From Octopus vulgaris (taxonomy: Eukaryota): 64,000 nt of DNA. Both the position numbers and the translations under genes were made by a program. The notes under the pieces are model-generated. The model worked only from the letters and a program-made list of their open reading frames with translations, was not told the DNA's origin and did not search any database. Of this stretch, positions 1-64,000 are shown piece by piece. The DNA lies in contig OX597823.1 of assembly GCA_951406725.2 (NCBI GenBank), positions 54,684,001-54,748,000 on the forward strand, read 5' to 3'. Numbering within the stretch: the first letter of the stretch is position 1; every line of letters begins with the position of its first letter.

Positions 1-68
1 CACCTGAGCACTGTATACAATAAATTCACTCATTCATAATTGTGAAAAATAAAAAAAAAACATTATAT

Positions 69-260
69 TGATCGTTTCTTTGCCTCTGAGCACAAAGAAT
101 TTTACACCCATTGGATCATCAGTTTGACAAATAGATGAGAGCATGTTATCAGTAATGAGGGTAAAATATTATCTTGATTAAACATATCAATTAAAACTAA
201 AGAAGAATTTGTTTCTTTCCCGTCATGGAATGTGACAGAACTGTTTCTCCAATCTAATAT
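69..260 (+). mobile_element. mariner transposase C-terminal remnant plus right TIR-like end
   Basis: Frameshifted reading DRFFASEHKEFY..GIISLTNR*EHVISNEG..LD* matches the mariner C-terminus. Ends in a TIR-like ...CTCCAATCTAATA. Confidence 0.55.
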
Positions 261-1479
261 ATATTTTTTCAAAATTTTTCTCTTCAGAACAATTTTCCAT
301 GGAAAGTGTGTCAGCTATTTTTTGTTAGACTTCAAGTGAACTATAAAGTCAAACAGTTTGAAAATCATTGCAGTAGAGCGTGATTTGAAGGAGGTCTTGG
401 CTGCTATTTCTAGTTAGACTGAGTAAGATGTAACTAATATTAGATGTAACTAATATTTGTTGTAAGCGTCATTGAAATTGTTTGATAATGGTAGCAGATG
501 TTTATTTTTGTCTGAACAGTAATTGAATAAATGACGAAAGTAGAGTTTCACCTTGGCAACCATAATGACAAGAAATGTTTAAACACACACCCACACACAC
601 AAATACACAAAGTAAAACTGATGTCTTTTAAGAATTAATTTCAAATTACTTGCCACCACCATCTTTTTATTCTTATTACCCCTTTATTAAAAGGGGTGAC
701 AAGAATCTGTTTTTTAGAGAATGAGAAAGAAAAAGGGAGAGAGAAATGGAGAGAGAAAGAGGGAGTATAAGTTGTGTGTGAGTGCTGTGTTGTATGTAAT
801 TTGAGGTATTACTGATAATATTGATGTGACTGAGGGGCGTTGCAACATCAAGTTCCTGCCGTTGAAGTCCCATAGTTGGATAGGGATTTAGGGTCTGCTG
901 TGTCAAGCTAGACCATGTTGGCACAGATCAGCAGTCAGTAAATTGACCAACACTTTTATCAACCCTGGAAAGATAAATGGTAAAGTTGACCCTGTTGTGA
1001 TGTGAACTCAGAACATCAAAAGCCAGTTCAAATTCAATAATGTACTTTCTTTTTAGCCAATGCTCAACGATTCTGCCAATCCACTGTTCCAAATTGCCTA
1101 TAGCTACAATGAGAGAATAAATTAACCATTACCAATTTCCTAATATTTAAATGAATGTATATGTGTTCCAAGGCCACAAGGAGAAGGTCATGCACTATAT
1201 GGCTTTCTTTTGAAATTTGTTTGGTTTAGTACCTGACAGAAAGCTTAGGAATATTATATACCCTCCAAACACTGTAACAATCACTGGGAAAAGTTAGTAA
1301 TTAGTAAAATTTGGTTATGGTAATTAGTAAATTAGTACAGTAGTTTGAAAAAAAATACTTATCATCCCTATATAACACAGATATACATACATACATTGTA
1401 TATACAGAGTGTGAGGGTTGCTTTTGATTTTGTTGACTACAAAGTATAGTTGGGCATCATCTGTAACAAAAACAGCACC

Positions 1480-2136
1480 ATGAAGCAATTCACTCTGCCA
1501 GAAATTTGGAAATGACATACTGTACTGCTTGGCATTCACACTGGAAGCTCCAATATGAACATTTCAAAGTGCTTGACTGTCACTCTGAGGACAGTGCAGA
1601 GGATTTGGAAAGAGTTGGATGAGTCTAATGGTGATTATGAAGGTATGGCAGCTTGGAAAACTCACTTTGATTGTTTTGGTAAAAAAAGAACTCCTGAATT
1701 TGTTGGTGAGATCCAGGCCATGATTGACAATGATCCTTCCAAGTCAATCCGGTCCATCACCAGGGTCATAGGAGCGTCTGAATTTCTTATCAGGCAAGTA
1801 GTGCATGAAGAGATTCAGTATTCCTCATACAAGATGACAAAGGACCAATTTTTATCCCAAGCCATCACGGACAGGAGGAAAGACCATGCTACAAAGCTTT
1901 TAAACAAACTCAAGCATCCCCTCCAACCGAACATGCTTTGGTTTTTCTCAGATGAGAAAAATTTCTGCCAGGATCAGATGGTGAACACACAGAACAACTG
2001 TAGGCTAGCTGTGCCTCCAAAACATGTACAGTCAACATCGTGGTGTTTGGAGTGATCACTAGTGATGGTGACATTATGCCTCCATTCACCTTCCCACACA
2101 GCCTCAGACTTAACACAGAGGCCTACATCAAGTGCC
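1480..2136 (+). pseudogene. Tc1/mariner-superfamily (maT/DD37D-like) transposase fragment, disrupted
   Basis: ORF 1555-2055 has HTH segments (TLRTVQRIWK; PSKSIRSITR) and first-D motif WFFSDEKNF. It continues after a frameshift as VVFGVITSDGDIMPPFTFP..LNTEAYIKCL. In-frame stop near the N-terminus. Confidence 0.8.
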
Positions 2137-2551
2137 TCTCAAAATGAATGCCACAGTTTTGTCTTTCTACAGTATATCCATGTTAAGTAAGATGTACTCA
2201 ATGCAATTTTGAACTAATACTGCTTCTGTTACTGATAACAGATTCCTGCCAAGGTTAATTTTTTTTTCTTTTGTCTTTCCAGATCAGTCAACTAAAGTAT
2301 CATTGAAGTGCTGGGGGTTGATTTAGTATCCACATAAAACATCCTAGATGTAAATGGAATTGCAACAGAAACTTAGATGAAAGACCACTATCATTACATA
2401 GGTTTGTAAGGAAGGAAACACAGCTGCCTGAATAAATTCCAGGTCACTTAGGGAAAATACAATAAGTACCCTAGCTCTAATTTTGTAGATCTCAGAGGAA
2501 TGAAAGGTAAAGTTTAACCCCTATAAAAATTGAACACAGAAGACTTTACAC

Positions 2552-3188
2552 CAACAGTTCTCAACCATTTTTGCCTATGGACCTCTTTGATTCCTATTTT
2601 ACTTTGCTAGACCCTAATAAATATTTGATGTTGAAAAAAAGTTCTATTTTATTTTTGTAGTTAAATATTCTTTTATTCTTTTACTTGTTTCATTCATTTA
2701 ACTGCAGCCATGCTGGAGCACCTCCTTAAAGGGTTTTATTCGAACAAATCAACCTCGGAACTTATTCTTTGTACTTATTCTATCAGCATTTTGCTGAACC
2801 ACTAAGTTACGGGGATGTAAACACACCTACATCAGCTGTCAAGTGATGGTGGGGAGGACAAGCACAGACACAAACAAACAAATACACACACACATATATA
2901 CATGACAGGCTTCTTTCAGTTTCCATCTACCAAATCTACTCACAAGGCATTGGTCAGTTTGGGGCTATAGTAGAAGACACTTGCCTAAGATGTCACATAG
3001 TGGGGCTGAATCCAGAACCATGTGGTTGGGAAGCAAGCTTCTTACCACACAGCCACATCTTACAATAAAAATTGTTTAAATATTTTGTGTATTGTAAAAT
3101 TATGATTAATTTATTGCAGATAAATTCTAACAGAAAAATCTTATGTGGACCCCCCAGGGGCTGGGTGGGCCCTGGTTGAGAACCATTG
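2552..3188. mobile_element. hAT-type MITE with nested SINE
   Basis: TIRs CAACAGTTCTCAACC (2552) and GGTTGAGAACCATTG (3174-3188). Imperfect 8-bp TSD ctttacac/gtttatac. Confidence 0.65.
2672..3058 (-). mobile_element. tRNA-headed CORE-like SINE (family A), diverged copy
   Basis: Aligns by eye with the copies at 29179, 42477, 47003 and others. Confidence 0.8.
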
Positions 3189-4744
3189 GTTTATACTTAT
3201 ACCATCTGGAGTCTCTGTATGTGTTGATAAAGCCATGAATCTTCCTCTGGAAAACTCTAGCATAAGTTTATCATGTAAATTAATTACAACACAGTAAATT
3301 CATTGTCTGTAATTTCATCACCTGGTAATTTCATCACAAGGTAATTACATCATGAAATAATGCATCTTTGGTAAGTTCATCATCATGTTAAATATATACT
3401 CAGAAATACTGAAGTATGGAATAAACTACCAGTATTAGTTGTTAGTTTCAGCAAACTACATCCTTCAAAACTTTCATGCTTTCTGACATTTTCCAGAAGT
3501 ACCCTGGATGTCCCCTTACCTTTTTTTCTTTTTAAATGACTCCTTCACTGTTCACTTCCTGTGCATTATTCTATGCACTGTTCATGCACTTTTGGCAAAC
3601 TTTTCTGATAAGTTGTAGTGCACCTGAGCTCTGTATACATTAAATTTGTTATTTTATCTTTGGTTTTTTCTTTTTATCCAGAAAGTAAATGTGTTACTAA
3701 ACACTAAATTTTGATTCAATGATCGAGTCACATTTATCATTTATCGTTTACTTGTTTCAGTCATGGGGCACAATCTTGAAGGGTTTAGTCAAACAAATCA
3801 ATCCCAGGAATTATTTTTAACTCTGGTACTTCTATCAGTCTCTTTTGTTGAACTACAAAATTATGGGGAAGTAAACAAACCATCAGTTGTCAAGTGGTGG
3901 GAGTCAAATACATGCACACATACACAAGCACATACACATATGTATACAGTGAGCTTTCACATAGTTTCTGTTTGTCAAACTCACTCACAAAGCATTGGTT
4001 GACCCAGGTCTATAGCAGAAGACTCTTGCCTGAGGCGCTGAGCAGTGGGACCAGACTGGAAACCACATGGTTGCAAAATGAGCTTCTTAACCACACAGCC
4101 ATGTCTGTGCTTTAAAGGGGAAAAATTTTTTTAAAAACTCCAAAGGCAGAAAATTCTTTCTATACTGGAAAATTTTAGATATTTTGTAAAAAGGAATAAT
4201 CATCTAATAAAATAATAATCACTGATGCAGAAATTCTACATTGGAAAACAATTTTTTTAAACATTCCCAAGAGAATTCAATTCACCATTGATGAATATCA
4301 AAATTGTGAAATACTGGAAATTCTGGGCTCATTTAAGAGGTATTACTTATAATTTTTCTTTTTTGAATTCTAAATAGTGTTGTGTCTTTTTTCTGCATGA
4401 TTTTGTGATTCTATTTTTAAAAGTAAATTTGATTTATTTTCTTTTTCATGCAAATACTGAGTGAATTTAATATTAATAATTTTTTGTCTTTGAAATTCCT
4501 TTCCATTGTTTATGAAATTTGATGGTATTTACTTTAAATAATGTTTAGCATTGTATATACACAGTGGATAAAAAGCATAATGATGAGTTTATTGGTTATG
4601 TATTGACCTGGCAATGTAATTACAATGCAATGAAGCCACAGGTGCTGTATTTGCAGTTACTGGATGCTGTTATTGTACTGAAGAGCAGCAGTTTCTCATG
4701 TGTGTAAATCTCTTCTCTGCATATCACTGAAGTTAGTAAAATGC

Positions 4745-4955
4745 AGCTAGCTAGTAGAATCGATGGCATACCTTGCAAAATGCTTAGCAGCATTTCATCT
4801 GTCTTTATGTTCTGAGTTCAAACTCTGCTGAGGTCGACTTGCCTTTCATTCTTTCAGGATCGATAAGATATGCACCAGTTGAATACCGGGGTTGATGTAA
4901 TTGACTTAACTCCTTCCCTGAAATTGCTGGCCTTGTGCCAAAATTTGAAAACAAT
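4745..4955 (+). mobile_element. SINE family B copy
   Basis: Matches the GAGCTGGCAGAA...TTCTGAGTTCAAAT...GTCGACTTTGCCTTTCATCC body. Also at 9635, 9878, 31144, 40190, 40414, 42090, 46485, 49158 and 51110. Confidence 0.75.
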
Positions 4956-6572
4956 ATCCTTGTGTTTTCCTTAGTCTAAGGAAAAGACAAGGGCAAATAC
5001 GTGATGGCATAAATGATTGTAGCAAACATTTTCATCGCAATGCAAAGAGCTTTGTAAAAAGCATCTAGTTCACACTGTAAAGTGGTTGGCATTTGGAAGA
5101 ACATCCAGCCGTAAAAAAATATGCTAAAACTAACCTCACCTGTGCTTGTGCCACATAAAAAGGACTCGGTCAACTCTGCAGGGTGGTTGGTGTTAGGAAG
5201 GGCATCCACCCGTAAAAACTATGCTAAAAAGACACAGAAGTCTGGTGTGCTCTTCTGCCTGGCCAGCTCCTGTCAAACCGTTCAACCCATGCTAGCATGG
5301 AAGTCGGATGTTAAATGATGAGGATGATGTTGTGTATGTGTGTAGATGTATTGTGTTTGTCCCTAACCACCACTTGATAGCTGGTGCTGGTTTCTTTATA
5401 TCCCTATAGAATAGTACCAGGCTTAAAAGACAAAATGAAGTACTGGGGCTTGATTTGTTAGATTAAACTCTTCATGGTGGTACTCCAGTGCATCCAGCTG
5501 TAGAAAATATATGATGCTTTGGTTGACCCAGGGTTATATTAATAATGAACTTGTTGCATATTGACACTCCACTGGTTATGATGGCAAGGGATCCAGTTGA
5601 TTCAATCAATGGAACAATCTGCTTGTGAAATTAACACGCAAGTGGTTGAACACGTTCTGCTGTTCAGCTCTCTTGAGAGTTTCTTACCACTGAAGACACT
5701 TGCCCAAGGTATCATGCAGTGGGACTGAACACAAGTCTGTTATTATTATGGCCAGGTTCCAACTTGGGTTACAGCAACAAAGTCCATCTGTCACACTTCT
5801 TGATCCGTCATCACTGTTTTGTCATCACTGTTTCATTCTAGGTGAGTGTCTGCAATCAAGTGGTCGATGTGAGATGATTCTTACCTCTTCTTGCATCACC
5901 ATGAAATGTCTTCCACAAGAATAATTTGGATGCTTCCCAGTCATGGTTGGGAAGCAAGCTTCTTAGCAACATGGCCACATCTGTTTCTCTCTCTTTCTTT
6001 CCTCTTTTATAACGTTTGCCTTCTATGCTGACATGGGTTGGATGGTTTGACAGGAGCTGGCCAGGCAGGAGACTTCACCAGACTTCTGTGTCTGTTTTGG
6101 CAGGGTTTTTACAGCTGGATGCCCTTCCCAACACCAACCACCTGGTAGAGTGGACAGAGTACTTTTTACAAGGCACAAGCACAGTTGAGGTCAGTTTTGG
6201 CATGGTTTTTATGGCTGGATGTCCTTCCAAATGCCAATTGCTTTGCAATGAAAAAATAAATGTTAGAATTATGACTTGAAATTTGGCTGTTATTTCTAGC
6301 AAGTCGATCGACTACATTGAAGCTCCCTCGAGAGTTCATTGATCCTCTTTTGCAGAAACCTGGAACAGTGGTGGATGAGAGATGTTCATGTTCTTCTCCA
6401 TTGCTTTTATTTTGGCCTTTTGCTTCATGTTAAATCTCTTCTACTCTGATTACCATTCACCTCATCTATCCAGCTATCCACCCCCTATATCTAATCATAC
6501 ACATGCAAAAAAAAAAAATAAACAAAATAAATGAATAAATAAAACGGTTATTCTCACCCCTGTCAAATTAAT

Positions 6573-7003
6573 TTTCTTCTTCTTCTTCTTCTTCTTCTTC
6601 TTCTTCTTCTTCTTCTTCTTCTTCTTCTTCTTCTTCTTCTTCTTCTTCTTCCTCCTCTCCTCCTCCTCCTCCCTCTTCCCCTTCTCCTTTTTCTCCTTCT
6701 TCTTCTTCTTTTTCTTCTTCTTCTTCCTCCTCTCCTCCTCTCCTCCTCCTCCTCCTCCTCCTCCTTCTTCCCCTTCTCCTTTTTCTCCTTTTTCTTCTTC
6801 TTCTCCTTCTTCTTCTTCTTCTTCTTCTTCTTCTTCTTCTTCTTCTTCTTCTTCTTCTTCTTCTTCTTCTTCCTTCTTCTTCTTCCCCTTCTTCTTCTCC
6901 TTCTTCTTCTCCTCCTCCTCCTCCTCCTTCTTCTTCTTCTTCTTCTTCTTCTTCTTCTTCTTCTTCTTCTTCTTCTTCTTCTTCTTCTTCTTCTTCTTCT
7001 TCT
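6573..7003. repeat. (TTC)n/(TCC)n compound microsatellite
   Basis: Direct reading. Explains the poly-R/K ORF 6563-7006. Confidence 0.95.
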
Positions 7004-7074
7004 CAACCTCCTTTTTTTTTTTTTTTATCTCCAGTCTTTCTTTTTCCCTATTGGAATGTCAATCAAAGCCTTAC

Positions 7075-7105
7075 CATTATTTGAAGAAAGAATTCTGTTC
7101 GACAT
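7075..7105 (-). CDS. possible alternative first coding exon (MSNRILSSNN-G), unidentified gene
   Basis: Minus strand aaaATGTCGAAC...AATAATG|gtaagg in a non-repeat island. No homology evidence. Confidence 0.2.
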
Positions 7106-7965
7106 TTTCCTACAGCCCCGTCCTGAATCCTTACCCTAGTATCCATCATTTTTTTTTTTCTTTTTCCTATTTATTATTTTTTTTTATTGATTACATAACA
7201 TCAGTTTTATATTAGGCAAGTAAAAGGGTTAATCTTGAGATTTTTTAGAATGTTTAGCCATTAGATGAAATGAAATAAGATTTTTTTTTTCTTTTCTTTC
7301 TCTCCTTATTTTTCTTTTTTGTTTGTTTGTTTGTTTCTTTTTCACTTCTATTTCTTCCATTTTTATTTTTCTCTTCTAACTTTCTTCTCATGCTCTTCCT
7401 CCTATTCATCATTGTCAACATCATCACCTGCAGCAACTGCAGCAGCAGCAGCAGCAGCAGTAACAGCACCTTCGCCTTCACCATCACTGCTGCCTCTGCC
7501 ACCGCCACCACAACCATGACCACCACCACTGCCATCATCATTACTATCATCAGGACCACAACTGACAAAATCATCTCCTTCCGTCAACTGTCATCATCAT
7601 CATCATCATCGTCATAGTCGTCATCACCACCACCATCATCATCATCATCAGTATTTGTATTTGTTCTGTTTTTTAATATATTTCTTGCCCCTCCTATCTT
7701 CCTAATCATTTTAAGTGTAGAAGAACAGATGATTATCTGTTAGGAGAGGACAAAAAAAAAGAAAAAAGAAAGAAAAATCACATCATAAAAGAAGAGCAAG
7801 TTGTCATCATCATCATCATCATCATTGTCATCACCAGGAGCAGCAGCAACAGCAATAGACTTCCGTGGAACCGTTTCCTTCCTTTCTCTGTTATAATGTA
7901 CTGCATTGTGTGTGTTTGTGTGTGCATCATACATACATGTATGTGAGTGTGTTTTTGGATGTGTG

Positions 7966-7998
<33 letters not shown>

Positions 7999-9190
7999 TG
8001 GAACTCACTAACACACTGAATTACTTTACTTATGGCATTACTGTTGTGGGAAAGGAATGTTTGTCACAACCCCTCTTAATTTTTGAGGGAATAAAAGGAC
8101 ATTTCCAGATGCAAATTTCTACATAAGAGGCAATCATTTCTAGAGTTTTTATGACATGAATACACAATTTGTTGTTCTGTAGATTAGAATTAATAATAAT
8201 AATAATAATAATAACAAGCAAAACAAAAATCTAGAAACCTTTCTATTTTTAAAACACACAAATAATGTTTCGGTTGCACTTCCTTGCTAGTGACTTGCTC
8301 TGAGACCAGGTGTTGGAACTGAAGTGCTGACATCATTGTAGAGTTATATTCATTTGATCATGTGAATAACCAGACTATTGAGTGTTGTATCGTTTTATCT
8401 TTGGAATGTTGTGGTGGTTGACAATGATGATGTAGAGATGAAAAAGCCCAAATTGGAATCAGATGCAAACTGGTAGTACCAGAGGAGACAATATTGGTAA
8501 AAAACCAGACTTCCTGGACAGAGTTCCGATGAAGGAACCTGATTCAGTGCACAATGACAACAATGTTTGTGACACAAATGATTCATATTCATATGATTAT
8601 ATGATCAACTGACTGTTGGATGTTGCATCATTTTAGCTTTGGAATGATGTAACAAGTGACCACGATGATGTAGATATAAAAAACAAAAAACAAAATTAGA
8701 ATCAGGTACAACTCGTGAAACCAGAGGATACAAAACCAGACTACCTGGACACGGTTGTGAAGAAGGAACCTGGTGTATCAGATTCAGGTCATGATGATAA
8801 CAACGCCAGTTGTACTCAAAATCAAATTTGCTGACTGGCATCCGTGCTAATCGTGTGCTAAGAGTACCATCCGAGCGTGATCGTTGCCAGAGCAGCTGAC
8901 TGGCTTCCATGCTGGTAGCATGTAAAAAGCACCATTCGAGCATGATTGTTACCAGTGTCGCCTTACTGGCACTTGTGCCGCTGAACTGGCTCCTGTGCAG
9001 GTGGCACGTAAAAAATACTATTTGAGCATGGCTGCTGCCAGTACTGCCTGACTGGCCCTTGTGCAGGTGGCACATAAAAGCACCGACTACACTCTCGCAG
9101 TGGTTGGCGTTAGGAAGGGCATCCAGCTGTAGAAACTCTGTCCAGCAAGCTGGTGATCTCCAAGTTAATGACTAGAGCCCTAGACATTAC

Positions 9191-9247
9191 ATGCTTTTCA
9201 TCTTCCTTGTCAGATTGGAACCTGCTACGTTGATGCTGTTGCTTGAT
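9191..9247 (-). CDS. candidate 57-nt internal exon (IKQQHQRSRFQSDKEDEKH), unidentified gene
   Basis: Strong acceptor ttttaacattcccatttgtctttcag and donor gtaatg. Symmetric phase 0-0, open frame, protein-like composition, in unique sequence between repeats. Confidence 0.6.
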
Positions 9248-11098
9248 CTGAAAGACAAATGGGAATGTTAAAATTTGGTGTATGCACATAACATTACATT
9301 TGGTCATCATCTATTTAGGTCAGCTAAAATTTATTCATAAATACCTGACATAAAAAGGGTAAAGACCCTGCTTCAGTCAAGAATGGCCATGGGATTGCAC
9401 CTAGAAAGTTACCCTCCAAAGCACAAGTCTGGGCAAGGTTTTCCTCATGCATAACAACCTCCCCTCTCCACACCACCGATGTTGTCCAAGGGAAAGGCAA
9501 AAGCCGATACAGCTTGGCACCAGTGTCATTGCAACTCATTTCTACAATTACTATCTCATGATTGTGACCCTGACACTCTAACTGCTAATCCATGTATCTT
9601 CACAAATACTTGACATATCTTGTATATTATTAATAAGGTGGTGAGCTAGTAGAATCATTAGCACATTGAACAATACGTCTAGTGGCATTTCTTCTTTGTG
9701 TTCTTTATGTATTGACTTCAAATTCTGCGAAGGTCACCTTTGCCTTTTCTTCTTCCGGTGGTTAATAAAATAAAGTAGTAGTCAAATACTGGAGTTGATG
9801 AAATCAACTTACTTCTTTCAAAACTTTTGGCTTCCTTCCAAAATTAAAAAGAATTATTATCATTATTATCATCATCATAAGGTGGTGAGCTTGCAGAATC
9901 ATTAGCATGCCAGGCATAATGCTTAACAGCATTTTGTCCATCTTTATGTTCTTAGTTCAAATTCCGCTGGCATTGACTTTGCCTTCCATCCTTTCAGGTT
10001 CGATAAAATAAGTACCATTTGAGTACTGGGGTCGATGTAATAGACTTAACTCCCTGCCCTGAAATTACTGGCCTTGTGTCAAAATTTGAAGCCATTATTA
10101 TTATTGTTATTATTGAGTGAGAGAGCAGTGCATGCCATCAAAGATACACTGAGCATGTCACAAGCAGAAGTAGTGAGGGAGCATCATAGCCATGTGTTGA
10201 GAGGAATTCTTTGGGGTTTGAATAATTCATCACTGAAAACATGGGTGTTTCTTTCACCATCCATAAACAAATCTTATTGAAGTCAATGTATAAAGAACAA
10301 AAAGAAGAAAGGCCACTAGACATGTTGTTCAATGTACTAATGATTCTCCTAGCTCACCAACTTTATTAATAATATACAAGATATGTCAGGTATTTTTGAA
10401 GATACATGGATTAGCGGTTAATGACAGGCTCACAATCATGAGGCAGCCCTTGTGACCAATAAAAGAAATCATGAATAATATTAATCCGCTAACTTTTTAT
10501 TTTTGTACGTACCTGTTGTGTGTGTCACACTTACTTTAAAGAAGTGGCAAAGCGAGAGAGAGAGTGAGTGAGAGAGTGAAAGAGACAGTGAGTGGTGATG
10601 GCGTTCGTTTTGTGCTTTTAAACGTTTATCCCATCACAAGAGAAGTAGATACATAGATACATATACACATTGTTAAATTAAAAGCAGGTGAGAAGAGGGA
10701 CACAATATAAGTGAAAGAGAAAGAGAGATAGTGAGAGAGACAGTAGATGCATAAATCCAAATAAATAAAATATATTGACAGTCAATTTCACTTTTCATTA
10801 CCATCCGAGGACAAAATTAACTCACAAATGGCTGAGTACTCCACAGACATGCATAACATTAACGTAGTTCTCAGGGAGATTCAGTCTCACACAGAATATG
10901 ACAAGGCTGGCCCCTTTGAATTACAGCTACAACTCAAGTCGTATATATATGTGAATGTATTTGTGTGTGTGTATAGTATAGGTTGGTTAAAACATGTTTG
11001 CAATAATAAGTGTCGCGTGGTGGAAATAAATGCAATTACCAAATTTTCATTCATAAATCCATTTACTATTTCATTCTTTTGCATTTTAATTTGCACAT

Positions 11099-11665
11099 TT
11101 GGACCCAGAAATTTTCAACGACTGTACGCCAGAAGAAATAGAAAAGCAAGTTATTTTATCTCCTAAAAATTCTGACTGTCTTGCAATAAATGAGAAAGTT
11201 CTTAAAATTATACCAGTGGCACTTAAAATGTACTTAAGCACAGATTCAGTGTCCTGCAATAATGATGAGGAGGTTCAGAACTATCCATTTGAATTTGTAA
11301 ACTCAGTCACTCCATCCAGTATGCCTCCTCATTACCTTAACTTAAAAGTAGGGGCTATTGTAATGCTGCTAAGAAATGTTTTGACCAGTCAAGGATTACG
11401 TAATGGAACTTGCATGAAAGTGCAAAGATTTCATGAACATTGTGTAGAGGCATCATTGGTAACAGGCTCCAACAGAGGTCGTACAGTTCTAATTCCCAGA
11501 ATTAAACTTAGCCCAGTGATGCAAATATTCCATTCACACTAAACAGACTTCAATTTCCACTTCGACTTGCATATTCAATAACAATTAATAAGGCTCAAGA
11601 GCAAGCATTTGAAAAAAGTTGGAATACATTTGCCTCAACCGGTATTTTCTCATGTCGCATTTTCA
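11099..11665 (+). pseudogene. Helitron Rep-Hel Pif1-type helicase fragment
   Basis: ILSPKN, NYPFEFVNS...MPPHYLNLKVGAIVMLLRN...GLRNGT and LIPRIKL, then after a frameshift RLQFPLRLAYSITINKAQ and VGIHLPQPVFSH. These are hallmark Helitron helicase motifs. Confidence 0.9.
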
Positions 11666-11933
11666 AGAGTATGAGCTATGAACAATATCAAAGTAAGAGT
11701 TATGACACTCAACTGGGATAACAGACAAGGCCAAAAACATGGTGTGACATACAAAATATTGTCTATCATGAAGTACTGTGAGGAAGACCACTGCACCAGC
11801 CGCTTCATCATTACACAGCCACATTACCCCTTTACGATTGGGCAACCAGTTAGGGGCCTGCTGGATTTCCCTCGGCATACCAGCAAATCACAAAATTGCA
11901 CCAGCCAGCATCACCACTACCTCAAAGCCTGTC

Positions 11934-11967
<34 letters not shown>

Positions 11968-12544
11968 GTGTGTTTGTCCCACCACTACTATTGCTTGACA
12001 ACCGATGTTGGTACATTTGCATCCCTGTAATTTAGCTGTTCAGCAGAAGATAATCATAAAATAAGTACCAGGCTTACAGGTAATAAGTCCAGAGGTCAAT
12101 TTCTTTGACTAAAGGGTGGTGCTCCAGCATGGCCACTCTCAAATGACTGAAACAAGTAAAAGAATAATAACAGAAAAACGTTCCGTACTACTAAACCAAG
12201 AAGGGTCTTTGAATATATACGATGTGTTTTAAGGTTAAATAGTAATTCCGTTTATGTTTGTCTAACAGATATTTTGGTTGGATTATATAGTCATTGGTGT
12301 TATATTACTTTCTATATTCTGTAACTGTCACAATATATTTTTCTAGGTCTGAAATTTTTGTGGGGAGGGGGCCAGTTGATTAGATCGACCCTAGTACACA
12401 ACTGGTACTTAACTTATTAACCCCAAAAGGATAAAAGGTAAAGTTGATCTCAGCAGAATTTGAACTCAGAAGACAGACAGTCATAATTTGCAAACATTTC
12501 TCATGGTACCAGTATACAGTTTACAGATGCTTGTATTTTTTATT

Positions 12545-12573
12545 TTCAGTGAATTTTTCATGGGTCCAGCTAG
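12545..12573 (+). mobile_element. probable Helitron 3' terminus (decayed hairpin + CTAG)
   Basis: tcagtgaa-ttt-ttcatggg degenerate hairpin, then CTAG followed by T, about 900 bp downstream of the helicase remnant. Confidence 0.45.
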
Positions 12574-12583
12574 TTATTATTAT

Positions 12584-12958
12584 TGAGTGAGAGAGCAGCA
12601 CGTGCCAACAAAGAGACACTGGGGTACAAATATACGAAGCCCAATATATCCAACTTGACTACCTGTCTGTTAAGGGTACACTTAGCACATCCATCACAAC
12701 CATATGTGCACAACATGGTGATCTCATATCAACATAAATAGTGCATGACCTTGCAGGTGGGGCTCAGTTAGAATTTATTTTGCTTGTGACATGCTTATCT
12801 GGTTAAGGTCAAACAACTGACAAGCAAACTTGTGGAATTGAGCACAATATTTGCAGTAGCCCATTTTTTATACCAAGACAAAACAATGTACATAATAACA
12901 TTTTCAGTCAGTTAAGATCAGAAGCCATGAGAGCCGCTGTCTGGTACTGCATCAAGAC

Positions 12959-13018
<60 letters not shown>

Positions 13019-13638
13019 CATTCTTCTTCTTCTTCTTCTTCTTCTTCTTCTTCTTCTTCTTCTTCTTCTTCTTCTTCTTCTTCTTCTTCTTTTTCTTCTT
13101 CTTCTTCTTCTTATTATTATTGAGTGAAAGAGCAGTTCATACCATCAAAGTGACACTGGGGTAAAATATACGAAGCCCAATATACCCATCATGACTACCC
13201 GTCTGTTAAGGGTACACTAGGCACATGCATCACAACCATATGTGCGCGACATGGAGATCTCATATCAAGATAAACAGCACATAACCTTGCAGGTTGGGCC
13301 CAGTTAGAATTTTCTTCTGGTCGAGTAACCCATCCCGCTCAAAAGGTCCCTGAATAAGAGTTGTTTAAGGATGTTGAATGAAACATCCATGTTTCCAGAG
13401 GTGAATTATTCAAACCCCAAAGAATCCCTCTCAACACATGGCTATGAAGCTCCCCCACTATTTCTGCTCGTGATCAGAGATGCACATATCGTCAGCCACC
13501 AAGGGACATGCTCATCTGGTTAAGGTCAAGCAACTGACAAGCAAATATGTGGTATTGAGCAGAATATTTGCTGTAGCCCATCTTTTATACCAAGCCAAAA
13601 CAATGTACATGATAACACTTCCAATCAGTTAAGATCAT
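12584..13638. mobile_element. two tandem copies of a non-coding element anchored in (TTA)n
   Basis: 12584-12960 and 13121-13638 share sequence. Both, plus a third copy at about 10113-10330, start at ttattattGAGTGA(G/A)AGAGCAG. Confidence 0.75.
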
Positions 13639-14464
13639 GAATGACCATGGGATTGCACCTAGAAGGTTCTCTTCCGAGGCACAAGTCTGGGCAAGGTTGT
13701 TTATGGAAGACCAGCAGTCACCCATGCATACCATGCCACCAACGTTATCCAAGGGAAAGGCAAAGGGTGATACAGCTTGGCATCAGTGACATCACAACTC
13801 ATTTTGTACAGCTGAGAAAACTGGAGCAATGTGAAATAAAGTGTCTTGCTCAAGGACACAACACGCAGCTCAGTCCGAGAAGTGAACTCACTATCTTGTG
13901 ATTGTGACCCTGACACTCTAACCACTGAGCCATGCAGCCATGCGCTTTCTTTCTGTTTCAGCAATACATACTTTATACGAAAGTCAAGAAAAATACCAAA
14001 TTTTTCCATAATACATGAATAGACAGATTAAGGAATCTTGCTTGCAATTAGAAAAGAAAGAGATCCCAGCAATTTGGGGTCAGATCATGAAGTATCTACT
14101 ACATTGATTAAATCTTGTCTGACTTAAAAAAAGGCATGATTCTTGAACGGGGATAGAATATGCAACTGGCTAATTGGTAGAATTCAGGCAAAATGTCTTG
14201 TGATATTCATTCCAGCTCTCTGTGTTCTTTGTTGAAATTCAGTTATGTGGCTAAGTGGTTAGAGGTATATGGTTTAAGATCGTATGGTCCTGAGTTTGGT
14301 TCCCAATAGCACAGTGTGTCCTTGAGCAAGACACTTTTTCCTGTTGCTCCAGTTGACTCAGCTGACAAAAATGAGTAGTTACCTGTATTTCAAAGGGCCA
14401 ACCATGTCACACTCTCTGTCATGCTGAATCTTGCTGAGAATTACGTTAAAGGTATGCATGTCTA

Positions 14465-14609
14465 AAAGGCGGCGACTTTGCCTTTCATCCTTTCGGGGTC
14501 GATAAATTAAGTACCAGTTACGCACTGGGGTCGATGTAATCGACATAATACCTATGTCTGTCCTTGTTTGTCCTCTCTATGTTTAGCCCCTTGGGGGTAA
14601 TAAAGAAAT
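14465..14609 (+). mobile_element. internally deleted SINE family B copy with 15-bp TSD
   Basis: TSD aggtatgcatgtcta at 14450-14464 and 14610-14624. Confidence 0.8.
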
Positions 14610-15053
14610 AGGTATGCATGTCTATGGAGTGCTCAAGCAGCTGCATGTTAATTTCATGAGAAGGCTGTTCTATTAATCAGATCAACTGGAACCCTCATCA
14701 GTAACTGATGGAGTGCCATTTCTTTTGCGTGCAAATTCAGCCCAGGTTAACTTTGTTGTTCTTCCTTTTGGAGTCAATAAAATAAAGCACCATTTCAGGG
14801 CCGTGTTTCAGAATTGCTAGAGCATTAGATGAAATTTTTTGCATTGTCTGTTCAAGCTCTTTCTGCTCTGAGTTCTTGGGAAGTAGAATTAATCTATCAC
14901 CTATTTTAACTTGGTACTGAGTTCAGTCCCACTGTGTGGAACCTTCAGCAAGTGTCACCTGTTATAGCTCTGGGCTGACCAAAACCTTGTGAATGGATTC
15001 AGAAAACAAAAGAAATCCATTGCGTGTATGTATGTGTGTGTGTGTGTGTGCAT

Positions 15054-15093
<40 letters not shown>

Positions 15094-15259
15094 GTATATA
15101 TCTGTATTCCTTACATCTGTAGTTCATACAAGGTAAGCAGATTTCTGTTATATTTGTGGCATTCAGCATGTGTATTTAAATAGTGACAAATTTGTGGCTT
15201 TAGAGCAATAGCTCTGTTTATATAGCAAGAGGTATTTTAATACCCTACTAAATTTTGTT

Positions 15260-15307
<48 letters not shown>

Positions 15308-15309
<2 letters not shown>

Positions 15310-15732
15310 CTCTTTTACTTGTTTCAGTCATTTGACTGCGGCCATGCTGGAGCACCATCTTTAGTCGAGCAAATTGACCCCAGGACTTATTCTTTGTAAG
15401 ACTAGTACGTATTCTATTGGTCTCTTTTGCCGAACTGCTAAGTTACAGGGACGTAAACACACCAGCATCGGTTGTCAAGTGATGTTGGGGGGGGGGTTAA
15501 CACAGACACACAAAGATATACACACACATACATATATATATGTATATATATATATATATATACATACATATATATGATGGGCTTCTTCTAGTTTCCATCT
15601 ACCAAATCCACTCACAAGGCTTTGGTTGGCCCGAGGCTATAGTAGAAGACACTTGCCCAAGGTGCCACGCAGTGGGACTGAACCCAAAACCATGTGGTTG
15701 GTAAGCGAGCTACTAACCACAGAGCCACTCCT
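15308..15732 (-). mobile_element. tRNA-headed CORE-like SINE (family A)
   Basis: Full-length copy with central (TA)n/(CA)n tract. Confidence 0.85.
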
Positions 15733-15809
15733 GCACCTATAATATAAATGATATATAAATATATGCATATATACATATATGTACATACCTACATATATTG
15801 TATATATAC

Positions 15810-16125
15810 ATGCATATATGGGTACGGGACATCAAAAAAACTTAGACAGAATGAGAAACGAGAACAATAAACACAAAAACATAGAAAACGAACTGTTTTT
15901 TGAACAATAAAAAAAAACAAATAAACAGAGAAACAAGACATGCAACATAAAGAACATTCCCTTCATCAGTTGTCCCCTGTTTTATCTACTCTGTGTTTCA
16001 AAGGTAAGGACAAGATGCGACTTTGTTAAAACAGTCCTTCACGCAAAGCAAATTAAATAAAATTTGGGATTTTTTTGTGGAGGATGAAAGTGGTAACAAA
16101 AACAGAACAGTGAAAACAAAACATT
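15810..16125 (-). mobile_element. probable PLE pseudo-LTR-type insert beside (TA)n
   Basis: Minus-strand terminus TGATGTCCCGTACCCATATATGCA resembles the arm terminus TGATGTCCTGTACCTTAATATGCA at about 28904-28928. Contains CTGATGA and GAAAC motifs. Confidence 0.35.
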
Positions 16126-17140
16126 AAAAACAAACTTTAAGGGCTGTCCACCATCCAACCAAGCATGGAAAACATGTTAAATGGTGATGGTGATGATATA
16201 TATATGTTTTTGCCTGTTCCATCACATGTTTGACAAATGGTGTTGGTTTGTTTACATCCCTGTAACTTAGTGGTTTGACAAAATGATATCAATAGGATAA
16301 CTATTGTGTGTGTGTGTTACTGTCTCAAGCAGTGTTGCCAGTCCTCCACAAAATCATGTCTGGTCATAGGGAAATATTACCTTACTTAGAAATGGGTGTG
16401 GGCCAGTGACAGGAAGGGGGAATCCAGCTGTAGAAAACCCGCCTCAACAAAGTTCACTATGACCCATGGGAACATTGAATGTGTGTGTGTGTGCGTGTGT
16501 GTGTGTGCGTGTGTGTGTGTGCGTGTGTGTGTGTGTGTGTATTTATGCACATACAGATGTATATAGATGCATATATATTCCTATTATGCATTCATATGTA
16601 TATCTAACACTATGTTACACACACACACACACACACACATACATACACACACACACACACTTTATATCTGTATATATATCATGTAAATAACATATAAATA
16701 TACATATACACATACACATATGTATATATGTAAATATATAGATTATGCTGTAGATATGTCTGCATACACAATATGTATGCATGTATGTATCTATTTATTC
16801 ATACAAAGACATGCGTACACACACAATTACATGCTTACATTCACATGAATATGACACATTTTTTCACTTACATCTTTTATTTCATACACAAAAAATATGT
16901 TCATGTGGACAATTATGTATACATATCCATAAAAATGAATCCACACATGGATTTCATGCAATTACACCTGCATGCACACACATATACAGCAATTCTCTAT
17001 ACTAACACATCTTTACAGGTACAATAAGCTCACACGCATACACAGATCTTCTCTATACAAATGCACCAATGTAGATACAACACACATATATACACACACA
17101 CTCACACCTGTTTGCAATTCAGATTGCACACACACACACA

Positions 17141-18195
17141 AGTGCTTGCACATAACCTGACATACACCTCATCACACATACATGCACAAACACCTGCGCA
17201 CATACCAACAGTCACACACACACACACACATACACGCACGCACACATACACGCACACACACACAGACACACACACGTGCCTGTAAATAACCTGGCATACA
17301 CCTCATCACACTTACATGCACAAACACCTGTGCACATACCAACAGTCACACACACCCAGATACATATACACACATACATTTGTATACCTGTACATACACA
17401 GATAAGCTGCCCACACACACACACATGTGCCTGTGCATAACTTGGCATACACCTCATCACACAAACATGCACAAACACCTGTGCACATACCAACAGTCAC
17501 ACATCCAGATACAGGTACACACACACATTTGCACACCTGTACACACACAGATAAGCTGCCCACACACACACACACACACACACGCACACACACACATGTG
17601 CCTGTGCATAACCTGACATACACCTCATCACACATACATGCACAAACACCTGTGCACATACCAACAGTCACACAAATCCAGATACAGGTACACACACACA
17701 TTTGCACACCTGTACACACACAGATAAACTGTGTATGCACACACACACATGTGCCTGTGCATAACCTGGCATACACCTCATCACACATACATGCACAAAC
17801 ACCTGTTCACATACCAACAGTCACACACATCCAGATACAGGTACACACACACACAATTGCACACCTGTACACACACAGATAAGCTGCCCCCCCACACACA
17901 TACACACACGTGTCTGTGCATAACCTGACATACACCTCATCACACATACATGTACAAACACCTGTGCACATACCAACAGTCATACACACCCAGATACAGA
18001 TACTCACACACATTTGTACACCTGTACACACACAGATAAGCTGCACACACACACACACGTGCCTGTGCATAACCTGACATACACCTCATCACACATACAT
18101 GCGCAAACACCTGTGCACATACCAACAGTCACAAACACCCAGATACAGGTACATACACACACATTTGCACACCTGTACACATACAGATAAACCGC
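17141..18195. repeat. complex CA-rich tandem repeat, about 7 units of 135-170 bp
   Basis: Unit core GTGCCTGTGCATAACCTGRCATACACCTCATCACAC...ATACCAACAGTCACAC recurs near 17141, 17275, 17426, 17597, 17750, 17909 and 18058. Confidence 0.9.
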
Positions 18196-18862
18196 GTGCA
18201 TGCACACACAATACACACACGTGCACAGACACACACACACACACACACATCCAGACATAATCTAATGCTCTCTCTTTCTCTCTCTCACACACACACACAC
18301 ACACTCACACACACACACTCACACACACACACACACACACACACACATTAACACAGACTCACACACACACAGACACAGTGTCTTTCACAATCAATGTTGT
18401 TTCACAGTGAACCATTTCAACATGATGCAGCAGCATTGAAGACAAAGAATGACTCATTCAGTTTGTGTGCATAAGTGCGTGTGTGAACATGTGTGTACGC
18501 TTGTGCAGTGTAATGCCAATACACACACGCACGCACACACAAATACACACACACACAAATATGTACACACGCACAGACACATGAATGCACACTATTTATT
18601 CCCCTTTCCATCTTTCTTGTCTTTTTCTTCCACTCTGCAACCATCCGACATCTTGGATACTCTTTTTGAAAAGGAGGTTGAAAGACTCTGGTATGACTCA
18701 TAGAACTATAGTGGAGTCTAGAGCGGTGTATATAGATCTGCCATACACACACGCAGTTATACATAGCCACTTACACATGCAGCATATATATACTTACACA
18801 AGCAACACACACACTCACACGCATAGTGAATGAAAATGTGATTTAGGTGTACTGAAGAATGA

Positions 18863-18865
18863 GTA

Positions 18866-18944
<79 letters not shown>

Positions 18945-19042
18945 CATATAAATATGAACATAAATATATATACATATGTGTATATATATATATGTGTGTG
19001 TATAAGTATGTATATATCTATATAAATATTATGTATATATAT

Positions 19043-19073
<31 letters not shown>

Positions 19074-19468
19074 CATATATACACATGCATATATATATGT
19101 ATATATATGTATATAGATATATACATATATATATGCATGTATATATATGTGTGTATGTATATGTATGTGTATATATATATATATAAATATGTATGAATAT
19201 ATAAAAATATATATGTGCATGTATATATATATGTATATATAAGTATGTGTGTGTATATATATATATATATATATACATGCAATATGTATACATGTGTGTA
19301 TAAATATGTGTATGTATGTCTGCATATATGTATATATATACATATGTTTATATGTATATATATATACACACATATATATATATACATATGTATATATATA
19401 TGTATGTGTGTGTATATATATATATATATATGTGTGTATGTATATATATATATATATATATGTATATG

Positions 19469-19512
<44 letters not shown>

Positions 19513-19624
19513 ACAAAGATATGTACATATATATGTATATACACACACACACATACAAGTACATAATACATGCAGATACATATATGTGTATATATGTGTG
19601 TGTTTGTATGTGTGCGTGCACGCA

Positions 19625-19669
<45 letters not shown>

Positions 19670-19849
19670 GTGTTTGTGCATGTGCATCTGCATGATAGAG
19701 AAGATACACAAAATGAAATATAGAAATATTTAGATGGATAAAGAGATCCTTATCGTTCTATCAGAACAGCTCAATAGATAGAACAGAGATAAACGTATAC
19801 AAACACACACATGTATGTCTGTATGTACGTACGTATGTATGTATGTATG

Positions 19850-19880
<31 letters not shown>

Positions 19881-19966
19881 TGTATGTATGTATGTATGTA
19901 TGTATGTATGTATGTATGTATGTATGTATGTATGTATGTATGTATGTATGTATGTATGTATGTATG

Positions 19967-19997
<31 letters not shown>

Positions 19998-20115
19998 GTA
20001 TGTATGTATGTATGTATGTGTGTGTGTGTATGTATGTATGTATGTATGTATGTATGTATGTATGTATGTATGTATGTATGTATGTATGTATGTATGTATG
20101 TCTATGTATGTATGT
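18863..20115. repeat. (TA)n/(TG)n/(TATG)n microsatellite field
   Basis: Direct reading. Source of the YIYI/MYVC ORFs. Confidence 0.95.
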
Positions 20116-20436
20116 GCAAGTGTCTTCTACTATAGCCTTTGGCTAACCAAAGCTTTGTGAGCAGATATGGTAAACAGAAACCTGTTGTATATATATATAT
20201 ATATGTATATAAGTGTGTGTGTGTGTGTGTGTCCATCACCACTTGACAACCGGTGTTGGTTTTTTTATGTCCCCATACACTTGTGGTTCAGTAAAAGAGA
20301 TCGATAGAGTAAGTACCCGGTTCAGGAAATAAGTCCTGGGGTCGATTCAATCGACTAAATTTCAAGGCAGTGCCTCAGCATGGTTGCAGTCCAATGATTG
20401 AAACAAGAAAAAGATATATATATTGATGGATAAATA

Positions 20437-20481
<45 letters not shown>

Positions 20482-20574
20482 CATGTGTGTGTGTGCAAAA
20501 AGAATGAGAGTAAGAAAAAGAGGGAGGTTGAGTGTAGGACAGATTATATACATATACATATATATATAAAAATT

Positions 20575-20689
<115 letters not shown>

Positions 20690-21528
20690 GTCTATTTGTT
20701 TATCTGTCTATCTATCTATCTCTCTACCTATCTATCTATATATGTGTGCGTGTGTGTAAGTGTGGGTGTTTGTGCAAATTTATATTTGTATATCATGTCA
20801 ATTGTTCAGTGTCATTGTAACATCTACTTTTCCTTGCTTACACATGTCAGATAGAGATAATTACACCGGAATTTCTACAGCTGGGTTCCCTTTCCATCAC
20901 AAGCCCTCACCTGCTTCCAGGTAATGTATAACTCCCCTGTGGCTGGACATGTTTTCACAGATTATTGGAAGCAAATAACACTGCTTGTGTGACAGTGACA
21001 CCCATTTACATTCATACATGATATCACGACAATGCGAATCAAAGACACACACTCACACACACACACACACACACACATACCCCCCCTACACACATACACC
21101 CCCCCACACACACACACATTATACATATAAATTATATAATTATTTTATATGTACACACATGCACACACACATGTATATGTATGTACATTTGACAGGCTTC
21201 TTTCAGTTTCCATGCACCAAATCTTGTCACAAGTTTTTGGATGGCATAGGGCTACAGTTGAAGACACTTGTCCAAGATGTTATGTGGTGGGACTGAACTG
21301 AAAACTATGTGCTTGGGAAGTAAACTTCTTAACCACATATCTTTGCCTGCACCTTACTATGTGGGTGTATATATATATATATATATATTATGGAGATGTA
21401 CTTGGATAGCAAGTGACCTGATCTGAGATCGTGAGCTGGAATGAAAACAATTTCAGTGTGGAAGGTGTTTATAAGCCATTTAAGAAACACACAAAAATTG
21501 TTAGATTCACTTCAACATTTAAATTTAA

Positions 21529-21579
21529 TTTGTCAAAATATTTTTGTCGCTTTGAGTCCGAAACCTGTTCCCTGACAAA
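21529..21579 (-). ncRNA. decayed type I hammerhead, G3-C8 family (inverted copy)
   Basis: UUUGUCA-GGGAACA-G-GUUUC/GCGAC-AAAAA-UA-UUU-UGACAAA. U4 and G12 are mutated. Confidence 0.45.
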
Positions 21580-21617
21580 ATTCTGTGCTGCATCTCAGAA
21601 TTTTGTCAGCACAGAAT

Positions 21618-21668
21618 TTTGTCAGTGAACAGGTCATGGTCTCAAAGCAATGAAAATATTTTGACAAA
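21618..21668 (+). ncRNA. type I hammerhead-like fold with G3-C8 core (GUGAACA)
   Basis: 7-bp helix I UUUGUCA/UGACAAA, core GUGAACA, decayed helix II, GAAA, palindromic AAUAUU helix III region, UUU triplet. Confidence 0.6.
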
Positions 21669-21889
21669 TTAAATTTAAATGTTGAAGTGAATCTAACGGT
21701 TTTTGTGTGTTTCTTAAATGGCTTATAAACACCTTCCATGCTGCAATGGTATGTATATATATTTATATATATATATACTAACCTTGAAGCTGCCCTTTGG
21801 GTGACATTCACACTGGCTTCTGAGGAGGCCACCATTGAGGCTTTTGGCCCCACTATCATCTGAAGCAAGATCCCAGCCTTTGGTCAACC

Positions 21890-22464
<575 letters not shown>

Positions 22465-23029
22465 AGAATGATATTGGACTCAGTAAACCTAGGATATGAA
22501 TAATGTTGAACATAGCATTTTTTAAAAATCCACGAACCTTCTATTATAGCCTCAAGCGACCAAAGCCTTGTGAGTGAATTTGGTTGATGGAAGCTGAAAG
22601 AAGCCGGTTGTATATGTTTATATGTATGTCTTTGTGTGTGTATTTGTACCCTACTACTGTCTAACAACTGGTGTTGGTGTGTTTACATCCCTGTGACTTA
22701 TCCTAGCATATCTTTTACTGAACTAATAATAAAAGAAGAATAAGTCCTGTGGTTGATTGATTTGACTAAAAATTCCTCAAGGTGGTGCCCCAGCATGGCC
22801 ACAGTCTAATGACTGACACAGAAAGAAGATAAAAGAATAAAATACCCATGAAATGAAAAATTTCTTGAATTGTTTATTATTGTTATTCTTTCACTTGTTG
22901 TTCACATATAACTCATAAACAAACTTGACAAAATACATTCATTTCATTACAAGAATAAAAAATCACAAAAATTTACAAGAGTATGAATAATTTTGAGGAC
23001 AACTGTATAAACACACACACACATGAGGA

Positions 23030-23635
23030 CAGGTGTGTAAAGAAGTGCCAATCTCTAACTGTGGAGGGAACCTATGACAGAAGTAGACCCAGGAAAACAT
23101 GGGACAAGGTGGTGAAGCATGATCTTTCAAAACTTTGGGTCTCACAGAAGCAATGACTAGTGACCAAGACCTATGGTGATATGCTGTGCTTGAGAAGACC
23201 TGTCAAGCCAAGTGAATCACTTGTGGCTGATGCTGGTGTTATGTAACTATGCTGATAGCATGTAAAAAGCAGCTTTCGAGTGTTGGGCCTCACAGAGGTA
23301 AAGTGGCTGAGCTCCTTTCGAGTGTTGGGCCTCACAGAAGCAATGACCATGACCTTTGACATTATGTCATGCTTGAGAAGAAGACCCATCAAGCCAAGTA
23401 AGATCACAGTTCATGGCAGATGCCGGTGTCACACAAATAGCCCCCCTGCTGGTGGCACATAAAACCACCCATTATACTCTTGGAGTGGTTGATGTTAGGA
23501 AGGGCATCCAGCTGTAGAAACCATGCCAAATCAGACTGGAGTCTGGTGCAGCCTTGCAGCTTGCCAAGTCCTGGTCAAACTGTCCAACCCATGCCAGCAT
23601 GGACAATGGATTTTAAATGGTGATGATGATGATAT
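23030..23635 (+). mobile_element. RTE-clade LINE 3' end with tail
   Basis: VEGTYDRSRPRKTWDKVVKHD..LGLTEAMTSDQDLW (RGRPRKTW-type C-terminus), then a 3' UTR ending in (GAT)n. Confidence 0.75.
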
Positions 23636-23637
23636 AT

Positions 23638-23673
<36 letters not shown>

Positions 23674-24344
23674 ATATTTAAGGTACCATGTAAAGAGCAT
23701 TGGAGTTGGTGCCAGTGCTACAGAAAAAGCACTGGTGATGGGGTCACATAAAAAGTACCCAGCGCCCTCTGTGGAGCGGTTGCTGTTACGAAGGGTATCA
23801 AGTTATAGAAACCAATCCAAAACAGATTATGGAACCTGTTGTGGCGCCTGGCTTTCCCAGTTCCTGTCAAGCTGCCCAAACCATGCCAGCATGGAAAACA
23901 GACATTCAATGATGATGATGATGATCTATATCTATCAATCTATCTATATATGTGTATGTTTATGAGTGTGTGTCTATATATATGCATAGATCCCTCAGTT
24001 CATGTATGTGTGTGTACACACACACACAGAGGCAAAGGGAGAAAACAACATATATAAGGAAATAGAGAGATGTATATATAGATAAATATGTAGAGAGATA
24101 TCTAAGTAGATAGTGGTGGATAAATTGTTTTGTATATCTATCTATGTATCTATAATCTATATGCATGTGTGTCTATTAGACAGATGGATGAGTATATAGA
24201 TTGAAAGAAGGATAGAGAATTAGTCCTTCAGAGTAAAAGAAGGAAAAAGGGAAGATTGTCAGAGGATAAAATGTAGTGTAGATGTTAAGAGTAGAAGAGG
24301 AAAATAAGAGAATGTGTGTGTGTGCCTGTGTGTGTGTATGTGAG

Positions 24345-24449
24345 GGAGAGAGAGAAAGAGAGAGAGAGAGAGACAAGAAGAGTGAATAAGAAAATGAAAT
24401 TCAAAGGGAAAGTGACAGAATAAAAGAGAAAGTGAGAAAAAAGTGAGGG

Positions 24450-24510
<61 letters not shown>

Positions 24511-24553
24511 GAGAATGAGAAAGAGAGAGAGAAAGAGAGAGAGAAAGAGAGAA

Positions 24554-24596
<43 letters not shown>

Positions 24597-24664
24597 AGAG
24601 AGAATAAGAAAATGAAATTCAAAGGGAAAGTGACAGAATAAAAGAGAAAGTGAGAAAAAAGTGA

Positions 24665-24720
<56 letters not shown>

Positions 24721-24737
24721 GAGAATGAGAATGAGAA

Positions 24738-24768
<31 letters not shown>

Positions 24769-24781
24769 AAGAGAATGAGAA

Positions 24782-24826
<45 letters not shown>

Positions 24827-24874
24827 AGAGAATGAGAAAGAGAGAGAATGAGAAAGAGAGAGACAGAGAGAGGG

Positions 24875-24912
<38 letters not shown>
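24345..24912. repeat. (AG)n field with 218-bp tandem duplication
   Basis: AAGAAGAG..GAAATTCAAAGGGAAAGTGACAGAAT block at about 24375 and 24593. Confidence 0.85.
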
Positions 24913-24915
<3 letters not shown>

Positions 24916-25115
24916 CATTAGTTTTAGGGATAGCTGCAATTATAGCAGTATTATATTAGTATTAGTAATGATTTTAGTAGTAGTACTGCAGGTTTTTTGT
25001 TGTCGTAGTAGTAGTAGTAGTAGTAGTGGTAGTACTGTCGGTGCTTGTATTAGTAATAGCAACAACAATTGTAGCAGTAGTTATACTCTTGCTTTGACTA
25101 CACTGATAATCTAAA

Positions 25116-25164
<49 letters not shown>

Positions 25165-25249
25165 GTATGTGCATGTATGTATGTGTGTGTGTGTATGTGT
25201 ATATATATATATATATAAAAATACATATATATACATATACACACACATG

Positions 25250-25291
<42 letters not shown>

Positions 25292-25867
25292 GGACAGACA
25301 GACTGCACTGTTATGATGATCATGCTGATGACTGTTTTACCTGATGGATGGGCAGAAGCGTTCCAGCCATGACCATCCTGCATTTTGGGATAACATTACT
25401 TAGTGTGTCCTTTACTTAAAGGTGACGATGCGTTACGCGAGGGATATTTGGTTGCTATTTCTTGTCAGTCAAGCAACTGCATCGAGGCTGCATGGAAAGA
25501 GGGCAGTGATCAAAGACATGAAGTATGCACATGAGCACGTGCGTGTGTGTGAGGTGTGCGTGAGTGTGTGCATATGTGTGTGCGTGTGTACATGAGTACA
25601 TGAGTATGTATGAAGGAGTTAGTGTTACTGTTCTATTTGTATTAGTACCACTATTGTATTGATATTCAATAAAATAGGAGACAGTATATATATATATACA
25701 CACACATATATATATACGCACATATATATATACATATATGTTTATATATATATATGTATATATATATGCGTGTGTGTATATATATATATATATATATGTA
25801 TATATGTGCGTGTTTCTATATATAAATATATATATATACATACATACATGTGTGTGCATTATAGATT

Positions 25868-26037
25868 CACTACTATTACTACTGCTGCTACTACTACTAC
25901 CACCACCACCACCATCATTACTATACTATTACTACTACAACCACTACTGCTGCTGCTGCTACTGCCGCCGCTGCTGCTACTGCTGCTGCTGCTACTGCTG
26001 CTGCTATCACCAAAACCAACACCACCATGGCCATCAT

Positions 26038-26072
<35 letters not shown>

Positions 26073-26181
26073 GTAGTAGTAGTACTGCTGCTGCTGCTGC
26101 TACTGCTGCTGCTGCTAATACCACCACCACCACTACCCACAGCTGCTGCTGTTGTTGCAGCTTCCACTGCTGCTTCTGCAG

Positions 26182-26218
<37 letters not shown>

Positions 26219-26353
26219 CATCACCACTGCTGCTGCCATCACCACCCCCGCTGCCACTGCTGCTGCCAACATCATGACCACAACCACCATCATTACAAAT
26301 ACTAGTGCTGCTGCTGTTGCTGCTACTGTTGCTGCTATTACTTCTATTACTAC
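25868..26353. repeat. degenerate (CTA)/(CTG)/(CCA) trinucleotide field
   Basis: Direct reading. Explains the 317-aa and 267-aa low-complexity ORFs. Confidence 0.9.
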
Positions 26354-26632
26354 TTTGAGAAGAACTGCAGAGATAGGGAGTGAAATGTCAATAGCATTGC
26401 TAAGATACACAAACACACGGACACATATGTTCATCCATGTAAAACCCACACACAAGTCCACATGCACACAAACACTCACACACACAGTACCCACATGCAT
26501 GTACACAAGCACACACATACACGCATGCACGCACGCACCTATCCATGTGTATATTATTGTATGCACATGTGTATGTGTCTTTCTAAACACGTCCCAACTT
26601 CTTTCACCTTGATTATCGTTGCATACTAACAT

Positions 26633-26664
<32 letters not shown>

Positions 26665-26738
26665 GTATACATACATATGTGAACTCTCCCTATATAAAAA
26701 TGTGTGTGTGTGTATACACACACACACACACACACACA

Positions 26739-26787
<49 letters not shown>

Positions 26788-26906
26788 ATATCTCTATATA
26801 TCTATCTATCTATATATATATAGATAAATAAATATACATATATGCACACATATACACACATAACACACTTATACATACATAACTATACACACATTACAAA
26901 ACTTTC

Positions 26907-26951
<45 letters not shown>

Positions 26952-27485
26952 TATATACACACAAATACATAGATATGCACTCAGAGACATACATAAGTAT
27001 AAGTAAACACTCCTCTCTCTCTCTATATATATATATAGATTATACACGCACATGAACACATACACATACACTCACACATGCAAAGCACGCTTACGCACAA
27101 GCGCTCGTGCATATATAGAACTCTTTCTGATGTGGCCACACTCAGCTGATTGACAAATCATTCCCAAGATCTGCTGTCATGATGTCATCCTGTCAATATA
27201 TTGCCATGTCATCACAATATATCAAATCTTCACTTTAGCACCAATCTGTTTTAATTCCATTACTTTTAACGACATGTACTCCACTATAGACATAGACAGC
27301 TGTCTCATTTTTAAACTCACTCTCAACACACTCTCTTTTTCCTATCTCCCCTATTTTTTGTTTGTTTTTGGTAACACATCTATATATACAGCTCTATATT
27401 TGAGAGATGAGGAATTATGAGCATTATTTACATTATTTACATTATTTACATTCAACGGATATTTGTCCTCACATTGTTTGTTGTT

Positions 27486-27531
27486 AACACAACGTTTCGG
27501 CTGATATACCCTCCAGCCTTCATCAGGTATC
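27486..27531 (-). ncRNA. minimal type I hammerhead ribozyme
   Basis: GAUAC-CUGAUGA-A-GGCUG(GAGGGUAUAU)CAGCC-GAAAC-GUU-GUGUU. Palindromic AACGUU helix III. Confidence 0.75.
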
Positions 27532-27584
27532 TTGGGGAAATTTCGAACCTGAGTTTTCATTCCTAAAGTATTTTTCAATGTTAC

Positions 27585-27623
<39 letters not shown>

Positions 27624-27671
27624 CATTATTATTATTATTATTATTATTAACCACTATGCCATATGCCCACG

Positions 27672-27743
27672 GGCATATGGCGTAGTGGTTAAGAGCGCGG
27701 GCTACTAACCCCAAGATTCTGACTTTGATTCCAAGCAGTGACC
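27672..27743 (+). promoter_or_regulatory. tRNA-derived head with Pol III A box and degenerate B box
   Basis: A box TGGCGTAGTGG, anticodon-arm-like GGG-CTACTAA-CCC, B-box-like GACTTTGATTCC (AGTTCAATTCC in the 33126-33201 copy). Confidence 0.65.
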
Positions 27744-27814
27744 TGAACAATAATAATAATTATAACATCAGAAAATACCTTAGGAATGAGAACCCAGGTT
27801 CGAAATTTCCTCAA

Positions 27815-27860
27815 GACACCTGAAGAAGGTTGGAGGGTATATCAGCCGAAACGTTGTGTT
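27815..27860 (+). ncRNA. minimal type I hammerhead ribozyme
   Basis: GACAC-CUGAAGA-A-GGUUG(GAGGGUAUAU)CAGCC-GAAAC-GUU-GUGUU. Confidence 0.75.
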
Positions 27861-28217
27861 AACAACAAACAAGATGAGGAGAAATATCCGTTGAATGTAA
27901 ATAATGTAAATAATGCACATGTATATATGGTCACTTAATCTTAATTCAAAAAACCATACCTTTCAGTTTTACATGAAAAAAGGGGACAATAGTGAATATA
28001 GAACCAGGTATACTCAGCTTCATCATCATTGTTGGGATCATCGTCTTTTTCATCATCATCATTGCCATTGTCATTATAACTATCATCACCATCATCATCA
28101 TTACTATCTTCATTATCATCATCACCAGCACTACCATCATCACGTCATCATCACAATCATCATCACCACCATCACCACCATCACCACCACCACCACCACC
28201 TTCATCTCTTGTGTGTA

Positions 28218-28249
<32 letters not shown>

Positions 28250-28320
28250 AAGACTAAATTTTTCTGTACGCTAGGCCACTGGTAGTAAAAATTTCTAAAA
28301 TCTTTATTACTCTGATATTA

Positions 28321-28362
<42 letters not shown>

Positions 28363-28464
28363 CACCAAGCTAACATGGCAGTCCAGAGAAATAGGATGAA
28401 TGCTGCTGTTGATTAGCTCTGAGAGGCCATTGCCTCTAGCTAGCTGTGTGACACACAAATCTAC

Positions 28465-28507
28465 TCCACATTGATGAGGGGAAAATATCCCGAAACCGGT
28501 CTGTGGA
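28465..28507 (+). ncRNA. type I hammerhead (C3U in this copy) inside a PLE-type inverted insert (28356-28730)
   Basis: UCCACA-UUGAUGA-G-GGGA(AAAUA)UCCC-GAAAC-CG-GUC-UGUGGA. Perfect 6-bp helix I, palindromic ACCGGU. Confidence 0.75.
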
Positions 28508-28726
28508 AGTTGAATCAGCAAGGGGAAGCTGATGACCTTCCCTGTTTGAAGGTTATAATGGACACAGATTTGTGTGTCACATAGCTTGGTAGAAGTGATG
28601 GACTCTTGTAACTAATCAATAGCTGCATTTGTCCTATTTCTCTGGACTGTCATGTTAGCTTGGTGATAAATATTAATACCAAGTACTGCTGCCGTAGTCT
28701 CCTTTAGAGAAATTTAGAAATAAGAA

Positions 28727-28766
<40 letters not shown>

Positions 28767-28771
28767 TAAAT

Positions 28772-28935
28772 AAAATTCATATTAAATACAGGATATCACC
28801 AATGAGCAAAAAATACGTAAACTCATGAGAGACAAGTTTGGGACAAAATACCAATTTTGTCCTGTACTTGTCTCTCGTGTGTGTACGTATTTTTCACTCA
28901 TTGGTGATGTCCTGTACCTTAATATGCATTTTTTC
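28772..28935. repeat. imperfect palindrome with about 78-bp arms next to (TA)n
   Basis: ...TACAGGATATCACCAATGAG...GAGAGACAAGT...GGACAAAAT / ATTTTGTCC...ACTTGTCTCTC...CTCATTGGTGATGTCCTGTA. Confidence 0.8.
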
Positions 28936-29134
28936 ATTCTTATTTAATAATTGAAAGCCATGCAGCCTTTGTCAACAGTAAGTTTTTACGTATATAAATA
29001 TACACACAAAGATACACTTTCAATATACATAGATGCAAGTGTAGGTGCGTGGTTGGTAAGAAACTTGCTATAGCCTCAGAACAACCAAAGCCTTGTGAGT
29101 AGATTTGGTAGGTGGAAACTGGAAGACACCCGTC

Positions 29135-29178
<44 letters not shown>

Positions 29179-29181
<3 letters not shown>

Positions 29182-29587
29182 AGTGGCTGTGTGGTAAGTA
29201 GCTTGCTTACAAACCACATGGTTTCGGGTTCAGTCCCACTGCGTGGCACCTTGGGCAAGTGTCTTCTACTATAACCTTGGGCTGACTAAAGCCTTGTGAG
29301 TGGATTTGGTAGATGGAAACTGAAAGAAGCCCGTCATATATATATATATATATGTATGTGCGTGTGTATGTTTGTGTGTCTGTGTTAGTACCCTCAACAT
29401 TGCTTGACAACCAATGCTGGTGTGTTTATGTCCCCGTAACTTAGTGGTTTGGCAAAAGAGATCAATAGAATAAGTACTAGGCTTACAAAGAATAAGTCCT
29501 GGGGTCGATTTGCTCGACTAAAGGCAGTGCTCCAGCATGGCTGCAGTCAAATGACTGAAACAAGTGAAAGAGTAAAAGAGTAAAAGA
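29179..29587 (+). mobile_element. tRNA-headed CORE-like SINE (family A), near-consensus copy
   Basis: A box TGGCTGTGTGG, B box GGTTCAGTCCC, CORE-like ACCTTGGGCAAGT, central (TA)n, (AAAAGAGT)n tail. Confidence 0.9.
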
Positions 29588-29789
29588 TATATATATATAT
29601 ATATTTGTCTGTGTGTATTTGTATATGCTTGTGTGTCTGTGATTGTCCCCCCACCATTGCTTGACAACTGATGTTGGTGTGTTTACGTTCCACTAACGTT
29701 GTGGTTCAGCAAAAGAGACCAATAGAATAAGTACTAGGCTTACAATGAATAAGTCCTGGGGTCGATGCTGGTGTCACATAATTGGTCAC

Positions 29790-30825
29790 CTAGGTAATGG
29801 AAGCTGTCAACTACTAGTAGTTTTTTCCCCTGGAATGTAATGGAAGCTGTTCTCTGCACATTTTAAGAATTTATTGCTCCTGAGTATTTGAGACACACAA
29901 AAACTATCTTCCCAGTTAGCCTTCATTTGATATTTCTGCACCTCTTATTTGTCCATAGTTTACACTGGGTACATCTTATGGAGTTTCTACCTACACCTTT
30001 TCTACAGATCGAGCAGGGCCATCTACCTGAAGGGATTTGTGATTTGTCTGCCTTCCTACTTATTAAGACTTTAGTTTTTGTTAGGTTGACTCTAAGGCCC
30101 TTCAATTCTAATCATTGCTTCCACACCTGAAACTTCCCCTCTAGTTCTGATAGTGACTCAGCAATTAGAGCAAGGTCATCAGCATAGAGAAGCTCCCAAG
30201 GGCATCCTGTCTTGAATTCCTCCATTATTGCCTGGAGGACTATGATGAATAAGACGGGGCTGAGGACTGATTCTTGGTAGACACCTATCCATACTCAGAA
30301 TTCTTCACTGTACTCATCGCCAACCCTCACCTTACTGACAGCATCCCTCTACATGGCTTGTATAGCTCTTACTAACCATTCATCTATCCCTAGTTTCCTC
30401 ATTGAACACCAGATAAGGGATTGGGGGACCTTGTCAAAGGCTTTCTCTATGTCAACGAAAGCCAGGTACAGAGGTTTATCTATGGCTAGGTATTTCTCCT
30501 GCAGCTGTCTTACCAGAAATATAGCATCAGTGATGTTGTTTTTGGCATATACCCAAACTGCATCTCATCAAGACTGACTTTCTCCCTAATTAGTTGGGCC
30601 ATGACCCTCTCTGTTACTTTCATTACTTGATACCTCTGTAATTATTTGTATCTAAAGCATCACCTTTACCTTTGTAGCGGTTGACTATGTTGCTGCTACA
30701 TTAGTCATTGGGTACAACTCCTTCATGTATCACCTGGTTGACTATACAGGTGACTAGACTATAGCCAACACCGCCAGATATTTTAAGCATCTCTGTGATG
30801 ATTCCTGATTGGCCAGGGGCTTTCC
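29790..30825 (-). pseudogene. RTE-clade reverse transcriptase fragment with Cys-rich insertion
   Basis: PLYLAFVDIEKAFDKVP; GCPWELLYADDLALIAE; KGLRVNLTKTK followed by WPCSICRKGVGRNSIRCTQCKLW..KRC. Confidence 0.9.
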
Positions 30826-31143
30826 CTATATATATATATTTATGGGTCCAACCTTCTGAGTTCTTTTACAGGGCTTAGGAAAACTGAAGGACCACTGCAA
30901 TAAGCATGTGAACCTAAGAGGGTTCATAAAATCATAATTAACCTATCCTCCTGTATTTTCTTTTACCCAAAACCAGAAACTTTTCAGCACCCCTTCTTAT
31001 ATATATATATATATATATATACATAGAGAGGGAGAGAAAAGGAGGCAGAGAGAGAGAGGGAGGTTGAATAGTCATCATTCAGTTTGTATCCACCAAATCT
31101 ACTCACAAGGTTTTGGTCGGCCTTGGGTAGAAGACACTTACCT

Positions 31144-31377
31144 GAAGGCAGTGAACTGGCAGAAATGTTAGCACGCTGAGCGAAATGCTTAGCAGTATTT
31201 CATCTGTCTTTATGATCTGTGTTCAAATTCCGTCGAGGTCGACTTTGCTTTTCATCCTTTTGGGGTCAATAAATTAAGTACCAGTTACACACTGGGGTCA
31301 ATGTAATCGACTTAATCCCTTTGTCTGTCATTGTTTGTCCCCTCTGTGTTTGGTCCCTTGTGGGCAATAAAGAAATA
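31144..31377 (+). mobile_element. SINE family B, full length, with 15-bp TSD, nested in a family A SINE
   Basis: TSD agaagacacttacct at 31129-31143 and 31378-31392. Confidence 0.85.
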
Positions 31378-32004
31378 AGAAGACACTTACCTAAGGGGCC
31401 ATACTGTGGGGCTGAACCCAGAACCATGTAATTGGGAAGCAACCATGCTTGTGGCTATAATATCAGATGAAATTGTAGGGGCACTGTTAGACCATACCTG
31501 TATGACTGTCATTTCCATCTGTCACAACTGTATGCCAGAGTTTGAGCTTCTGCTAATAGTTTACTCGTCCAATCCCTCGATGTGTGTCTAGCTTTCCCTC
31601 TCTCTTATCCCTCTTTGTCTACCAGAGTTCCTTGAAGAATAGCTTTTGCAAGACCATGAGAACTTATTACATGGCCATACCATTCGCAGCTTTTAATTCC
31701 TCACTTTTGTGAAAAGATCATCATGAGTATCAGCATAATGCTAGGTGGGTTTGTAGACTTATTCTTTTATTCTTTTATTTGTTCCAGTCATCTGACTGTG
31801 GCCATGCTGGAGTACTGCCTCAAAGGTTTTTTTTTTATTTGAGGAAATCGATCCCAAGACTTATTCTTTACAAGCCTAGTACTTATTTTATCGGTCTCTT
31901 TAGCTGAACCACTAAGTTACAAGGAGGTAAACACACCAACATTGGTTGTCGAGCGATGGTGGGGAAACAAAGATAGACACAAAGATACACACACACATAC
32001 ATAC

Positions 32005-32056
<52 letters not shown>

Positions 32057-32294
32057 ATCAAAAAAAAGCATTATATTGTTAATGCTTTCTCTCCAAGAAT
32101 TTGAACTACAGGTTTTACCTCTGTAGAAATGTAATACTCTATGACTCACGTGGGTGGACAGGGAGAATAATAGATCTCATTCGTATTTTTGGATTCGCTA
32201 GTACTGGGTGTCTGGCATGGTTTGTCCGATGTTACAGATATCGGACGGGTATGTTTGATTCTTAGTATTTTCAAATCTAAATCAGAAGAAATCT

Positions 32295-32354
32295 CTGAGC
32301 TGATGAAGGAAAAGTGGCGTTTTACCCACAAATCCAGAAACAGACTGTCCTCGG
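32295..32354 (+). ncRNA. type I hammerhead with extended helix II, in an insert within the (TA)n of a family A SINE
   Basis: CUGAG-CUGAUGA-A-GGA(AAA GUGG..CCAC AAA)UCC-A-GAAACAG-A-CUGUC-CUCGG. Predicted cut after GUC at 32349. Confidence 0.72.
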
Positions 32355-32535
32355 GTATCGTATATGGATGTGATCTTTCATTGTTTTTCCCTTATACCTA
32401 TGTGGGTTATTTTCTGAGTATGCATTGTCTGGAGACTTTTATTTGCAGTTGAAGAAATAGCCAAATTTTTGGCTGCTATTTCTGAAAAGTTCGGTGTGTG
32501 GTAAAGTGAATTTTTTTTTACTTTACCATATTTTT

Positions 32536-32587
<52 letters not shown>

Positions 32588-32920
32588 CACACGTATATAT
32601 ATATATGTGTGTGTATATACGACAGGCTTCTTTCAGTTTCTGTCTACGAAACCCACTCACAAGGCTTTGGTTGGCCCGAGGCTATAGTAGAAGACACTTG
32701 CCCAAGGTATCATGCAGTGGGACTGAACCCAGAACCATGTAGTTGTGAAGCAAGCTTCTTACCACACAGCCACTCCTGAACCTGTTCATTTACCATATTT
32801 GTGTTTGTGTAAGATGCACAGTTTTTATTATTCTTAAGCAACAAAAATTGCTATGCATTTAAGGCATCCATTTTATAGGTGGGATGTTGAATGTCTGAGT
32901 GTATGATGAAACATATTAAA

Positions 32921-33065
32921 TATTATTTACATTATTTACATTTGACGGATATTTGTCTTCATCTTGTTTGTTGTTAACACAACATTTCGACTGATATACC
33001 CTCCAGCCTTCTTCAGGTGTCTTGGGGGAAATTTCGAACCTGCATTCTCATTCCTATTATTGTTG

Positions 33066-33099
<34 letters not shown>

Positions 33100-33201
33100 C
33101 ATTATTATTATTATTATTATTATTGTTCAGGTCACTGCTTGGAATTGAACTTGGAATCTTGGGGTTAGTAGCCCGCGTTCTTAACCACTACGCCATATGC
33201 C
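32921..33201 (-). mobile_element. PLE 3' pseudo-LTR: tRNA-like head, (AAT)n, HHR, tail
   Basis: Homologous to both arms at 27390-27915. Begins about 30 nt after the GIY-YIG-like stop codon. Confidence 0.7.
32976..33021 (-). ncRNA. minimal type I hammerhead (third copy of the 27.5-kb family)
   Basis: GACAC-CUGAAGA-A-GGCUG(..)CAGUC-GAAAU-GUU-GUGUU. Confidence 0.68.
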
Positions 33202-33231
33202 TTTGAGTAATTATGGAGTGAATTTTAGGGC

Positions 33232-33390
33232 TTATAAATATAATATCTTTCTATCCTTCCTTAATACTGATTCCCACATGCTGCTCATATCTGCACTCAG
33301 TCTGCTTAGGAGGTTGTTATGTCCAAGAATATGTGCTGCTTTTTTTAGTTTTCTTATATTCCAGTGGTGTTCTGTGTCCATTATATTAAA
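33232..33390 (-). pseudogene. Penelope-like GIY-YIG endonuclease C-terminal remnant
   Basis: NIMDTEHHWNIRKLKKAAHILGHNNLLSRLSADMSSMWESVLRKDRKILYL* resembles the I-D-x-E-xx-W-xx-R-xx-KEA-xx-I...N...W PLE endonuclease tail. Recognised by eye. Confidence 0.65.
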
Positions 33391-34317
33391 TATGTTTTTT
33401 CCACTGTCTTATTCAACAACACATCTTTTGTATTAAATTGGATTGTCCATGATCAGTCCACTGCAGGACAAAGGCCTCATCATATTCTTTCTATCAACCA
33501 TGATCTGATGTGGAAACTGTGAATTTGTGCTTCAGATCATACTGGTTTCATGAGCTTACTCTCTCACACTGGCTCAACATGGCTTGGCAGAAGTGTGTAG
33601 TTTTTGACTTTCATACTCTTACTTAGGAGCAGTTAGAATGATTTCATCAACCCCAGTTCTCAACCGGTACTTATTTTATCTGCCTCTGAAAAGATGAAAG
33701 GCAAAGTGCATCATATAAATTGGCAAATATGTTATGATGTGGTCCAGGTACAAAATAGCTAAGGTGAAATAGTAACTCATTTTGTGCACCTTTCTTAAAC
33801 TCTCCACAGTGAAAATGTTCTGCTTGTTTAAAGATTCACTCAAGTTCTCAGAAATTTAATGATGCTAAGAAACCATTCTTTTATCAATGGTCACAAAACA
33901 AAGTGTTTTTGTTATTTTATTTTTCAAAATATTTATTTTTTGAACAACATATTTGTTTATTAACTGTAAAACCCATTTCTATAAATATGTGATATTTTGG
34001 GAATGTTATGAGCAATTCAAATAAAGAAATTCAATTATTATTAAAAACAAAATAAAATACATCAGGAAAAAAAAAAAAATGTGGTATTTATAGACTTAGA
34101 TACAAAGAAAGCAGCACAATATTTTTTAAATTTCAGATATTGGTGCAGGTGTTGCTGTGTGGCTGAGAAGCTTTCTTCCTAACCACATGGTTATGGGTTC
34201 AATCTCACTGCCTGAAACCTTGGGCAGGTATCTTCTACTATAACCCCAGGCCAATCAAAGCCTTGTGAGTGAATTTGGTTGATGGAAACGGAAACAAGCT
34301 TGTCACGTGTGTGTGTA

Positions 34318-34363
<46 letters not shown>

Positions 34364-34734
34364 CGTGTGTGTGTGTGTGTGTGTGTGTGCGTGTGTGTGT
34401 GTGTGTGTGTGTTTATAACATAAGCAAATACTGGTCTGTCAAATACCATACAACAAAAATTATGTATGAATATGTGTGCAACTCCTTGTTTTGATGTTAC
34501 TAACTTGTTGTAAATGAGTGTCACTGTCATACAAGTGGTGTCATTCATTTCTACTGTTCTGTATAAACATTTCCTGTCATAGGGCAATATTATTTTGCCT
34601 GGAAACAAGTGAGGGTTTGTGCAAGGAAGGGCACCCAGCTGTAAAAGATCTGTCCCAAAAACTCCATCCAATCCATGCAAACATGGTAAATCAGAAATTG
34701 AAATGACGATGAATAACTATTGACCTCATATATA

Positions 34735-35292
34735 TATTGGGTTGTCCGGAAAGTTCATGCCGGTTTATAGTAGCTTACCTTTCAACTTATTTTAGAACAT
34801 GGTTGAGTCCATAAAATAGGATTTGACTACACCTCCATTTAGAGTACAGTTTAAGCTATCTGTTCGTGGAAGAAGGTTTATGTTCCTATAACCTGTGTTA
34901 ATTCTGTAACCCTTTAAAATGGAAGATAAGAAAGTTCATTTTCGGCACTTGAAGCTTAGGGAACCAGACAAAAATTGCTGCAGCTCGGCTGGGATGTGTT
35001 ACCCCCACCCTCCATATTCACCAGATATTGCTCCTTCGAATTTCCACTTATTCAGGTCTCTGCAGAATAGTCTTAATGGTAAAAATTTCAATTCCTTGGA
35101 TGACGTAAAAAGATACCTTGATGAATTATTTGCCATGAAACCACCTCAATTCTGAGAAGAGGGTATTTTCAAGTTAAAGGAAAGATGGAGACACATTGTG
35201 CAACAAAATGGTTCATATTTGGTAGATTAAAAATGTAATGGCAAGTATTTATCGACCTTTTTCTTTCTTTTAAAAATCGGCACAAACTTTCC
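34735..35292 (+). mobile_element. internally deleted mariner element
   Basis: Left TIR TATTGGGTTGTCCGGAAAGTTCATGCCG and partial right TIR CGGCACAAACTTTCC. ORF joins MEDKKVHFRH to HPPYSPDIAPSNFHLFRSLQN. Confidence 0.88.
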
Positions 35293-35624
35293 TTTAAAAA
35301 TTGGCATGAACTTTCTTAGTAAACAAACTTTCTTACTTTCTTAGTTATCTTAGTAATGTAAAGCATAATTCAAAATGTTATTTACATATCCTTTTAATGG
35401 TTTTGATCTCTGAACTCTGGCTATACTGAGGTATCATTAGCTTCATGGGTTATAGTCCATTATATCAAGCCCCGTCTTTTGTCTGATATTCATTTTATCA
35501 TCCACTATTTTATCAAATGGCTAAGTTCACCTATTGTGTTACATACATTTCTGTAGCTATTTCCCCTTATGGAAGAGAGGCCACTAAGAATTTGCACCAA
35601 TTTACAATGACATACACAGACAGA

Positions 35625-36032
35625 GAAATATGTATGTATATATGTATGTATGTCATTGTTCAGTTTTATTTCAAGATTTCTTGCCAATAGAGAAAGAGCC
35701 ACTTTTGAACCTAAATTCAAGGCTCTTTTATTGGAATTTAAGCATCAAAACAGGTTTTTTTTTTGTATGTATGTGTATGTGCAGATTTGTATGGTTTGCT
35801 TTATGTATGTACTCTCATGCATATAGTTGCATATCTAGACATGCACATATATATTTAATTGATAAACATCTGGAAAGTTTTACAGATTTTTACAGTTCCA
35901 ATGATGGATTGGATCTGTAGTCTTTTTCTTTTCTGGTTTTGAGAAGTTTAATTTCTCAAGATTGCTATGTTACATATCCCAGGGCCCCAATATTTATAGG
36001 TATAAATCTGAACTTGTAATCTGGAAGGAGTG
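35625..36032 (-). mobile_element. R4/NeSL-like (REL endonuclease) non-LTR retrotransposon 3' fragment in (TATG)n
   Basis: PDYKFRFIPINIGALGYVT and LQIQSIIGTVKICKTFQ C-terminal motifs. (TATG)n on both sides. Confidence 0.6.
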
Positions 36033-36064
36033 ACTGTATGCATGCATGTATGTGTGTATGTGTG

Positions 36065-36096
<32 letters not shown>

Positions 36097-36124
36097 TGTA
36101 TGTATGTATGTATGTATGTATGCA

Positions 36125-36171
<47 letters not shown>

Positions 36172-36483
36172 ATGTATGTATGCATACAAGCAGATTTGTA
36201 TGTTTTGTTTTATGTATGTTTTATCATGTATATACTTGCATATCTAGATATGTTGTATGTATATATATATATAGTGAGAGAGAGTGAAGAATATATATGT
36301 GTGTGAGTGTAAGGATTGATTCAATAGATTTGTGAGGGCATCACATATGATGCCTTGCAGAATCTGTTGTGGCTCTGCACTTTCAGTTTAAATCTTGCCA
36401 AAGGCAACTTTGCCTCTTGTCCTTTGGCGTTAATAAATAAAGCAGCACTCACATAATGGGGGACGGTCCTTCTTCCTTTCTCC

Positions 36484-36514
<31 letters not shown>

Positions 36515-36518
36515 TTTT

Positions 36519-36556
<38 letters not shown>

Positions 36557-37433
36557 TTTCCTTCCTTCCTTCCTTCCTTCCTTCCTTCCTTCCTTCTTTC
36601 TTTCTTTCTTTCTTTCTTTCTTTTCTCTCTCTTTCTATTTTTATCTCACTGTCCCAGAATTGGTTATAGCTGACGAAAGGATGGGTTTAAGAAAAAAAGG
36701 GAGACAAAGGGAAACCAATTTCATATTCACCCATGAAAATTCCATGACAGGTGTTTGTCATGAAAATGACCAAGGGTTATTTTGCTCATCTGGTGGGAAA
36801 GAAGCAGTATATATATATATATATATATATATGCATACTCACTGTCATCATTTAGTGTCTGCTTTCTTTGCAAGTCACTGCATAGTTTGTGTGTATGTAT
36901 GAGTGTGTGCATGCATGTGGGTTTACACATATGCACACACACTCACATGTCTACACATGCACATATATGAAAATAAAAGAAATATATATATATATAAATA
37001 TATATATTATATTCATGACAAATCCCTGCATGGTTTCTATCTGCCAAATTCTATTTACAATGTATTTGTCAATCCATGGATGCGTAATTTTTAATAGTTT
37101 CTTCCTTTTCTTATATTTAAAGTGTAAAATAGAAAGACAACTTGAATTTGGAAGGTTTATTTATTTATTTATTTATTTATTTATTTTGTATTCAACATTA
37201 AGTTTAATCTCAAAAAGAATGAGTCAATAATAGATCTCTTGTATGGTCACTTGATGAGTTAGAAATAGCAGCTAAACCTTTCTCAAATTGCTCCTTAATG
37301 AGTTTAGTAAAAAAAAAAACACAGTGGATATTGTGAAGTATATTTGCCACTTAAATGTAGCTAACCTTTAAGGGTGGATGCTACTGTATTTGCAAAGGGA
37401 AGCTATCCTTCCCAGCTTTAATCTGACATGATA

Positions 37434-37478
37434 CACACGGACTCGAGTTTCTGGGTATTGACCTGTCATCAGCATGTG
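37434..37478 (-). ncRNA. type I hammerhead ribozyme
   Basis: CACAUG-CUGAUGA-CA-GGU(CAAU)ACC-CA-GAAAC-UCGA-GUC-CGUGUG. Palindromic ACUCGAGU. Confidence 0.7.
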
Positions 37479-37915
37479 ACAATCATCAATTGCCGATGAA
37501 AAGTGGGTCCCCTTTGCAAATATATATCCTTTTTCCAGTGACAAAAAGTCACTGATCTTGAAAAAGTGTAAACAAGCAATAATAAATCTCTGAGCGAGGT
37601 ATAAACAATAGCTGCACAACAACGTGAAAAAGGATATATATTTTCACTGGAAAAAGGATATATATTTTCATTGATGTTGGTGTTTTAATGTTCCTGAAAT
37701 CTAGCAGTTCAGCAAAAGAGACTGATAGAACAAGTACTAGGCTTACAAACAATAAGTCCTGGGATCGAATTCTTTGACTAAAAAACTATTTAAAGTGGTC
37801 CTCCAGCATGGCCACAGTCAAATGATTGAAATAAGTAAAAGAATAAAAGAACATATATATATATATATATATACACACACATGTATGTATGCATGTATAA
37901 TTAATATAAATAATG

Positions 37916-38110
37916 GGTAAGTAGGATCCTTACAGGAAGCCCAAGAAGGAAAGTGTGTATATCCACAGAAACTTTAACCACTCCACTGCTGTAATTAGAA
38001 ATCTTGTCTCAGGTATCAGTAGAAGAATATCTAAACTTTCAGTTGACATAGAGATCTTCAACAGAGCTGCTCCCTACCGTTAAAATGGGGCATTAAATAA
38101 AAGTGGATTC
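37916..38110 (+). pseudogene. Penelope-like reverse transcriptase thumb fragment
   Basis: PYRKPKKESVYIHRNFNHSTAVIRNLVSGISRRISKLSVDIEIFNRAAPY..ALNKSGF resembles the PLE YRKP..Y....S.HP...L...GY pattern. Confidence 0.75.
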
Positions 38111-38342
38111 ATTAAAAAGTTCAGATGTGTTGGGGGACTCTGTTCAACTCTCCATCGAATTAACAACACCATGTGACCTGCATTAACCAATAGCAGCCCA
38201 ATCACTGGAAGTCATCTTTGTATCTCCTCCATTCAGTTCTATGAGCCTGATGAGTTAGGTTTGTTTTGTGAGCCTATGAAATTTTGAGTTGCTTGGAGCC
38301 AAATCAAACTGTTATTAAATTATATGTTTGTGTGTGTGTGGA

Positions 38343-38376
<34 letters not shown>

Positions 38377-39132
38377 TGTAATCCAAGGTTGATTCATATA
38401 CCTACTGCAGGTTTTTGAAAGCATCATGAGGGTACGTTATCTAAATCATTTGTGGCTTTATGTGTATCAGTAATTATCTGTACAAACAAACTCACACACA
38501 CACGTATACACACACACAAATACATTTATGCATGCAGAAATATATATATATATATGTATACATATAAATTCACATGTATACACCCACACACACATACACC
38601 TTTACACATATATAATACATACATATACACACATATATGTATACATGCATATATGCGTGTACGTAAATACCATATATGCTTGCATTTATATTTATAAAAT
38701 GTATCTAGGTTTATACGTTGATATATATATACACAACATTTACTAATAAATCAACAGGAACGTGAAGAAATGTAGACTTAGTTGTCAGTGAATAAATGGG
38801 TAGTGATGAATTTTCTAAGTTTTCAAGAATTGATAATGAAGAATATATGTATATATAAATATATATATGCTTGTATATATGTATGTATATACCTACCAAC
38901 ATACCTACCTACCTACACACACCTACACACACACTCATATACATATATACATATATATATATACCTACACACACATACACATACATATATATATATATAC
39001 ATATGCATACCTACCTACATACTGACCTACTTACATACACACATACACACACTACACATATAAATTTGTATACAGGTATATATATAGAAATGTTTATACA
39101 TATGTGTGAGAGTGTGCTGGTGGATGTATGTA

Positions 39133-39168
<36 letters not shown>

Positions 39169-39273
39169 TGTATGTATGTATGTATGTATGTATGTATGTA
39201 TGTGTGCACATATATATATATGTATATATAAATTTATATATAGAGGGCATTATTATACATACATGCCACACGC

Positions 39274-39329
<56 letters not shown>

Positions 39330-40034
39330 TAGGAGAAAAGAGAGAGAGAGAGAGACCCACAAAAAAGATGAAGAAAATTTATTTTCTTTTAGGAAATGTC
39401 TTGTAATGAACATGTTAGGTACTGAACCAAACACACCAATATAAAGTATACAGAATCAACACAATTGTAGCATATTGGATGTATGGAATCAAAACAATGT
39501 TGACAAACTGAAAGAAAAACTCAGATGAAGAATGTATAGATAATGACACAGAAGTAGAATTTCAATACAATTTATAGAATTTATAATAATAATTGGTTCT
39601 TTTCAACAAATACACATCTTTGGCTCATGTGTCTCATAAAAGTACTATCATTCTTTGTACAAACATACACAGACCCTCCTTCACACATACATATATACTT
39701 ACATATATATGTATATAGAGAGAAAGATATAGATATAGATAAAGATACGGCTCATCTTCTTTTCATTATAGATATATTTGCATATATATTCAATTATTCA
39801 GGTATTTTGGTTTCAATATGAAGTATGCTTCACTTCATGTGGTGGAGTAAAAGATGATATCGGAGTTTGTAACAAAAGACTTAAAGAGATGTAAATTTTC
39901 AGTTCCTTGCATTTTGAATCCTTTGTTTCACTTGTGGCCCAATAGTTCATAAATTAGCACTTTCATACAGTAGTGTGTTGAACTTTAATGCATACAAAAA
40001 TTTCTGAATTTTCAGTTTCTTTAATTGATAATTA

Positions 40035-40035
40035 A

Positions 40036-40101
<66 letters not shown>

Positions 40102-40119
40102 TATTATTATTACTATTAC

Positions 40120-40189
<70 letters not shown>

Positions 40190-40190
40190 T
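40035..40190. repeat. (ATT)n microsatellite
   Basis: Direct reading. Confidence 0.95.
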
Positions 40191-41817
40191 AAGGTGGTGG
40201 TCTGGCTGAATCGTTAGCATGCCAGGTAAAATGCTTAGCGGCATTTTCTCTGTCTGCATGATCTGAGTTCAAATTCCATTGAGGTCAACTTTGTCTTTCA
40301 TCTTTTGGGGTCGATAAATTAAGTACCAGTGAAAAACTGGGGTCTATGTAATCGACTTAACTTCTCCCCTCAAATTTCAGCCTTTAGTAGAAAGGATTAT
40401 CATCATTATTATTTAAGGCAGTGAGCTGGCAGAATCATTTGCACTCGAGAAAAAATTCCTAGCAACATTTTTTTCTGACCATATGTTCTGAGTTCAAATG
40501 CCACTGGGTTAGACATTTCCTTTTATCCTTTTGAGCTTCATAAAATAAGTACCAGCTAAGTACTGGGGTCAATGTAATCAATCATCCCCCTCTCCCAAAT
40601 TTCAGGCCTTGTGCATTATTGTGTAGACGATCAGACAGACAACATCATGTAGTATTGACTGCTCAATTAACTCCACATGACTTCATACATCATCCAAGAC
40701 TTCCTTCAGTTATTCTTTTGAGGGTACACAAAAAATGCCCTTCCCTTCCTTCATATGGCAGAATTATGACACTTTTCTCCTTGCCCACACTCAGATAAAT
40801 TCATTGCCAAGGAGATGCAGTTTTTTGCAACACACCACCGTCACATTTTTCTAGACTGGATTTTTGTCCATGCCCAAAATTTGTCTATGGCAAAAAATCA
40901 CTGCAATGCTGCTTCCAATTATAAAATTCTTGCTTGGCATAATATGTGGTTGTTTGTGTGTGCTGTTGGGGTTGCTTTTATTGCTAAGTGAGTCACTGAC
41001 ACTATTCTGAATACCATTATCGATAGAAAAATCATTATTTTTTTTATACTTTTAAATTTTATGTTCTACTGGAAAGCATTCTTGTTCATATTTTTTTTCT
41101 TGTTTACTGTCTGCAGACACATGCTAACTACTGTTTAAGATTATAGGGACATACTTGCTAAAAGCAATTTTCTCAATTTAGAAATGAAGAAAATATTTGC
41201 TTATCAAAAGTAAAGTTTTTTTCGCCTCCAAACAGTTAAGTTGGAGCAAAGACATATATGTTTTTGTCGTGTAGTAAAACAGAAAAAAGTGGCACTCTAT
41301 TGATTACAACAAGGGTTCCAGTTGATCCAATCAATGGGACAACCAGCTGGTGAAATTAACATGCATGTGGCTGAGTACTCCACAGACATGTGTACTTTTA
41401 ACATACTTCTCAGGAAGATTCAGCATGACATAAAGTCTGACAAAGCTGGCCCTCTGAAATATAGATACCATTCATTTTCACCAGCTGAGTTGAGTGGAGC
41501 AATTTGAAATAAAGAGTCTTGTTCAAGAACACAACATGTTGCCAGGAACTGAACTCACAACCTTGTGATTGTGAGACCACTAAACTACACACTTTTGTGT
41601 TGTATAGTAGTTCCACATAAAAATGAATCCTTTTCATTTAAATCCCACTTGGTATTTCCAACTGATGCTAGTCATTTACATCGATCACCAGTAGTTGACT
41701 GGTATTTATTTTATCGACCCCAGAAGGATGAAAGGCAATGTTCACCTCAGCAGAATTCGAACTCATGACACAAATACAGATGAAATTCCACTATGTTCTG
41801 CTATCTCACTGCCTTAA

Positions 41818-42033
41818 CCCTTTCGTTACTAACCCGGGTGAAACCGCCTCTGGCTCTGTAGTACAAATGTCTTGTTTTCATAAGTTTTGAATTAAAATCT
41901 TCCACCAAACCTTAGTCACAATTTATGTTCCTAACACTAGCTTAATGATAACTAAGTCATTTTACTAAATTCTTTGTTATATTTAAAATAATTAAAAGAA
42001 ACACAGAGCATCTCAAAATAAATACAGTAATGA

Positions 42034-42034
<1 letters not shown>
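41818..42034. mobile_element. piggyBac-type MITE (right end interrupted by (AAT)n)
   Basis: TTAA|CCCTTTCGTTAC start. Near-identical to 55239-55455. Confidence 0.75.
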
Positions 42035-42087
<53 letters not shown>

Positions 42088-42476
42088 TGTCATTTCAAAT
42101 TTTGGCACAAGGCCAGCAATATTGGGGGAGGGTATAAGTCTATTATATCAACCCCAGTGCTTGACTGGTACTTATTTTGTTGACCCTGAAAGGATGAAAG
42201 GCAAATCTGGCCTTTGCTGAATTTGAACTCAGAATGTAATGATGGACTAAATGCTGCTAAGCATTTTGCCAAGCATGCTAACACTTCTGCCATCTTGCCA
42301 CCTTCTTAATAATAACAATATTGATAATCCTTTCTGCTGGTGATGCAAAGCCTGAAATTTTGCAGGGAGAAGATAAGTTGATTACATCAACCGTAGTGCT
42401 CAGCTGGTACTTATTTTATTGAACCCAAAAAGATGAAAGGTAAAGTTGACCTTAGTGGAATTTGAACTCAGAATAT

Positions 42477-42703
42477 TCTTTACTCTTTTACTCTTTTACT
42501 TGTTTCAGTCATTTGACTGTGGCCATGCTGGAGCACCACCTTTAGTCGAACAAATCAACCCCAGGGCTTATTCTTTGTAAGCCTAGTACTTATTCTATCG
42601 GTCTCATTCACCGAACTGCTAAGTTACGGAGACATAAACACACCAGCATCGGTTGTCAAGCGATGTTGTGGGGACAAACAGAGACACTCAAACATATACA
42701 CAC

Positions 42704-42741
<38 letters not shown>

Positions 42742-42910
42742 CATATATATGACGACGGGCTTCTTTCAGTTTCCATCTACCAAATCCACTCACAAGGCTT
42801 TGATTGGCCTGAAGCTATAGTAGAAGACACTTACCCAAGGTGCCACCCAGTGGGACTGAACCCAGAACCATGAGGTTGGTATGCAAGTTACTTACCACAC
42901 AGCCACTCCT
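42477..42910 (-). mobile_element. family A SINE
   Basis: Full-length match to the 29179-29587 copy. Confidence 0.88.
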
Positions 42911-42975
42911 GTAAAGATGGACAAAATACTGTCCAGCATGCTTAATATTCTGCCAACTCACTGTCTTAATAGTTA

Positions 42976-43036
<61 letters not shown>

Positions 43037-43552
43037 TAATAATTTTAATAATTATAATTTTCTTATTAACCATAATTGCTCAGGGGTTGGACAAACAAAG
43101 TTTCATGTGAGGGGCAGGATGAAGATGTTTTACAATAGATGGGTTAAAAATTTAAATAGGAAATACATTTAAAAATAACAAAAGAATAATCAAAACAAAA
43201 CATAAATTAAATTTAAAAAGAAATTTTAATAATTTAGGATTACCCATCCTCAGACAGATGAAAACTCACAGGTTGGTTTGAACCAGTTGTACCCTACAAT
43301 TCTACCCCTCCATGATTCTCTGTACTGTATTCTGCTGTACCAAAAGGTACTTGTTGGCACTCTTTTGATGTATGTGGGTTAGGGATGACTGAATGTGTTT
43401 GGGCTTTCTTTCTGCCCTGTACTCACAAATTCTTTGTTGTACATTGTACTAACACTGTCATTTGCATGACTCAGAAATTCATGAGATGTTCTGATACATG
43501 TATCTACTTCCTCTTTGCTTCTACTGTAACTACTGTTACTACTGTAAACCTC

Positions 43553-43939
43553 TTGTGGAGGCGCAATGGCCCAGTGGTTAGGGCAGCGGACTCACGGTCG
43601 TAGGATCGCGGTTTCGATTCCCAGACCGGGCGTTGTGAGTGTTTATTGAGCGAAAACACCTAAAGCTCCACGAGGCTCCGGCAGGGGATGGTGGTGATCC
43701 CTGCTGCACTCTTTCACCACAACTTTCTCTCACTCTTACTTCCTGTTTCTGTTGTACCTGTATTTCAAAGGGCCGGCCTTGTCACTCTCTTGTGTCTCGC
43801 TGAATATCCCCGAGAACTACGTTAAGGGTACACGTGTCTGTGGAGTGCTCAGCCACTTACACGTTAATTTCACGAGCAGGCTGTTCCGTTGATTGGATCA
43901 ACTGGAACCCTCGTCGTCGTATCCGACGGAGTGCTTCCC
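43553..43939 (+). mobile_element. young tRNA-derived SINE (family C) with 12-bp TSD
   Basis: A box TGGCCCAGTGG, B box GTTTCGATTCC, CpG-rich. TSD actgtaaacctc at 43541-43552 and 43940-43951. Confidence 0.9.
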
Positions 43940-44517
43940 ACTGTAAACCTCATGGTGTTTTCCTCCTTATACTTGTCATTGTGTTTTGCCAGGGATTTCA
44001 TCTTTTTTTCTTTGTGGTAATCATTCATTTTTTCTTGTATTTTCTGAGATGGTTTGTTCATTTTGGTTGTTCTGCATCATCTTCAGTTCATCACAAGGCA
44101 ATGGAGGTGTGCTGTTGTTTACTACAGTTGAAGACCAAGGTCCATCATCTTCAGAACAGTGATCTATGATATTCTAGAGATTGGGGTCTCCTGCTGGTTT
44201 TTGGTTGCTTCTGTTTCTCTTCCCTATACATCTTTCTTTTTATATTTTATAGCTAAGAACAAAGGACTTTCAGGTGTCTCACACTTTTGCAAGTGTAGCA
44301 ACTATGTCTTTTGCAGAGCACTACAAGTCTTTTACTCTTCGTTTCTGCGCTAACAACAGGGCAAAGTTCTGCTATGATCCTGTATTTTTTTCGCTCGGGA
44401 TTTGTAAGTCTATTCTTATCCCAACCAACCAAATATTGTCCTTTGTGACAACTAGAGTAACTACCTATCCACACTTCGGTACAAAGATTACAAACCAAAG
44501 ATTAATATCACAATGCC

Positions 44518-44826
44518 CTTGACTGTTACTCTTGACTGTTACTCTTGACTGTTACTCTTGACTGTTACACTTGACTGTTACACTTGACTGTTACTCTTGA
44601 CTGTTACACTTGACTGTTACACTTGACTGTTACTCTTGACTGTTACTCTTGACTGTTACACTTGACTGTTACTCTTGACTGTTACACTTGACTGTTACAC
44701 TTGACTGTTACTTTTGACTATTACTCTTGACAGTTACACTTGACTGTTATTCTTGACTGTTACTCTGACTGTTACTCTTGACTGTTACACTTGACTGTTA
44801 CTCTTGACTGTTACACTTGACTGTTC
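44518..44826. repeat. 13-bp minisatellite CTTGACTGTTACW, about 24 units
   Basis: Counted by hand; one unit is 12 bp. Confidence 0.95.
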
Positions 44827-45634
44827 CCTTGTACTTCTCTGTCGCAAATATTGGGATACAAAAATAGGGATGGATGTATGTCTTACTATTTCAGCCAGAT
44901 TTTGGGCTGTGGTTCTTGAAATAATAAAAAAAAAATGATAATGCTAAATGATCTATATAGTCTGCCCTCTTCAAAGAAAATGATTTCTAGCCACACATTT
45001 CAGCTGTTCTTTTCTGGAGATTTGAAAACTTCCTTCAGTTTTAGGTGATACAATGATTTTTTTTTATTTGTTCCTGTACCTTATCACCAAACAGGAGATG
45101 CCATTTTGCAAAACATTTTATTTTAATGGAAAATCTTCATGTTTTGGTATTCTGCATTATTTAAAATACTAATGAAGATGCTGTTACTATGGGAAAAAGG
45201 TGGAAATGTTTTCTTTTGTCCAGAAGTGCATGTATGTGTTAGTGTTAACAACTTTTCTACCAGAGATTTTGAAAATGGATGCTAAAATATTAGTGCTTTC
45301 TTTTCCTTTATGGTTAACATTGAAATTTTGTTGTTCAATTGAAATACTGTATTTTTTATATTGTTATTTATTTTCTGTTTCAGAAATGTGTTATTTTATC
45401 TTTTATATTTTACTTGTTTCAGTTATTAGACTGTGGCCATGCTGGGGCACTGCCTTAAAGGATTTTTATTGAACAAATAAAACCTAGCACTTATTTTTTT
45501 TCATCCTGGTACATATTCTATCAGTCTCTTTTGCTGAAGTGCTAAGTTATGGAGACATAAATGCACCAATGCTGGTTGTCAAGGAATGGTGAGGGGACAA
45601 ACACAGACACAATGACACACATACATGTATAAAT

Positions 45635-45761
<127 letters not shown>

Positions 45762-46761
45762 GGCCTTCTTTTAGTTCTGTCTACCAAATCCACTCACAAA
45801 GTTTTGGTTGGCCCAAGGCTGTAGTAAAAGATACTTGTCCAAGGTACCACACAGTGGGACTGAACCTGGAACTGTGTGGTTGGGAAACAAACTTCTTACC
45901 ACACAGCCATACCTGCACCTATGTGGTTAATTTTCTGTTTACTTTTGGGGAATGTGGCTTGGAATATTTATAGCTCTATTTTATGGGGTAGGGAACAGGA
46001 AGAAAAGATAAATTTGACCTAAAAATAAAAATACAAATCGTATTTTCTCTTTTGACAACTTCTGTAGAGAGAGACTCAAAATTTTAAGTAATTATCTGTA
46101 TATGAGTAGTTTTGGTAAAAAAAAAAAAAACACAAAAAATACTTTATTTCATTGATTAAATCCTTTGTGTCAGAGAGTGCAATTCACACAGACAACCATG
46201 CCCACTCACCATCAAGGAAACACTGGTGATTTCATAACTGCAGAGTGTGTCAGTGTGTCATTAGCCTAGCATGCCCAGTTCTCCATGCAGAAGATAATGA
46301 CAGCAAATGACCAGCGGGAAACATCCCCTCCTCAGAAAATGGAAGTGCAAACGTTACATTCCAGTTTGCCCTGAAATGGGGCAACACAAGAGTCAGCTGG
46401 TAGTAGATGGTGGATGTGATGTAAGAATTCACCACCTCCTCCACCTCTACCTGATGTCCCAAGGACAGTTTTCTCTTGGCCTATGTCTTATTTCTTTACT
46501 GCCCACAAGGGGCTACACACAGAAGGGACAAACAAGGACAGACAGACAGATTGAGTCGATTACATCGACCCCAGTGCATAACTGGTACTTATTTAATCGA
46601 CCCCAAAATGATGAAAGGCAAAGTCGACCTCGGCGGAATTTGAACTCAGAACATAGCGACAGACGAAATACTGCTAAGCATTTCGCCCAGCATGCTAACG
46701 TTTCTGCCAGCTCGCCGCCTTATTTCTGGGGCAGAGTAATTATCTGGTAGTCACTTCTTAC

Positions 46762-46789
46762 CTGTTCTTCTCCACCTTGAGATCTGGAC
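46762..46789 (-). CDS. possible 28-nt microexon (SRSQGGEEQ)
   Basis: ttgtggtttgattag|GTCC...AACAG|gtaaga. Phase 2-to-0 fits between the candidate exons at 54785 and 9247, but the acceptor is weak and the neighbourhood is repeat-like. Confidence 0.2.
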
Positions 46790-47002
46790 CTAATCAAACC
46801 ACAAGCAATTTAGCCAGTTTGTCTGTCTGTCTGTCTGTCCAGTGCCCCTTGATACTGTGGGACATCAGACTTGCCTCTCTAGGAGCTGAGCTGCTGGTCT
46901 AATGTCTTCTTGTTAATTTTTACTCCTATCACTACTTAATATTTCCATAGGGCAGTGCTGATTACACCACACTATTATGGTAATGTCATTGACATTAGGC
47001 AT

Positions 47003-47405
47003 AGGAGTGGCTGTGTGGTAAGTAGCTTGCTTACAAATCACATGGTTCCAGGTTCAGTCCCACTGCATGGCACCTTGGGCAAGTGTCTTCTATTATAGCC
47101 TCGGGCCGACCAAAGCCTTGTGAGTGGATTTGGTAGACAGAAACTGAAAGAAGCCTGTCATATATAAATATATATGTATGTATGTGTGTGTATATCTTTG
47201 TGTGTCTGTGTTTTTCCCCCCAACATCGCTTGACAACCAATGCTGGTGTGTTTACATTCCCGTAACTTAGCGGTTTAGCAAAAGAAACTGATAGAATAAG
47301 CACTAGGCTTACAAAGAAAAGTCCTGGCGTCAATTTGCTCGACTAAAGGTGGTGCTCCAGCATGGCTACAGTCACATGACTGAAACAAGTAAAAGAGTAA
47401 AGAGT
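47003..47405 (+). mobile_element. family A SINE
   Basis: Full-length match to the 29179-29587 copy. Confidence 0.88.
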
Positions 47406-47449
47406 ATATATAAACACTGATCTTTTGCATCCTAATTCTAGTGAGATGA

Positions 47450-47830
47450 CCCTTGAAACCTTCATCTTCTGCAGTACTACCCCTAGAGTCAGTACTTACA
47501 GAGGGGAGAGAGGGAAATTCATTGATGAATCAAAATGAATGGTTCTGACAGGTGGTTGTTTGCTCTCACCACTTAGATGTTACTGTACAATTACAGCAAT
47601 CTAGCTTCTGAAGATAGGAATGAAACCAGCAGCCTCCATGACAACCATCAAATATTGATAGCCAACTCTATCGAAAGCTTTCAATTAATATAAATTGATC
47701 AGAGCTTATCTAGCTCTTCTATGATGAACCACATGAGGTGGAGGTCGTCATGGATTGACCTGTCTGGGATGGCACATATTTGTGCTTCACAATGACAAAT
47801 CAAGGACCAATACTTGTACCAGTACCTCTG
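47450..47830 (-). pseudogene. L1/Tx1-clade reverse transcriptase fragment
   Basis: QICAIPDRSIHDDLHLM; ALINLY*LKAFDRVGYQYLMVVMEAAGF; NNHLSEPF...PLSPL. Confidence 0.8.
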
Positions 47831-50182
47831 GCTTTGTATTATTGTGGTCCGTTTTCTGTGAGGAGGCATGTTACACACCATCTACATAATTCCATATGCT
47901 CTTTACTCAATTGGTGAATTGCATACTTTAGCTAAGGTTTTCTCTGTCTCCTTTTTGCAAGGGTATATTAAAGAGCTCCTCACTATTTTGAAAAACGAAT
48001 GTAAATTATCTCTCTCTACTCTTTCTCCTGAATGAATTCATCAGGTAAGGAGGCACTATCTTTTGTGACATACCTTGTACATACCTTCTCTTTTTCATTG
48101 AGCTGATTATATCAAGGAGATTTTTAAGAACCACAATGTTTGTAAAAGATGAGTTGTTGTTGTTGGTGGTGATGTTTTTGTCTTTTGTCATTTAAATTTT
48201 GCTTGAGAAATTGCAACTGTAGTTATTATTACTAGATCTCTTTATTTAGTTATCATATTTCTATTTACCCTTTGTTTAAATCTGTTTTAACCTTTTCAAA
48301 AATTTGAATGTTGTATTTGTCACTACCACCATTTTGGTATGCTGTATTTGTTACTACCACCGTTTTAGCTAGCACCTCCTCCCAGTACTCCCAAGGCAAT
48401 AACATTGAACTGTTAATAAAGTCAAAATGGTTGTTTGTAAAAATATATGTATACAATAAAAATGTTTGGGGACAAACCTTCTTTCCAAATCCACGCTAAT
48501 CAGAGGGGTAGAGCTTCAAATATCCATTAACCCTTTGTTGATAAAAAAAAAAAATCCTTCTCACTCCAAGAAACTATTTTCCTCAAGTAGTCCTGGAAGA
48601 AGATATCTTTTAAGCAGAGTTCGGTGAAACATGACTGTTTAACAACAATTACCCAATATTTCCAGGTCAAAGTTTAGTGTTGATTTATTGTTTAGCTCTA
48701 GACCTGTGCTGATCAAATATAGACTCTCCTGTCAATGACAGATGACAGTTCTGCAATTTCTTGCTGAACAACCTGTACCGATGATTTGTTTATAGCAATC
48801 ACATGTTTGTGTTGCACATAAGCTCACTTGCTCCATCAAATCGACATTCACTGTACAGGTGCATGGTGTACTACATGTCAGATGTCAAAGTGATCGTAGA
48901 ACAACACAAAATGAAGTGTTTTGCTGGACCTTTGAATGACAGATACAATCCATCTAGTGGGCTTCTACATAATTTGCATCTAACCAATTTTAATTATGTG
49001 GCTTGAGTCTGTTCAAATGTACAATAAAAAAAACTTGCCCAAATTCCACAGGTTGGAATTGAACTCAGTACCTAATGATTACAAAGCAAACTTCTAAACT
49101 CTTCAGCCATACTTGCATACACATACTAACATTAGGAATAAATATTAATTAGCACAGAAGGTGGCAAGCAGGCAGAATTGTTATCATTCTGGGCAAGATG
49201 CTTAGCAGCATTTCGTCTGTCTTTATGTTCTGAGTTCAAATTCTGCCAAGGTCGACTTTACCTATCATGCTTTCGGGGTTGATAAAATAAGTTCCAGTTG
49301 AGCACAAGTAGATTTAATTGATTTAGCCCCTCCCTCAAAATTCCTGGCCTTGTGTCAAAATTTAAAACCAAAGTTAATTAGCACATCCAACCTAACTTGG
49401 ATGTGTTATTTAGAATGCCATAGACTGCAGTGAACATCCCAAAAAATCATTTTGTGTATGCAACAAATTTTAAGAAGCATCGAAATTCTGTCCTTTGATG
49501 TGCTAATTAATATTCGTTACAAAGACTTCTTCTGTTGCTAACAGCTAATTAGGTACTAAGTATCTTTTGACCAAAACACTCAACACTCAAAAGCTCAACC
49601 CACTAAACTGGAAATAGGCACTACAAGATGTGACGGTTCTCTACTGTAATTAGTGATAGTAATATACATATAGTTGGTGTGTGTTTTACTTCATAACAAG
49701 TTCAACTTTGGAAAATCATGGACCTTACTTGGCTGAGTTGCATTAGATACACTATATGACAGTGTACTCATTTGACTCAGTGGTAATAGAAGTCATCATC
49801 ATCATCATCATCATCATATCTATAACCATGTCTCCTGCTCTTTTATTTTTTTACTGGTTTTAGTCAATGGACTGTGGCCATGCTGGGGTACAATATTGAT
49901 TGGTATTTATATATTTATGCATTTATATTTAAACATAGGAAGAATGTAAAACAAAAAAACAATCTAGGTGAAATTTGAAATCAGAATGTAGTCAAATATG
50001 ACAAGGAAATTTGGTCTGACACTCTACCAGTTGTGCAATCCATCATTCATATCCTTGTTATAATGAGTCTTATGTAAGTCTGTCTATATATGTAACTATC
50101 ACAGTGTCAGTCTTTCCATCATGTTTTCCGGAAGAAACTTAGGCTGGCTCTACTCCAATCAACTCTCTGAAGTATATGTATA

Positions 50183-50230
<48 letters not shown>

Positions 50231-50697
50231 GTTTTCTGACTGTCAAAAGTATTGTCTGCTCTACATTCTTTCACACTACCTTGCAATATTTTCCTGCCAC
50301 GTGAGCTCAATGTAGGTTGGCTGGTTTCGTTGTTCAGCAAGGGAACTTCTACATAGTGTCATTCCAAATGCACAAAAAATATCGGATGTTTATGACTGAA
50401 AAACCTTTCATCATAGATCCATTCAACCAAGGCTGATCTGGGCTATCAACCAAGTTTACTTTGATCCAACACAAAGGAGGTTTCTACAGTCATTTGATTA
50501 GCTAGAAGTAGCCACCAAATTTCTGCAGATCACACTCTATTCTATTTCATTTTTGGATTTGGTTTGCAAGATTCTTTATATGAGTTCGTGTGTTGAAGCA
50601 TATTCTGTTGTGTCTGGGGAGAGTCATTTTCTTTTTGTGCCTTATAATGTAACACACTCACCGGTAAAATTTCCCCTTATTTCTTATTTTTATTTTC

Positions 50698-50734
50698 CTA
50701 AAATTTTCATTGCGTCTTGCAACCTTTTCAATAG
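50698..50734 (-). ncRNA. hammerhead-like fold, U3-A8 family (inverted copy)
   Basis: CUA-UUGAAAA-G-GUUGC(AAGAC)GCAAU-GAAAA-UUU-UAG. Confidence 0.55.
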
Positions 50735-50749
50735 TTTTGAGAGTTAAAA

Positions 50750-50786
50750 CTATTGAAAAGGTTGCAAGACGCAACGAAAATTTTAG
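50750..50786 (+). ncRNA. hammerhead-like fold with U3-A8 core (UUGAAAA)
   Basis: CUA-UUGAAAA-G-GUUGC(AAGAC)GCAAC-GAAAA-UUU-UAG. Perfect 5-bp helix II, palindromic AAAAUUUU, only 3-bp helix I. Confidence 0.58.
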
Positions 50787-51040
50787 GAAAAAAAAAAAAA
50801 AGAAAAAAAGAGGAAATTTTACTGTTATATTATAAGACACAAAAAGAAAATGACTCTCCCCAGACACAACAGAACACTCTATTCTCTTAAATAAGAAATG
50901 TCACATTGGGCAATGTCCTATGTAAACAAAAAGGCAGTGTACCATCATCAGTTTAATGTCTACTTTTCCATGCTTGTATGGGTCAGACAGAGTTTATTGA
51001 GGCAGATTGTGAAAGCTCATCACACACACACACACACACA

Positions 51041-51080
<40 letters not shown>

Positions 51081-51109
51081 TCTGTATATACAATAGGCTT
51101 CTTTCAGTT

Positions 51110-51347
51110 ACTTATTTCTTTATTGCCCACTAGGGGCTAACCATAGAGGGGACAAACAAGGACAGACAAAGGGATTAAGTTGATTATATTGACCCCAGTG
51201 CATAACTGGTACTTAATTTATCGACCTTGGAAGGATGAAAGGCAAAGTCGACTTCCGTAGTATTTGAACTCAGAATGTAACGGCAGATGAAATACCGCTA
51301 AGCATTTCGCCCAGTGTGCTAACATTCCTGCCAGCTTGCTGCCTTCA
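51110..51347 (-). mobile_element. SINE family B with 18-bp TSD
   Basis: aataggcttctttcagtt at 51092-51109 and 51348-51365. Confidence 0.82.
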
Positions 51348-54300
51348 AATAGGCTTCTTTCAGTTTCTGTCCACCAAATTCACTTACAAAGCTTTGGTTG
51401 GCTCAAGGCTATAAGAGAAGACACTTGCACAAGATGTCACGCAGTGGGACTCAGGCATTTTCAATTTTCCACAATTTTTTATTTTCACTCCACCTTATTG
51501 AAGAATCTGTCTTATGGACCTTTCCTGTGGAATTCTTAGTGCATGTCCATAGGACCAAAGCTATGACCTCTCAATGCAAAGAAGAATGCAGTTTGACACA
51601 GAAAGACTCTCTGATCTTTGAGTTATGCACCCTGTCAAGTAACATTAATTCTGAAATCCTTCAGCAGAATCCCATTTTGGCCACTTGTGTCTGTGTGTCA
51701 AAGAAAATAAAAAAAGAAAGGAAACAATCAATCAACCAATCACATTGATCTCAAAATGAGTAGATGTGGTTGTATAGAAGCTTGCTTCCCAACTATGGTT
51801 TCAGGTTCAGTCTCAATATGTGGCACCTTGGGCAAGTGTCTTCTACTATAGTCCTGGGCTAACCAAAGCCTTGTGAATGGACTTGATAGAAAGAAACTGA
51901 AAGAAGCCTGTCATCATCATCATCATCATCATCATCGTTTAACGTCCGCTTTCCATGCTAGCATGGGTTGGACGGTTTAACTGGGGTCTGGCGAGCCCGA
52001 AGGCTGCACCAGGCCAGTCAGATCTGGCAGTGTTTCTACAGCTGGATGCCCTTCCTAATATATATATATATATATATTTATATATGTATATACACACACA
52101 CACACACACACACATAATATATACATATAGATATATACATATATATATCTATGTTTGCCCTTGTGTGTGTGTCTGTGTTTCTCCCCCCACCACCATTGCT
52201 TTACAACCGATGCTGGTGTGTTTATGTCCCCATAACTTAGTGGTTTGGCAAAAGAGATCGATAAAATATGTAATAGGCTTACAAAGAATTCTTACAAAGA
52301 TTTCTTCAACTAAAGCCCTTTAAGACTGAAACAGGTAAAAGAAATAATAATAGTCTTGGAAAATCTGTAAAGTCTCTCAGAATAATCCCTTATCGAAATC
52401 AGCCTAATCAAACGGAAATAATGTGATATAGCACTTCTATTCCAAAATATGGGCCTACCTACTTAATCAGCAGGGTGGCAACATTCAAAATCAACAACAA
52501 TGCAAGGAAGTGCATTGTGATCAGTGGTGTGTAACAACATCCAAGAGTGTAATTGATACAGTGGTACAGTGATTCTATCCAACAGTACAAACTAGTTCAA
52601 GCCATGTATAACATCTTGTTATATCAGCTATCCATAGTAATTCTGGTTCCACCATAACCGACAGACAGAGTTATTTAATAAATTTTTTATCCTTGGTTTA
52701 TCTTGTGTCTTAAAAATAAAATTACAACTTAGATCAATGGTTCTCAATCTTTTTTTTTTTTTTTTTTTTTTACTTCAGAGCACACAGGAGATCAAATAAA
52801 AACAGTTACTGGCACACTTGGCATGTAAAGTTAATTACTAACTCACTCTGCATGGAAAGTTAAAAATAAAAAGTGCCAAAAATATAAACCGTGTTTTAAA
52901 TATCAAAACTTAGAGAGGAAAAAAAAAAAAAGAAAAATTATGAAAATTCTTGGTTATCTTGTTTTACTAATCATGAATAATGTTTTTCAAAGATACTCAA
53001 GCATTAGTATGAATTTTCTAAAATCAGGAATCAGTACAGTACACTGTAATCAGCTGTCACTGTGAGTGAGTATGGCTTGGTAACATGTTCTATGCTTTTA
53101 CTGATTGTTTAAAGTGTCTGTGTAATAACAAGCAGGCACTAATGCTCTCTCAGCTCCTTAATCTAGCTGCAGGCGTAGGGTGTGACAGCTAAAGGGAGAA
53201 AGGGCAGCACCACCAACAGCCAATTCGTATTCATTACAGCTGAATAAATTGGAACAATGTGAAATGAAGTACATTGCTCAAGAACACAACACACTGCTGC
53301 TTACTTCAGGAATTGAACCTGCAACCTTATAATCATGAGCTAAGCATCCTAACCACTAGGCCATGTGCCTGCACTAAAATCTTGAAATGTATTTTTGAAA
53401 ATCAGCAAATAACTTAAATATCCCCTGTAACACACTGGTGCACTGTGATGCACCTTTTGAGAATCTAGATACTGACCCAGACACTTCTGGGAAATTTATA
53501 TCTAAATCTGTGATGTTCCAAAAGATAATTTTTTTTAAAAAAGCACCTGTGCTGGTGTCACACAAATAGCACTTGTGCTGGGGCCATGTAAAAAGATTGT
53601 GCCCATGCTGGGGCAATGCCTTGCAGAACTTTAATTGAATGAACTGACCCCAATACTTATTTTTTTAAGTCAGGTACTAATTCTATCGATCTCTTTTGCC
53701 AAACTGCTAAGTGACGGGTACATAAGACACCAATACTGGTTGTCAAGTGGTGGTGGTGGGGTGGACAAACACACACAAAAACACACATGCACAAAAACAA
53801 ACGTACATATATACAATGGGCTTCTTTCAGTTCCTGTCTACCAAATCCACTCACAAGGCTTTGGTTGACCTTGGGCTATAGTAGAAGACATTTTACTCAA
53901 GGTGTCATGTAGTAGGACTGAACCATGTGGTTGGGAAGCAAATTCTTACAACAGAGCCTTTCAAGTAAAGATAGCATAAAAAGCATGTAGTCTCTTAAAC
54001 CTCTCATAATACGCATCACACTTATTCAAGAGCACAAATACATAACGTAAGGTCAGTGGGTGCTGATGTACTTAAATTAGTGAACAAAGGATGGTTTAAG
54101 TTAATTTACACCCTCAGTTGAAGAAAAAGAACTATTAATTTAATGAGTAGTTCAGGTAAAATATAGATAAGGGAGACAACTCTGAAATTTTAATTTACTG
54201 AAATTTAATGAATTACAATATATTTCACTCATGGTAAGGAGAAAAGAATTATTAGCTTAATGACTTGTGGTCAAGAATGGCATGAGAAACAATCTCAAAA

Positions 54301-54784
54301 TGAAAACTAGAAATTAAAATTAATTAGAAATAGTATGCAGACAATGGAATAATGAATGCGTCTGGTGTTGGCAATACAAAAATACAACTATATATCCAAC
54401 AGAATGGCTACAATGCCTGTTTTCTCAGTAAATGTCAGCTAGAAATAAATGAGTTGGTTTATTGTATAATGAATGTGATATAAATGACAATCACCTACAC
54501 CAACAATGCCGTAGTGATTTCAAAATCTTTTCTGCTGAGATAGAAGTAGTAAATACTCTAATTAGATTGCTTAAAGAAAAAAAAAAAAAAAGAGAAACCA
54601 CACACAAGGGAATGCAAGTTCAAATTACATTTTGTCGTTGTCTTGGTTATTTATAATGTAATAAACACGTAGAGCAACTGAAAGCATATGAAGTATATCG
54701 GAGAACAGAGAATCCTGATTTTGTTAGCCATTTCAATTTGAAATTCTCAGTGTTATCTGTATTGATTTTTTTTTTATTTGTTAC

Positions 54785-54867
54785 CTAGAAGGGAGAAGGA
54801 TTCTATCCTTAGCTCTTTTTAGGGACATTTTTTTTTTTTTGGTGTGAGAAAGAGATGAACTTGTCAT
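54785..54867 (-). CDS. candidate first coding exon segment MTSSSLSHTKKKKMSLKRAKDRILLPS (exon 54785-54965)
   Basis: Acceptor tgttcgcag| at 54966, in-frame upstream TAG, two in-frame ATGs (54867, 54828), donor AG|gtaaca, unique sequence. Confidence 0.4.
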
Positions 54868-55238
54868 GGCCTGTTGGTTGCTGGTCTAATCTCTGGTGGT
54901 GATTAGTTGAGTTGATGAATGAAAATGTGCGTCATGAGCTGCATATAGAAGTAACTTAACAACACCTGCGAACATTTAACAGATTTTATTATCACACATA
55001 AAACAAAATGTATTGGCTTTTTACAGATAGCAACAGCAATAATTACATTTTGGGAGCGAGATACTGTTTGGAGTTTACAACAAGCTATTAAACATGACAA
55101 CCTGCAGCTTGCCCAACATAACTGGAAACACCTATGCTTTCTTCATGATGATGAAAGTTCTTGATCACCTGTCTGAGCTATCTCTGTAGGCCATTTGGAG
55201 TGGCAAGAATGGAGACACATGTCATTCAGCTGCCTTAG

Positions 55239-55455
55239 CCCTTTCGTTACCAACCCGGCCAAAACCGGCTCTGGCTCTGTAATACCACTTGTTTTCATAA
55301 GTTTTGAATTAAAATATCCCACCAAACTTTAGTCACAATTTATGTTCCTAACACTAGCTGAATGATAACTAAGTTATTTTACTAAATTCTTTGTTATATT
55401 TAAAGTAATTGAAAGAAACACAGAGCATCTCAAAATAAATACAGTAACGAAAGGG
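55239..55455. mobile_element. piggyBac-type MITE
   Basis: TIRs CCCTTTCGTTAC / GTAACGAAAGGG flanked by TTAG / TTAA. Confidence 0.85.
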
Positions 55456-55967
55456 TTAACATTCTGCAATCAATTACTGCCAAAAGTGACCTTTTATAGG
55501 GCACAAGAAGAAGATTCTAGAAGATTGAATCATGTGATAGCTTCATGCTGATTGGTTAGTTAATAAGCCAATCATGTGAAGCTATGATTGTTTGCTTGTG
55601 ATGTCTGACTGCATATCAAGGGATTCAGGCTTGAATCTTCACTACAAACGTATCTTTAGATTGGAGGCCTAACCTTCAATGCATGTAATAGTGTAGACTT
55701 TACAACAAAGATACTCCTGAACATAAACGCCTGGTAGTGGCTGTAACTTGGGCAACAAATTATATCTGCTACCCAGGAATAAGAATACTCCTTCCAACAA
55801 ACTACCAAACTGCTTCCTTCAACCAAATTGCTTTCTTGAACCAAATTGCTTCCTTCTACCAAAATTCACTTCCTTTGGAACAAGATGTTTGGTTATGCAG
55901 TGAAAATGAACCTGAAATCACATAGGTTTCTAAACATACACATATGCCTTGGTCCATTAATATATTC

Positions 55968-55989
<22 letters not shown>

Positions 55990-56005
<16 letters not shown>

Positions 56006-56635
56006 CATTGTGTACAGTGCTCAGGTGCACTACAACTCGTCTAAAGTGTATGTATAGTACATAGGGTAATGTACAAGCGCCAGGAAAAGAACAGTGCATG
56101 AGTCATGACATACACATATGTGTATGAGTATGGAAAGGGGACAATCAGGTGTAGTTTTGGCGGATTTCGGAAAGCATGAGGGCCTTAAAGGATGCAGTGT
56201 CATGGCAGTCAACAACTGACGCAAGCAGTTTGTTCCATGCTTCAGCAACTCTGAGCGTGAAAAAATGTTTCTGAAAGTCATGGGAGCTGTGCTGTTTTCT
56301 GACTTTGTAGGCATGTCCACGTGTTATGGACACATGGAAATCAAAAAGGTGTTCAGTGTTGTTGTTGGTGAGGTGGTTGATAACTTTGTGGGTGTTTACC
56401 AAGTCCATCGCCAGACGCCGGAGCTTCAGTGAATCCATGCCCAGGGAAACAAGGCGCTCAGAGTATGGTAGGTGTCTGATGGAGGGTATGCATTTAGTTG
56501 CACGTCTCTGAACAGATTCCAGGAGGTCAATGTTCTGAGCAAGATAGGGGTTCCAAACTGATGATGCGAATTCCAAGTGTGGTCGTACCATAGCTGCATA
56601 CAGCTTTAAATAGATGGCTGGAGAGCGGCTAACAC
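55990..56635 (-). mobile_element. CR1-clade LINE 5'-truncated 3' fragment
   Basis: ORF 56145-56591: VRPHLEFASSVWNP, LESVQRRATK, YSERL, LRRL..DL, TRGH, FFTLRV..AWNKL. The 3' tail GTAGTGCACCTGAGCACTGTA + (TTA)n is also seen at 1-25 and about 3615. Confidence 0.92.
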
Positions 56636-57175
56636 ATATTATAAAATGCTGTAAATTTAGAATTATTCCAATAGTGTTGCCATTTAGATTACATGCAATC
56701 TCTCTTTATGTCAACGTTACATTAATTTAGTATTACCAAATCTATTGCAATGAGCAAGAAAAAATATGACACGGTACTGAGGAAGGGATAGCATCATCTC
56801 AATGACAATATTAGCTCAAACGATGTTTGAACTAATATTATCTATTTCTTATTGCATAATTTTCTTTTCTAATTTGGTTTATGATCCTCATTACTTTAAA
56901 TATACTGAAAAAAACTTAACTGTTAATTTTTGTGCAGATGGTGCAGAATTGGCTGTATGGTTAATAAGTGTGCTTGCCAAGCATATGATTTGAGGTTCAG
57001 TCCCATTATGTGAAGACTTGGGCAAGTACCTTCTACTATAGCTCTAGGCTGATCAAAGCATTGTGAGTGGTTGACAGAATCTGAAAACTCATCATATATT
57101 ATGTGTGTATATATATATCTTCCAGGTATCATGTATCCCAAAAAGAAGCACTCTCTAAAACAGAATTTCAGGTTT

Positions 57176-57236
57176 AGAGTTTGATTAGCCATCCATGGGG
57201 CAAGCCCTTCATGGATGTGAAACCATTGGTTACTCT
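57176..57236 (+). ncRNA. degenerate type I hammerhead between (TA)n tracts
   Basis: AGAGU-UUGAUUA-G-C-CAUCCAUG..CAUGGAUG-U-GAAACCA-U-UGGUU-ACUCU. Helices intact; core positions 3 and 8 do not pair. Confidence 0.55.
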
Positions 57237-57261
57237 GTGAACGGACATAGACTTAACTGCA

Positions 57262-57312
<51 letters not shown>

Positions 57313-57413
57313 CTTTATTCCTTTGGAATGAAACCATGTGGTCTTCGAAACATATGTTGAGAGTAAAGGAATTTTGTTAACATCTTTGTTTGACTCCATT
57401 CTTTCATTTATTC

Positions 57414-57444
<31 letters not shown>

Positions 57445-58050
57445 CATATACATATGCATATATGTGTGTGTATTCTTGTCTTAATCTAATGTAAATGAAT
57501 GATATTTATTTCCATTATTCTGCAAAAATGTCTAGCTGAGACGTTATCTTGATTGAGAACGGGTAAGGGTTGGTGACAGTGAGGGCATCGAATTGTAGTA
57601 AATCTGAATATACTTCGTCTGATCTATGTAAGCATGGAAAAGTGAACATAAAAAAAGTTTTTAAAAAATCAAAGATGATGATGATGATGATGGTATCTCA
57701 GAGTAATTAATCTGAGTATTTATCATGCATTTAGTAATTTATTTTACATTTATTACACATTTCTTTGTAAAAATGAACCAAAGTTCTGTGCCAAGTCAAC
57801 CCTTTTGTACATGCATGGTTAACTTGTTCCAAATTCATTGAAACAGGGTTGAATTCAACCCTTAGATTTATGGAAACTGCTCTGAGTTCAATTTTGGATT
57901 CACTTTGAATAATGTGAATTTGAATACTTTTATGGGCATACATAGAGCATTCTAGAAGTATTAAGATTTTTTAGGAGAGGTGGTGGTAACTGTCCTAGGT
58001 TATTGCAATTTTAATATATCATTACTATACATCTAATAAACTGGCTTAAT

Positions 58051-58271
58051 CTTTTACTCTTTTATTTGTTTCAGTCATTTGACTGTGGCCATGCTGGAGC
58101 ACCACCTTTAATCGAGCAAATTAACCCCAGGACTTATTCTTTGTAAGCCTAGTACTTATTCTATTGGTCTCTTTTGCTGAACCGCTAAGTTACAGGGACG
58201 TAAACATACCAGCATCAGTTGTCAAACGATGTTGGGGGGACAAACAAAGACACACAAACATATACAGACAC

Positions 58272-58329
<58 letters not shown>

Positions 58330-58600
58330 TTTATTTAAAAGCAGCAGAATAAAGCATATTACTCTACCCCTGGTATTTGAGTACTCTTTTTTCCACCTTG
58401 TTTCACATTTATGTGTTTACTCCAGTATATACATATATATATATACACATATATACGATGGGCTTCTTTCAGTTTCTGTCTACTAAATCCACTCACAATC
58501 CGAAGCTATAGTAGAGAACACTTGCCCAAAGCACCACGTAGTGGAACTGAACCTGGAACCATGTGGTTGGTAAGCAAGCTACTTACCACACAGCCATTCC
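58051..58600 (-). mobile_element. family A SINE with a roughly 100-bp insert in its (TA)n
   Basis: SINE halves flank 58327-58427. Confidence 0.85.
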
Positions 58601-58729
58601 GATGACTTGCCAACAATTTTTTTTTTATTCCAGATTGAAGGGGATGGTTATAAAAACACTTTCAACACACTCTGATAAACACTGCTTGTCACAGCTGATT
58701 AGTTTGCAGAATGCAGTCAGGATCTGAAA

Positions 58730-59644
58730 ACAATTTGGACGCTTGTTATGTAATAAAGTTTTGTATAAAATCGGGCAAAAGTGCTACAGACACTTATGAA
58801 ATGCTCCAGACTTCTTATGGATTAACTTGTATGAGCCAAGCATCCGTTTTTGCTGGTACAAGAGGTTCAAGGACAGCATAGAAGAAGTGAATGATGAGAG
58901 GTATGAGAGGGAGAGGAACATCAGAAGAACTGGTTGAGAAAATTCACAATTTTTTGCATGAAGACCATTGTGTCTATAAGGACAATAAGTGTATAGTTTA
59001 GAGTTGGTGTGGCAAATGTACAGAGAATTATTCATGACTACTCCAAACAAGCTCAAAAAGAAAGATACTTTGGTGACAGCAGGGAGATGGTTGAGCTCAT
59101 TACCTTTCAATCCAAGAGTACACGAGTCTCTGGTGACTTGTGACGAAAGCTGGATCTACTGTTATGATTTAGAGATCAAGAATCAGAGTGTCCAATGGAA
59201 GCATTCTGGTTTCCCCAGACCAAAGAATGTCAGACAAAGCATGTCCACCAGGAAGCTCATGATAATTCCCTATTTTGACAGTCAAGGCATCATTTACATC
59301 CAGTGGGTTCCCTCTGGCCAGACAGTCAACAAAGAGTAATTTGTAAAGATTTTGAGGGACTTCAGGAAGGGATTTCACCACAAAAGGCACCGCTCGGTTT
59401 GTAGCTTGCACCAGAACAATACACCAGTCCACTCTTCCATTCTGGTAACCAATTACTTGATAGATATGGACATCAAAACTGTCTCTCACCCTCCCTATAA
59501 TCTACATTTTGCTCCCTGTAGCTTTTTGTTTTTCCCAGAGCTGAAGGAAACTATGACAAAGGTCCTGGACATTTTCACTTTGGAGGGCTTCTATAGCGGG
59601 GGATGTTTCCCAAAATCTAAAAACTTTTGGAATGCACCTTGTAA
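58730..59644 (+). pseudogene. mariner (DD34D, irritans-like) transposase, multiply disrupted
   Basis: KFCIKSGKSATDTYEML; LVTCDESWIYCYD; WVPSGQTVN; LHQNNTPVH; HPPY..FAPCSFLFFPELKE. Confidence 0.88.
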
Positions 59645-60225
59645 CTAGGAGAGTGATGGGGTCCTACAACTTACTCTTTTAGTTTCAGCAACAGACTTTA
59701 TCCCTCCTAATGAAAAAAACTCTAAAGGAAGTCCTAAAGAAGTTTAATATATTGCTCTTAGACAAATGGTGAACCTGCGACATCATTTAGCAGAATTCCA
59801 TACAGTTACAGTTTGTTGTCATTGTCATCATGATCACCAACATCATTATTTAACTTCCACTTTTCCATGCTCATATGGGTCAGACAGGGTTTGCTGAGGT
59901 TGATTTTCTATGGCTGAGGTTGATTTTCTTCCTGTCACTGAACCTCACATTTTTTCAAGTAAGATAATAATGACAAGACATATTTCCATGAAAGATTGGA
60001 AACAAAGGACACCACCATGAAGGTGACACTCATTTACAACAATCACATGATGTGAAGGAAAGAAGACAGTAACACATACATATACACACACATGTGCACG
60101 TGCACGCACACACACACACGTACACACACACAACATGTTTCTTTTAGTTTCCATCTGCCAAATCCTCTCACAAGGCTTTGGTCAGCCTGGGACTATAGTA
60201 TGAAGTGGGGAGAAAGACAAATGAC

Positions 60226-60264
<39 letters not shown>

Positions 60265-62360
60265 CTATCATCATCATCATCATTATCATCATCATCATCA
60301 TCATTCAATGTCCTTTTTCCATACTGGTATTGGTTAGATGGTTTAACAGGAACTGGTAAGTGGTAAGTTGGAGGGCTCCAGTTGTCTGTTTTGGTATGGT
60401 TTCTACAGCTGCATGCCCTTTCTAATGCCAACTGCTTTATATGGTGTACTCAATGCTTTTTTACACGGCGATGGCACAGGTGCCTTTTTATGTGGCACTA
60501 GAACATGTTCTCTGTATGTGGTGCTGGCACAGGTACTTTTTATGTGATGGATGGCTGGATACATTTAAGTGGCACTGGCAAGGAATGACAAAAAACTGAA
60601 AGAGGCAATACATCAGCCCAGGCAGAAAAAGCAGATGGTGTTGGAGTGGTTAGAGACAGTGAGTGGGGAATGAAAGACTGAGACGAAGTGAAAGACAAAG
60701 ACAGTCTACACCAGTCATGGACAAACTGTGTGGGGACTTTCTGAATAAAATTACCTTCAAGTCTTTTAGTAGTGTGACTCATCTGATGATGAGTGACTCA
60801 TCTGATGATGATCCATTTTTCTTGTGGCTTCCTTTGCAAAAAAGGCTGCCATGCTTGGTCTACTCCCAGAAAATTATTTAAGAATGTTTAAATAAAAGGC
60901 ACTCCTAGAATTCTATCTAGAAACAGCTGCTCTGGATGTAGAAGGCATGTGGCCAAGTGGTTAGGGTATTTGGCTCATGATTGTAAGGTTGTGAGTTCAA
61001 TTCCCAGTGGTATATTGTGTCCTTGAGCAAAGTACTTAATTTCATGTTGCACCCATCCACTCAGCTGGCAAAAATAAGTTGCATTAGTATCTCAAAGGGT
61101 CAGCCTTGTTACACTTTGTGTCATGCTCAATCTTCCTGAGAACAATATTAAGGGTCCATGTGTCTGTGAATGTTAACTTCATGAGCAGGCTGTTCTGTTG
61201 ATTGGATCAACTGGAACCCTTGTTACCATAACTGATGGAATGCCACTCTTTTTTGTAAGACACAAGGAATTTTCTTTCTCTTCACTCCTGATTGCTAAAC
61301 TACAAATGCTCTTTATAGCAAAAAAAAACCAAATAAACAAACAAAAAAATAACAAAACAATGAAAACACATTCTGTGAATTTTCTTTAAACTGTAATTAT
61401 TTTCCAGCTTTTAGAAATACACTGTGTCATAAAATGTTTATTAACATATTTCAGGTTATATCTTCTTTATCTTTTACTTATTTCACTCATTAGACTGTGG
61501 CCATTCTGGGGCACCACCTTGAAAAATTTTAGTCAAACAAATGTACTCATTTTTTAAAACTCTGGTACTTATATTAGGCTCTTTTGCAAAACTGCTAAGT
61601 TACAGGTACATGAATATACCAATACCAGTTGTCAAGTGGTGGTAGGGGATGAACACAGATACACACACACACACATACAACAAGCTTTTTTGAGTTTCTG
61701 TCCACCAATTCTATTTGTAAGGTTTTGGTTGGCTCAAGGCCATAGCAGAAGACATTTGGCCAAGTGGCCATGCAGTGGGACTGAACCCTGAACCATCTTG
61801 AGAAGCAAATATCTTACCACACAGCTAAACCTGCTGATGATTTCTAAAAAGAATGAAATAATGCTGCACATGATTACCACTGACTAGAAATTTTAAGAAT
61901 TTCATAATAAGTGTATTTCTGTAAATCTTTCTTAATTTCAAATTCAAACTCCTAATCCTGCAAAATTTATGAAGAAATGATTGTCTCCCTTGTATTAACT
62001 GTCCACAAGGAATGGTACATGCTAGAATTCTAAATTTATAAAGTGAAGGAGAGGTGACGAACCTCTCTGTGACTTCTCTCACTTCTTATCATTAAATACT
62101 TTACATGATCATCATCGTTTAGATGTCCACATTTCGATGCTTGCAAGAGTTGAATGGAATTTATTGAGACAGATTTTTCTATGGCTGGATGCCCGTCTTT
62201 TTGCAAACCCTTACTTGTTTCCAAGCAAGGTAATATTTCTCCCATGGTCAGACATGTTTTAAAAGAAGAATGGAAATGAATAACACTCACAACTATCATG
62301 TGATATCAAGGCAAAGAGACAGCAACACACACACACGTACATTTATATATCTTATATGTA

Positions 62361-62735
62361 TTCTTTTATTTGTTTCAATTATTTGACTGTGGCCATGCTG
62401 GAGCACTGCCATTAGTTGAAAAAATCGACTCCAGGACTTATTCTTTGTAAGCCTAGTACTTATTCCATCGGTCTCTTTTACTGAACTGCTAAGTTACGGT
62501 GACGTAAACACACCAGCATCAGTTGTCAAGCAATGGTGGGGGTACAAACACACATGCACACACACGCACACATATATACAACAGGCTTCTTTCAGTTTCC
62601 ATCCACCAACCCACTCACAAGGCTTTGGTCAACCCAAGGCCATAGTAGAAGACACTTGCCCAAAGTGCCACACAGTGGGACTGAACCTGAAGCCATGTGG
62701 TTGGTAAGCAAGCTACTTACCATACAGCCACTCCT
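62361..62735 (-). mobile_element. family A SINE
   Basis: Full-length match. Confidence 0.85.
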
Positions 62736-63020
62736 GCACCTGTATGTGTGTGTATATATATATATGTATGTATCATCATCATCATCATTTAATGTCTGTT
62801 TTACTTGCTGGCACAGGTTGAATGGTTTGGCTAGTGGTGGCAAGCTGGAAAGCTGCACCAGGTTTCAGTTGACTTTTACGGTTGGATGCCTTTCCCAATG
62901 CCAACCATTTTACAGAATGTACTGGGTGCTTTTTACATATTACTGGTACAAGTACTTATTACATGGCACAGGACTGATAGAGTCATTGAGTAACATGCAG
63001 GACAAAACCCACTAACCACA

Positions 63021-63429
63021 TATGAATCGTTGGTGATTTTCTTCCTCTGTCTTCCCTTCTACTGGACTCTCCTCTGTTTCCAAAGAAGAGCACTTGCTCA
63101 AAACATTAAACCATCTTTCTTTCCTTTCCTGAGCATTTGCTAACACATTACATGTGCGACATCCTTGCGTTGTTTTTTGTGTTTGTTCTTTTTGGATTTA
63201 CTATATATATATATATATATATATATACATACCACGTGTGTATCATTGGCGATTGTTTTCCTCCCTTTTCCCTTCCTTGGATCTTTCCTTTTCCTATGTT
63301 TCTGACGAAGAGCTCCGCTTGAAACGTTAATCCTCCTTCTTTCTTTCCTTTCCTGAGTGTCCAATAACACTATACTTGTTCCATGTCCTCGCATTGTTGT
63401 GTTTTCTCTTTGTGTTTTTATGTTTGGAT

Positions 63430-63434
<5 letters not shown>
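63021..63434 (+). mobile_element. two tandem HHR-bearing units (about 180-195 bp each), each ending at (TA)n
   Basis: 63021-63202 and 63240-63434 align, and both end TTTGGATT(T/A)AC(TA)n. Confidence 0.75.
63298..63332 (+). ncRNA. minimal type I hammerhead (decayed sister at 63076-63111)
   Basis: GUUU-CUGACGA-A-GAGC(UCC)GCUU-GAAAC-GUU-AAUC. The sister copy gives GCUC and AAAC, completing helices II and I. Confidence 0.7.
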
Positions 63435-63460
<26 letters not shown>

Positions 63461-64000
63461 GTGCCTGTGGCACGTAAAAAAACACCATCCGAGCGTGGCC
63501 GTTCACCAGCCTCGTCTGGCACCTGTGTCGGTGGCACATAAAAAGCACCCACTACACTCACGGAGTGGTTGGCGTTAGGAAGGGCATCCAGCTGTAGAAA
63601 CACTGCCAGATCTGACTGGCCTGGTGCAGCCTTCGGGCTTTCCAGACCCCAGTTGAACCGTCCAACCCATGCTAGCATGGAAAGCAGACGCTAAACGATG
63701 ATGATGATGATAATGATATATATATATATCATCATCATCATCATCAGTAGTTAATATATCCCAAAAAGAAGCACACTTTAAAGCATTAGAGCAGTAATAC
63801 ATTTTTTAGGAAGTTAAAAGTTATGGCCAATCACAGAGTGATCATTGTTTTGCACCAATAAAACACTTAACTGTATAGGCAACTCATCAGGCTCAAATGG
63901 CTGAAGGTGCATAACCTCTCTACAACTGGAGGAAGAAATATGTAAGAGTCAGTTGGTTTTGTAAACAAAAAATAATTGTCCATGCTGTAGTTAGTAGGAC

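Follow-up and report, generated by a model that had tools for sequence, protein, structure and literature searches.

What is a tRNA-like sequence with A and B boxes doing between the stop codon of a retrotransposon and the hammerhead ribozyme that follows it? The question is raised by positions 32921-33389 (minus strand) of the window, by which we mean the whole 64,000-nucleotide stretch of Octopus vulgaris DNA analysed here. We suggest, with modest confidence, that this is a truncated copy of an autonomous Penelope-like element (PLE), that the tRNA-like head between its stop and start codons is likely the promoter, and that the polymerase is probably RNA polymerase III (Pol III). The usual view is that autonomous retrotransposons depend on Pol II or, in the case of R2, on read-through by Pol I. 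If Pol III starts at the head, this would be a new transcription mode for a protein-coding retroelement.

Layout of the locus

The stretch 32921-33389 (minus) is a 5'-truncated copy of a high-copy Penelope/Poseidon-like element. An earlier note on this DNA had read here, in minus-strand order, an ORF end, a TAA stop, a tRNA-like head, (AAT)n and a hammerhead, and each part is found in its place. The copy is cut off on its 5' side at ~33389 and opens with the 3' end of the PLE ORF, the C-terminus of the GIY-YIG domain (33235-33389, minus), recognised from the sequence, from a match to the PLE protein P0006 and from the frames of the family. The stop codon TAA (33234-33232, minus), confirmed as claimed, is overlapped by a TATA-like TATAAG (33231-33236, minus), putative and judged from sequence only, which lies 28 nt before the inferred RNA start. 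A leader (33203-33208, minus) comes ahead of the tRNA-like part, and its position 33208 corresponds to G(-8), the hard 5' limit of the copies that start at the head; this nucleotide is mutated in the focal copy. The tRNA-like head, without a cloverleaf, extends over 33126-33202 (minus), the head proper being 76 nt long (33201-33126), and carries an A box at 33195-33185 and a B box, CpG-decayed in the focal copy, at 33152-33141 (both minus).

Downstream of the head lie an (AAT)n microsatellite whose length varies from copy to copy (33055-33124, minus), the ATG that opens the ORF of the element when the repeat serves as the 5' pseudo-LTR, or pLTR (33049-33051, minus), a minimal type I hammerhead within the reading frame (32976-33021, minus) and the 3' part of the pLTR (32921-32975, minus). 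The last ends in AATGTAAAT repeats, the first cluster of copy 3' ends. These AATGTAAAT repeats had been taken for the tail, which proved incorrect: the true PLE tail is ~35 nt long, lies beyond AATGTAAAT and is absent from the focal copy.

A second unit of head, (AAT)n and hammerhead had been reported at 27672-27914. It is indeed there (head 92%, 3' part 92%), but it forms part of a head-to-head inverted pair and has no upstream ORF. One arm is a repeat-only copy beginning at G(-8) of the head (27665-27915, plus), and the inverted partner arm (27389-27664, minus) includes, besides the tail (35 nt), the hammerhead and (AAT)n, the initial ~24 nt of the head copied in fold-back form.

The element and its protein

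Copy counts and loci are taken from the 2.8-Gb genome G000, which holds thousands of copies of the family; the ORF end is itself repeated there, with 1594 candidates. Walking upstream yields RT and N-terminal regions and then near full-length copies of ~2.6 kb, and the extension to a full RT + GIY-YIG ORF, proposed in the earlier note as a check, reaches ~800 codons. Taking the majority codon column by column in 57 segments (65 had been collected, of which 8 near-duplicates were left out) gives an open run of 798 codons. The ORF starts at the ATG inside the repeat and its reading frame crosses the hammerhead; this N-terminal stretch of the protein shares 45% identity with the N-terminus of P0006.

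Natural frames of the family, longer than the focal peptide, match RVT_1 of Pfam (E 2.4e-10), are 48-63% identical to the PLE-like proteins P0002-P0006 and match GIY-YIG clusters with an atlas score of 0.96, 20-28% of the cluster members carrying PF01541. Pfam gave no GIY-YIG match in the six frames, and a PDB sequence search gave no match. By itself, the 53-aa peptide at the end of the focal ORF has no Pfam match; it matches the C-terminus of the full-length PLE protein P0006 with 24 of 46 residues identical.

The element is of the EN+ PLE class, having a PLE-type RT in a single ORF, a C-terminal GIY-YIG, the pLTR arrangement and a minimal type I hammerhead. Its pLTRs occur in partial tandem, with an inverted 5' partner and an optional tail of 30-40 nt. 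The clade is probably Penelope/Poseidon, and by eye the family frames are without the CxxC-type linker seen in the control families L328 and L330. Family copies are 5-8% diverged, 11 long copies lie 5-7% off the column majority, and no intact full ORF occurs among the loci fetched; the family may be inactive.

Two other PLE families were met in G000, one at L328 (C6:4.40 Mb) and L329 (C3:148.38 Mb), the other at L330 (C1:142.52 Mb) and L331 (C13:16.06 Mb). They have open frames of 750-802 aa with a CxxC-type linker before the endonuclease, served as controls for T4 runs, and are probably younger than the focal family.

The hammerhead reported at 33021-32976 is confirmed as minimal type I and fits the minimal PLE motif as defined in the accessible text of PMC4209133. 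It has a stem I of 5 bp, a stem II of 6 bp, the core, the unpaired nucleotide before stem II and a palindromic stem III, mutated in the focal copy from ACGT to ATGT; the predicted cut falls after GUU at 32981. Among five distant relatives the stem sequences vary and the pairing is kept, in stem I in 3/5 by a strict count and in stem II in 5/5. Single-strand folding gives neither hammerhead nor head significant stability (z -1.1 to +0.4), which for the hammerhead is expected because it is of the minimal, dimer-type form. Cleavage is predicted only as a dimer or with the help of protein.

The head as part of the terminal repeat

The head directly follows the ORF end in 29/29 other ORF-end loci, and the view that it belongs to the element is upheld. 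A chance SINE insertion in the focal copy alone is excluded by these same loci. No TSDs of the head's own were seen. The hammerhead part comes after the head in 78 of 90 copies; the remaining 12 break in or before (AAT)n, several of them at other repeats.

The place of the head relative to the start codon is given by the junction copies L244 and L261, which run from the ORF end through head, (AAT)n, ATG and hammerhead into the ORF N-terminus. Their non-coding gap from stop to ATG holds ~30 nt, the head, (AAT)n and ~20 nt, and nothing else. Standing in the 5' pLTR ahead of the start codon, a placement overlooked in the earlier note, the head is therefore a candidate promoter of the autonomous element; the promoter of Penelope itself is mapped to the pLTR in the available part of PMC2377424.

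Exact 23-nt patterns are found in G000 3743 times for the head and 7426 times for the hammerhead (reversed controls, 0), far above what chance would give. Along the element such counts step from 759 (~195 nt upstream) and 847 (~38 nt upstream) to 3743 at the A box, 6884 at the B box and 7426 at the hammerhead, patterns that differ in degeneracy and counts that are not exact copy numbers. Distant relatives carry the A/B head in 0/38 loci, the same scan finding 53/90 of the family's own heads, and the hammerhead in 9/38 by a strict scan. These 38 are the loci with an endonuclease end and at least 250 nt downstream, out of 80 metagenome loci, and such redundant and distant relatives date the capture of the head only loosely.

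The head has A and B boxes at tRNA spacing, and 53 of 90 heads pass the A/B-box scan, but neither ARAGORN (0 tRNA genes) nor Rfam (E<=10) recognises a tRNA in it. Local Rfam scans found neither tRNA nor hammerhead, and the head shows no acceptor stem and no cloverleaf. Its closest matches among 30 sampled genomic tRNA loci of a few isotypes are modest, Arg-TCG and Arg-TCT, with mean scores of 54 and 53 vs 27 for shuffled sequence. The head would probably stem from a tRNA-derived SINE or a piece of tRNA, captured once by a master element.

5' ends of the copies

The copies that begin exactly at the head were counted, as the earlier note had proposed. Out of 90 copies with a head, 68 have their start 0-9 nt upstream of it, an interval in which 2.0 starts are expected from the truncation rate in the ORF (0.002 per nt), and the other 22 continue toward the ORF. 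The 90 are the first of 3743 matches, all on contig C1, a few duplicates included. A sample anchored on the hammerhead comprises 70 units (the first 30 and 40 chosen from 100 listed, most second arms skipped). Their 5' ends fall before (AAT)n in 21, within it in 13, inside the head in 14, at the head start in 16 and beyond it in 6; the head start is the 5' end in 16 of the 22 that reach it.

All G000 loci sampled together contain 232 distinct heads, a set enriched for ORF-linked copies. ORF-linked heads number 87, and 11 more reach ~-20 or further. Of the rest, 94 have their end within -7 to 0 or cannot be placed because of divergence, 14 end at G(-8) exactly, 3 match for one T more and 23 show fold-back. 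Of 8 template-jump junctions listed, 5 restart at G(-8) with A or AA preceding it (L167, L168, L180 twice, L297). From G(-8) the A box lies 13 nt downstream and the TATA-like motif 28 nt upstream. Since most head-bearing copies start at or just inside G(-8), a fixed 5' end of the RNA is indicated; these copy boundaries support an RNA start at the head well, and from them we infer that this start is G(-8).

Two rival explanations concern this boundary. According to the first, which we regard as improbable, there is no start site at the head; the hairpin across the junction would make RT stall or fold back as it copies long tandem transcripts, so that truncations accumulate there. The junction is indeed palindromic and fold-back is seen in 23/232 heads, the palindrome at 27646-27693 in the window being an example. 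However, the 5' arm of the hairpin extends to -16, yet among the 232 distinct heads no copy that retains the 8-nt leader ends between -10 and -16; moreover, 14 stop at G(-8) without fold-back, template jumps among them, and elsewhere in the ORF truncation amounts to 0.002 per nt.

According to the second, a longer transcript contains the head folded in the manner of a tRNA, and RNase P cuts at the 5' end of the head. This is hardly credible. In 35/68 head-start copies the match goes only 1-3 nt upstream, near the +1 of a tRNA; nevertheless, many copies reach -8, upstream of +1, the inverted arm often shares a GG microhomology just where copies end at -1 to -3, and a head without acceptor stem or cloverleaf leads us to reject processing by RNase P.

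In four copies (L045, L129, L450 and L466) the 5' end falls further out, at -21 to -28. An Inr-like TTCACTC lies close by, downstream of the TATA-like motif and upstream of the head, and the site may be a relic or a second start. Composites in L151-L180 (e.g. L167, L168, L180, L153), made of a pLTR, 30-430 nt of the ORF N-terminus and a new head-started pLTR, look like RT template jumps; L167 and L168 have a common breakpoint and may represent one small non-autonomous subfamily.

Which polymerase reads the element

We suggest that Pol III would be the likeliest driver at the head. The placement of the boxes and the similarity to genomic tRNAs speak for it, the failure of ARAGORN and Rfam to recognise the head against it. 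The competing proposal, which we consider unlikely, keeps G(-8) as the RNA start but has Pol II directed there by the TATA-like motif that overlaps the stop of the tandem copy upstream. The head would then be either cargo picked up by capture or an internal element used by Pol II, and the short copies would again arise by internal RT initiation. The spacing of 28 nt from TATAAG to G(-8) is also compatible with Pol II; in the place of the head, the distant relatives L383, L397 and L429 show TATA- and Inr-like motifs by eye, and a capped mRNA would be easily translated. The pLTR is the site of the PLE promoters characterised so far, and splicing of the Penelope RNA has been described (PMC2377424, PMC8557442, in their accessible parts). 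Against Pol II speak the A box 13 nt after the start, the B box at tRNA spacing, the lack of a T4 run in the unit and the long copies L275 and L288, which begin at the head and continue into the ORF without a TATA motif.

The lack of T4 runs extends to the ORF: 0 are found in 2667 core columns, where 2.7 (P 0.029) or 3.7 (P 0.011) are expected over 798 codons, and the counts in three ORFs from the two control families of G000 (5, 6 and 9) agree with expectation. Without a T4 run Pol III could transcribe the whole ORF, a weak argument from a test that is post hoc and weak. A5 runs are low too (8 vs 13, P 0.02), three short frames of relatives likewise have 0 T4 runs and a low T content, and single copies do contain T4 runs (three in L299, one in L303).

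In its strongest form, the Pol III reading would have an autonomous PLE swap Pol II for a captured tRNA-type Pol III promoter, lose all T4 from its 2.7-kb unit, be transcribed end to end by Pol III, be translated from uncapped RNA and produce repeat-only copies from the same start. We advance this full version only tentatively, as a minority reading that we think unlikely. Pol III can reportedly give translatable RNA, as a 1995 title by Gunnery and Mathews, cited in PMC8223928, has it. If whole-ORF transcription by Pol III is true, a ready route would lead from PLEs to ribozyme SINEs of the SM-alpha kind.

RNA-seq on the full-length copy L283 (~6% of each of three raw RNA runs, and one contig set) covers the two orientations equally deeply and shows no accumulation of starts at the head, and 75-79% of the reads run on into unlike sequence. 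Such a pattern is compatible with copies scattered through the genome being transcribed passively, the library being possibly unstranded, and is silent on Pol III.

Origin of the short copies

The terminal repeat had been proposed to be an independently transcribed SINE- or retrozyme-like unit, here one mobilised in trans by the PLE. Repeat-only copies exceed ORF-linked ones ~3 to 1, each unit has A and B boxes and no T4 run, and schistosome SM-alpha provides a precedent (PMC6765202, available text). The comparison of copies nevertheless makes an independent Pol III SINE or retrozyme very improbable. Head-start and ORF-linked copies share variants, diverge equally (7.3% vs 7.8%) and have the inverted partners typical of PLEs. 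When 68 head-start copies are compared with 72 ORF-linked ones, none of the 57 variable columns holds a head-start-specific allele, the lowest P being 0.0025, for a minor allele in the ORF-linked copies; both polymorphisms checked are present in the two classes. A separate SINE subfamily is rejected on the shared variants and the equal divergence.

The repeat-only copies do not constitute a non-autonomous lineage distinct from its partner, as SINE2 elements do, and the tandem units, each with a hammerhead, that define non-LTR retrozymes are not found in the loci fetched. There the copies are single or in inverted pairs, with only a few junctions of pLTR, ORF piece and pLTR, and no tandem arrays of the repeat unit were seen. 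The short copies are SINE-like in behaviour and appear to come from the same masters as the autonomous element.

The 3' ends suggest how this might occur. They lie in or near the AATGTAAAT repeats in 39/70 units and ~35-40 nt beyond in 31/70, with 0 between. In the PAc element of Anolis two internal RT start sites define the tail, a mechanism demonstrated in vitro according to the accessible text of PMC11167929, and the two clusters of 3' ends mirror these two sites. By analogy with PAc, RT would start internally at two sites ~35 nt apart, ~110-165 nt past the ATG. Started on the 5' repeat, it would go ~300 nt back to the start of the RNA and leave SINE-like, repeat-only copies; started on the 3' repeat, it would pass the head and copy the ORF. 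Internal initiation on the 5' repeat would thus give repeat-only copies without a separate SINE. An inverted piece of pLTR lies upstream in 50/68 head-start copies. Such inverted pairs might be two cDNAs primed on opposite strands, or might form by fold-back at the self-complementary GCCC-AC-GGGC end. Two clusters of 3' ends and one wall of 5' ends provide genomic support, from a second animal lineage, for the internal initiation of PAc.

Relation to known elements

The published systems are compared here as they appear in the available parts of the papers cited. The closest is PAc of Anolis carolinensis (PMC11167929), which likewise has one RT ORF with a C-terminal GIY-YIG, an ORF whose start lies in the pLTR and whose frame overlaps a minimal hammerhead, an optional tail set by two 3'-end sites, and tandem and inverted partial copies. 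Unlike in PAc, the non-coding part of the pLTR here is the A/B-box head with (AAT)n, and most head-bearing copies start there; no tRNA-like pLTR head is described in those parts of the PAc and Penelope papers (PMC11167929, PMC2377424).

The schistosome SINEs SM-alpha and Sj-alpha share the order of a Pol III-type promoter, here a candidate one, and a hammerhead (PMC6765202, available text). They are non-coding and often in tandem, with no autonomous parent described there, whereas the unit studied here is the terminal repeat of a coding element. TRIMp3 elements (Cassandra, Helenus, Ajax) resemble it in having a small-RNA-derived Pol III promoter, again only a candidate in our case, inside the terminal repeat, but by the accessible text of PMC10886601 they are non-autonomous LTR elements whose autonomous partners are expected to use Pol II, and the present element is an autonomous PLE. 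Animal non-LTR retrozymes are also short pLTR-derived units with a type I hammerhead (bioRxiv 10.64898/2026.07.22.740005 and PMC7761336, in the parts available). They are defined by tandem units; here the units are single or inverted head to head, carry a tRNA-like head and form no lineage separate from the PLE. Non-autonomous Chlamys elements with the typical PLE structure are described in the available part of PMC8557442.

No report of a tRNA-headed pLTR was found in the literature searched; Repbase, Dfam, subscription journals and supplements lie outside this search and may hold the family. Sequence strings of the element had no literature match, and the accessible text of the octopus repeat annotation (PMC13282606) makes no mention of a hammerhead. 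A tRNA-type head in the promoter region of an EN+ PLE is a new variant. Terminal repeats with a promoter derived from a small RNA are on record for non-autonomous TRIMs, and here the head occupies the promoter slot of an autonomous PLE. It makes this element a candidate intermediate toward tRNA-headed hammerhead SINEs. For annotation, most copies resemble an ordinary SINE and could be misfiled.

Other features of the window

An Rfam scan of the whole window gave nothing but microsatellite-driven miRNA matches among the 150 of 221 rows listed. The remaining repeats of the window have a cephalopod-like look. By eye, we take the frame 1516-2055 (plus) to resemble a Tc1/mariner transposase, 11090-11542 (plus) a piece of Helitron/PIF1 helicase and 56145-56705 (minus) the RT end of a CR1-type element.

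A second, unrelated type I hammerhead-like motif is present at 37445-37472 (minus), in a repeat at ~37340-37550. Its stem I has 6 bp and its stem III is the palindrome CTCGAG, and similar sequence occurs downstream in L208; the repeat may be another hammerhead-bearing family. A hammerhead-like core with an ACGT stem III and a weak stem I lies at 63302-63328 (plus) inside a repeated unit of ~230 nt with a degenerate direct repeat at ~63075-63110, and may be due to chance or be a decayed retrozyme-like dimer. A minisatellite with a period of ~149-171 nt occupies 17127-18190 (plus) in 6 copies.

What the first reader, a model, noticed from the sequence alone, without database searches (positions are those of the whole stretch)
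50698..50786. Second core-covariant hammerhead (U3-A8) sharing architecture with the G3-C8 family
Seen: CUA-UUGAAAA-G-GUUGC(AAGAC)GCAAC-GAAAA-UUU-UAG in both arms of an inverted insert with an 11-bp flanking duplication. It shares with the 21.6-kb family A7, an extra G after A9, a GU(U/C)GC/GC(A/G)AC helix II, A15.2-U16.2 and a UUU triplet, but uses U3-A8. Inferred: one lineage of PLE ribozymes has explored alternative 3-8 pairs, giving natural covariation across families. Helix I is only 3 bp, so activity may need dimerisation or protein help.
Basis: partly seen in the sequence, partly recalled or inferred. Interest (0 to 1): 0.75.

Follow-up and report, generated by a model that had tools for sequence, protein, structure and literature searches.

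The report
Variant hammerhead ribozyme in Penelope retrotransposon
This is a short, inverted fragment of a very abundant animal repeat, likely a Penelope-type retrotransposon, carrying a predicted self-cutting RNA motif with a base-pair swap already described in such elements; its main added value is that a likely related repeat nearby carries a different swap at the same pair.

Summary
The motif is real. A minimal type-I hammerhead with U3-A8 lies at 50750-50786(+) and 50698-50734(-), in a 331-bp head-to-head insert with an 11-12-bp flanking duplication and a 59-nt one-sided tail. In public runs the family is extremely abundant, ends at two discrete 3' points and often shows opposite-strand joints, which is the Penelope-like element (PLE) signature. 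No RT could be linked.

U3-A8 in PLE hammerheads is published (Cervera and de la Pena 2014: about 1,300 hits in Schistosoma), as are the extra nucleotide, short helix I, palindromic helix III and opposite-strand pairs. This scan also noted U3-A8 in a phage.

The shared-lineage idea gained independent support. Outside the ribozyme, the tails of the U3-A8 and 21.6-kb G3-C8 inserts align in register (30 of 44 nt; 3 of 20,928 control windows as good), while the window's C3-G8 family does not align. The G3-C8 helix II is reconstructed, not seen. Dimerisation would rescue helix III, not helix I. At this locus a 135-bp fold-back likely silences both motifs.

Verdict: new member of a known kind; the sister G3-C8 family is the more interesting lead.

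The parts
50532..50543 (+). Left copy of the 11-12-bp flanking (target-site) duplication
   Evidence: a flank contig of run X9 stops aligning at exactly 50543 with 91 further letters unaligned, which fits an empty site in another organism (record 17; letters not seen)
50544..50602 (-). 59-nt tail, present only on the left arm; lies between the family's two 3' end points
   Evidence: loose-end peaks at 50543 and 50600/50602
50550..50627 (-). 26-codon ATG-started frame, possibly the start of the element's protein (unconfirmed)
   Evidence: no database homologue
50603..50740 (-). Left arm: 5'-truncated element end, read on the minus strand
   Evidence: 120 of 127 aligned bases identical to the right arm, 11 gap columns
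50698..50734 (-). Minimal type-I hammerhead, U3-A8, with a G10.1.U11.1 wobble (likely CpG decay)
50740..50874 (+). Right arm: 5'-truncated element end without the tail; 9 nt shorter internally than the left arm
50750..50786 (+). Minimal type-I hammerhead with intact core, U3-A8; predicted cut between 50783 and 50784
50874..50885 (+). Right copy of the flanking duplication
21391..21750 (.). Comparator: head-to-head insert of the G3-C8 family in a (TA)n tract, with a 57-nt one-sided tail that aligns with the U3-A8 tail; both ribozyme copies are decayed
27431..27915 (.). Comparator: inverted pair of canonical C3-G8 minimal hammerheads (27526 -, 27820 +); a third copy lies at 33016 (-). No detectable homology to the U3-A8 or G3-C8 inserts downstream of the ribozyme

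Best explanation
The insert holds two oppositely oriented, 5'-truncated ends of a very abundant repeat that is likely a Penelope-like retrotransposon, and each end carries a minimal hammerhead core with a U3-A8 pair that is predicted to cut RNA only as a dimer or with protein help. Shown: the core, the inverted arms, the 59-nt tail, the 11-12-bp duplication, the two family-wide 3' ends and the similarity to the G3-C8 insert. Inferred from work on the anole PLE: the element's RT/GIY-YIG protein nicked both target strands about 11-12 nt apart and primed reverse transcription at two internal RNA sites 59 nt apart; both cDNAs stopped about 10 nt upstream of the ribozyme and were joined head to head. 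Inferred: in the parent element two copies pair through the AAUU palindrome to build helix III and cut after U17, with U3-A8 standing in for C3-G8. Predicted: this genomic copy is a dead relic, because a read-through RNA folds back on itself. Likely (about 0.7): the U3-A8 and G3-C8 families descend from one PLE ancestor.
For: Descriptor 5 hits against 2 in 200 shuffles. Family depth 14,000-128,000 times the flank in runs X5 and X9 (the tool warns this is no copy number). Loose ends: X5 277 at 50543, 163 at 50600, 92 at 50602; X9 140 at 50543; X17 36 at 50543 and 9 at 50600; AT-rich flanks; 10 of 15 shown joints are opposite-strand (723 loose-end rows and 56 joints not shown). The tail as the interval between two RT start sites, extension of both strands, and a protein-assisted ribozyme are reported for the anole PLE (PMC11167929). 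An inverted truncated copy plus tail is standard PLE anatomy (PMC8557442). All four marks of PLE minimal hammerheads are present (PMC4209133). Fold-back -174.7 kcal/mol against -122.5 with the hammerhead helices forced. Kinship: downstream of the ribozyme 0 of 2000 shuffles reach the U-G score, against 107 and 492 of 2000 for the two C3-G8 pairings.
Against: No RT or GIY-YIG sequence could be tied to the family: none among 14 window frames scanned in Pfam, no homologue, only two repeat-driven false hits. The tail (59 nt) is longer than the 30-40 nt cited for PLEs. The active dimer is not favoured by nearest-neighbour energies (-5.4 against -12.0 kcal/mol for two monomers), though that model lacks tertiary terms. 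Kinship is weak at the DNA level (84 identities, 55 mismatches, 17 gaps): 3 of 10,422 and 5 of 10,416 background windows scored as well under lenient scoring, and the right arms alone are not significant (1236 of 10,448). The peptide similarity falls to 69 of 500 when all frames are allowed. No activity was measured.
Confidence: 0.82

Rival explanations
1. The PLE reading is right, but the U3-A8 and G3-C8 families are unrelated; each changed the 3-8 pair on its own and the likeness is convergence or chance in A-rich sequence.
For: DNA identity is only about 54% of columns; a few background windows score as well under lenient scoring; the right arms alone are not significant. The nhmmer E-value is 0.25. 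GUUGC/GCAAC also occurs in Drosophila rows. U-A to G-C needs two transversions.
Against: The only non-self nhmmer hit in 128,000 bases is the G3-C8 tail, collinear and in the same orientation. The tails align ungapped, 30 of 44, within 2 nt of register. 0 of 10,422 and 0 of 10,416 windows reach the score under strict scoring. Tail lengths are 59 and 57 nt. The two share features that are each rare in the survey (1 of 56).
Confidence: 0.25
2. The motif is a catalytically dead or vestigial hammerhead: the family spread without needing self-cleavage, and U3-A8 is drift from C3-G8 by two transitions, later fixed by amplification.
For: In the anole PLE, ribozyme mutants still insert in vitro and no RNA ends map to the cut site. 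Naiad PLEs thrive without hammerheads. Published minimal motifs cut poorly in vitro. The dimer energy is unfavourable.
Against: Every other core position and both helices are intact in the right arm. U3-A8 keeps the Watson-Crick pair and is described as active in vitro. No change at U3 or A8 was listed among the variant rows shown (12 rows not shown).
Confidence: 0.3
3. The insert is a MITE or fold-back DNA transposon with long terminal inverted repeats, and the hammerhead-like string is incidental.
For: A perfect central hairpin and a flanking duplication.
Against: The arms are unequal, with a 59-nt one-sided extension. Inversion joints vary among copies and the family has two discrete 3' ends. 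The same anatomy recurs in two other hammerhead-bearing inserts in the window. The descriptor is rarely met by chance.
Confidence: 0.04

Closest known systems
U3-A8 minimal hammerheads of Schistosoma mansoni Cercyon PLEs (Cervera and de la Pena 2014, PMC4209133)
   Same: U3-A8 core, extra nucleotide after A9, G10.1-C11.1, palindromic 15.2-16.2, no helix III. Family Sm(4) has the same core letters through A9, a 3-bp helix I and U17. Opposite-strand pairs 100-700 bp apart are described.
   Different: Here the extra nucleotide is G (1 of 56 rows in Fig. S3) and 15.2-16.2 is A-U (loop-less in 1 of 56); helix II is 5 bp; the host differs; no RT link was shown here; a likely sister family has G3-C8 (0 of 56 rows).
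PAc, the Poseidon PLE of Anolis carolinensis (PMC11167929)
   Same: Hammerhead near the ORF start, two internal RT start sites bounding a tail, both strands extended, AT-rich targets; ribozyme protein-assisted; engineered C3G/G8C partly active.
   Different: PAc has C3-G8 and its ORF starts at stem II; here the candidate ATG lies about 73 nt after the cut site and the tail is 59 nt.
Natural U3-A8 hammerheads (Perreault et al. 2011, PMC3088659)
   Same: The same compensated core pair, described as occurring in several natural examples and active in vitro.
   Different: The passages read do not describe those examples as helix-III-less motifs of animal retroelements.
Animal non-LTR retrozymes (bioRxiv 10.64898/2026.07.22.740005)
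   Same: Non-coding, PLE-derived repeats with type-I hammerheads.
   Different: Retrozymes are head-to-tail tandem arrays; this is a head-to-head pair with tail and duplication, and no further copy lies in the window.

Membership tests
PLE minimal type-I hammerhead | Catalytic boxes with a Watson-Crick 3-8 pair, GAAA, and UH at 16.1-17 | tested here: met
   U3-A8 core in both arms
PLE minimal type-I hammerhead | One extra nucleotide between A9 and 10.1, and G10.1-C11.1 | tested here: met
   Extra G; G-C in the right arm and in 79-93% of family depth
PLE minimal type-I hammerhead | Helix III reduced to a palindrome; short helix I | tested here: met
   AAUU palindrome, 3-bp helix I; 29 of 56 published rows have 2-3 bp
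PLE minimal type-I hammerhead | Self-cleavage as a dimer or with protein help | not testable with these tools
   Only energy estimates
Penelope-like element | ORF with telomerase-like RT and GIY-YIG endonuclease | tested here: inconclusive
   The copy is truncated; no link found; host genome not held
Penelope-like element | Optional tail between two discrete 3' ends | tested here: met
   59-nt one-sided tail; loose-end peaks at 50543 and 50600/50602; longer than the 30-40 nt cited
Penelope-like element | Inverted 5'-truncated copies within insertions | tested here: met
   This locus; 10 of 15 shown joints are opposite-strand
Penelope-like element | Direct pseudo-LTRs flanking the ORF in tandem copies | not testable with these tools
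   No full-length copy could be read
Non-LTR retrozyme | Head-to-tail tandem monomers each with a hammerhead | tested here: not met
   Only the two inverted arms in the window; the rest of the genome was not examined
MITE / fold-back DNA transposon | Inverted repeats reaching both termini and a fixed internal structure | tested here: not met
   One arm overhangs by 59 nt; inversion joints vary among copies

The most novel reading that the evidence does not exclude
One PLE lineage has produced two successful sister families whose working hammerheads use U3-A8 and G3-C8, beside an unrelated C3-G8 family in the same genome. That would be a natural three-way test of the C3-G8 core pair, with G3-C8 (found in the papers I could search only as an engineered, partly active mutant) selected in nature, and it would imply large ribozyme families invisible to CUGANGA descriptors.
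Probability: 0.4. Interest if true: 0.58.

Novelty: new member of a known kind. Interest (0 to 1): 0.3.

Why it matters
On its own the U3-A8 motif adds one more host to a variant published in 2014. It matters more as half of a pair: if the U3-A8 and G3-C8 families are true sisters and both cut, they give evolutionary confirmation that any Watson-Crick pair at 3-8 can be selected, and a tractable system to ask whether PLE proteins compensate for weak cores. That bears on the open question of whether PLE hammerheads have a function at all. In practice, CUGANGA-only descriptors would miss a family whose depth is four to five orders of magnitude above single-copy flank.

Tried and rejected
Host genome not held, so no genome-wide tabulation of 3-8 pairs. 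Rfam: no hammerhead among the 150 rows shown of 354; the microRNA matches are generic hairpins below gathering score. Exact motif and shared descriptor in viral contigs: 0 and 0. Shared descriptor in metagenomes: 1 match, inside a 1239-aa bacterial ORF, rejected as chance. Phage collection: 2 records of one Propionibacterium phage, a 35-nt match without a hammerhead core, rejected. Protein link: none for either family's tail frame; 2 hits among 1.84 billion representatives, both unrelated repeat proteins; Atlas best score 0.79, a lead only and unannotated. An AC-rich stem-loop at the inner 3' end is present in the fold but not significant (z -0.72), so not counted. Codon positions of eight family variants in the candidate frame are mixed, so coding constraint is not shown. 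Expression: no RNA holder listed; run X17 is only guessed to be RNA; raw-read run X23 gave 0 laid reads, so no test. Lunse et al. 2017 and Przybilski and Hammann 2007 are not held; they may already hold G3-C8 examples or rate data. Searches for a natural G3-C8 found only engineered cases; the library lacks most subscription papers, so this is no proof of absence.

Full report
Observation. The window is microsatellite-rich animal DNA; from recall its repeats look cephalopod-like, which no call tested, and no host genome is held. The minus-strand copy at 50734-50698 differs by one base in the motif, giving a G10.1.U11.1 wobble. A strict descriptor found 5 motifs in the window (these two, and three canonical C3-G8 motifs at 27526, 27820 and 33016) against 2 in total in 200 dinucleotide-shuffled windows. 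Rfam showed no hammerhead among the 150 best of 354 matches.

Anatomy of the insert. The two arms meet head to head at 50740, about 10 nt upstream of each ribozyme. They share 120 of 127 aligned bases with 11 gap columns. The left arm runs 59 nt further than the right (50544-50602). A 12-nt direct repeat, whose first base is ambiguous, flanks the whole (50532-50543 and 50874-50885). The 21.6-kb insert has the same build, with a 57-nt one-sided extension, in a (TA)n tract.

The family elsewhere. Twenty of 24 listed runs, from 13 studies and five organism labels, hold half or more of the sampled words. I laid four runs on the left arm and flank only; one (raw reads) gave nothing and is no test. 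In X5 and X9 the summed depth on the element is 14,000-128,000 times that on the flank; the tool warns this is no copy number, but the family is plainly very abundant. Loose ends pile up at two points, 50543 (277, 140 and 36 records in X5, X9, X17) and 50600/50602 (163 and 92 in X5, 9 in X17), with AT-rich flanks; 723 rows were not shown. Ten of the 15 joints shown are opposite-strand (56 not shown). One X9 flank contig stops at exactly 50543 with 91 unaligned letters, which fits an empty site; one X5 contig crosses the junction by 27 letters, below the tool's 31-letter bar for bridging. No variant at U3 or A8 appears among the rows shown, but 12 rows were hidden and only records of 80% likeness or more were counted, so fixation is suggested, not shown. 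The core variants shown are mainly CpG-type (G12>A at 2-7%).

What it is. Two discrete 3' ends bounding an optional tail, inverted truncated copies and AT-rich targets are the described marks of PLE insertions (PMC8557442, passages). In the anole PLE the protein nicks and extends both strands and starts reverse transcription at two internal sites, the tail being the interval between them (PMC11167929, main text read). I infer that this insert arose so. The defining RT plus GIY-YIG ORF could not be tied to it: 14 window frames gave transposase and helicase fragments only, and searches with the tail frames found nothing real. Membership therefore rests on anatomy and on the ribozyme.

How the ribozyme would work. 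Helix III is reduced to the palindrome AAUU, so two copies would have to pair there to build it, the dimer mode described for these motifs (PMC4209133, parts 1-2 of 4 read; review passages citing Lunse et al.). Nearest-neighbour energy does not favour the bare dimer (-5.4 against -12.0 kcal/mol), in line with the low reported activity and with the protein dependence of the anole ribozyme. At this locus the two motifs lie on opposite strands, and a read-through RNA folds back at -174.7 kcal/mol against -122.5 with the hammerhead helices forced, so this copy is likely silent. No activity was measured.

Novelty of U3-A8. It is known. Cervera and de la Pena report U3-A8 in S. mansoni Cercyon PLEs, about 1,300 hits, and opposite-strand pairs 100-700 bp apart; they list the extra nucleotide, G10.1-C11.1 and the palindromic 15.2-16.2 as general features. 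In their Fig. S3, 2 of 56 rows are U3-A8, 1 is U3.G8 and none is G3-C8; one U3-A8 family has a near-identical C3-G8 counterpart in S. japonicum. Perreault et al. reported natural U3-A8 in 2011 (passages).

Kinship with the G3-C8 family. Some are weak (A7; the GUUGC/GCAAC stem recurs in Drosophila rows), and the quoted G3-C8 helix II is reconstructed, since both 21.6-kb arms are decayed. Two are rare: extra G and loop-less A15.2-U16.2, 1 of 56 each. I tested kinship outside the ribozyme. The only non-self nhmmer hit of the U3-A8 arm in the window is the G3-C8 left arm, collinear (E 0.25). Downstream of the ribozyme, 0 of 2000 shuffles reach the score, against 107 and 492 of 2000 for the pairings with the C3-G8 family. 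Against real window DNA, 3 of 10,422 and 5 of 10,416 windows score as well under lenient scoring and 0 under strict scoring. The tails align without gaps, 30 of 44 nt, within 2 nt of register, with 3 of 20,928 overlapping windows as good. The ATG-started frames give similar peptides (24 of 20,000 shuffles), but only 69 of 500 when all frames are allowed. Against this, overall identity is 84 of 156 columns and the right arms alone are not significant (1236 of 10,448). These tests overlap and are not independent of each other. I put common descent at about 0.7; only an RT tree can settle it.

Literature limits. Searches for natural G3-C8 returned only engineered cases. Lunse et al. 2017 and Przybilski and Hammann 2007 could not be read and may bear on this. 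Also seen: passages of PMC6155905 and PMC6962438, and part 1 of 5 of the retrozyme preprint; its supplements were not seen.

Verdict. A real, ordinary-class PLE minimal hammerhead with a published core variant, in a relic insertion: new member of a known kind, interest 0.3. The worthwhile residue is the likely sister relationship with a G3-C8 family, which makes a clean comparative test possible.

Noticed in passing
window 27431-27915 and 32912-33085: Three canonical C3-G8 minimal hammerheads of a third PLE-like family, two as an inverted pair; three different 3-8 pairs thus occur within 30 kb.
   Followed up: partly
window 21391-21750: G3-C8 insert in a (TA)n tract; both ribozyme copies are decayed and only the right arm keeps G3-U4-G5-A6-A7-C8-A9 with GAAA. 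Its family-wide state was not measured.
   Followed up: partly
window 50597 (loose ends): 98 (X5) and 77 (X9) records share the tail but diverge upstream; the printed X5 letters read in the candidate frame as a similar peptide with synonymous and R/K changes (agreement only about 0.5). This hints at a further sister subfamily whose ribozyme was not seen.
   Followed up: no
window 50654-50662 (left arm): The 9 nt present only in the left arm include a GTGAGT splice-donor-like word and an in-frame stop upstream of the candidate ATG; PLEs are known to keep introns.
   Followed up: no
window 11090-11542, 22171-22464, 58989-59339: Fragments of a Pif1 helicase (likely Helitron), a DDE_3 transposase and a Transposase_1 (likely mariner) domain.
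   Followed up: partly
window 56145-56705 (-): A 186-aa frame that from recall resembles the C-terminus of a LINE reverse-transcriptase protein; no Pfam match.
   Followed up: no
window 28471 (+): A U3/U8 hammerhead-like string picked up by the loose descriptor only; probably chance.
   Followed up: no
window 44466-44854: A 13-bp tandem array.
   Followed up: no
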